DNA from: Actinomycetota bacterium
Lineage (GTDB): Bacteria > Actinomycetota > CADDZG01 > JAHWKV01 > JAOPZY01
Assembly (NCBI GenBank): GCA_025963875.1
Contig: JAOPZY010000237.1
Coordinates: forward strand, 1 to 33,233
Reading direction: 5' to 3'
Length of the DNA stretch: 33,233 bases
Both the position numbers and the translations under genes were made by a program. The notes beneath the pieces were generated by a model that worked only from the letters and a program-made list of their open reading frames with translations, was not told the origin of the DNA and ran no database searches. The number at the start of each line of letters is the position of its first letter. The stretch's first letter is position 1. This document shows positions 1-33,233 of the stretch, piece after piece.

Positions 1-131
1 ACGGGTCATATGGGGCCACGAAGGCCGCCGGGCTACCCGAAAACGTCGAACGGTCGCCCCCAAGGCTCCGCCGTCCGTGCTGACGGGGCTTGCCGAAAAA
101 GGCCACTTTCTGCGGCGTCACCTAGAGAGCC

Positions 132-1409
132 TCAGGACGGTCCCGGCGGCAGCGCGAGCAGCTCGCGGGCCTCGGCGACCGCGGGCAGGGTGCGCGCCCG
201 TTCGGGGATCGCTCCGAGCACCAGCACGGCCGTCCGGTGGATGACGGTGTTGTCACGACAGTGCTGGGGAAGGGCCTGGAGCGTGCGGACCGTGTACCGG
301 GCTCCTTCACTCGGGTCCCCGGCAGCGACGACGCACATCGCCCGGTGCAACTGCACCTGCGCCGGACCCCGGAACGCGGATGCGGGATAGAGCGCGAGGG
401 CGGCATCCTGGGCTGCCACCGCCTCGTCGAGGCGGCCGGCATGGGAGTGGACCCAGCTCTGGACGTGGCGCAGGCGCTGCTCGGACCATCCCCACTCGGA
501 CGTGCAATCTGCAACAGTTGAATCCGGCAGGCGGGCGAAGACCTCATCGAGGTCACCGAGCGCGCTCCGTGCCTCGTCGTGGCGGCCGAGCAGGGCAAGC
601 GCCTGCGCCCGTATGGCGTGGCCGCTGGCGACGCCCGCGTGAGAACCGCCCTTGCCCGCAGCTATTGCCTCCTCGGACAGCATGAGCGCCGGAAGCGCCG
701 ACGGCGGCTCGTAGAGGGCGTAGACGGCGCGCTTGGCGCGTACATGGGAGCGAAGGGTGGCATCGCCTGACTCGTCGGCGGCCCGCACCGCGGTGCGCCA
801 GTAGCGGCGGGCGCCCTCCGGGTCTCCGTTGTCGAACAGAGCGATGGCCATCAGGGCGCTGAGCTGCCCGCACACATGCGCCATCCGGGGGCGGAGGGCC
901 TCCGGGGCGCGCACCAGCCTCGCCTGTACCTCGGCGAGGTCCGCAATCAGCGCAGGGAGGACCTGCACATAGGGAAGGTAGCCGACCTCGCTGGCGTAGC
1001 GGGAGGCCGTGTACTCCCACTCCTCGATGTCGGCGGCGCTGGTCGGGGCCCCGAGGGCGCCGTCGAGGCCCCGCCGCAGGTGCTCCAGATGCCCGCCGAA
1101 CGGCGCGACCAGGGCCGCCCCTCCCAGGAGCTTGAGCAGCGCCCGGCGGTTCACCTCGTCCTCTTCATCGGCAGAATGCCAAGGTAGCACCCCGTGGCGA
1201 TCACTCAGCAGCTCCTCGAGTTCCTCGGCCGAGACCTGGAGGTGCTCGGCGAGCTTCCGGCGAACCCACGGCTGCGGCCCGTTGCCGATGCCGCCGCTCT
1301 CCCAGCGCCGCACCGTGGTGGGATGGACGCCCAGCCGCTCGGCCAGGGACTCCTGGGTGAAGCCGAGGGCCCGCCGCCGGGCGGCGAGGCGAGACCGTTT
1401 GAGTGCCAT
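132..1409 (-). CDS. XRE-family helix-turn-helix transcriptional regulator with large helical/TPR-like C-terminal region
   Basis: ATG at 1409 is preceded by a strong SD (AAAAGGAGGA). The N-terminus RRRALGFTQESLAERLGVHPTTVRRWESG is an XRE HTH, followed by VNRRALL and Ala-rich helical repeats typical of actinobacterial XRE regulators. The longer ORF-track start (2177) is a read-through extension. Confidence 0.88.
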   Translation of the reverse strand: MALKRSRLAARRRALGFTQESLAERLGVHPTTVRRWESGGIGNGPQPWVRRKLAEHLQVSAEELEELLSDRHGVLPWHSADEEDEVNRRALLKLLGGAALVAPFGGHLEHLRRGLDGALGAPTSAADIEEWEYTASRYASEVGYLPYVQVLPALIADLAEVQARLVRAPEALRPRMAHVCGQLSALMAIALFDNGDPEGARRYWRTAVRAADESGDATLRSHVRAKRAVYALYEPPSALPALMLSEEAIAAGKGGSHAGVASGHAIRAQALALLGRHDEARSALGDLDEVFARLPDSTVADCTSEWGWSEQRLRHVQSWVHSHAGRLDEAVAAQDAALALYPASAFRGPAQVQLHRAMCVVAAGDPSEGARYTVRTLQALPQHCRDNTVIHRTAVLVLGAIPERARTLPAVAEARELLALPPGPS

Positions 1410-1583
1410 TCCTCCTTTTACAGGTTGCAGGCGCCGGTTGGAACTACCGGCAGGCCATCCGCCCTCTCGGTGCCCAGCAATTGCCCGGACCGTGCTCTGT
1501 GCCCAGGTGACGGTTGCTGGTTGTCTGCAGGAGGGGAGACCGGGGGGCTCCCCTCCCGTTGCTTGGAGAAGGGGGGTAACCAA

Positions 1584-1928
1584 ATGACACCGCAGGGCGA
1601 GAGAGACGATCGATGGCCGACGATCCTCTGGATTGCCTGGACAGCGGGCGAGGTCGAGCATGAGGAACCCCTCTGCCTGGCCCACCGTGCCTACGTCTTC
1701 GAGAACTACCCCGCAAGTGCCCACGGCCTGAGGCGCCGAGGGGATTGGTGCAGCATGTGCAAAGCGGGTCGGATTTTGCCCGCTCAGCGGGAAGTATTCG
1801 ACCCCCCCGTACTTTTTGCCTGCTCGTCGAAGGTCAGGTGCTGCGGTCCTCGATCTCCCAGGCGTGGTCGAGGGCGTGCCAGGCGATGCGGCGGGCCGCG
1901 TAGCGGGGCGGCCAGCCTTTCTCCCTGA
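1584..1928 (+). CDS. small hypothetical protein, possible Zn-binding (CLAH...CSMC), divergent from the XRE gene
   Basis: ATG at 1584 follows a purine-rich SD (GGAGAAGGGGGG); the product has CxxH and CxxC motifs. The 3' part runs through a palindrome and overlaps the convergent gene by 95 bp, so the true end is doubtful. Confidence 0.4.
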   Translation: MTPQGERDDRWPTILWIAWTAGEVEHEEPLCLAHRAYVFENYPASAHGLRRRGDWCSMCKAGRILPAQREVFDPPVLFACSSKVRCCGPRSPRRGRGRARRCGGPRSGAASLSP

Positions 1929-2475
1929 GGGGCTCGCCGGTCGAGGCCGCCCCCAGCACGTCGAGCAGTGCCGCCCGGACCGCCGAGCCGGGGCCGGCCT
2001 CGTCGGGAGGCAGGTCGCGGCGCCGGATGCCCAGCTTGGCGGCGTAGGCCTCCTCGGCCCCGACCACGTGGTCGACGATCTTGTCGCGGTCACGCCCGCC
2101 GCCACGAGGGCCCTTGCGCAACGCGGCCGGTGCGGCCGCCACGATATCGTCGAGGTACGTCCAGCAGGCACCGACAAGATCGGCGAGCCGCTGCGCCTCC
2201 TTCGCCGTCAGGGGCGTGCGGTCGCCCTGGAGGATCGCGGACGGGGCACCGAAGTCCGTGGTGGCGTTCCCCTCCACCCGTTCCACGACCTCGAACTCTG
2301 CAGTCGGGAGCGCCAGGCCCGCCATTTCGGCAACCTCGGCGTACCGCTCGGCGGCGGCGGCCAGGGCATCCAGGGCTTGGCGCTCGGTCCTGCCGGCCCG
2401 GGTCCACCCGGGCCATTCCAAGGCCCCGGCGAACACCCGCTTGGCGCCAACCTCGACGTAGACGGGGACGGTCAC
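1834..2475 (-). CDS. conserved hypothetical protein with DinB/YfiT-like His motifs
   Basis: GTG start overlaps the GH65 stop (GTGA). Motifs VFAGALEWPGW, RKGPRGGGRDRDKIVDHV and RRIAWHALDHAWEIED. Confidence 0.78.
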   Translation of the reverse strand: MTVPVYVEVGAKRVFAGALEWPGWTRAGRTERQALDALAAAAERYAEVAEMAGLALPTAEFEVVERVEGNATTDFGAPSAILQGDRTPLTAKEAQRLADLVGACWTYLDDIVAAAPAALRKGPRGGGRDRDKIVDHVVGAEEAYAAKLGIRRRDLPPDEAGPGSAVRAALLDVLGAASTGEPLREKGWPPRYAARRIAWHALDHAWEIEDRST

Positions 2476-4829
2476 AGGCGAAGGACGCCCCGGCGGGTGG
2501 GGGCCCGGCCGGGCGGTTGCAGGGGACGTTCGCGCTTCGGCGCCGGCGGGATCGGCATGGTGACGGCCTCGATGCTCACCGTGACCTCTTCGCCGTAGTG
2601 GTTCACCTCCATGGGCAGGCCCTCGGTCAGCACGTAGGTCGCCTCGTGGTGCACGACCCCAACCCGCAGACGCCGGCCACGGTACGTGATGCGGAACACC
2701 AGGTTCTCCAGCGCGGCCGGGAGCCGGGGGGCGAAGCTCAGCTTGCCGTCGTGGTCGCGCATCCCGCCGAAGCCCCACACCGCCGCCAGCCAGACACCGG
2801 CGAGCGAGCCCATGTGCACCCCGTCGCGGACGTTGTGCTCGAGGTCGTGCAGGTCCATGAGCCCCGCCTCGCCCATGTAGTCGTAGGCGAGGTCGAGGTA
2901 GCCGACCTCCGCCGCGATCACCGCCTGCGTGCAGGCCGACAGGGAGGAGTCCCGCACGGTCAGCGGCTCGTAGTAGTCGAAGTTCCGGGCCTTCTCCTGG
3001 GAAGTGAAGTAGTCCCCCCGCAGCTCGAGGGCGAGCACGAGGTCTGCCTGCTTCACCACCTGCTTGCGGTTGAGGTCGAAGTACGGGTAGTGCAGCAGCA
3101 TTGGGTAGTGGTCGGGCGGCGTGTGCTCGAAGTCCCAGACCTGGTAGCGGGTGAAGCCCTCGGCCTGCGGGTGCACGTCGAGGGCCTCGTCGTACGGGAT
3201 GTGCATGGCGGCCGCTGCGTCGCGCCAGCTTGCCGCCTCCTCCGCCCCCGCTCCCAGCTTCGCCGCCTGGATGGAATGGCGCTCCACCGCGTCGGCCGCC
3301 GCCAGCATGTTCCGCTGCGCCATCAGGTTGGTGTAGACGTTGTTGTCCTTCAGGGCGCTGTACTCGTCGGGGCCGGTGACCCCGTCGATGCGGAACTTGC
3401 CCTCGAGGTCGTGGTGGCCCAGGACCCGCCAGAGCCGGGCAGTCTCGATGAGGATCTCGAGGCCCGCATCGTGCTCGAAGGACTCGTCGTCGGTCGCGAA
3501 CCGGTAGCGCACGCAGGCATCGGCGATGTCGGCGTTGATGTGGAAGGCGGCGGTGCCGGCCGGCCAGTAGCCCGAGCACTCCTCGCCGCGGATGGTCCGC
3601 CACGGGAAGGTGGCCCCACCGAGGCCGAGCAACCGGGCACGGTCCCGGGCGAGCGGGAGGATCGACTGGCGCCAGGTGAGCGCATCCCGGACCGCGGCGG
3701 GAGTGGTGTAGGTGAGGGCCCGGAGCACGAAGGTCTCGGCGTCCCAGAAGGTGTGGCCGTCGTAGCCCGGCCCGGTGAGTCCCTTGGCGGGGATCGCCCG
3801 GCCCTCGGCGCGGGCCGCCGACTGCAGGACGTGGAACATCGCGAAGCGGATGGCCTGCTGGAGCTCGCCGTCGCCCTCCAGCTCCACGTCGGCCCGCCCC
3901 CAGAAGTCATCGAGGTAGGCCTTCTGGTCCTTGCAGATCGCCTCCCATCCGTGCCAGCGCGCAGAGGCGAGCGCCCCGTCCACCTGGTCGCGGAGGGCCT
4001 GGGCAGACCGCTCGCTCGACCAGCCGTACGCCAGCATCTTGTGGAGGGTCAGCTTCTTCCCCGGCTCGAGACGTGTGGCGACGGTGAGCCGGCCCAGGTC
4101 CTCGGCGGCTTCGGCGTGGACCTGGGTCTTCTCCGGCCCATCGACGATATGGTCCATCCCCGCCGCCATGCGCAGCATGCTCGCCTTCGTCGAGTGGACG
4201 AGCACGATGCGGCCGTCGGACTGGTCGTGGAGCTCAGCGGCGAGCGGGGCCGTCAGCATGGCCGCTGCCCTCGGGTCGAGCACGCTCGGGGGCAGAGGTT
4301 CGTTGGCCACGAGCTCCGACTGCAGGACGATGTCAGCCGTGCAGTCCACCGGCTCCACCTCGTAGTGGATGGCCACGAGGGCCCGCTGCACGAAGGAGAC
4401 GAGCCGCTGGGAACGCACGCGGACGGCACAACCGGTGGGCGACTCCCACTCCACCTCGCGCGTGAGGATGCCGGTCCGGAAATCGAGGGTGCGGCGGTGG
4501 AAGCGGAGCGCGCCGTAGCGGACGTCGAACGGCTCGTCGTCCACGAGCAGCCGGATGATCTTGCCGTTGGTGACGTTCACCACCGTCTGTCCCGCCTCGG
4601 GGTAGCCGTAGCCCGCCTCGGCGTAGGGCAGCGGCCGTACCTCGTAGAAGGAGTTGAGATACGAGCCCGGAACCACGTTCGGCTCGCCCTCGTCGAGGTT
4701 CGCCCGGAGGCCGATGTGCCCGTTGGAGAGGGCGAACAGGGACTCGGTCTGCGCCATGACGTCGCGGTCGAGGTACGTCTCGGAGAGGCGCCAGGGGTGG
4801 ATGGGGAATGCCGGATGGTCGATCATCAT
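2472..4829 (-). CDS. GH65 glycoside hydrolase/phosphorylase (trehalose/kojibiose/maltose phosphorylase-like)
   Basis: Motifs ESLFALSNGHIGLR, AKGLTGPGYDGHTFWDAE, FPWRTI, GVTGPDEY, KQADLVL and DSSLS. ATGA overlap with the upstream HAD gene. Confidence 0.95.
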   Translation of the reverse strand: MMIDHPAFPIHPWRLSETYLDRDVMAQTESLFALSNGHIGLRANLDEGEPNVVPGSYLNSFYEVRPLPYAEAGYGYPEAGQTVVNVTNGKIIRLLVDDEPFDVRYGALRFHRRTLDFRTGILTREVEWESPTGCAVRVRSQRLVSFVQRALVAIHYEVEPVDCTADIVLQSELVANEPLPPSVLDPRAAAMLTAPLAAELHDQSDGRIVLVHSTKASMLRMAAGMDHIVDGPEKTQVHAEAAEDLGRLTVATRLEPGKKLTLHKMLAYGWSSERSAQALRDQVDGALASARWHGWEAICKDQKAYLDDFWGRADVELEGDGELQQAIRFAMFHVLQSAARAEGRAIPAKGLTGPGYDGHTFWDAETFVLRALTYTTPAAVRDALTWRQSILPLARDRARLLGLGGATFPWRTIRGEECSGYWPAGTAAFHINADIADACVRYRFATDDESFEHDAGLEILIETARLWRVLGHHDLEGKFRIDGVTGPDEYSALKDNNVYTNLMAQRNMLAAADAVERHSIQAAKLGAGAEEAASWRDAAAAMHIPYDEALDVHPQAEGFTRYQVWDFEHTPPDHYPMLLHYPYFDLNRKQVVKQADLVLALELRGDYFTSQEKARNFDYYEPLTVRDSSLSACTQAVIAAEVGYLDLAYDYMGEAGLMDLHDLEHNVRDGVHMGSLAGVWLAAVWGFGGMRDHDGKLSFAPRLPAALENLVFRITYRGRRLRVGVVHHEATYVLTEGLPMEVNHYGEEVTVSIEAVTMPIPPAPKRERPLQPPGRAPTRRGVLRL

Positions 4830-5566
4830 CCCTCCAGGAGCTCCGCCAGGTCCGAGACCACGATGTCGGCACCGTGCGCCTTCAGCGCATCCGCCTGACC
4901 GACCCGGTCCACGCCCACGACGTAGCCGAAGCCTCCCGCCCGGCCCGCCTCGACGCCGGCGAGGGCGTCCTCGAACACGGCTGCGTCCCGTGGCTCGGCG
5001 CCGAGGTCCTTCGCCGCCTCGAGGAACGTGTCGGGGGCGGGCTTGCCCCGGAGGTGGCGCTGCTCGGCGACGTAGCCGTCGATGATGGTGTCGAACAGGC
5101 CGTCGAGCCCTGCGGCGGCCAGCACGTCGCGGCAGTTGGCGCTCGAGGAGACCACCGCCCGCTTCAGCCCGGCCTCGATCACGGCATGGACGTAGCGCAC
5201 CGAGCCCTCGTACGGCTGGACCCCGTTGTCGTGGATCAACCCCAGGACCAGCTGGTTCTTGCGGTTGCCGAGACCGCCGATGGTCTCCGCGCCCGGTGCG
5301 TCGTCGTGGCTGCCCTCGGGCAGGTGGATGCCGCGCGACTCGAGGAAGGACCGCACGCCGTCGAAGCGCGGCTTGCCGTCGACGTACCGGTCGTAGTCGG
5401 CCGGCTCGAAGGCCTGGAATGCCTCGCCGGTGCTGGCGGCCCGGTCGTGCAGGTAGGCGTCGAACATCTCCTTCCAGGCTGCCTCGTGGACCTTGGCCGT
5501 CTGGGTGAGCACGCCGTCGAGGTCGAAGAGGCAGGCGACGATGTTGTCCGGAAGTCCCAGTCTCAT
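4826..5566 (-). CDS. pgmB: beta-phosphoglucomutase family HAD hydrolase
   Basis: HAD motif I LFDLDGVLT, then VVSSSAN, GKPAPD and FEDALAGVEAG. Coupled to the GH65 gene. Alternative start at 5575. Confidence 0.9.
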   Translation of the reverse strand: MRLGLPDNIVACLFDLDGVLTQTAKVHEAAWKEMFDAYLHDRAASTGEAFQAFEPADYDRYVDGKPRFDGVRSFLESRGIHLPEGSHDDAPGAETIGGLGNRKNQLVLGLIHDNGVQPYEGSVRYVHAVIEAGLKRAVVSSSANCRDVLAAAGLDGLFDTIIDGYVAEQRHLRGKPAPDTFLEAAKDLGAEPRDAAVFEDALAGVEAGRAGGFGYVVGVDRVGQADALKAHGADIVVSDLAELLEG

Positions 5567-5577
5567 GGCTCCCATCC

Positions 5578-7035
5578 TTACCCAGCTGTAGCGGTGAGAC
5601 CCGGATTGCCCCCGCCAGCGGCCGCCGCGGTGGCGATGTCCCGGGGGTAGGTCTTGAGCCCCCTGAACAGGTAGATGCTGCCGGCGGCGAGGGGAGCCAG
5701 CATGAGCAGGAACGTCCACTGCAGACCCGCGGCGTCCGACACCAGGCCGAACAGCAGCGGGGCGAGGGCCTGCGCCCCGGTGCGCAGGACGGTCCGTATG
5801 CCTTCGGCCCTGCCCCACAGCGGCCCGGGGATGATGTCGAGGCGTGCGGCGTCCATCGGCGCCCGCTGCGCCGACAGGGCGAGGGCGGCGACCGCCACGT
5901 AGGGCACCGCCGTGACGAGGCTGTGTGTGAGGAGCGCCGGGATGAACAGCAGCGTGGCCGCCGCCGCGGCAACGGCGCTGACGAGGATCCGCCCGTTGAG
6001 GCGGCCGCGGTGCAGGAGAGCGTCGCCGAGGCCGCCCCCGGCCAGGATCCCGATGACCGCCCCGGCGCCGATGACCAGCATCAGGAGATTGGCGAGGACC
6101 GCGTCCACCCGGTACTGCACGCGGACGAACTCGACGCCGAACGTCTGCACCCCGGCAAGGAAGTAGTAGCCGGCGGCGCTGGCGACGATGAGGATGACGT
6201 TGGTGCGGACCTTCAAGACGTAGCGGGTGGCGTCGATGAGGCCCATCCGGGCGGGGTCGGCGGCGACCATGTCGTGGTCGGGCACGATGCCCTGCTCCCG
6301 GGCAAGGCGCTGGGCGTCGGTCTCCTCCGGGGGGATCTCCGGGCCGCCCAGGGACCCGCGGCGCCGGCCGGTGCGGACGGGCTCGGGCAGGTGGAACACG
6401 AACCAGGCCAGGAAGAACGCGGGGATGGCGAGGATGAGGAAGGCGGCCCGCCACGACAGGGCCGCGATGTCACCCGTCACGGCGAAGCCGATGCCCGCGC
6501 CGACCAACTCGCCCGAGAGGATGTAGCCGTAGATCTTGCCGCGCTCGTCTGCAGAGAACAGGTCGCCCACCATCGACGCCACGATGGGACCCGCGGCCGC
6601 CGTGACCACGCCCAGGAACGCCCGGGCGAACAGCAGCCTCCCGAACGAGCTCACGGTTGCGCTCCACACCATGGCCGCTCCCCACAGGAAGATCGTCAGG
6701 CCGAGGGTCCGGGTCCTCGGCCCCCGGTCGGCCAGGACGCCGAAGGGGATGCTGGCGACCGCCGCCACGATCGAGGTGACGGCGATGAGCAGGCCGATGT
6801 CGAAGTTCTTGATGTGCAGCGCCTGGCGCAGCTCGATGGCGGAGGCTCCCACCGTGGCGGCGTCGGCGCTGGCCAGGGCGAGCACGGCGGCGAGGAGGAA
6901 GATCACCCGGGTCCGGTCCGGGCCCCCGAGGTAGACCTCGAGGTGACGGCGGCCGCCTCGGGCTGCCTTGCCGAGCGTGCGGCACAGCGCGGACGCCAGG
7001 CGGCGGGTCGTCTCACCGAGGCTCCGCTCCCCCAT
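5578..7035 (-). CDS. MFS transporter
   Basis: About 12 hydrophobic segments; motif-A-like GVLADRGPRTR and GDLFSADERGK. Starts 2 nt after the upstream MFS stop. Confidence 0.88.
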   Translation of the reverse strand: MGERSLGETTRRLASALCRTLGKAARGGRRHLEVYLGGPDRTRVIFLLAAVLALASADAATVGASAIELRQALHIKNFDIGLLIAVTSIVAAVASIPFGVLADRGPRTRTLGLTIFLWGAAMVWSATVSSFGRLLFARAFLGVVTAAAGPIVASMVGDLFSADERGKIYGYILSGELVGAGIGFAVTGDIAALSWRAAFLILAIPAFFLAWFVFHLPEPVRTGRRRGSLGGPEIPPEETDAQRLAREQGIVPDHDMVAADPARMGLIDATRYVLKVRTNVILIVASAAGYYFLAGVQTFGVEFVRVQYRVDAVLANLLMLVIGAGAVIGILAGGGLGDALLHRGRLNGRILVSAVAAAAATLLFIPALLTHSLVTAVPYVAVAALALSAQRAPMDAARLDIIPGPLWGRAEGIRTVLRTGAQALAPLLFGLVSDAAGLQWTFLLMLAPLAAGSIYLFRGLKTYPRDIATAAAAGGGNPGLTATAG

Positions 7036-7037
7036 CT

Positions 7038-8282
7038 TCACGAGGATAGGCGCTCCGGTGGGGCCTCGTAGTTCGTGAAGCCGGGCAGCAGCCGGCCCAG
7101 GAGGAGCGCGCCCGCCACGCAGGCGACACCGCCGGAGACCACCGACGCCCGCACCCCGGCGAGGGCGGCGATAAGCCCCGCCTCCGCGTCGCCCAGGCGG
7201 GGGCCCCCGGTCACGACGGCGATCTGGATGGAGAAGAGGCGCCCCCCCAGCCGGTCCGGGGTCTCCAACTGCAGGATGGTCCCCCGGAACACCGCCGAGA
7301 CGATGTCGGCCGCACCCGCCAGCGCCAGCAGGACGAGGGCGGCGGGCAGCCACGAGACCAGGCCGAACGCCGCGATCGCCAGGCCCCAGAGCGCCACCGC
7401 GATGAGGACCGCGCGGCCCTGGCGGCGGACCCGTGCCGCCCAGCCGGTGAAGAGCGCGCCGAGGAGGGCGCCGGCCCCCGGCGCTGCGTACAGGAAGCCG
7501 ACCGCGGTCGCTCCGCCGTGGAACACGCCGATCCCCATGGCAGGGAACAGCGCCCGGGGCATGCCGAAGATCATGGCGTCGAGGTCGACGACGAAGGTCC
7601 CCTGGACGGCCTGGCGGCCCTTGAGGTACCGGAGGCCCTCGACCATCGACTGCAGTCCCGCCCGGGTCCCACCGCCGGCGGGCCGGAGCGACGGGAGGCC
7701 GAAGACCGACGTCATCGCCACGGCGAAGCTCGCCACGTCGCTCCAGTAGACGGCGACCGCGCCGAAGCGGGCGAGGATGAGCCCGGCCACCGCCGGGCCG
7801 GCGACCAGGGACACGGTCTGCAGGAGCTGGCGCAGCGCATTCGCCGAGACGAGGGCGTCCGGATCGACCAGGGACACCATGGCCGCCGTCCGCGTCGACG
7901 AGTCCATGCCGGAGAACCCGGCCGAGATGGCCGGGAGCACGAACAGGGGCCACAGCGCCGGCCGACCTCCCAACGCGTTCAGGGCCAGGCCGGTGCTGCA
8001 GGCGGCGAGGGAGAGCTGGGAGCCCAGGAGAATCCTGCGCCGGTCGAAGGCATCGGCGACCGAGCCGCCCAGCAGCGATCCGACGAGAAGGGGCCCGAGC
8101 TGCACCAGGCTCACCATGCCGACGGCAAACGAGGACCCGGTCAACCGGAACACCTGGTAGGGCACGGCCACCGAGGTGAGCATGGAGCCCAGCCCCGACA
8201 CGAGCTGCCCGAGCCACAGCCGCCGGAAGGACGGAAAGCGGCGCAGCGGACTCAGGTCGACAAAGATCCGACGGTCCGCCAT
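7038..8282 (-). CDS. MFS transporter (EntS/MFS_3-like exporter)
   Basis: Motifs DLSPLRRFPSFRRLWLGQ, GSVADAFDRRR, DLDAMIFGMPRALFP and GGPRLGD are characteristic of EntS-like MFS proteins. Confidence 0.92.
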   Translation of the reverse strand: MADRRIFVDLSPLRRFPSFRRLWLGQLVSGLGSMLTSVAVPYQVFRLTGSSFAVGMVSLVQLGPLLVGSLLGGSVADAFDRRRILLGSQLSLAACSTGLALNALGGRPALWPLFVLPAISAGFSGMDSSTRTAAMVSLVDPDALVSANALRQLLQTVSLVAGPAVAGLILARFGAVAVYWSDVASFAVAMTSVFGLPSLRPAGGGTRAGLQSMVEGLRYLKGRQAVQGTFVVDLDAMIFGMPRALFPAMGIGVFHGGATAVGFLYAAPGAGALLGALFTGWAARVRRQGRAVLIAVALWGLAIAAFGLVSWLPAALVLLALAGAADIVSAVFRGTILQLETPDRLGGRLFSIQIAVVTGGPRLGDAEAGLIAALAGVRASVVSGGVACVAGALLLGRLLPGFTNYEAPPERLSS

Positions 8283-8304
8283 GCAGCCTCGTGCGCTGGC
8301 TTCT

Positions 8305-9339
8305 CTACAGGGCTGCCAGCGCCACGGGCTCCCGGCGCCGCGCCAGGACCGCCATCACCACCCAGCCGATGCCGAGGAGCATCCAGAAACTGAGGAGGCG
8401 GTAGACGAGCACCGCGGTCAGGGCGATCCCTGCCTGCATGCCGGCCGCCACCAGGCCTGCCGCCATGGCTGCTTCCACGGCACCGAGGCCCCCGGGGGCC
8501 GGCCAGATGCTGCCGGCGACGATGCCGGCGCCGTAGGCGAGCAACAGGCCGTGCCAGGGGACCGGGGAGCCGGTGGCCCGGATGACGAGGACCAGGCAGG
8601 CGACGTCGAGGAGCCAGTTGCAGAGCGAGAAGACGAATACCTGGGCGTAGGTTTTGACAATGACCCGGAGGCTTCCCGCGCGCTCGACGACCGTGTCGAG
8701 GGCCGCAGCGGGATCGGGCCAGCGGTCGAAGAGCCTTTGCAGGCGGCGGCCGGACCGCAGGCGAACCCACGCTGCGAGTCGGCTGGCCCGCCCGGTGAGG
8801 AGACGGCGGACTGCCGGGAAGCGAAGCGCCAGCAGCAGGGCGAGCGGCGGTGCCAGGAAGACCAGCGAAGCGACCAGGCCCCCGGCGGCGGCGACCAGGC
8901 TGCCCGAAGCAGCGGCTCCGGCGAAGAGCACCAGCGACAGGGCGACGGTCGCCGACATCCACAGGATGACGAGCGCCCATGCCGCCAGGCCCACGTCGAT
9001 CCCCCGGTTAGCGTACTGACGGAGGGAGTAGGAGGCGGAGAACGGCAGCGGTGCGACGGGCACCGAGAAGGCGATGGCGGTGCTGGCGAAGCCGATGGCC
9101 ACCACCGAGTGGAGGCCGATCCGGCCCCCCGCAGCCTTGAGCAGGCGGCGATGGCCTTCGGCTGCCGCCACGAGGGAGAGGACCTCGACGGCGGCGGCGA
9201 TGAGCACCCATCCCCAACGGAGGTGCCGGGCGGCATCGACGGAGGCGACGAACGCTTTCCGGTCCAACAGGGAGAGGAAAACGAAGCAGACGACCAAACC
9301 GGCGAGGACGAGCCAGATCGCCTTACCGCGGGTCTTCAC
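8305..9339 (-). CDS. lysylphosphatidylglycerol-synthase TM / YbhN-like flippase-domain membrane protein
   Basis: Multi-TM protein with PAPGGLGAVEAAM and AVLVYRLLSFW. GTG at 9339 chosen because the upstream extension crosses a palindromic intergenic tract. Confidence 0.85.
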   Translation of the reverse strand: MKTRGKAIWLVLAGLVVCFVFLSLLDRKAFVASVDAARHLRWGWVLIAAAVEVLSLVAAAEGHRRLLKAAGGRIGLHSVVAIGFASTAIAFSVPVAPLPFSASYSLRQYANRGIDVGLAAWALVILWMSATVALSLVLFAGAAASGSLVAAAGGLVASLVFLAPPLALLLALRFPAVRRLLTGRASRLAAWVRLRSGRRLQRLFDRWPDPAAALDTVVERAGSLRVIVKTYAQVFVFSLCNWLLDVACLVLVIRATGSPVPWHGLLLAYGAGIVAGSIWPAPGGLGAVEAAMAAGLVAAGMQAGIALTAVLVYRLLSFWMLLGIGWVVMAVLARRREPVALAAL

Positions 9340-9447
9340 CCTTCGAGGATAGCGGCGGGACGAAACGAGCTCTGACCCTGAAGTTCGGAAAAAAAGCGTG
9401 GATACACGCGAAAAGTTCCGCACTTCCCGCCATCTTGCGGGTTTGCG

Positions 9448-10725
9448 TTACTCCGAGGCGTCCTCCTTGGAGTCAAGGGCAACGCCTCTGCGCTTCGAGG
9501 CGACCTTCAGGGCCACGGCGCCGAAGACGTAGCACATCCCGGCGAAGAGCACCAGCGGCAGCGCGTTGGAACCGGTCACCGGCAGCGCGGACCTCCTCGT
9601 CTGGGACGCGCCCAGGACCGAGGTGCCCGGGGTGGGCGTGCGGGTGAACGTGGTGGCGCCGACCGATACGGACGGCGACGGCGTGGGGGTCCCCCCGGGC
9701 GACGTCACGCTGGGAGTCGGCGTGGGGCTGCTGGGGGTCGGCGTGGGGGTGCTGGGACTGGGCGTCGGCGAGGACGGGCACGGGATCGGGGATACGAAGC
9801 CCCCGGCTGAGCCTGTCAGGCCGTAGAGCTGGCCCGATGCGTCGGCGGTCAGGCTGCGGACCTTCGGGATCTCCGCTCCGAAGACGCCGATGTCGGTCAG
9901 CGCGCCCATGGAGGCGTTGAGCGTCTCGAGGTGGCCGCCGGTGTCGCCGGCGCTGACCGCTGCGTACAGGGTCGATCCGACGAACACGATGCCGGAAGCC
10001 TGCGACCGGCCGGCGTCGGCGGACACGGTCTGGAGGTCGCTCCCCCCGAAGGCGCCGGTGACGACGTGCCCTGTCGAGAGATCGATCCGGACCAGCTTGC
10101 TCGCAGCCCCGCCGTGCGCCTGGTCGACGGAGACGAGGAAGTTCCCAGCCGTTGCGTCCCAGGCCATCGCCAGGACCAGACTGTTCGTGCCGCCCACGGT
10201 CATGCCGGAAGCGCTCCCCATCGTCCCAATGGGGGTGAAGGCACCGTTGGATGTGTCGACCTTGCCGAACTGCGTCCCCACGATGCCGTAGAGGGTGCCA
10301 TTCGCCAGTGCGATGGCATCGAACCGGCTGCCGGTCCCCCCGAGCTTGGCCACGTTGGCGCTCGGCGTGGGGTTGCAACTGTTGGCCTGCGCGGTCTCGA
10401 GGACGCCCAGGCCGCTTGACCCGAAGGCGAGGTAGCACTTGCCCGCGGCGGGACCGTGGCACTCCAGCGCGTCGTTGTGGTTGGTCTCGGTGTTGTCGCC
10501 GGGGATCAGCACCTTCGCCACGGCGGCGCCGGACCCCTTGTCCACCCACAGCAGGGCCTGCTGGCATGCGGAGGTCCCGACCGCGCAGGTGGGCGGGGTC
10601 TGTGCACGAGCAGGTGACGCCCGCACGATCCAGGCTGCTCCCAGCAGCATGAAGCCCAGGGCCAGGGCTACCGGTACCGTCAAACGTCGAGTCTGGCTTT
10701 GCGGCCGCGCGTGTTCAGAATTCAA
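9448..10725 (-). CDS. secreted cell-wall-anchored protein (propeller-like repeats, Pro/Thr linker, LPVTG sorting signal)
   Basis: TTG at 10725 follows GGGGGTG. Signal peptide RRLTVPVALALGFMLLGAAWIVRASPARA; repeats such as LYGIVG..FGKVDTSNGAFTPIG; PTPTPS linker; LPVTG followed by a hydrophobic stretch and KRR tail. Confidence 0.82.
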   Translation of the reverse strand: MNSEHARPQSQTRRLTVPVALALGFMLLGAAWIVRASPARAQTPPTCAVGTSACQQALLWVDKGSGAAVAKVLIPGDNTETNHNDALECHGPAAGKCYLAFGSSGLGVLETAQANSCNPTPSANVAKLGGTGSRFDAIALANGTLYGIVGTQFGKVDTSNGAFTPIGTMGSASGMTVGGTNSLVLAMAWDATAGNFLVSVDQAHGGAASKLVRIDLSTGHVVTGAFGGSDLQTVSADAGRSQASGIVFVGSTLYAAVSAGDTGGHLETLNASMGALTDIGVFGAEIPKVRSLTADASGQLYGLTGSAGGFVSPIPCPSSPTPSPSTPTPTPSSPTPTPSVTSPGGTPTPSPSVSVGATTFTRTPTPGTSVLGASQTRRSALPVTGSNALPLVLFAGMCYVFGAVALKVASKRRGVALDSKEDASE

Positions 10726-10910
10726 TCCGCACCCCCATTCCCCACACTCCCCCCAATTCGCCACAGGCGGATGCCTGTAACGTGCCCCAAGTGGAGTCAA
10801 TCATGACACAAGGTTGAGGCCCAGGCCAGGCTACAAACACGCATAACGCCCAGTTAACGTTTCTTCATGTTGGCTATTGTGTACCCGTCGGGGTGCTGCC
10901 CAATCCGGCA

Positions 10911-10916
10911 TACAAT
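10911..10916 (+). promoter_or_regulatory. -10 element (TACAAT) of the tRNA-Ser promoter
   Basis: TACAAT lies 8 nt upstream of the tRNA 5' end. Confidence 0.6.
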
Positions 10917-10924
10917 CAACCAAT

Positions 10925-11014
10925 GGAGGCGTCGCCTAGGTTGGCCTATGGCGCGGGTCTGGAATACCCGTTGGGGTGATAAGCCCCTCGAGCGTTCAAA
11001 TCGCTCCGCCTCCG
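10925..11014 (+). tRNA. tRNA-Ser(GGA)
   Basis: Acceptor stem GGAGGCG/CGCCTCC with discriminator G; anticodon arm CGGGT-CTGGAAT-ACCCG; long variable arm; T-loop GTTCAAATC. CCA is not encoded. Confidence 0.96.
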
Positions 11015-11021
11015 CTCCTGC

Positions 11022-11058
11022 CGCCCGGCCATCCCTCGCGACGGGGGATGCCGGGCGG
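11022..11058 (+). terminator. GC-rich hairpin after tRNA-Ser
   Basis: CGCCCGGC-CATCCC...GGGATG-CCGGGCG inverted repeat with only a weak U tail. Confidence 0.5.
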
Positions 11059-11074
11059 GTTGTACTATCTGTGT

Positions 11075-11349
11075 GCGGTCGCGCTAGGTGGGGAGTCGGC
11101 GGTTCCCTGAACTCCAAATCCGCTTTACGGGAGACTGAATTCCCACCAGCGGCTCCGCGTGCTTGTGGCAAGCGCCTCGCATCCGGTGATGAGGGTTGGG
11201 TCCCGCGCGAGCCAGCGTCGTGAACTGGGTCAGGTCCGGAAGGAAGCAGCCCTAAGCGGAGAGCGGCAGTGCCGCGGGGTCACCTGGCCTGAGCCGGCGG
11301 TGAGGTTTGGCACCCAGGAGCGCTGAGTCCATGGTGGGTGCGCGGCCGC
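11075..11349 (+). ncRNA. ffs: signal recognition particle RNA, large (Alu-domain, Bacillus scRNA-type) form
   Basis: Helix-8 core TCAGGTCCGGAAGGAAGCAGC at 11230-11250. The 5' region GCGCTAGGTGGGGAGTCGGCGGTTCCCTG..AATCCGCT..GAATTCCC follows the scRNA Alu pattern. 5' GCGGTCGCGC pairs with 3' GCGCGGCCGC. A -10 TACTAT sits at 11063-11068, and the locus is upstream of dnaX. Confidence 0.93.
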
Positions 11350-11371
11350 TCTTTCGCGCCCTGGTCGGGTT

Positions 11372-11486
11372 GGGGGGCGGGTGGGTGCTGGGGGCGGGCC
11401 TCCGACGAGCCGGCGTGGCGCTCGTTCGGCTCAGGTCTCGTTGGCCGGCTCAGTCGGCCCTTCCCCCAGTCACCCACCCGCCCCCC
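11372..11486. repeat. long imperfect inverted repeat (~115-nt hairpin) followed by an AAAGGC/AAAGC tract
   Basis: GGGGGGCGGGTGGGTG (11372-11387) pairs perfectly with 11471-11486. Inner stems CTGGGGG/CCCCCAG and GAGCCGGC/GCCGGCTC. Confidence 0.85.
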
Positions 11487-11555
11487 TGCCTCCCGTCCGT
11501 CTTCAGCTCGGCACGTCTTAAAGGCAAAGGCAAGGCAAAGCAAAAGCGGCGCAGA

Positions 11556-11939
11556 TCAGACCCGGATTACTTCTAGGCCGGGGATGTCTTCGTAGTCGGA
11601 GTCCTGGGTGACGACCGGCATTCTTGCAGCGACCGCGGTCGCAGCAACGAGGGCGTCCAGGACCGGCACACGCCGTCGACGAGTCCGAAGCTCCGCCACG
11701 ATGCGGGCGAAAGCACGAGCCACCTCGGCATCCACAGGCAGTGGGTCCCATCTCGACTCAACCGCCGACAGTGTGGCCAGTCGATCGGCCCGGTTCGCGT
11801 CGCTGGCCATGAGCACCCCGAGCGTGAGTTCCGCCAGCGTGATCACAGAGATCTCCGTCTCGGTGACGCCCGGCGTCTCCCCGAGTGGCCGGCCCGACTC
11901 CGTCGCGATGAAGAAGGACGTATCGAGCAGCGCCTTCAT
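11556..11939 (-). CDS. vapC: VapC-family PIN-domain toxin
   Basis: PIN acidic residues in LLDTSFFI, ITLAEL, VLDALVAATA and VTQDSDY. ATGA overlap with the antitoxin gene. Confidence 0.93.
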   Translation of the reverse strand: MKALLDTSFFIATESGRPLGETPGVTETEISVITLAELTLGVLMASDANRADRLATLSAVESRWDPLPVDAEVARAFARIVAELRTRRRRVPVLDALVAATAVAARMPVVTQDSDYEDIPGLEVIRV

Positions 11940-12181
11940 ACGTCGTCCGTCGTGTCTGCCAGCAGTTCCCTGACGTCTCGGAGAAGTGCAGCATCCACCG
12001 CGTGGCGGGAGGCGACGCTTCTCGCCTCCTCGATCGGTACCCCCCGGCGCCGGCGAAGGGGCACGATCTCGGCTACCGGGCGACGGTCGACGGTTACCGT
12101 GACCCGCTCGCCCCCTTCAACCCGGCGAAGCACTTCACTGACGCGATTGCGCAAATCCCGAACCGAAACTGACTCACTCAT
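11936..12181 (-). CDS. vapB: Phd/YefM-type antitoxin
   Basis: 81 aa beginning MSESVSVRDLRNRVSEVLRRVEGGERVTVTVDRRPVAEIVP, immediately upstream of the PIN toxin. Confidence 0.92.
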   Translation of the reverse strand: MSESVSVRDLRNRVSEVLRRVEGGERVTVTVDRRPVAEIVPLRRRRGVPIEEARSVASRHAVDAALLRDVRELLADTTDDV

Positions 12182-12185
12182 GGGC

Positions 12186-12197
12186 GCTACCGTAGCA
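12186..12197 (-). promoter_or_regulatory. leaderless extended -10 promoter (TGC-TACGGT) overlapped by the GCTAC-C-GTAGC palindrome (putative TA auto-operator)
   Basis: TACGGT lies 7 nt before the antitoxin ATG, there is no SD, and a palindrome spans 12186-12196. Confidence 0.6.
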
Positions 12198-12284
12198 CAT
12201 GTAGACACGCCGGGGCGGGGGGTGGGGGTTCCCAACAGCTCAAGCAATAGTGAGCAGGAGTGAGTACAAGCGCACGGTGGAATG

Positions 12285-12306
12285 CGAACACATGTTCTGC
12301 TACCCT
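12285..12306 (+). promoter_or_regulatory. LexA (SOS) box CGAAC-ACAT-GTTCT overlapping extended -10 TGC-TACCCT
   Basis: One mismatch to the Gram-positive/actinobacterial CGAAC-N4-GTTCG consensus, abutting a TGnTAnnnT element upstream of the tnpB-like gene. Confidence 0.72.
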
Positions 12307-12374
12307 TCCTTGTGGTCACTCCTCCCCCGGGGCAAGGCCGAAGCATCCCGACGCGCAGCCCAGGGGAATCGCCG

Positions 12375-14071
12375 TTGACCAACAAGTCCACCGCCAAGCT
12401 CCGCCCCATCGCCGAGCCGTTCGTAGTGGCGCCACCCGAAGGAGCCCGCGTCCGCACCCGCCTGCGCGTTTCACCCGATGACGAGGCGGTGCTGGTGGCC
12501 CTCGGTGCCCATCTCGGTTCTCTCCTAGGCCGGGACCTGGCGAAGCGGTGCCGGGAGGGACGTCTTGACGCCCGGCAGCGCTGCGCCTCCCGTGCCAGCC
12601 GCAAGCGGGCGGCCTCCCAGGACTCCTCGTCGCGCTGGGCCGGCACGATCACCCGCACCTCGGAGGACGCCTGGCAACTTGGCCAGCGCAACCTGGTGGC
12701 ACAGGCGGCAAGCCTGACGGCAAGGACGAGGGCCATCCATGCCCGCCTCAGCATCCCTGTCGGACAGTGCCGGGGAAGCACTCGGGGCTATGGCAGCGCC
12801 GCAGAACGGTTCCACAAGACCCAGCACCTCCAGATCCTCAAGGCACGCCTGAGCGAAGTGGCCGGCCGCCTGGCCGGGGGCCGGGTGTCGGTGTGCCGGG
12901 GTGGGCGGCGCCTCGCCCAGGTACGGCATCACCTTGAGGATGCAGGCCTGAGCGACATGCAGTGGCAGCAGCGGTGGAAGGCTGCCCGCTGGTTCATCTG
13001 TGCCGACGGCGAGGCGGACAAGGCGTGGGGCAACGAGACCATCCGCTGGCACCCCGACGAGCACTGGTTGGAGCTGAAGCTTCCGGCACCACTGTCGCCC
13101 CTGGCCAACCGGCCTCACGGCCGCTACCGGCTCTCTTGCCCGGTGGGGTTCTCGCATCGCGGCGACGAAGTCGCCGCCCAGGCTGCCTCGGGTGCCGTCC
13201 GCTACGACGTCACCAACGACACCGATCGTGGTCGCTGGTTCCTGGATGCCTCCTGGAAGCTGCCCACAGCCACGCCCGTAACCATCGTCGAGCTGAGGAG
13301 CAACGGTGTGCTGGCCGTGGACGTGAACACCGGGCACCTGGCGGCAATGACGATCGATGCCTCCGGCAACCCGGTGGGCAGGCCGCTCACCATCACCCTG
13401 CAGACGGCCGGCCTGTCCACAACCGCCCGGGACGGCCATCTCCGGGCAGCCATCTCCCAGCTCCTGGCGACTGCGAAGGGGGGGGCCACCAAGCCATTGC
13501 CATTGAGAACCTCGACTTCGCCCGGGCACGGTCCGAGGGCCGAGAGCACACAGCCAGGAGACCCTCCCGGGGCAGGCGGGGCCGGGGGTTCCGGGGCCTG
13601 GTGGCCGGGATCCCCACGGCACGGTTCCGGGACCGTCTGGTGCAGATGGCGGCCAACCAGGCACTGTCGGTGATCGCCGTCGACCCGGCGTACACCTCGA
13701 GATGGGGAGCCGAGCACTGGTTTCGACTGGTTCGACAGGCTTCACCCGAGGCCAGCGGGCACCACTGCGCTGCCCTGGTCATCGGACGACGTGGGCTCGG
13801 GCAGCGAGCACGGCGACGGGGGGGATGTGACTGGCGTCCACCAGCGGATGGACAACAGAGAGCTATCGACTCCGCTGTGCAGCCCAAACCGGCAACCACT
13901 GCCGGCCTGCCCGATGTCCATCCAAGGAAACCCGGTACCCCCGAGGCCAGAGGGCGGCCGCACAAGCGGCGGAAGACCCAACGGGCCGACGGGCACCCAC
14001 TGGGGGACCAGGTGGCTCACGACCGTTCGGAGCCGCCCACTGGGCAAAGCTCACTATTGCTCAGCGTTTAG
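12375..14071 (+). pseudogene. tnpB: IS200/IS605/IS607 accessory TnpB-related protein, split by a frameshift at a G8 run (13478-13485)
   Basis: TTG start after AGGGGAA. RuvC-I VLAVDVN is in frame 1; RuvC-II AIAIENLDF, AVDPAYTSRWG and the RuvC-III region SGHHCAALVIGRRGLG are in the -1 frame. One extra G restores a ~565-aa ORF. Confidence 0.85.
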
Positions 14072-14083
14072 GAACGGTGGGGC

Positions 14084-14089
14084 TATGAT
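14084..14089 (+). promoter_or_regulatory. putative -10 (TATGAT) of the dnaX operon
   Basis: TATGAT lies 29 nt upstream of the dnaX ATG, which has an AGGTGA SD. Confidence 0.5.
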
Positions 14090-14118
14090 GGGAATCCATC
14101 CGTCTCAGGTGAATAGAT

Positions 14119-15867
14119 ATGGGTCAGTTCTCTTTATATAGGCGTTATCGGCCGCAGACGTTTGGTGATGTGGTTGGGCAGGGCCATGTCACCAAGACGT
14201 TGCAGAATGCGCTCGTCGAGGATCGGGTGGCGCATGCCTGCCTGTTCAGCGGGCCTCGTGGGACGGGCAAGACCTCGACGGCCCGGATCCTCGCCAAGGC
14301 GCTCAACTGCGAGCGGGCGCCGACCCGGGAACCCTGCAACGAGTGTGCCTCGTGCCGGGACATCACCGAGGGGAGCTCGCTGGACGTCATCGAGATCGAC
14401 GCCGCCACGCACGGATCGGTGGACGACGCACGGGACCTGCGGGACAAGGTCGCCTACGCCTCGGCCGGCGGGCGGTGGAAGGTCTACATCCTCGACGAGT
14501 GCCACATGCTCACCGCCGCGGCCAACAACGCCCTCCTCAAGGTGCTGGAGGAGCCTCCCTCCCACGTCATCTTCGTCTTCGCGACGACCGAGCCCTCCAA
14601 GGTGCTCCAGACCGTCCAGGACCGCTGCCAGCGCTACGAGTTCCGCGCCCTGGAAGCCGATGCCGTCGCCGCCCGGATCCTGCACGTCTGCGCCGCGGAG
14701 GGCGTCACGATCGAGGAGGCGGCGGTGTCCCTGCTGGCCGCACGGGCGTCGGGCTCGATGCGGGACGTCCTCGGCCTGCTGGAGCAGGCGATCATGTACT
14801 CGGGCAACACCGTGGGGGCCGAGGACATCGCCCGGCTGTTCGGCAACGTCTCCGACGAGGTGCTCTTCGAGGCGATCGACCTCATCTCGGAGCGGGACGT
14901 CGGCGCCTGCTTCGCCTTCACCGACCGGCTGATCCGTTCGGGCCAGGAGCCGAGGGAGTTCCTCCGGGCCCTCGTGGACCAGCTCCGATCGCTCTTCCTG
15001 ATCCAGCACACGGCAGCGCCCCAGGAGATCCTCGACGTGGCCGACGATCGCCTCAACCGCCTCCGCGGCCAGGCGAACCGCTTCGGACCCGGTGAGCTGC
15101 TCCGCATCCTCGACCTCGCCGGCGAGGCCCACATCCAGCTCCGCCAGGCGGTGGACAACCGGCTCGCCCTGGAGATCGCGTTCGCCCGGATGGCGAGACC
15201 GGACCTCCACGCTTCCCCTGCCTCGATGCTGGCCCGCATCGAGCGGCTGGAGCGGATGGCCGGGATCGAGCCCGAGGCCCCAGCCGGGGAGCCGGCGGCC
15301 GAGCCGGCCCGCCTCCAGGCGGTGCTCAGGCCCGCACCGAAGAAGGCCCCCGCCGCCGCCCCGCCTGCGCCGCAGCCCCAGCCGGTGGTGGCGGCAGCGC
15401 CGGGACCGGCCCCCGCTCCTGCGGGGTCGGGCGAGGTCGACATCGAGCGCGTCCAGCGTGCCTGGCCGGCCGTGATGGAGCTGGTGAAGAAGCGCAAGAT
15501 CACCGCCCACGCCATGTTCCTTTCGGCCGCACCGGCGGAGTTCGCAGACGGGGAGCTCGTGCTGCAGTTCCCGCCGATCAACCGGTTTCACCGGGACAAG
15601 GTCTCCGAGCCCGGCTCCGGCTACCTTTCGCCGCTGGTCGAGGCGATCTTCGAGACGTTCGGCGTACGTCCGGCGATTCGGTGCGTTCTCGGTCAGAATG
15701 AGGCGCCCGCTTCCGTCTCCCAGGCGCCCACCCAGGCACCAGCGAGGCAGGGACGGGAGGAGGAAGATGACGAGCCTGTGGCGGTCAGCATCACGCCGCC
15801 GAAGGACCCGATCGACCTGATCCGCGAGGGCTTTGCCGCCGAGATTGTGGAGGAGACGCACCACTAA
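14119..15867 (+). CDS. dnaX: DNA polymerase III subunit gamma/tau
   Basis: Motifs LYRRYRPQTF, Walker A GPRGTGKTS, Zn module C..C..C..C, EIDAA, ILDECHML and ALLKVLEEPP. Confidence 0.98.
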   Translation: MGQFSLYRRYRPQTFGDVVGQGHVTKTLQNALVEDRVAHACLFSGPRGTGKTSTARILAKALNCERAPTREPCNECASCRDITEGSSLDVIEIDAATHGSVDDARDLRDKVAYASAGGRWKVYILDECHMLTAAANNALLKVLEEPPSHVIFVFATTEPSKVLQTVQDRCQRYEFRALEADAVAARILHVCAAEGVTIEEAAVSLLAARASGSMRDVLGLLEQAIMYSGNTVGAEDIARLFGNVSDEVLFEAIDLISERDVGACFAFTDRLIRSGQEPREFLRALVDQLRSLFLIQHTAAPQEILDVADDRLNRLRGQANRFGPGELLRILDLAGEAHIQLRQAVDNRLALEIAFARMARPDLHASPASMLARIERLERMAGIEPEAPAGEPAAEPARLQAVLRPAPKKAPAAAPPAPQPQPVVAAAPGPAPAPAGSGEVDIERVQRAWPAVMELVKKRKITAHAMFLSAAPAEFADGELVLQFPPINRFHRDKVSEPGSGYLSPLVEAIFETFGVRPAIRCVLGQNEAPASVSQAPTQAPARQGREEEDDEPVAVSITPPKDPIDLIREGFAAEIVEETHH

Positions 15868-16172
15868 TGGACATGAACAAGATGATGAAGCAGGTCCAGA
15901 AGATGCAGGCCGAGCTGGCCAAGGCCCAGGAGGAACTGGCGCTGGCGGTGGTCGAGGGGTCGTCGGGCGGCGGGGCCGTGAAGGTCGAGTTCACGGGTCA
16001 GGAGGTCAGCCAGGTCAGCATCGCCCCGGAGGCGGTCGATCCCGAGGACCCGAGCATGCTCGAGGACCTGCTGCGTGCCGCCTTCAACGACGGGCTGCGG
16101 GCGCAGCAGGCTCTGGCCAGCGAGCGCCTCGGCCCCCTGGCCGGAGGCATGAGCCTGCCAGGGATGCACTGA
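15867..16172 (+). CDS. ybaB: YbaB/EbfC nucleoid-associated protein
   Basis: MKQVQKMQ..VEGSSGGGAVKV..DPEDPSMLEDLL; lies between dnaX and recR. Confidence 0.96.
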   Translation: MDMNKMMKQVQKMQAELAKAQEELALAVVEGSSGGGAVKVEFTGQEVSQVSIAPEAVDPEDPSMLEDLLRAAFNDGLRAQQALASERLGPLAGGMSLPGMH

Positions 16173-16178
16173 GGCCGG

Positions 16179-16778
16179 GTGCTCGCAGGACCGGTCCAGG
16201 ATCTGGTCGAGGAGTTGACGCGCCTGCCCGGCATCGGGCCGAAGACCGCTCAACGCCTCGCCTTCCACATCCTCAAGGTCGACACCGCGGATGCCCGCCG
16301 CTTGGCCGGCGCCATCGTGGGCGTCAAGGAGAAGACCCGGTTCTGCGCCCGGTGCTTCAACATCTCCACGACCGAGCTCTGCGGGTACTGCACCGCCGAC
16401 CGGCGGGACCCGACCCTCGTGTGCGTCGTCGAGGAGGCCCGCGACATCGAGGCCGTCGAGAAGACCGGTGAGTTCAAGGGCCGCTACCACGTGCTGGGCG
16501 GCGCCATCTCCCCCATCGACGGCGTCGGGCCGGACGACCTCCGGATCGCAGAGCTGCTCGCCAGGATCCCGTCCGAGGGCATCGCCGAGATCATCGTGGC
16601 CACGAACCCCAACGTTGAGGGCGAGGCGACCGGGATGTACCTGGCACGGCTGATCTCGCCGCTCGGCGTCAAGATCACCCGCATCGCAAGCGGCCTCCCC
16701 GTCGGCGGGGACCTCGAGTACGCCGACGAGGTGACCCTCGGCAGGGCGTTCGAGGGCCGGCGCGAGTTTCCTCACTAG
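16179..16778 (+). CDS. recR: recombination mediator RecR
   Basis: Hh[16 protein letters not shown]4 zinc finger, TOPRIM motif [12 protein letters not shown], and [16 protein letters not shown]. Confidence 0.98.
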
Positions 16779-16790
16779 ACTCAACGCATC

Positions 16791-18074
16791 ATGGGAATCG
16801 TCGTCCAGAAGTACGGGGGCACGTCGGTGGCGAGCACCGACCGGATCCGCAACGTCGCCCGGCGCATCGTCGCCACCGCCGAGAAGGGCCACCCGGTCGT
16901 CGTCGTCGTCTCCGCGATGGGCCACACGACGGACCAGCTCATGGGGCAAGCCCTCGAGATCTCGCCCGTGCCCCGCGCCCGGGAGCTGGACATGCTGCTG
17001 TCGGCCGGCGAGCGGATATCGATGTCGCTGCTGTCGATGGCCATCATCGACATGGGCCGCGAGGCCATCAGCCTCACGGGGTCGCAGGCCGGCATCGTCA
17101 CCGATACCACCCACACGAAGGCGCGGATCGTCGACGTGCGCGCCCGCAGGATCCTCGAGGCGCTCGACGCCGGCAAGATCGTGATCGTCGCCGGGTTCCA
17201 GGGGGTCTCGACGATCAGCAACGACGTGACGACGCTCGGCCGGGGCGGTTCCGACACCACCGCGGTCGCCCTGGCCGCCGCGCTCGGTGCCGAAGTGTGC
17301 GAGATCTACACCGATGTCGACGGGGTCTACACTGCGGACCCGAGGGTCGTGCCCGACGCCCGCAAGTTGCACGTCGCCACCTACGAGGAGATGCTCGAGA
17401 TGGCGGCCTGCGGCGCCCGGGTGCTCATGCTTCGATCGGTCGAATACGCGCGGAACTACAAGGTCGTCCTGCACGTTCGCTCGTCGTTCAACAACGAGCA
17501 GGGGACTTTCGTCAAGGAGGGTGACGAGCGGATGGAGAAGGCACTGATCTCGGGCGTCGTCCACGACACGTCGGAGGCGATGATCCGCATCCGGCGCGTG
17601 CCCGACCGCCCCGGCATCGCAGCCAAGGTCTTCGGGTCGCTGGCCGCCGAGGCCATCAACGTGGACATGATCGTGCAGAACGTGTCCGAGGACGGCCGCA
17701 CCGACCAGACGTTCACGCTGCCCAGGGCCGATCTGCCGCGCTCCGAGGAGGCCCTCGGGCGCATCGCCGCGGAGATCGGGGCCGAGGGGTGGACCGCCGA
17801 GCCGGAGATCGGCAAGGTGTCCCTCGTGGGGGCCGGCATGCGGTCGCACCCCGGCGTGGCGGCCAAGATGTTCCAGACGCTCGCCCAGGCCGGCATCAAC
17901 ATCGAAATGATCTCCACCTCGTCGATCCGCATCTCGGTCGTCGTGCAGGCCGCGGAGGTCGAGCGGGCGGTGCGGCTCATCCACGCCGCGTTCGAGCTGC
18001 CGCAGGGGGCGATCCTGCGGGAGGCCCACGGCCAGATGCCGGAGATAAGCTCGAGCGAACTGGAGGGAGTATGA
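16791..18074 (+). CDS. ask: aspartate kinase (alpha subunit, probable nested beta subunit from Met248 at 17532)
   Basis: Motifs [27 protein letters not shown] and [11 protein letters not shown], plus two ACT domains. Confidence 0.98.
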
Positions 18075-19114
18075 GAAGGCTTCCGGCCCGTCCCGTCGTC
18101 GCCGTCGTCGGCGCGACCGGCGTCGTCGGCCGCGTGATGCTCGACATCCTGCACGAGCGGGCGTTCCCGGCAGCCGAGGTGGTGCCGGTGGCATCGGCAC
18201 GCTCGGCGGGGCGCCTGGTGGCGTACGGGGACGTTCCCTTGCCCGTGAAGGTCCTGGACGAGGGGGTCTTCGACGGCGTCGACCTGGTCCTGCTCGACAC
18301 GCCCGACGACGTGGCCCGCACGTGGGCCCCGGTGGCAGCCGCAGCGGGCGCCATCGTCGTCGACAACTCGGCGGCCTGGCGGATGGACGACGACGTGCCG
18401 CTCGTGTGCCCCGAGGTCAATGCCGCAGCCCTGGAGGGCGCGGTCAAGGGCATCGTGGCGAGCCCCAACTGCACCACACTCGGCGTCGTGCTCCCCCTCG
18501 GGGCGCTGCACCTGCGCTTCGGGCTGGAGAAGGTCGTCGTCTCCTCCTACCAGTCGGCCTCGGGGGCCGGCCGGGGCGGTGTCGAGGAGTTGAGCGACCA
18601 GGTGGCCAAGCTGGCCGGCGAACCCGGCGCCGTCGAAGCGCTGGCGTCCGGCAGAGCACGCCACCTCCTGCCGGCCCCATCTGCCTTCCCCGCACCGCTC
18701 GCCTACAACGTCGTGCCGAGGGCGGGATCGCTGAAGGACAACGGTTACACGAGCGAGGAGTTGAAGCTGGTCGCCGAGACCCGCAAGATCATGGGCCTGC
18801 CCGGGTTGGCGCTCACCGCCACCTGCGTCAGGGTCCCCACCGTCGTCGGCCACGGCGCGTCCGTCTGGGCACGCTTCGCTGCCGAGGTGGACCTGGAGGA
18901 GGCGCTTGCCTGCCTGGCGGGGGCGCCGGGGGTGGAGCTCGTCGATCTCCCCACACCGCAGCTCTCGGCCGGCAGGGATCCCTCCTTCGTGGGCCGCGTC
19001 CGGACCGATCTCAGCGATCGTCACGCTCTTTGCTTTTTCTGCGCGTGCGACAACCTTCGGAAAGGTGCCGCGCTCAACGCAATTCAGATAGCGGAGCATC
19101 TTCTTCCTACGTAG
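18071..19114 (+). CDS. asd: aspartate-semialdehyde dehydrogenase
   Basis: ATGA overlap with ask. Motifs [35 protein letters not shown] and [11 protein letters not shown]. Confidence 0.98.
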
Positions 19115-19163
19115 GCCACTTCGGGCATTCGTATCGCCGGGAATTGGCTCCGCCTTTCCAAGC

Positions 19164-19193
19164 TTGCATCGGATGACGTATCTCCACTAGGAT
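19164..19193 (+). promoter_or_regulatory. sigmaA-type promoter TTGCAT-N18-TAGGAT
   Basis: Good -35 and -10 hexamers place the start at about 19200-19201, the 5' end of the structured RNA candidate. Confidence 0.65.
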
Positions 19194-19200
19194 CCCGCAA

Positions 19201-19369
19201 GCAGTTCAGATGGGTTTTGCCAAATTCTGACGGAGCCCTGCGGAGTTGAGGGCGGAGCAGAGTATCTACGTGTTCGGCTTCGGGGGGCCCGGGCGCACGC
19301 TGGGGCTGCACGTAGTGGGATTGAAGAAAACCTGTAGTGGCAGCAACCCCTGCCACATAAAAGCACTGC
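19201..19369 (+). ncRNA. candidate ~170-nt four-stem structured ncRNA (resembles the Clostridiales-1 motif as recalled)
   Basis: Closing stem GCAGT/ACTGC; hairpins at 19224-19246, 19266-19315 (G-U pairs favour the + strand) and 19337-19356; possible pseudoknot GGGTT/AACCC; promoter directly upstream. Confidence 0.62.
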
Positions 19370-19461
19370 CAAAGCGTCTAGACATCGCGCGGCGAAGCTG
19401 ACGAAACGCGCCGAGTAACGGGCAGCAAAGCTTGCCCTTGTGCTCGCGAGTCTGGAACGGA

Positions 19462-20226
19462 ATGACGGGAGGCCGGACGCTGTTCGCAACGCGACGCCGG
19501 AACGTCTGGTGCTGGGCCCTGAGCTTGGCGTCCCTCGCTTCCGTTTTCTCCGCTGTTTCCGTTGCGGTGCCGCTGACCCCCGCCAGCGGTCAGGCCGCTC
19601 CGGTTGCCCGACTCCTCGATCTGATCAACCAGGACCGTGCCCAGCACGGCCTGGGGGCGGTTTCCCTGAGCGGACCCCTGAGCGCCATCGCCCAGAGCCA
19701 GGCCAACGCCATGGCAGGGGCGCGCCGCATCTTTCAGAATCCTGCGTTCCCGGGCGATGTCCCAGCGGCCAACTCCGCCGGCGAGAACGTGGGCTACGGC
19801 CCGGACGTCGACACCGTGCACAACGCGTTCGTGGCGAGCCCCGAGCACCAGGTGATCATCGTGGGGCCCGACTACCGGGTCGTGGGCATCGCGGTCGCCA
19901 GCTCCCCCATCGGCCTCATGGTGGTGGAGAACTTCGTCGACACCGCGGGAGGGGCGGTCGCTCCACCTCCTGCCCCACCACCACCGGTGCAGAAGCCCCC
20001 GCCCCCTCCTCCGCCGAGGCCGGTCATCGTCGTGCCTGCGGCAGCGGCGGTGCCCGCCGCGCCCGCAAAACCGGTCCCGGCCGCCCCTGCGCCCGTGCCG
20101 GTGGCCGCCCCGGCCCCGACCCCCAGCCCCTCGCCCCTCCCGTCGCCGCCGGCGTTCGACATGGCGCTCTACACCCGGATGTTGCAGTGGGACCTATGGC
20201 AGACGGGGACCTCTGCGGACCACTGA
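19462..20226 (+). CDS. secreted CAP (SCP/PR-1) domain protein with Pro-rich C-terminal tail
   Basis: Signal-peptide-like N-terminus. CAP motifs LINQDRAQHGL, AGENVG, AFVASPEH and VGIAV; poly-Pro region. Start is uncertain. Confidence 0.85.
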   Translation: MTGGRTLFATRRRNVWCWALSLASLASVFSAVSVAVPLTPASGQAAPVARLLDLINQDRAQHGLGAVSLSGPLSAIAQSQANAMAGARRIFQNPAFPGDVPAANSAGENVGYGPDVDTVHNAFVASPEHQVIIVGPDYRVVGIAVASSPIGLMVVENFVDTAGGAVAPPPAPPPPVQKPPPPPPPRPVIVVPAAAAVPAAPAKPVPAAPAPVPVAAPAPTPSPSPLPSPPAFDMALYTRMLQWDLWQTGTSADH

Positions 20227-20253
20227 CCCAACCCAGCCGTCCAGCTGTCGTAG

Positions 20254-20327
20254 TCGGGAAGGGGGGATTTGAACCCCCGGCCTCCACGTCCCGAACGTGG
20301 CGCGCTGCCAAGCTGCGCTACTTCCCG
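20254..20327 (-). tRNA. tRNA-Pro(CGG)
   Basis: Minus strand reads CGGGAAG...CCACG-TTCGGGA-CGTGG...GGTTCAAATCC..CTTCCCG-A. CCA is not encoded. A -10 TAGACT sits at 20336-20341. Confidence 0.96.
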
Positions 20328-20401
20328 TAGGGCCGAGTCTACCGCCCGTACCTCTTGTCTGGTGCCTGAACCCCGCCTTCACTTGACGTCAGGATGTACG
20401 G

Positions 20402-20995
20402 GTGGAGTTCTCCGATGTTGTACGGCGGCGGCGCATGGTGCGGCGCTATCTGCCGGAGGGTGTGCCTGATCATGTTCTTCGGCGGGTGGTTGAGGCGGGG
20501 CGGCGGGGGCCCTCTGCTGGCTTTTCGCAGGGGCAGTCGTTTGTCGTCGTCACCGATCCGGGGGTACGGCGCGAGATCGCGGCGCTGGCGGGAGAGGATG
20601 CCTACGTCGCCAAGGGCTTCCAGCCGTGGGTATCGGAGGCGCCGGCCCACGTGGTGGTCTGCACGAGCGAGCAGGACTACCGTGACCGCTACCGGGCCCC
20701 CGACAAGCTCGGGCCCCGCACCGAGCTGGACTGGCCGGTGCCGTTCTGGTACGTCGATGCCGGCTGCTCGCTGATGCTGCTGCTGCTCGCAGCGGTGGAC
20801 GAGGGCCTGGCGGCAGGGTTCCTCGCCCTCAAGAGCTACGAGGGCCTGCGGGAGCTGCTCGGCATCCCGGCCCACGTGCAACCCATCGGGATCGTGACTA
20901 TCGGCAGGCCGGCCCCGGACCGGCGCTCCGGCTCCCTGGACCGGGGCCGCAGGCCCGCCGCCGAGGTCGTCCACCACGACCACTGGGGCGCCTGA
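20402..20995 (+). CDS. nitroreductase family protein
   Basis: Motifs VVRRRRMVRRY, GPSAGFSQGQSFVVV and DAGCSLMLLLLAAVDEGLAAGF. Confidence 0.92.
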   Translation: MEFSDVVRRRRMVRRYLPEGVPDHVLRRVVEAGRRGPSAGFSQGQSFVVVTDPGVRREIAALAGEDAYVAKGFQPWVSEAPAHVVVCTSEQDYRDRYRAPDKLGPRTELDWPVPFWYVDAGCSLMLLLLAAVDEGLAAGFLALKSYEGLRELLGIPAHVQPIGIVTIGRPAPDRRSGSLDRGRRPAAEVVHHDHWGA

Positions 20996-21057
20996 CTGCC
21001 GGGCGCCTCAACCTCGACGCCGAAGCCGAACGGCGGAGTCTGAACTTAGTCCCCCAG

Positions 21058-21090
21058 CGCGCGCATGTGCGCGAAAGCCGACTGACCTCC
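21058..21090. repeat. dispersed palindromic intergenic repeat, copy A
   Basis: CGCGCGCATGTGCGCGAAAGCCGACTGACCTCC matches 28123-28155 at 30 of 33 positions. Confidence 0.85.
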
Positions 21091-21115
21091 TGGTCAGGGG
21101 AGGCCAGCCGGGCGA

Positions 21116-22000
21116 TCAGCCGAGGCCCCGCGGCACCAACTCCAGGACCGACGCCTCCGGGGGGCAGAGGAAGCGGTACGGGGCGAACTTGCCGGTGCCA
21201 AGACCCGGCGTCACGAAGAGCAGCGTCCGCCCCACCCAGGAGGCCCCCAGTGCGAGGTGGCGGGGCACCGTCGAGTTGGTGACGACCGCCCCGACGAACG
21301 GGAAGCGGATCTGGCCCCCGTGGGTGTGGCCCGCCACGACCAGGTCGAAGCCGGCTTGGGCGGCGTCCTGGTAGGGCGAGGGGTCGTGGACGACACACAT
21401 GGCAAACGCCGCATCGGGGCTCCGGCGCAGCAGGGTGCGGTCGTCCCGCTGCAGGAAGGGGTCGTCCATGCCCGTGATCTGGGTGGGGGTCCCTTTGAGG
21501 TCCACGTAGACGGTGCGGTTTGTGAGGCCCTCGTAGCCCTGGGACTCCAGGATGCGCAGGAAGTCGTCGGTGCGATTGAGCTTGGTCGGCAGCCTCCGCC
21601 GGTGGGTGAAGTAGTCGAGGTAGTTCTTGAACCTGGGGGCGTAGTAGTCGGACGAGCCGAGGACGTAGTAGCGGCCCAGGCGACCCTGCAGGCCGCCCAG
21701 GAGCCGGGCGCAACGCTCGACCGCGGCCGGCTCGCCAAGCAGGTCCCCGGTGGCGAGCACGAGGTCGTAGGTGTCCTCCGACAACCCCGAGAGGAACGCC
21801 GCGAGGCGGGTGCTGGACAGGCGCAGGTGGAGATCCGAGACCTGGAGGATCCGCAGCGGCTTGGCGTCGGGCGGCAGGACCGCCAGCCGGTGGGTGCGGA
21901 TCCAGTAGCGGTGGGCCTCGACGACGCCCCAGCCCACGCAGGCGGCCGCTGCGGCAGCCGAGGCGCCAGCCCCGGCCAGCAGCACCTTGGAGGGCTTCAT
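21116..22000 (-). CDS. calcineurin-like metallophosphoesterase (YkuE/Rv3683-like)
   Basis: Motifs QVSDLH, ATGDL, AGHTHGGQI and PEASVLEL. N-terminal membrane anchor. Conserved position beside tRNA-Pro. Confidence 0.92.
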   Translation of the reverse strand: MKPSKVLLAGAGASAAAAAACVGWGVVEAHRYWIRTHRLAVLPPDAKPLRILQVSDLHLRLSSTRLAAFLSGLSEDTYDLVLATGDLLGEPAAVERCARLLGGLQGRLGRYYVLGSSDYYAPRFKNYLDYFTHRRRLPTKLNRTDDFLRILESQGYEGLTNRTVYVDLKGTPTQITGMDDPFLQRDDRTLLRRSPDAAFAMCVVHDPSPYQDAAQAGFDLVVAGHTHGGQIRFPFVGAVVTNSTVPRHLALGASWVGRTLLFVTPGLGTGKFAPYRFLCPPEASVLELVPRGLG

Positions 22001-22971
22001 GACGCGAACGGGAGACCCACATCGATGACGGTGGGGGCGGCCGCGGCCAGCGCCTCGGCGATCGCCAGGCCCAGGCCGGGCTCGTCGTCGGCCCGGACGG
22101 CGCGCACGTCGGCGTCATGCAACGTCGGCGACGCCGCCTCCCCTTCGAAGGCGAGGACCACCACGGGAAGACCCGCCTCCGCCAGCGGGCCGAGGTCCCC
22201 CACGTCGCCGGCGCTCACGAGGGCGACGGCGGGGCCTCGCCGCTGCCGGGCGAGGCCGAGCGCCGCCACCGGCGCAAAACCCGCGTCGGCGTCCCGTGCC
22301 GGGGCGTGGAAGGTGCCCGGCACCGGGACCGGGAACAGCGGAAGCCCCCAACGGACGGGGCCTGCATCCCAGACCGTGGGGATCTCGGCGGGGATCGCAC
22401 GGCGCAGGGCCTCGATCGACGCGGGAGGCGGCCCCGCCGCGAGCAGGCGCTCCCGTGCCGCCTCCCGCACCGCCGACACCCGGACGGCGGCGCCCTCGCG
22501 GGCCGGCCCGGGTGGGCGGGCGCTCAGAGCCGCCGCGAGCTGCGCCAGCACGGCCCTAGCGTCGCCGAGCATCTCGGAGCGTGCCGGGTATCTCCGGCTG
22601 AACACCTCGGGGTCGATGTCGATGTGGAACAGCTGGAGGGGCAAGGGGATCTGCCACCGCTTGGTGGAGCGGGCGGAGAACGAGGTCCCGACGGCAAGGG
22701 CAGCATCGGCCTGGCCCAGGAGGCGGGCGACCTCGGGTGCCCCGAAGAGCGAACCGACGGCCAGCGGGTGCGTCTCGCTCAGCGCGCCCTTGCCGGACGT
22801 GCTGGTCACCACCGGCGCCCCCAGCAGCTCGGCCACCTCGCCAAGCTCGTCCCAGGCCCGGGCGGCGACGGCACCACCGCCGGCCCAGATCACCGGGCGG
22901 GCGGCAAGCGAGAGGAGCAGCGCGGCTTCCTCGATGAGTCCGGTGGAAGGCGCCGTCGGGCCGGCCGTCAC
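21997..22971 (-). CDS. truncated/degenerate ThDP-enzyme (acetolactate-synthase-like) protein: central domain plus eroded C-terminal domain
   Basis: Motifs RPVIWAGGG, GAPVVTSTSGKGALSETHPLAVG, ADAALAVG and HIDIDP..GDARAVL. No N-terminal PYR domain and no intact GDG..NN. Overlaps both neighbours by 4 nt. Confidence 0.8.
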   Translation of the reverse strand: MTAGPTAPSTGLIEEAALLLSLAARPVIWAGGGAVAARAWDELGEVAELLGAPVVTSTSGKGALSETHPLAVGSLFGAPEVARLLGQADAALAVGTSFSARSTKRWQIPLPLQLFHIDIDPEVFSRRYPARSEMLGDARAVLAQLAAALSARPPGPAREGAAVRVSAVREAARERLLAAGPPPASIEALRRAIPAEIPTVWDAGPVRWGLPLFPVPVPGTFHAPARDADAGFAPVAALGLARQRRGPAVALVSAGDVGDLGPLAEAGLPVVVLAFEGEAASPTLHDADVRAVRADDEPGLGLAIAEALAAAAPTVIDVGLPFAS

Positions 22972-24602
22972 AGCCGGGGAGTGAGCTCGAGGATCACGCC
23001 CGCCGACATCCAGCGGGCGATGATGTCCTCGACCGTGCCCGAGACGGACTGGCGCTTGGCCACGAGCAGCGCCCCGATCTCGTGGAACTCCGCCTGGTTC
23101 TCGGGACCGATCACGCGCACCGACGCATCGAAATCCACCAGCCGGGCGTCCCTGCCCTTCCACCGCAGCGACACCTTCGCTTCCCGGACGTTGCGCGCGT
23201 CGGGAACGATCTGCTGGGGTTCGGCGGAGAGGACGAAGATCTTCCCGTTGCGGTAGACGAACCAGCAGGGCAGCGAGAGGTTGGAGGTGTCGGGGGTGAC
23301 CCAGATGATGTCGGATTTCTTGAGTCCCTCCTCGATGGCCGGCCCGATGGGCAGCGTCGCAAGCCGGTCCTCGTCGGCACCCCACCCGGCGCTGCGCTCC
23401 GGGACGTAGCCGAGCTGGTCCCACTCCGCATCCACCGCCCGCAGCACGTACCAGGCGGTGTAGTTGAAGAACTCGTCTACCGCCTCGAGCGGGTCGTCGA
23501 AGTCCTCCATGCGGATCAGCTCCTCGTGGGGGATCTGGCCGGAGTCGATCAGCTTGTGGCGCTGGGCGAGGGAGATCTCGATCGAGGCCTCGAGGCCGAG
23601 CTTGTCGTCGGGCCTTGGTCCGCCCGAGCCGCGGTCCTTGTGCGGGTCCCGCCGGAAGGCCAGGACCCACGACGGCGGCTGGGGGCTGATATAGCCCTCG
23701 GACCAGAACGTTCCGTCGCTCAGGATGGCCGATAGCAGGATCGTGGGCTTGGGGAACAGCAGCTTGAAGCCGGTCCAGTGGGCCTTGAACGTGCGGGTGA
23801 GGTTGCGCTCCTGAGCGATCGACAGCGTCCCGAGCTCGCCCGCCCCCTTGGGCACCTCGTAGTCGGACAGGCGCCGCGCGATGCGGGAGAGCACCTCGTT
23901 GGGAGCGTCGGCCTTCGGTTGGGGCACCGTGCGCTCCGCCCGGGACTTGAGGACAACCGGGGGGATGTCGACGAAGTCCCGGGTCGTGATGAGACGCTTC
24001 TCCTCCGCGGCCGCAGCTCGGGTCTCCAGCTCCGCCACGTGGTCCTCGTCGGCACCCCAGCCGATGGTCGGCTCGGGGAGATAGCCGAGCTGGTCCCACT
24101 CCGCCTCCACCGCCCGCAGGACGTACCAGGCGGTGTAGTTGAAGAACTCGTCCACGGCCTCGAGCGGGTCGTCGAAGTCCTCCATCCGGATCAGCTCCTC
24201 GTGGGGGATCTGACCCGAGTCGATCAGCTTGTGGCGCTGGGCGAGGGAGGTTTCGATCGAGGCCTCGAGGCCCAGCTTGTCGTCGGGCCGGGGGCCGCCG
24301 GAGCCGCGGGCCTTGGGCGGGTCCCGCCGGAAGGCGAGGACCCACGACGGCGGTTGGAGACTGATGTAGCCCTCGGACCAGAACTGGCCGTTGAGCAACG
24401 TTGCGGAGAGCAGGATGGTGGGGTTGGGGAACAGCAGCTTGAAGCCGGTCCAGTGGGCCTTGAACGTCCGGGTGATGTTGCGCTCAAGCCCGATCGACAG
24501 CGTGCCGATCTCCCCCGGTCCCTTCGGCACCTCGTAGTCGGCGAGATTGCGCGCGACATGGAGGCGCACATCGCTGATACCGACGACCTTCCTCAGAGCC
24601 AC
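22968..24602 (-). CDS. hypothetical protein: two tandem ~172-aa unknown domains plus a C-terminal pyridoxamine-5'-phosphate-oxidase-like split-barrel domain
   Basis: GTG follows GGAAAGGGAA. Internal duplication with a 675-bp period. The C-terminal IIWVT..PCWFVYRNGKIFVLS..VSLRWKG..FDASVRVI resembles split-barrel flavin/F420-binding domains. Confidence 0.85.
   Translation of the reverse strand: MALRKVVGISDVRLHVARNLADYEVPKGPGEIGTLSIGLERNITRTFKAHWTGFKLLFPNPTILLSATLLNGQFWSEGYISLQPPSWVLAFRRDPPKARGSGGPRPDDKLGLEASIETSLAQRHKLIDSGQIPHEELIRMEDFDDPLEAVDEFFNYTAWYVLRAVEAEWDQLGYLPEPTIGWGADEDHVAELETRAAAAEEKRLITTRDFVDIPPVVLKSRAERTVPQPKADAPNEVLSRIARRLSDYEVPKGAGELGTLSIAQERNLTRTFKAHWTGFKLLFPKPTILLSAILSDGTFWSEGYISPQPPSWVLAFRRDPHKDRGSGGPRPDDKLGLEASIEISLAQRHKLIDSGQIPHEELIRMEDFDDPLEAVDEFFNYTAWYVLRAVDAEWDQLGYVPERSAGWGADEDRLATLPIGPAIEEGLKKSDIIWVTPDTSNLSLPCWFVYRNGKIFVLSAEPQQIVPDARNVREAKVSLRWKGRDARLVDFDASVRVIGPENQAEFHEIGALLVAKRQSVSGTVEDIIARWMSAGVILELTPRL
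23366..24555. repeat. intragenic direct repeat, ~515 bp x2 (23366-23880 and 24041-24555)
   Basis: Gap-free offset of 675 bp checked at both ends. Many differences are synonymous third-position changes. Confidence 0.95.
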
Positions 24603-24651
24603 ACGTTCCCTTTCCGTCGGTGCCCGTGAAGCCGCCAGATTATAGGGCCGC

Positions 24652-25758
24652 TCAGTCCCGGGCGAGGTGCCCGGAGCCGGCGAAGATCATCTCGGCCACG
24701 TCGTTGAGCGAGCTGAGGTTGGCCACGTCCCGGTTCATGTACGGGATCCGGACCCAACGCCGGCTCGGGACCTCGGACTCGAGTCGCTTCAGGCAGCGCT
24801 CCTCGCGCCGGCGAACCTGCTCGAACTCCTCCGCGATCTGGGCCAGTCGGTCGCCCAGCGGCGTGCCGACGGCGTCGCCGGCAGCGCCGGAGAAACGTGG
24901 GTGGATGCGGTTGACGACGAGGCCGCCGAAGTGAAGGTGGTGCGACGTCATCGAGGACACGAGGAACAGCGCCTCCTCCACGGCCTGGTCGGTCGGGCTC
25001 ACGACGACGACGAACCGGGTCAGGTCCTGGCGCAGCAGTTCGTAGACGGCCTGCGCCCGTTCCTTGAAGCCGTCGTACATGCCTTCGAAGTTGGCGAAGA
25101 AGTCGGCGGTGTCCTTCAGCGCCTCGGCCCCGATGACCTTCTGCACGACCCGGAGGAAGGCCACCGCCGCCAGGTTCATCGCCCGGAAGACGCCCCGCCC
25201 CCCGCCGACCGCCGGGACGAGGAACCACTTCAGCAGCCGGCCCTCCAGGAAGGAGGTCATCCGCTTCGGGGCGTCGAGGAAGTCGAGGGCGTTGCGGGTG
25301 GGCGGGGTGTCGATGACGATCAGGTCGTAGTTGCCCATCCAGTACAGCTCGTACAGCTTCTCCATGGCCATGTACTCGTGCGTGCCGGACAGGGCGCCGG
25401 AGATGGCCTGGTAGAACCGGTTGTCGATGATCGACTGCGCCCGGTCCTCGGACTTGGCGTAGCGGTGGACCAGGTCGTCGAAGGTCGTCTTCGTGTCGAG
25501 CATCATGGCGTCGAGCGGGGCGGGCGGGAGCCCGGCGGCCTCGAAGGCCTCGTCCGGCACCGGGCTCGGCTTGTTGGAGAGCGCCGTGAGGCCGAGGGCG
25601 TCGGCCAGCCGCTTGGCGGGGTCGATGGTGACGACGCACGTCTGGCGGCCGCGCAGCGCTCCCTCCATGGCGATGGCGGCCGACACCGTGGTCTTGCCGA
25701 CGCCGCCGGGGCCGGCACAGATGACGATCTGCCCGTCGAGGGCCGACTCGAGGCTCAC
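24652..25758 (-). CDS. ArsA/Get3-like ATPase (Rv3680/BagB-like partner)
   Basis: Motifs CAGPGGVGKTT (signature Lys absent), VTIDPAKRLADALG, EYMAMEKL and IDTPPTRNALDFLDAP. GTGA overlap with the upstream ATPase gene. Confidence 0.92.
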   Translation of the reverse strand: MSLESALDGQIVICAGPGGVGKTTVSAAIAMEGALRGRQTCVVTIDPAKRLADALGLTALSNKPSPVPDEAFEAAGLPPAPLDAMMLDTKTTFDDLVHRYAKSEDRAQSIIDNRFYQAISGALSGTHEYMAMEKLYELYWMGNYDLIVIDTPPTRNALDFLDAPKRMTSFLEGRLLKWFLVPAVGGGRGVFRAMNLAAVAFLRVVQKVIGAEALKDTADFFANFEGMYDGFKERAQAVYELLRQDLTRFVVVVSPTDQAVEEALFLVSSMTSHHLHFGGLVVNRIHPRFSGAAGDAVGTPLGDRLAQIAEEFEQVRRREERCLKRLESEVPSRRWVRIPYMNRDVANLSSLNDVAEMIFAGSGHLARD

Positions 25759-26720
25759 GCCTGATCTTCGATGACGTCGGCGAGCAGGTCCAGCTCCTTG
25801 CCGGCGAAGCCGTCGCCGAAGAGGAAGGGCAGGTCGATCACCGACGCCGTCCCGTCGAGGCCATCGATCAGCGTCTGCCGGTGTTCCTGCTGGATGGCGC
25901 GCCGGTCCCGGTAGAACTCGCCGCAGGCGAACAGCGCCTGGGCGCGCTGGTCGGACAGGGGCGGGGCGTCCTTCGTCCGGGGCCGCAACCCTCGGGGTGT
26001 CTTCAGGCGGTCGAGGGCGGCGTTGACGGCCGGGTCCTCGGCAAAAGGCGGGTAGAGCATGTTGAGGTGGACGCGGTCGACGTTCATGTGGACCCGCTCC
26101 TCCAGCAGCCTGGTGGTCTCGAGCGTCTCCTTCACCGGCGTCTCCTCGGCGAGGCTGACAAGGTGGACGGCCACCTGCTCGGGATCGTGCAGCCAGTCCG
26201 ACACCCGCCTTGCGTGACCGGCCAGCGTGCCCACGGGAACCGCCTCGAGGAAGCCCTCCGGCGACCGCAGCATCGACACCGCATGGCCGGCGGCCGGCGT
26301 ATCGAGGATGGCGAGGTCGAACTCGCCCTTGCGGGCCACCTGGTACCAGATCTTGCCGAGCATGAGGATGTCCCGCAGGCCGGGCGCGGCGTGGGTCACG
26401 TAGTAGACGAGCTGGGACGTCACGAGGGGTTTGACCACCCGCTTCGCATGGAACTGGACCTCGAAGTACTCCGAGAGCGCCTCTTCCGGCGAGACGTGCA
26501 TGGCCCAGAGGCCCGGGCGCAGCTCGCGCGGCTCGCTGGTCAGGGGCGGGGCGGCGAGGAGGCTGGAGAGGGCGTTCTTGCCCTCGATCTCCGCCACGAG
26601 GACCCGGAGGTCGTGGCGGGCGGCCATGACTCCGAGGGCCGCGGCGATGGTGGTTTTCCCGACCCCGCCCTTGCCGGAGATAATGAGGAGCCTGCGGTCG
26701 AGTATGGCGTCCAGAGACAC
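25755..26720 (-). CDS. ArsA/Get3-like ATPase (Rv3679/BagA-like partner)
   Basis: Motifs ISGKGGVGKTT, AAPGLRDILMLGK, LDTPAAGH and LAEETPVKET. Confidence 0.92.
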   Translation of the reverse strand: MSLDAILDRRLLIISGKGGVGKTTIAAALGVMAARHDLRVLVAEIEGKNALSSLLAAPPLTSEPRELRPGLWAMHVSPEEALSEYFEVQFHAKRVVKPLVTSQLVYYVTHAAPGLRDILMLGKIWYQVARKGEFDLAILDTPAAGHAVSMLRSPEGFLEAVPVGTLAGHARRVSDWLHDPEQVAVHLVSLAEETPVKETLETTRLLEERVHMNVDRVHLNMLYPPFAEDPAVNAALDRLKTPRGLRPRTKDAPPLSDQRAQALFACGEFYRDRRAIQQEHRQTLIDGLDGTASVIDLPFLFGDGFAGKELDLLADVIEDQA

Positions 26721-26727
26721 GGTCTTG

Positions 26728-26733
26728 ATGATA
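26728..26733 (-). promoter_or_regulatory. -10 (TATCAT) of a leaderless promoter for the ArsA-pair operon
   Basis: GGG-TATCAT lies 7 nt before the GTG start, with no SD. Confidence 0.6.
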
Positions 26734-26772
26734 CCCCCACGTTTTTACAGAGCTTTCCTGCTGCACTGCCTC

Positions 26773-28098
26773 ATGCCGGGGATGCTCAGCGCGCTCGCCG
26801 TCCTGTCGCTGGCAGCTCCCGCCTGGTCATCTACCCGTTTGCAGGGCGCGCGTTCCATTTCGAGTGTGGGCGGCGCCGTGGACTACTTCGAGCTCTCCGG
26901 GGTGATCGACCCGGTCTCGGCAAAGGCACTGGTCCGGGTGATCGCCTCGTCGGAGGCCTCGCAGGCCGCGGTCCTCATCGTCCGCCTCGACACCCCGGGG
27001 GGCTTACGGGTCTCCGTCACCGACCTGGTCGACCGCATCCGCCACGCGACGGTCCCCATCGTCGTGTGGATCGCTCCCCAGGGGGCCCGCGCCGCCGGCG
27101 CCGGCGTCTTCCTTGCCGACGCGGCGCCGGTCCTCGCCATGGGGCCGGGCACGACGCTCGGTCCGGTCGTCCCGGTGAACCTCGACGGGAAGACCGACCC
27201 GGCGGCCGCCATGGGCTACCTCAGGAGCATCGTCTCGGGCGGCCCCCGTTCGGTGACCACCGTTCCGGTGGGGGCGGTGAGCGACGAGGCCGCCGCCTCG
27301 GCCGGCATCATCAGCTTCCGTGCCGGGACCCTCGGCACGCTCCTGGCGAACCTCGACGGCAGGACCGTGCCCGTGGACGGCCAGCCGGTCAAGCTGTCCG
27401 TGGCCGGCGCCCCACTCCGGTTCCAGAAGCTCGGGTTCTTCGACCGCCTGCTGCACGCCGCCACCCGGCCCGCGGTCGCCTACATGCTCCTGCTGATCGG
27501 CCTGTTCGGGATCGTGTTCGAGCTGTACTTCCCGGGCATCGGGGCCGCCGGGTTGATGGGCGGCGGGGCGCTCGTCCTCTCGCTCTACGGCTTCAGCGTG
27601 ATGCCGACCTCATGGGCGGCGCTGGCGCTGGTCGTCGTGGGGATCGTGGCGTTCGTCCCCGACCTGCACAGCGGCGGCCTCGGCATCCCCACGGCGTTTG
27701 GCACGGTCGCGCTGGTGGCCGGCAGCATCCTGCTCTTCCCGCACGCCTCGCCGGCCCTTCGCCTGCCGTGGTGGGCGACCGTCGCGGGGGTCGCCGGGAC
27801 GCTGCTGTTCTTCATCTCGATCATGACCGCCGCCCTGCGGGCCAGGGCCGCTCGCCCGCCGGCCGGTATCGAGGGCCTGGTCGGCAGCGTGGGGCTGGCC
27901 AGGACGGACCTGGTGCCCGACGGCGAGGTCACCGCTGCCGGGTCGCTCTGGCGGGCCCGGACGCTGGGGGCGGCCATCCCCGAAGGCACCAGGGTACGCG
28001 TCCGCTCGGTGTCGGGGCTGCTGCTGCTCGTGGAGGGCGTTGAAGCTGGGGACGGAGCCGGCGAAACGTCCCATGACGAAGGCCCCGTCGAGGCGTAG
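26773..28098 (+). CDS. nfeD: long-form NfeD protein (ClpP-like N-domain, TM domain, C-terminal OB fold)
   Basis: LDTPGG and PIVVWIAPQGARAAGAG in the N-domain; LLLIGLFGIVFELYFPG TM block; GLVGSVG..DLVPDGEV..GSLWRA OB domain. Start is uncertain (26728/26773/26782). Confidence 0.9.
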   Translation: MPGMLSALAVLSLAAPAWSSTRLQGARSISSVGGAVDYFELSGVIDPVSAKALVRVIASSEASQAAVLIVRLDTPGGLRVSVTDLVDRIRHATVPIVVWIAPQGARAAGAGVFLADAAPVLAMGPGTTLGPVVPVNLDGKTDPAAAMGYLRSIVSGGPRSVTTVPVGAVSDEAAASAGIISFRAGTLGTLLANLDGRTVPVDGQPVKLSVAGAPLRFQKLGFFDRLLHAATRPAVAYMLLLIGLFGIVFELYFPGIGAAGLMGGGALVLSLYGFSVMPTSWAALALVVVGIVAFVPDLHSGGLGIPTAFGTVALVAGSILLFPHASPALRLPWWATVAGVAGTLLFFISIMTAALRARAARPPAGIEGLVGSVGLARTDLVPDGEVTAAGSLWRARTLGAAIPEGTRVRVRSVSGLLLLVEGVEAGDGAGETSHDEGPVEA

Positions 28099-28122
28099 CG
28101 GCCGCCGACGTTCGTCTGCTAT

Positions 28123-28155
28123 CGCGCGTATGTGCGCGAAAGGCGACTAACCTCC
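28123..28155. repeat. dispersed palindromic intergenic repeat, copy B
   Basis: CGCGCGTATGTGCGCGAAAGGCGACTAACCTCC, 30/33 identical to 21058-21090. Confidence 0.85.
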
Positions 28156-28216
28156 GCTCGGCCCGGCGGTGTCCCTCGCGCCCGGCTAGTGGTTAGAGTC
28201 TCCCGGGGGGGAGATC

Positions 28217-28882
28217 ATGCGGACCCGTTGGTGGGTGGGCTGTGCCATCGTGGCACTCGCGGGACTTGGGCTTACGGCGGGACCCGTTCCCGCCACGGCT
28301 CCGGCCGCATTCTCCTGCTCCCCTTCCTCCGGCACCCTGGGGGGCCTCCAGGTCCTCCAGCACGTCACGGCCACCGCCGAGTCTGGCAACGACCGGATCG
28401 TGTTCGAGTTCGCCACCCTCCCGGCCCCCTCGGGTGTGGGCGCCACCTACACGGTCTCGGCCGCCACGCCCCCGTTCACAGCCGGGGCACGTGGGCAGCC
28501 TCTGGCAGTCGCCGGGCAGTCGTTCGCCAAGGTGGCCTTCCACAACGCCTACCTGCAGGACCCCGTCAACGTGCCAGCCCGGGTCGCGTACACGGGCCCG
28601 CAGGACCTGAAGCCTGGTCTGGCACTCCTCTCGGAGGCCGTGGTATCGGACGCCTTCGAGGGCTCCCTCACCTGGATCCTCGGCCTCCAGCAGAAGGCAT
28701 GCTGGCGCGTGACGCAACTCAACGCGCCCGTGCGCCTGATCGTGGACCTTCAGCCCGTGACGCTGCCGGTGACCGGGGCGCAGATCCCCCCGGTGCCGCT
28801 CGGGGCCCTGGGGCTCGCCGCCCTCGCGGGTGGCCTCTTCCTGCGGCGGCGGGCTGGCGTTGCGGCTCGGAGAACGTTCTAG
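28217..28882 (+). CDS. secreted AMIN-like-domain protein with LPVTG sorting signal
   Basis: SD GGGGGGAG; signal peptide; DRIVFEF...DAFEGSLTWILGL...WRVTQLNAPVRLIVDL; LPVTG, hydrophobic stretch, RRR tail. Confidence 0.82.
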   Translation: MRTRWWVGCAIVALAGLGLTAGPVPATAPAAFSCSPSSGTLGGLQVLQHVTATAESGNDRIVFEFATLPAPSGVGATYTVSAATPPFTAGARGQPLAVAGQSFAKVAFHNAYLQDPVNVPARVAYTGPQDLKPGLALLSEAVVSDAFEGSLTWILGLQQKACWRVTQLNAPVRLIVDLQPVTLPVTGAQIPPVPLGALGLAALAGGLFLRRRAGVAARRTF

Positions 28883-28970
28883 AACGCCATTCTAAACGTC
28901 TTTGAGTATATTCTGGGGTATAACCCCGGTTTCTACTCACAGACTGTCCAAAGCCCTCGGGGGGACCTGC

Positions 28971-30242
28971 TTGCGCGAAGAGGCGGCGGCGGAGGCCAGG
29001 TACCGCCGCAAGCTGATGGGGTTGCTGTCGGCCGCCACCTTCTTCGAAGGCTACGACGGGTACGTCTTCTCGTTCGTGCTGGCCCAGGTGCTCACGACCT
29101 ACGGCGGCACCGAGCGGACCGGCGGCGTGATCCGGGCGATCACCATCGCCGGCACGGTGGCCGCCTTCTTCCTGGCGACGCAGGCCGACCGCATCGGCCG
29201 CCGGCGCCTGCTGCTCATCACCGTAACCGGCTACACCGTCATGACCGCGCTGACCTCGGCGGCACCCAACCTCGTCTGGTACACGGTCGCCCAGTTCCTG
29301 GCGCAGGTGTTCCTCGGAGCCGAGTGGGCGGCAGCGGTCACGATGGTCGTCGAGGAGTATCCCCAGGACCGCCGGGGCCGGGCACTGGGCATCCTGACCT
29401 CGATGGGGACCCTGGGGGGCATCTCGGTCGGGCTCCTGGGCTTCGCCGGGTTCATGGGCAATCCCCTCGGCTGGCGCGCGTTCTACCTCGTGGGGCTGAT
29501 CCCCCTCGTCGTCGTGGCGGTCGGGCGACGGGGGCTGCGGGAAACACGGCGCTACGAGGCGGCGACCCAGGCCGCCGACCTGAACCGCTCGGGCATCTTC
29601 GAGCCCTGGAAGCCGGAGTTCCGCCACAACGTCCTGGCCGTCGGGCTGACCCATTTCTTCCGGTACCTCGCCGTGTCGGCCGGGGTGGCCTGGTGGGTCT
29701 ACTACGCAGAGAAGGAGGCCCACATGTCGGTCTCCCTGACCGGACTGTACCTCGCCATCGCCGGCGTGGTGGGAGCGCTCGGATTCGTCATCGCCGGGAG
29801 GCTCATGGACCGATTCGGCCGGAAGCCGACCTTCCTCACCTACGTGGTCATGGCCGGCATCCTCGGCACCCTGCTGTTCCAGACCCATGCGCCGGGGCCG
29901 ATGCTGCCCCTGCTCTGCGGCACGATCTTCTTTGGGCTGGGCTCGGGCGCGGCGACGACCGCCTTCGCCACGGAATGCTTCCCCACCTACGTGCGAGGCC
30001 GGGCGGCGACGTGGTGCCGGAACGCCTTCGAGGTCCCCGGCGGGATCTTCGGGCCGCTGATCGTCGGGTTCCTCGGCGACCACCGCCACGGCGCCATCGG
30101 GTCCATCGGCGGGGCCGCGAGTCTGCTGTTCCTCGTCTGCACACTTCCGGTCATCGTCATCGCCTGGAAGGGCATCGCCGAGACGAAGGGCCTCGATCTC
30201 GGCACGCTGGATCCGGTGTCGGCGCCCGCTGCCGCTGGGTAA
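28971..30242 (+). CDS. MFS transporter (sugar/aromatic-acid-type)
   Basis: Motifs FFEGYD, QADRIGRRRLL, EEYPQDRRG, LMDRFGRKP, TECFPTYVRGRA and ETKG. Start chosen at the TTG after GGGGGGA (uncertain). Confidence 0.9.
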   Translation: MREEAAAEARYRRKLMGLLSAATFFEGYDGYVFSFVLAQVLTTYGGTERTGGVIRAITIAGTVAAFFLATQADRIGRRRLLLITVTGYTVMTALTSAAPNLVWYTVAQFLAQVFLGAEWAAAVTMVVEEYPQDRRGRALGILTSMGTLGGISVGLLGFAGFMGNPLGWRAFYLVGLIPLVVVAVGRRGLRETRRYEAATQAADLNRSGIFEPWKPEFRHNVLAVGLTHFFRYLAVSAGVAWWVYYAEKEAHMSVSLTGLYLAIAGVVGALGFVIAGRLMDRFGRKPTFLTYVVMAGILGTLLFQTHAPGPMLPLLCGTIFFGLGSGAATTAFATECFPTYVRGRAATWCRNAFEVPGGIFGPLIVGFLGDHRHGAIGSIGGAASLLFLVCTLPVIVIAWKGIAETKGLDLGTLDPVSAPAAAG

Positions 30243-30252
30243 GACCTCGGGA

Positions 30253-31434
30253 ATGACGACGCCGGGCGAGATCCGGCGGCAGGCCCTGGCGATCCTCGAG
30301 TCCCACTGGGACGCCGCGCTCCAGGCGACCCTGCCGCATCCAATGCAGTACCCGCACCGCTGGCTCTGGGACTCCTGCTTCCACGCCATCGCCTGGGCGG
30401 CGCTCGGGCGGCCGGAGGGCCTGGTGGAGCTGCGCTCGGTGCTGGGCACGGCGCTGCCGACGGTCCTCGGATGCGGATTCCTGCCGCACATGGTCTACGG
30501 CGATCCGGACCGCACCGGCGGCGGGGTCGACCGCGGGCCCCTCGCCGGGATGAGCTCGTTCACGCAGCCTGCGGTCCACGCGCTGGCCCTCGCCGAGATC
30601 GGCGAGCGCGGGTTCGAGCCACCCCCGTGGATGCACCGGGCCAGCGCCGACGCCCTCGCCTGGCTCTGGGATGCCCGCCTCCGGGACGGCCTGCTCACCA
30701 TCGCCCATCCCTGGGAGTCGGGCCAGGACATCTCACCGCGCTTCGACGACTGGTACGACGACCCCGGCTTCGCCAGTTTCGGCGAGCACTACGCCAAGCT
30801 CGTGCGGACCGCGAGCTACGACGCCGTCGGGGTCGCCGTGTCCAACAGCGCGGGAGTGGTCGCCCCTGCCGGGTTCAACGCGATCGCGGCCGATGCCGCA
30901 GCCAGGCTCCCCGCGTCCCCGGAGCTCCGGGGCTGGGGGCAGGAGCTGGCTCGCCAGATCGACCGCCAGCTGTGGAACCCGGAGGAGGATCTGTGGGACG
31001 ACCGTCCCGACGAGGCCCACCGTCCGGCCTGGCCCTGCGCGACGCTGCCAACGCTCGACGGGGTCCTCGGCGCTCTCGCGACGCAGTCCCGGCCCCGGGC
31101 CGAGCGGGCATTGCGCCAATGCGTCGGCGACGGCCGTTTCGCAGCGCCGTTCGGTCCACGCTTCCTACCGGCCGGCCACCCCGAGTACCAACCCGACGTC
31201 TACTGGCGAGGTCCGGCCTGGCCGCAGCTCAACTATCTGCTGGTCGTGGCGGCCCGGCGCCATGGGCTGGCCGACATCGCGTCGGAGCTCACCGAAACCA
31301 CCCTGCGCGGGGTTGTGGCAAGCGGGTTCTCCGAGTTCTGGCATCCGGAGACGGGCGAGGCGCGGGGAGCAACCCCCCAGTCGTGGGCGACGGTCGCCGT
31401 GGCCCTGCTCGCCCCGGTCGAGGCCAGGTTCTAG
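30253..31434 (+). CDS. GH63/MGH1-like glycoside hydrolase (mannosyl-/glucosylglycerate hydrolase-like)
   Basis: Motifs YPHRWLWDSCFHAI, HPWESGQDISPRFD, YWRGPAWPQLNY and GFSEFWHPETG. Confidence 0.88.
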   Translation: MTTPGEIRRQALAILESHWDAALQATLPHPMQYPHRWLWDSCFHAIAWAALGRPEGLVELRSVLGTALPTVLGCGFLPHMVYGDPDRTGGGVDRGPLAGMSSFTQPAVHALALAEIGERGFEPPPWMHRASADALAWLWDARLRDGLLTIAHPWESGQDISPRFDDWYDDPGFASFGEHYAKLVRTASYDAVGVAVSNSAGVVAPAGFNAIAADAAARLPASPELRGWGQELARQIDRQLWNPEEDLWDDRPDEAHRPAWPCATLPTLDGVLGALATQSRPRAERALRQCVGDGRFAAPFGPRFLPAGHPEYQPDVYWRGPAWPQLNYLLVVAARRHGLADIASELTETTLRGVVASGFSEFWHPETGEARGATPQSWATVAVALLAPVEARF

Positions 31435-31831
31435 CTGCTCTCACTTTCCTCGCGGTTATCGAACGAGCCCGCGCGGCGCGGGGGAGGACCTGGCCGACGA
31501 TGGCAGCCTGAAGGGCACCGACGATGCCGGCAAGCGGCACGTCCCCTGCGACCGGGAATCCTCCGGCAGCGAGGACCTCCCGGTACGCCCTGGGGCGTCG
31601 ATCGGCCAGCAGGGCGACGACGACGACATCGGGCCGGCGCTGGAACCGCGCCACAGCACTCAGCTCGTCCCCCGACGAGAGCGAGAGGATGATGGCGCTG
31701 CGGCCGGGGCGCTCGGCCCATGCGAAGAGGTCTGCGGGCTCGTCGGCAAGGAAGCCTGATGCCCGAAGGGCCTCCAGCAGGCCGGGGCGGGAACGGGCGA
31801 CAGCGGCGGATACGGCGATGGCGACGTTCAT
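31289..31831 (-). CDS. degenerate receiver-like (NarL/LuxR N-terminal) domain protein lacking an HTH; possibly truncated
   Basis: Strong SD AAGGAGG before ATG 31831. Alpha/beta receiver-like pattern ending ..IVGALQAAIVGQVL. The tail overlaps the convergent GH63 gene by 146 bp. Confidence 0.5.
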   Translation of the reverse strand: MNVAIAVSAAVARSRPGLLEALRASGFLADEPADLFAWAERPGRSAIILSLSSGDELSAVARFQRRPDVVVVALLADRRPRAYREVLAAGGFPVAGDVPLAGIVGALQAAIVGQVLPRAARARSITARKVRAARTWPRPGRAGPRRPSPTTGGLLPAPRPSPDARTRRTRLPQPRAGWFR

Positions 31832-32118
31832 CCAGGCCTCCTTGTCCCGGCCCCCGACCAGGGGGCTCCGTGCATAGCTCGGCTCAGCTCGTCGGGTTGC
31901 GGGATATGCAGGCACTGGGCCGGAAAATCAGTCTGCCATAAACTGAGCGTTCTGTCGCATTCCCTGGACGCTCTGTACACATCGTGCAAGCTCCTACACC
32001 GCCCCTTGTTCCCTTTGTTCTCCTTTTTCCCTGAACTAGAGAAAATTCCCCATTGGCGTTAGGCTAGCTCTCGGCAGATGCTGGGGTGGCACGACGGCTT
32101 TATCTCAGGAGACACCGC

Positions 32119-32691
32119 ATGGGTAAGGGGATGGACGAGGCGCTGGAGAGTCCTCGACGCCTGTTGGGACGCCCCCCCGGCGACGCGACGTTCCCCTCGG
32201 GTCCCGTGTCCGGGACGCTCGAGGCCGCGATGGTGCTCGACGCCGTGAGCGCAGAGGTCCACGAGGGTTTCGAGCGGGTGGTCTTCACCTTCCACCACTT
32301 CGGCTCGTCGCCCGGTGTGTGGGCGGATCTGCCGGCGGTCTACGCCGTCTCTGCCGACGCCCCACCGTTCACGTTCCGGGCCAGCGGCGAGCCCCTGGCC
32401 GTGGAGGGACGGGCCTTCCTAAGGGTCAACTTCCTGGAAATGTACGGGCACGCCTCCTCTGACCAGCCGACACCGTCGGGAGCCTTCCCTGGACGCAGCC
32501 CCCCCGAGTTGCGGCCGGGGCTCGAGGTCGTCGCCCAGGTCTGCCGGTCGGATGACTTCGAGGGCTACCTGGAGTGGATCATCGGACTCACCAGGGGGGC
32601 ACGGTGGCGGGTGACCCGGCTGGACGCTCCCGTGCGGCTCCTCGTCGACGTGGAGAACAGGGTCCAGCTCACTCCGCTCGGCAGCGCCTGA
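32119..32691 (+). CDS. AMIN-like-domain protein without signal peptide (paralogue of 28217-28882)
   Basis: SD AGGAG; FERVVFTF...PPFT..SGEPLAVEGRAFLRVNF...DDFEGYLEWIIGL..WRVTRLDAPVRLLVDV. Confidence 0.8.
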   Translation: MGKGMDEALESPRRLLGRPPGDATFPSGPVSGTLEAAMVLDAVSAEVHEGFERVVFTFHHFGSSPGVWADLPAVYAVSADAPPFTFRASGEPLAVEGRAFLRVNFLEMYGHASSDQPTPSGAFPGRSPPELRPGLEVVAQVCRSDDFEGYLEWIIGLTRGARWRVTRLDAPVRLLVDVENRVQLTPLGSA

Positions 32692-32863
32692 CTCTTTCCC
32701 GGGGGAGTAAGGACGCACCGCTAAATAGACTGCGCGATTGACAAGCGTTGTGCGACAGCCGGACCAGAGAGAGATTGCCGACCTGACGCCAAACGGCAAG
32801 GTGGCAACCCGCCCTCGGGCGCCATCAGATTTCTTCCGCCTGACGCCGAAACAGGCCAGTTCC

Positions 32864-32891
32864 TGTCGGCACCCTTCCGTACACTTGTTCG
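32864..32891 (+). promoter_or_regulatory. RecA-NDp/PafBC-type promoter TGTCGG-N10-TACACT overlapped by LexA-like box CGTAC-ACTT-GTTCG
   Basis: TGTCGG at 32864-32869, a 10-nt spacer, TACACT at 32880-32885. The SOS-like box at 32878-32891 has one mismatch. Directly upstream of the tnpB ATG. Confidence 0.72.
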
Positions 32892-32895
32892 CACG

Positions 32896-33233
32896 ATGGC
32901 TTCGTTCCGGTCCTTCCAGTACCTGCTCCAGCCCACGGCCCGCCAGGCCCGGGCGCTCAAGCACCTCCTCGGGGTGCAGTGCGAGGCCTACAACTCGGCG
33001 TTGGAGGAGCGACGTGAGGCGTGGAAGCGGGGCATCCGCGTCACCAGGTACGAGCAGTTCGCCCAGCTGAAGGACCTGCACGAGGTCCGCCCCGACTTCC
33101 TGCAGTACGGGGTCACCGTGGCCCGGGGCACGCTCACGCGCCTCGACCGGGCGTTCTCGGCGTTCTTCCGCAGGGTCGCCGCCGGGCAGAAGCCCGGCTT
33201 CCCGCGCTTCCGTGCCTGCAGCCGCTTCGACTG
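32896..33233 (+). CDS. tnpB: IS200/IS605-family RNA-guided endonuclease TnpB (5' part, runs off the window; absent from the ORF track)
   Basis: Manual translation gives MASFRSFQYLLQPTARQ..CEAYNSALEERREAW..YEQFAQLK..TLTRLDRAFSAFFRRV..KPGFPRFR, a classic TnpB N-terminus. No tnpA upstream. Confidence 0.93.
   Translation, partial: MASFRSFQYLLQPTARQARALKHLLGVQCEAYNSALEERREAWKRGIRVTRYEQFAQLKDLHEVRPDFLQYGVTVARGTLTRLDRAFSAFFRRVAAGQKPGFPRFRACSRFD

Follow-up and report, generated by a model that had tools for sequence, protein, structure and literature searches.

A putative promoter and structured 5′ leader upstream of a CAP-domain protein gene in soil Actinomycetota

In the 347-nucleotide (nt) gap between asd and a gene for a secreted CAP-domain protein, we identified an element that is probably the promoter and structured 5′ leader (~260 nt) of the CAP-domain gene, acting in cis to control its translation. 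Positions are given throughout in the window, the whole stretch of 33,233 nt that was analysed. We are fairly confident that transcription starts at ~19200, from a TTGCAT-N18-TAGGAT promoter, and continues into the CAP coding sequence. To the further proposal that the ribosome-binding site is occluded by default, through a helix that we call H6, we would give an even chance. A preliminary description of the same DNA had seen here a discrete, four-stem, pseudoknotted non-coding RNA of ~170 nt, driven by its own promoter. A promoter-driven, structured, plus-strand RNA from ~19200 survives our analysis, but the compact four-stem pseudoknotted molecule does not.

The gene order in the window is dnaX, recR, aspartate kinase, asd, the gap and the CAP gene. 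As had been described, the gap (from the asd stop at 19114 to the CAP ATG at 19462) is low in GC, at 0.565-0.605 against 0.69-0.75 in the flanking genes, and is devoid of a credible ORF: since the homologues differ by indels of 1, 2, 4 and 11 nt, no ORF in the gap is kept in relatives. The asd gene is present in every homologous locus for which upstream sequence is available, and orthologues of the CAP protein in four relatives share 49-71% identity with it. The features of the locus, with the transcript and its helices as proposed below, are as follows.

18071..19114, + strand: asd (aspartate-semialdehyde dehydrogenase), the upstream neighbour; Pfam PF01118 (E 5e-30) and PF02774 (E 1e-41)
19164..19193, + strand: putative promoter, with -35 TTGCAT (19164-19169), an 18-nt spacer and -10 TAGGAT (19188-19193)
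19201..19223, + strand: variable 5′ segment of the predicted transcript, poorly conserved and carrying indels
19224..19260, + strand: AUUCUGA block (invariant), helix Pa and hairpin Pb
19266..19315, + strand: P2, a long irregular hairpin (CUACGUG 19266-19272 with CACGUAG 19309-19315)
19337..19356, + strand: P3, the hairpin GUGGCA(G)/(C)UGCCAC, with a variable loop
19357..19374, + strand: conserved linker with an AAAAGCA.UGCCAA block, near-invariant in 10 of the 12 homologues
19375..19459, + strand: 3′ three-way junction, with closing helix H6 and hairpins H4 and H5
19454..19457, + strand: Shine-Dalgarno (SD) site, GGAA in the window, 4 nt before the ATG and within H6
19462..20226, + strand: CAP-domain (PF00188) secreted protein gene; Pfam CAP E 4e-9, residues 52-151

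The element has a narrow distribution. When 41 relatives were searched with BLASTN, the region was matched only in the same-genus genome G001. A covariance model built from these two sequences (R1) recovered G002, the third genome of the genus, and at E ≤ 1e-5 matched three of the 27 genomes of the order, all in genus g1, with a weak match in another family (G018, E 0.48); a second model (R2) matched three of the 113 genomes of the class, again all in g1. When metagenomes were scanned with five aligned CAP orthologues, 20 loci were recovered; 10 of them match R1 (E 2e-45 to 3e-6), two of these being identical. Together this yields 12 distinct homologues, from three genomes of one genus and nine soil-metagenome contigs, which represent about five lineages, all close kin, so that the shuffle controls used below overstate support. 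There is one copy of the element per genome, in a single gene context: it occupies the interval from asd to the CAP gene in all 12 homologues, as far as their upstream sequence extends, and the GGAATG start is kept throughout. By contrast, no R1 or R2 match was found in the leaders of the sister-genus loci L007, L008 and L028, and scanning locus L009 of G007, an unpublished genome on which none of our conclusions depends, gave no match either. When 185,579 species genomes were scanned for the exact pattern, 11 matches were obtained, of which only those on the G001 and G002 contigs are real; the other nine, which score at most 11 bits with R1 and fall in unrelated phyla, were treated as chance. 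On these searches the conservation of the leader sequence is confined to one genus, which is unusual for ligand-binding aptamers, and neither the phylogenetic distance nor the several gene contexts that mark a widely distributed riboswitch aptamer were found.

The promoter reaches further. As first described, TTGCAT-N18-TAGGAT occurs at 19164-19193, its one match in the window, with none expected from 100 shuffles; it is also the single match in the whole 3.84-Mb genome, where a control pattern gave none. The promoter is retained in all 16 related loci (15 of them distinct) that have enough upstream sequence. Among the 13 loci positive with the covariance model, the hexamers and spacing TTGCAT-N18-TA(G/A)GAT are found in every one, while the sequence of the spacer varies. 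It is likewise present in all three sister-genus loci, from two sister genera (G004/L008, L028 and G005/L007), with TTGCGT as the -35 hexamer in L007. An E. coli-style promoter scan returned no sites, and the -35 hexamer fits the consensus at only three of its six positions. We infer that the promoter is active, and the position of the -10 hexamer suggests a transcription start near 19200-19202. The plus-strand orientation claimed in the preliminary description also holds: the minimum free energy (MFE) is -69.7 kcal/mol on the plus strand and -57.4 kcal/mol on the minus strand, and P2 and H6 contain U-G pairs, those in P2 being numerous and suited to the plus strand alone; both observations argue for an RNA transcribed in that direction.

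Sequence conservation extends from the -35 hexamer to the CAP ATG, well beyond the first 170 nt. Between G000 and G002, fourfold-degenerate sites are saturated (identity 0.47 in asd and 0.45 in the CAP gene), and despite this, blocks within the leader are invariant between the two. Over the whole leader, identity is modestly above that of fourfold sites, at 0.70 versus 0.66 for G000/G001 and 0.59 versus 0.47 for G000/G002. Furthermore, a leader of 247-359 nt is maintained across three genera, though its sequence has been replaced.

Thermodynamic folding of the window sequence by itself gives nothing beyond chance, with MFE z-scores of -1.18 for 19195-19375 (28 of 200 shuffles fold equally well) and -1.08 for 19201-19470. 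All the stems named in the preliminary description can be drawn in the window sequence; across the 12 homologues, the full structure that they compose pairs in 68.4% of cells, and its covariation (0.098), a score that 457 of 500 shuffles reach, falls below the shuffle mean of 0.110. Its closing stem, GCAGU/ACUGC, was to join the 5′ end, where GCAGTTCAGA does begin at 19201, to the ACTGC at 19365-19369; the central pair of this stem (13-188) is unpaired in eight of the 12 homologues, and the stem is found only in the lineage of the window. The AACCC-GGGUU pseudoknot fares no better, as pair 26-168 fails in nine and pair 23-171 in seven of the 12, leaving it in the window and L017 only. The 5′ strands of both the closing stem and the pseudoknot lie in the variable segment at 19201..19223. 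A hairpin placed at 19420-19437 is paired in just 45%. The first hairpin, ATTCTG/CGGAGT, can be drawn, but two of its six pairs fail in seven and eight of the 12 homologues, and it was redrawn. Two of the described hairpins were upheld, the long one at 19266-19315 (86.9% of cells paired, with changes on both sides) and GUGGCA/UGCCAC at 19337-19356 (86.4% paired). An alternative pseudoknot, between the P3 loop and the GGGAU block, was rejected, being disrupted in L019 and L021.

The revised 5′ domain (19224-19356) is thus predicted to comprise Pa, Pb, P2 and P3. In Pa, 19227-19229 and 19231 pair with 19257-19260, enclosing Pb (GCCCU 19235-19239 with AGGGC 19249-19253) across a GGA/GGA internal loop; Pa is paired in 100% of cells, one pair being changed on both sides (C-G to G-U, in two sequences), and Pb in 96-97%. 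P2 is extended by pairing of 19275-19281 with 19302-19308 and ends in a variable tip. In the covariance-model alignment three of its 14 pairs are changed on both sides; among the events seen are a C-G to G-C exchange in L024 and a tip that is 11 nt shorter in L019. One pair of P3 is altered on both sides (U-A to C-G, in two sequences), and the sequence and length of its loop depend on the clade. Together, P2, P3 and Pa hold five pairs with double changes, in a structure-fitted alignment of about five lineages. On this alignment, which is fitted to the structure and leans towards it, and in which the sequences are kin, 90.3% of the cells of the 5′ domain are paired, with a covariation of 0.195 versus 0.138 in shuffles and nine cells changed on both sides versus 3.3 expected (0 of 500 shuffles reach either value). 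We take this as moderate support for the predicted structure. A P1-type helix that would close the 5′ domain in all clades was looked for and not found: the candidates tried (the 5′ segment against the AAAAGCAGUGCCAA block, UUGGC/GCCAA, CAUU/AAUG and CUGU/GCAG) were rejected, as each fails in some clade. For the linker at 19357..19374, no conserved pairing partner was found in the 12 sequences.

Downstream of the linker, the predicted three-way junction runs up to the start codon. Its closing helix, H6, pairs 19375-19383 with 19450-19455 and 19457-19459 and is paired in 96.3% of cells; one of its pairs is C-G in seven homologues, U-G in three and U-A in two, and four others show one-sided wobble changes. 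Of the two enclosed hairpins, H4 (19387-19391 with 19407-19411) is near-invariant and 96.7% paired, while H5 (19419-19424 with 19441-19446) is 88.9% paired, with one A-U/C-G exchange. The 3′ strand of H6, GUCUGG(A)NCG, includes the SD site, which reads GGAG in nine of the 12 homologues and GGCG in one. In MFE folds of five homologues, a long-range helix lies over the SD region in all five; in G002, the most distant homologue, half of H6 has been swapped for a different helix and the SD region is still paired. MFE z-scores for the 3′ domain are -1.09, -0.52, -2.12, -1.96 and +1.05. When the revised structure as a whole was placed on a MAFFT alignment, 84.5% of cells were paired, compared with 33-52% when partners were slid by one to three columns; covariation on this unbiased alignment is weak, at 0.135 versus 0.123 in shuffles (27 of 500 reach it). 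In covering the SD site and carrying a compensatory change, H6 has the hallmarks of an expression platform, and may function as one.

A comparable arrangement is seen where the sequence has changed. In the sister genus of G004/L028, a ~250-nt leader of different sequence, with strongly conserved blocks, follows the same promoter. In the RNAalifold prediction for the two sequences L008 and L028, the SD/start region is again paired with an upstream segment, and one pair has changed from C-G to U-A. This leader resembles a second orphan type, located ahead of the orthologous CAP gene. Over the whole of these leaders (L008:1212-1458 versus L028:1047-1295), RNAalifold predicts 72 pairs, and in six of these the two sequences differ by compensatory changes. 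A third leader, ~360 nt long, is found in G005 (L007, minus strand).

Could all this be a plain long 5′ UTR without regulation? Its similarity among relatives would then reflect kinship together with selection on the promoter and ribosome-binding site, and its helices would be the ordinary pairing of G+C-rich sequence. Such a UTR would be expected to fold with z-scores close to those of shuffles, to covary weakly on the MAFFT alignment and to exceed neutral sites only modestly in identity, all as seen here, and an all-against-all screen does yield many alternative helices of comparable quality. It sits poorly, however, with invariant blocks that lie far from the promoter and SD site in a comparison where fourfold sites are saturated, with the compensatory changes in P2, H5 and H6, with an SD-covering helix rebuilt from other sequence both in G002 and in the leader of G004/L028, and with the maintenance of leader length across three genera. 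We consider this reading rather unlikely, and favour a regulatory leader.

In the regulatory leader as we propose it, transcription would begin at ~19200 and pass through the leader into the CAP coding sequence. The leader would consist of the 5′ domain, with Pa/Pb, P2, P3 and the conserved unpaired blocks, followed by the 3′ junction, where H6 would join the segment just 3′ of the 5′ domain to the SD-containing strand and so repress translation. Two further helices compete with this arrangement. UGCGC/GCGCG (19373-19377 with 19406-19410), in which two pairs are changed on both sides, excludes H4 and H6; AUUCUG/CGGAAU (19224-19229 with 19458-19463) includes the start codon and is in competition with Pa. 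Both are paired in 95-100% of cells, but having been chosen post hoc from the screen of all column pairs, and being largely invariant, they serve as leads rather than tests. The competing pairings could make up a two-state switch, in which the folding of the 5′ domain would set access to the start site in response to a signal that could be a small ligand, a protein, a small RNA or temperature. That the leader is a true small-molecule riboswitch seems doubtful. Its most specific form is less likely still: here uncultured soil Actinomycetota would have a new riboswitch class of narrow distribution, with the 5′ domain as its aptamer; by switching between H6/H4 and UGCGC/GCGCG plus AUUCUG/CGGAAU in response to a metabolite or envelope signal, this domain would gate the CAP ribosome-binding site.

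We also weighed an independent small RNA of ~170-230 nt, transcribed from the same promoter, terminated or processed ahead of the CAP start, and acting in trans or by binding protein. Here the conserved promoter, presumed active, and the supported hairpins of the 5′ domain are both what would be expected, and riboswitch-like leaders, too, can give rise to stable short RNAs. A defined 3′ end was not found: an E. coli-style scan for terminator-like sites across 18900-19700 returned none, neither is there a terminator-like hairpin with a U-run, and conservation of sequence and structure goes on for a further 90 nt, to the CAP start codon, with conserved, covarying helices that engage the SD site. 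In addition, the closing stem and pseudoknot that would make the RNA compact are missing in eight to nine of the 12 homologues, and the element always lies directly upstream of the CAP gene in the same orientation. The preliminary description had reasoned that read-through into the CAP gene would make its RNA a 5′ leader, and it is to read-through that the evidence points; a leader is therefore the reading we adopt instead. Given the fixed position, the conservation up to the ATG, the pairing of the SD site and the lack of a terminator, we prefer it to a free small RNA, which we judge distinctly improbable.

Assembled contigs from public sequencing runs, none of which contained half of the sampled words, are compatible with co-transcription of leader and CAP gene and do not amount to proof. 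In two runs of one study, contigs covering 19210-19672 and 19209-19612 pass from the leader into the coding sequence, with at least 150 nt on either side of the junction, against the expectation for a small RNA that ends before the CAP start; these runs are filed as metatranscriptomic but flagged as likely to be DNA, and a contig is no proof of one continuous transcript. The two contig starts come from this single study, and contig ends and uncovered parts carry no weight, either for placing the transcription start or for gauging expression. The same applies to the contigs X3 (19137-19381, spanning the promoter) and X4, whose ends at 19381 and 19431 fall inside the leader and would otherwise suit a short RNA, and to asd, where 18700-19136 has no contig in the four runs compared. 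In an RNA run of another study, contigs cover 19228-19431 and 19564-19727.

A leader peptide is a much weaker candidate. A 15-18-codon ORF that starts at the AUG of the CAAUGCG block, and might control the downstream gene, is intact in eight of the 12 homologues (for example L018:431-478), where two substitutions are synonymous; against this, its counterpart in the window (19371-19418) reads AAAGCG and so has no AUG, the ORF stops after nine codons in L017 and is absent in G002 and L025, a 1-nt indel separates the clades and no SD-like site precedes it. We regard it as very improbable.

Searches of Rfam place the element outside the known families. A cmscan of 19100-19500 on both strands against all 4227 families of Rfam 15 gave no match at E ≤ 10, so that none of the characterised families in that release (6S, the riboswitch classes, SRP, tmRNA and others) matches at the element. 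Five related loci scanned at E ≤ 5 gave only tRNAs and two chance snoRNA matches. This disposes of the likeness to the Clostridiales-1 RNA motif (RF01699) suggested in the preliminary description from a resemblance of sequence blocks: membership of that family outside its named clade has next to no probability, since its covariance model matched neither 19100-19500 (E ≤ 10) nor the related loci (E ≤ 5). Each of the two is a candidate structured RNA with orphan status, but a published table lists Clostridiales-1 for Clostridiales and the human gut and as probably not cis-regulatory (PMC2864571), whereas the present element is found in soil Actinomycetota, directly upstream of the CAP gene, as a gene leader.

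Closer parallels are offered by the translational riboswitches and SD-sequestering leaders of Actinomycetota. Like these, the element would have a structured domain near the promoter in which unpaired blocks are conserved, a helix that sequesters the SD site, mutually exclusive pairings, no intrinsic terminator and a fixed position before one gene family; unlike the translational riboswitches, it matches no known aptamer, has been found in one genus, shows modest covariation and has no conserved P1-type helix. A further comparison is with the asd RNA motif, an Rfam family located beside an asd gene. The present element also adjoins asd, but lies downstream of it, has its own promoter, would serve the next gene and has no Rfam match. 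A literature search for RNA motifs upstream of CAP genes found nothing, which does not establish their absence in print. The element is, then, a structured orphan leader whose general kind is known, unmatched in Rfam 15.

What CAP-domain proteins do in bacteria is little understood. If the proposed leader is real, it would be an unannotated cis-regulatory RNA governing a secreted CAP/SCP-family protein in a little-known lineage of soil actinomycetes, and the signal that opens the CAP ribosome-binding site would hint at the role of the protein itself. The retention of a promoter-plus-leader unit of ~250-360 nt in three genera with replaced sequence suggests that the control itself may be under selection. 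The narrow distribution and the small number of lineages limit the value of the finding.

Several other features of the locus were observed. The N-terminus of the CAP protein resembles a signal peptide, and the protein also contains a proline-rich linker; a C-terminal block, FD.ALY.RML.W..WQ (residues ~225-254), lies outside the Pfam match at 52-151 and is conserved in all five orthologues. When the whole window was scanned at Rfam gathering thresholds, only an SRP RNA (11079-11345) and a tRNA (20254-20327) were found. The latter, a tRNA-Pro(CGG) on the minus strand, is inverted, together with ~25 nt on each side (20229-20360), relative to its counterparts in the G001 and G002 alignment; in L002, L005, L008 and L007 the tRNA runs in the same direction as the CAP gene. 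This is either a true small inversion or an artefact of the assembly of the metagenome-assembled genome. The SRP RNA, on the plus strand upstream of dnaX, matches the bacterial large SRP RNA family over its full length (162 bits, E 1e-26), and this large type is possibly noteworthy for the phylum Actinomycetota. Finally, the translation of an ORF at 22968-24602 on the minus strand (544 amino acids) consists of two very similar halves of ~250 amino acids, an internal tandem duplication.

Follow-up and report, generated by a model that had tools for sequence, protein, structure and literature searches.

The window, the whole 33,233-nt stretch of DNA analysed here, carries a gene for a 544-aa protein in which one N-terminal domain (N-domain) occurs twice in tandem ahead of a C-terminal domain (C-domain) with a divergent split beta-barrel fold. 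We consider it almost certain that this duplication is real and selected. The two copies probably undergo concerted evolution, with repeated gene conversion between them. The protein belongs to a narrow, well-conserved family that combines an orphan alpha/beta N-domain with a divergent PNPOx-like split barrel, and its gene lies in a conserved operon. The coordinates of the gene, its domains and its operon neighbors are listed in Table 1.

Table 1 Coordinates of the 544-aa gene, its domains and the neighboring genes in the window.
Feature	Position	Strand	Basis
544-aa gene with TGA stop	22968..24602	(-)	ORF reading; 126 homologues at E<=1e-3
Repeat copy 1, N-domain, aa 17-190	24033..24554	(-)	Ungapped self-comparison; structure model
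Linker between copies, aa 191-241	23880..24032	(-)	Homologous among double forms P0001-P0009
Repeat copy 2, aa 242-415	23358..23879	(-)	151/174 aa identical to copy 1
C-domain (split beta-barrel, PNPOx-like and divergent), aa 416-544	22971..23357	(-)	
ArsA/Get3-like ATPase 1, upstream	25755..26720	(-)	PF02374 E 1.9e-24; synteny
ArsA/Get3-like ATPase 2, upstream	24652..25770	(-)	PF02374 E 1.9e-28; synteny
TPP-enzyme-middle-domain (TPP-M) gene, downstream	21997..22971	(-)	PF00205 E 1.8e-32; synteny
Metallophosphoesterase, downstream	21116..22000	(-)	PF00149 E 7.2e-10; synteny

The gene

The start codon of the gene is a GTG, at the place where homologues begin with MALRK, and a purine-rich GGAAAGGGAA lies 3 nt 5' of it. 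The coding frame shows a GC3 of 0.91 and a GC2 of 0.46. Long ORFs in other frames overlap the gene, e.g. at window 21997-24345 (-), and one overlapping ORF of 782 aa is low-complexity Arg/Pro/Gly over residues 1-450. Since long overlapping ORFs are typical of DNA with 70% GC, they give no evidence for overlapping genes. Three short contigs from one RNA run (X15, Logan), 95-99% alike to the gene and possibly derived from DNA carry-over, are a weak hint of transcription. The wider region includes dnaX, recR and aspartokinase genes, which places the gene on the core chromosome rather than on a mobile element. The gene is thus genuine and chromosomal, looks expressed, and belongs to an uncultured Actinomycetota bacterium from soil.

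Internal duplication and selection on both copies

A repeat search found two pairs of direct repeats with a start-to-start spacing of 675 (23327-23626 vs 24002-24301, 86%; 23629-23662 vs 24304-24337, 91%), the exact 675-bp offset that a sequence-only reading of this DNA had reported. An ungapped comparison of aa 17-190 with aa 242-415, 225 aa further on, showed identity at 151 of 174 residues, so that the roughly 22 differences in about 172 residues given in that reading became 23 in 174. At the DNA level, 456 of 522 nt were identical. The motifs that the reading had singled out (FKAHWTGFKLLFP, FWSEGYIS and DEFFNYTAWY) occur in both copies. Its 47-residue identical stretch with synonymous changes also stood: aa 119-165 and aa 344-390 form the longest identical run, of 47 aa, and the 6 nucleotide differences inside it are all synonymous, as the residues do not change. 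Homology at the 675-nt offset runs from about nt 5 to about nt 590 of the gene, with both flanks at background (0.2-0.4). These limits identify the N-domain as the duplicated unit and leave the 51-aa linker without a counterpart. In the second unit no counterpart of the linker was detectable, and a comparison with the DNA upstream of the gene gave no homology to the linker (best local score 19 over 17 nt). Every checked detail of the earlier description proved correct, and the similarity of the copies lies far outside what chance would give.

Copies 1 and 2 are under purifying selection. The dN/dS between them, a calculation that the sequence-only reading had suggested when it proposed such selection, was 0.20 by the Nei-Gojobori method (dN 0.076, dS 0.375), and the differences fell mostly on third codon positions (13, 14 and 39 at the first, second and third positions, respectively). 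All 48 N-domain columns with conservation of 90% or more in 100 single-copy homologues were kept in both copies, and all 23 inter-copy differences sit in variable columns.

Intragenic domain duplication as such is a common and ordinary kind of event. That the duplication was instead created by mis-assembly, with two strain variants of one domain joined in tandem, is extremely improbable: similar sequences can be wrongly joined in short-read metagenome assemblies, the assembly of one related MAG (loci L038 and L020) breaks inside the repeat, and the single-copy proteins P0011, P0014 and P0019 nest within the clade of double forms, but the reading frame is open throughout the unique 51-aa linker, inter-copy differences are concentrated at third codon positions, the linkers co-vary in 16 double forms drawn from several sources, the architecture persists in orthologues with as little as 55% identity, and contigs of other studies (Logan) cross the junctions. 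Two of these contigs join copy 1 to copy 2 across the linker (X4 record 16, spanning 23763-24249; X2 record 7, spanning 23808-24150), and others, such as X2 record 4 (spanning 22915-23475), join copy 2 to the C-domain. The Logan datasets with matches include soil metagenomes (X4, X6). The earlier statement that the duplication is not an assembly artefact is therefore upheld by the 16 double forms from JGI, NCBI and ENA records and by the Logan contigs that bridge the copies.

In the related MAG, one of the two contigs stops within a copy (1 or 2); the other starts in the tail of a copy and continues into the C-domain. Its gene is probably double-copy, with the assembly broken within the repeat.

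Distribution and architectures of the family

A word-seeded search recovered 126 relatives at E<=1e-3, all unnamed or 'hypothetical' and, where an organism was given, assigned to 'Actinomycetota bacterium'. In its usual form, a family protein has about 320 aa, a single N-domain and, after it, the C-domain. The survey of single- versus double-copy homologues proposed in the sequence-only reading was run as a scan of 128 family proteins with an N-domain HMM: 110 had one N-domain and 16 had two (542-586 aa, plus two partial proteins), and in P0123 one short N-domain was split into two matches. The double forms came from JGI, NCBI and ENA records, were 55-98% identical to the protein of the window, and include the one at locus L015. 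An exhaustive HMMER search of 1.84 billion representatives yielded 195 proteins at E<=1e-3; clustered at 50% identity, the full-length ones formed no more than three groups.

Among 401 sampled genomes of the phylum, two N-domain matches occurred only in the genome of the window (G000), and all five other genomes of the same order had a full-length single match. A shorter variant of the N-domain was carried by 23 of 26 genomes of a sister family of the same class (f4). This short variant (P0123, P0125, P0203, P0219 and P0248; loci L009-L014) is without the RGSGG loop and the two-helix insertion. Elsewhere in the phylum sample, matches covered the C-domain only (profile positions ~190-320). The tallies include unpublished genomes of the same order (G148, G336), and of f4 (G391, G048, G120, G018, G226, G239, G001, G174), as well as G343, G088 and G268.

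Some proteins departed from the usual architecture. In P0122 a DUF6789 membrane domain takes the place of the split barrel at the C-terminal side of the N-domain (E 2.6e-61), and in P0132 and P0138 a different N-terminal domain precedes the same C-domain. These fusions indicate that the N-domain and C-domain are separable modules, and that of P0122 that the N-domain is a mobile one.

Evolution of the two copies

A tree was built from 32 copies of the double forms and 25 single domains picked as a spread from the 110 single-copy proteins. All double forms fell within one starred clade (100/99), along with three single-copy proteins. Separate starred groups of first and second copies were found only in the close relatives of the window's protein (P0001-P0006); outside these, the two copies of a lineage were each other's nearest relatives. 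Copy-to-copy identity was 71-94% in every double form, and orthologues were as little as 55% identical. AU tests on eight double forms rejected the grouping of all first copies into a clade (p 0.002) and likewise that of all second copies (p 0.0015); the groups tested had been named after the first tree was seen, and the partial P0004 was left out.

On the simplest reading, N-domain and linker were duplicated in tandem once inside the gene, in this one subclade, and repeated gene conversion has since kept the copies alike. The linker is clearly homologous across P0001-P0009. The P0010-P0018 branch, in which the linkers are longer, proline/alanine-rich and barely alignable, may instead have undergone its own duplication or duplications. 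P0011 has a copy-1-like beginning and a copy-2-like end, which fits either the loss of a unit by recombination or an assembly that collapsed the two copies.

Tandem domain duplications homogenized by gene conversion are a well-known general mode of protein evolution. The present case resembles them in that two adjacent copies share one frame, identity between copies exceeds that between orthologues, and trees group copies by lineage. It differs in that the duplicated domain is uncharacterized and single-copy proteins lie within the same clade.

Predicted structure of the N-domain

The N-domain was modeled as aa 1-200 (m58b1191d81f5) with a pLDDT of 89 and a pTM of 0.85. In the predicted order it comprises a helix, a six-strand meander, an RGSGGPRPDDK loop, a two-helix insertion, a strand, a long helix and a strand. 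The RGSGGPRPDDK loop is conserved, and the conserved polar set consists of H50, E77, R92, R99, R105-P106-D107-D108, E135, R139, E141 and D142.

The sequence-only reading had recognized no family for the repeat, and sequence libraries and Foldseek likewise returned no significant match. The best Foldseek hits of the N-domain had E 0.08 against the PDB and E 0.046 against BFVD, and the ESM Atlas gave no usable match to it. Pfam had no match for the 544-aa protein and PADLOC none, PHROGs nothing better than E 0.055, and a PDB sequence-profile search with alignment A1, from which five single-copy matches of unusual length (P0033, P0038, P0058, P0064, P0090) were left out, produced 0 matches at E<=10. 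In the two-helix insertion, SHOCT_2 (PF20612) matched P0058 at residues 130-161 with 25 bits against a cut-off of 24; weak SHOCT_2 matches at E<=5 appeared in 3 of 101 homologues (best 0.001), the protein of the window not among them.

As modeled, the N-domain resembles the two-layer alpha/beta sandwich of frataxin/CyaY (4hs5, 4jpd) and of the TriTu immunity protein (7zhm_D). However, the scores lie under the noise line without sequence similarity, and the N-domain is twice the length of these proteins and has the RGSGGPRPDDK loop and the two-helix insertion. On the model, this likeness is a resemblance and not membership. With no informative neighbor, any role for the N-domain is purely inferential.

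The C-terminal split barrel

A model of aa 226-544 had a pLDDT of 89 and a pTM of 0.68, and its residues 193-319 (protein aa 418-544) matched PNPOx-like split barrels, with the split beta-barrel fold of about 120-140 residues. The best Foldseek matches were F420 proteins: 7kl8 (E 1.2e-3) and the deazaflavin-dependent nitroreductase (Ddn) group. The structural neighbors carry FMN, FAD, F420 or heme, and the titles of some of them, such as PAI 2 (2ol5), CREG (1xhn) and GluTR-binding protein (4n7r), name no cofactor. With neighbors of such mixed cofactors, the fold fixes neither a ligand nor a redox role. In the ESM Atlas, the best match to aa 226-544 scored 0.78, below the 0.9 line, among small actinobacterial clusters, one of them auto-named PNPOx.

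The PNPOx/F420-like C-terminus proposed in the sequence-only reading thus held as a fold, in the model and by Foldseek, but all curated Pfam and NCBIfam cut-offs were missed. The interpretation offered in that reading is supported in part. PNPOx_N (PF01243) stayed short of its threshold, matching 1 of 101 family members (E 0.13), and 1 of 24 distant relatives scanned at E 0.0029, below the cut-off. In an alignment of the C-domain with 69 distant relatives, mostly of 125-200 aa, sub-threshold matches were found to TIGR03667 in 22 of 70 sequences and to TIGR03618 in 17 of 70 (best E ~5e-6). For the window's protein, TIGR03667 gave 12.8 bits with the whole sequence and 16.8 bits with the C-domain alone against a cut-off of 125.3. 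The C-domain is thus a remote, unmodeled branch of the PNPOx-like superfamily. Motifs conserved in the C-domain family and particular to it are W..W, EQ..P, R-x-K, RLN/KRQS and RW. A PDB sequence-profile search with alignment A3 gave 11 matches, including the PNPOx-related 3f7e at E 1.3; the best of them, eIF2-gamma at E 0.13, is not credible. In many of the stand-alone C-domain relatives, the C-terminus is a conserved Pro/Thr-rich tail (~'..P.pTPATT....PF') and, after it, a basic stretch; the tail is absent from the window's protein.

Compared with the mycobacterial PPOX-class F420-dependent oxidoreductases (TIGR03667 'Rv3369' and TIGR03618 'Rv1155_F420'; structures 1w9a/4qvb, Rv1155, and 1rfe, Rv2991), the C-domain scores about 1/10 of the cut-offs, and the N-domain fused ahead of the barrel is absent from those enzymes. 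The heme split barrels (HutZ 3tgv, ChuZ 3swj, HupZ 7kpz, MSMEG_6519 5bnc) and PAI 2 2ol5 are 6-10% identical to the C-domain with no sequence-level signal, and tie in ranking with flavin and F420 proteins.

Operon and genomic neighborhood

The gene is part of a conserved operon of two ArsA/Get3-like ATPase genes, the 544-aa gene, the TPP-M gene and a metallophosphoesterase gene. The two ATPase genes are adjacent and overlapping (24652-26720), and the second stops 49 nt before the 544-aa gene. The GTG start of the TPP-M gene overlaps the TGA stop of the 544-aa gene (GTGA), suggesting translational coupling, and the metallophosphoesterase start overlaps the TPP-M stop. No promoter and no terminator was detected in a scan of 20900-27000, which is uninformative at 70% GC.

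At the 24 named loci L015-L038, an ArsA-like ATPase gene on the same strand lay directly upstream in 11 and a divergent NfeD gene in 12; one locus begins inside the gene. Downstream, the metallophosphoesterase was present at 18 of the 24 loci, the other contigs ending too early, and the TPP-middle-domain gene lay between it and the family gene at 17 of 24. The six loci of the short variant (L009-L014), two of them from unpublished genomes, all had an ArsA-like gene upstream.

The 324-aa TPP-M protein had no match to the N-terminal or C-terminal TPP-binding domains; judged by its sequence, it is possibly a truncated relative of acetolactate synthase without catalytic function. Further along the window, two paralogous AMIN-like proteins (PF24837; 28190-28882 (+) and 32068-32691 (+)) lie on either side of an MFS transporter and an MGH1-like glycoside hydrolase.

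The function of the ArsA/Get3-like pair in actinobacteria is, to our knowledge, poorly understood. Mycobacteria have a similar ATPase pair, Rv3679/Rv3680, in what we take to be a comparable chromosomal region.

Possible functions

On contig C3 of the window's genome, cofD (325 bits), cofE (237 bits) and cofH (505 bits, as part of an ORF of 788 aa) all scored over their cut-offs, so the host can make F420. Across the 30 listed families of the phylum sample, the 10 families with the C-domain module all had cofE, the 13 families without a cofE match (87 genomes) included none with the module, and seven cofE-positive families were without it. One genome, G358 (92% complete), had the module and no cofE match. 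Because it is confounded by phylogeny, this co-occurrence counts as weak support.

In the mechanism that we propose, the split barrel would be the dimerizing, cofactor-holding part. By analogy with its nearest structural and sequence neighbors, the likeliest cofactor would be F420, or else a flavin or a tetrapyrrole. The orphan N-domain would be the family-specific part that binds a substrate or partner, the doubled form would offer two such binding modules per chain, and the operon would tie the 544-aa protein to the ArsA/Get3-like pair. We lean towards this account as a whole, i.e. a selected duplication in concerted evolution, a cofactor-holding barrel, a binding N-domain and a conserved operon, as the best explanation. 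Its chemical element, a reaction dependent on F420, flavin or heme, is argued from analogy and is put forward tentatively.

Rather less likely, the barrel would perform no cofactor chemistry and serve only as a dimerization or regulatory scaffold, making the protein a non-enzymatic adaptor or regulator. It could then perhaps itself be a client or cofactor of the ArsA/Get3-like ATPases encoded next to it, and the N-domain would provide the surface for binding. A role in tetrapyrrole handling, e.g. heme breakdown or bilin reduction, appears improbable; the sheet of the N-domain would hold the tetrapyrrole and the barrel would act like HutZ, HugZ or the F420-dependent biliverdin reductase Rv2074, a proposal that draws only on sub-threshold fold likeness. 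We give an equally low chance to the most elaborate model, in which the N-domain (~190 aa) would be a new family, possibly a new fold, that presents a tetrapyrrole, planar metabolite or protein client to an F420-dependent barrel within a conserved module of actinobacteria shared with the Get3-like ATPase pair, the tandem copies forming an intramolecular pseudo-dimer in place of the homodimer of single-copy proteins.

Significance

Part of a superfamily survey (PMC12204192) describes much of the FMN/F420 split-barrel sequence space as uncharacterized. The protein described here joins an unmodeled branch of that superfamily to a domain without family or structural neighbor, in a protein family confined to metagenome-derived genomes. 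Should it turn out to be a conventional flavin or F420 enzyme that carries an accessory domain, its interest would be modest. The natural single- and double-copy versions found in close relatives are a ready-made experiment on the role of the N-domain and its pairing.
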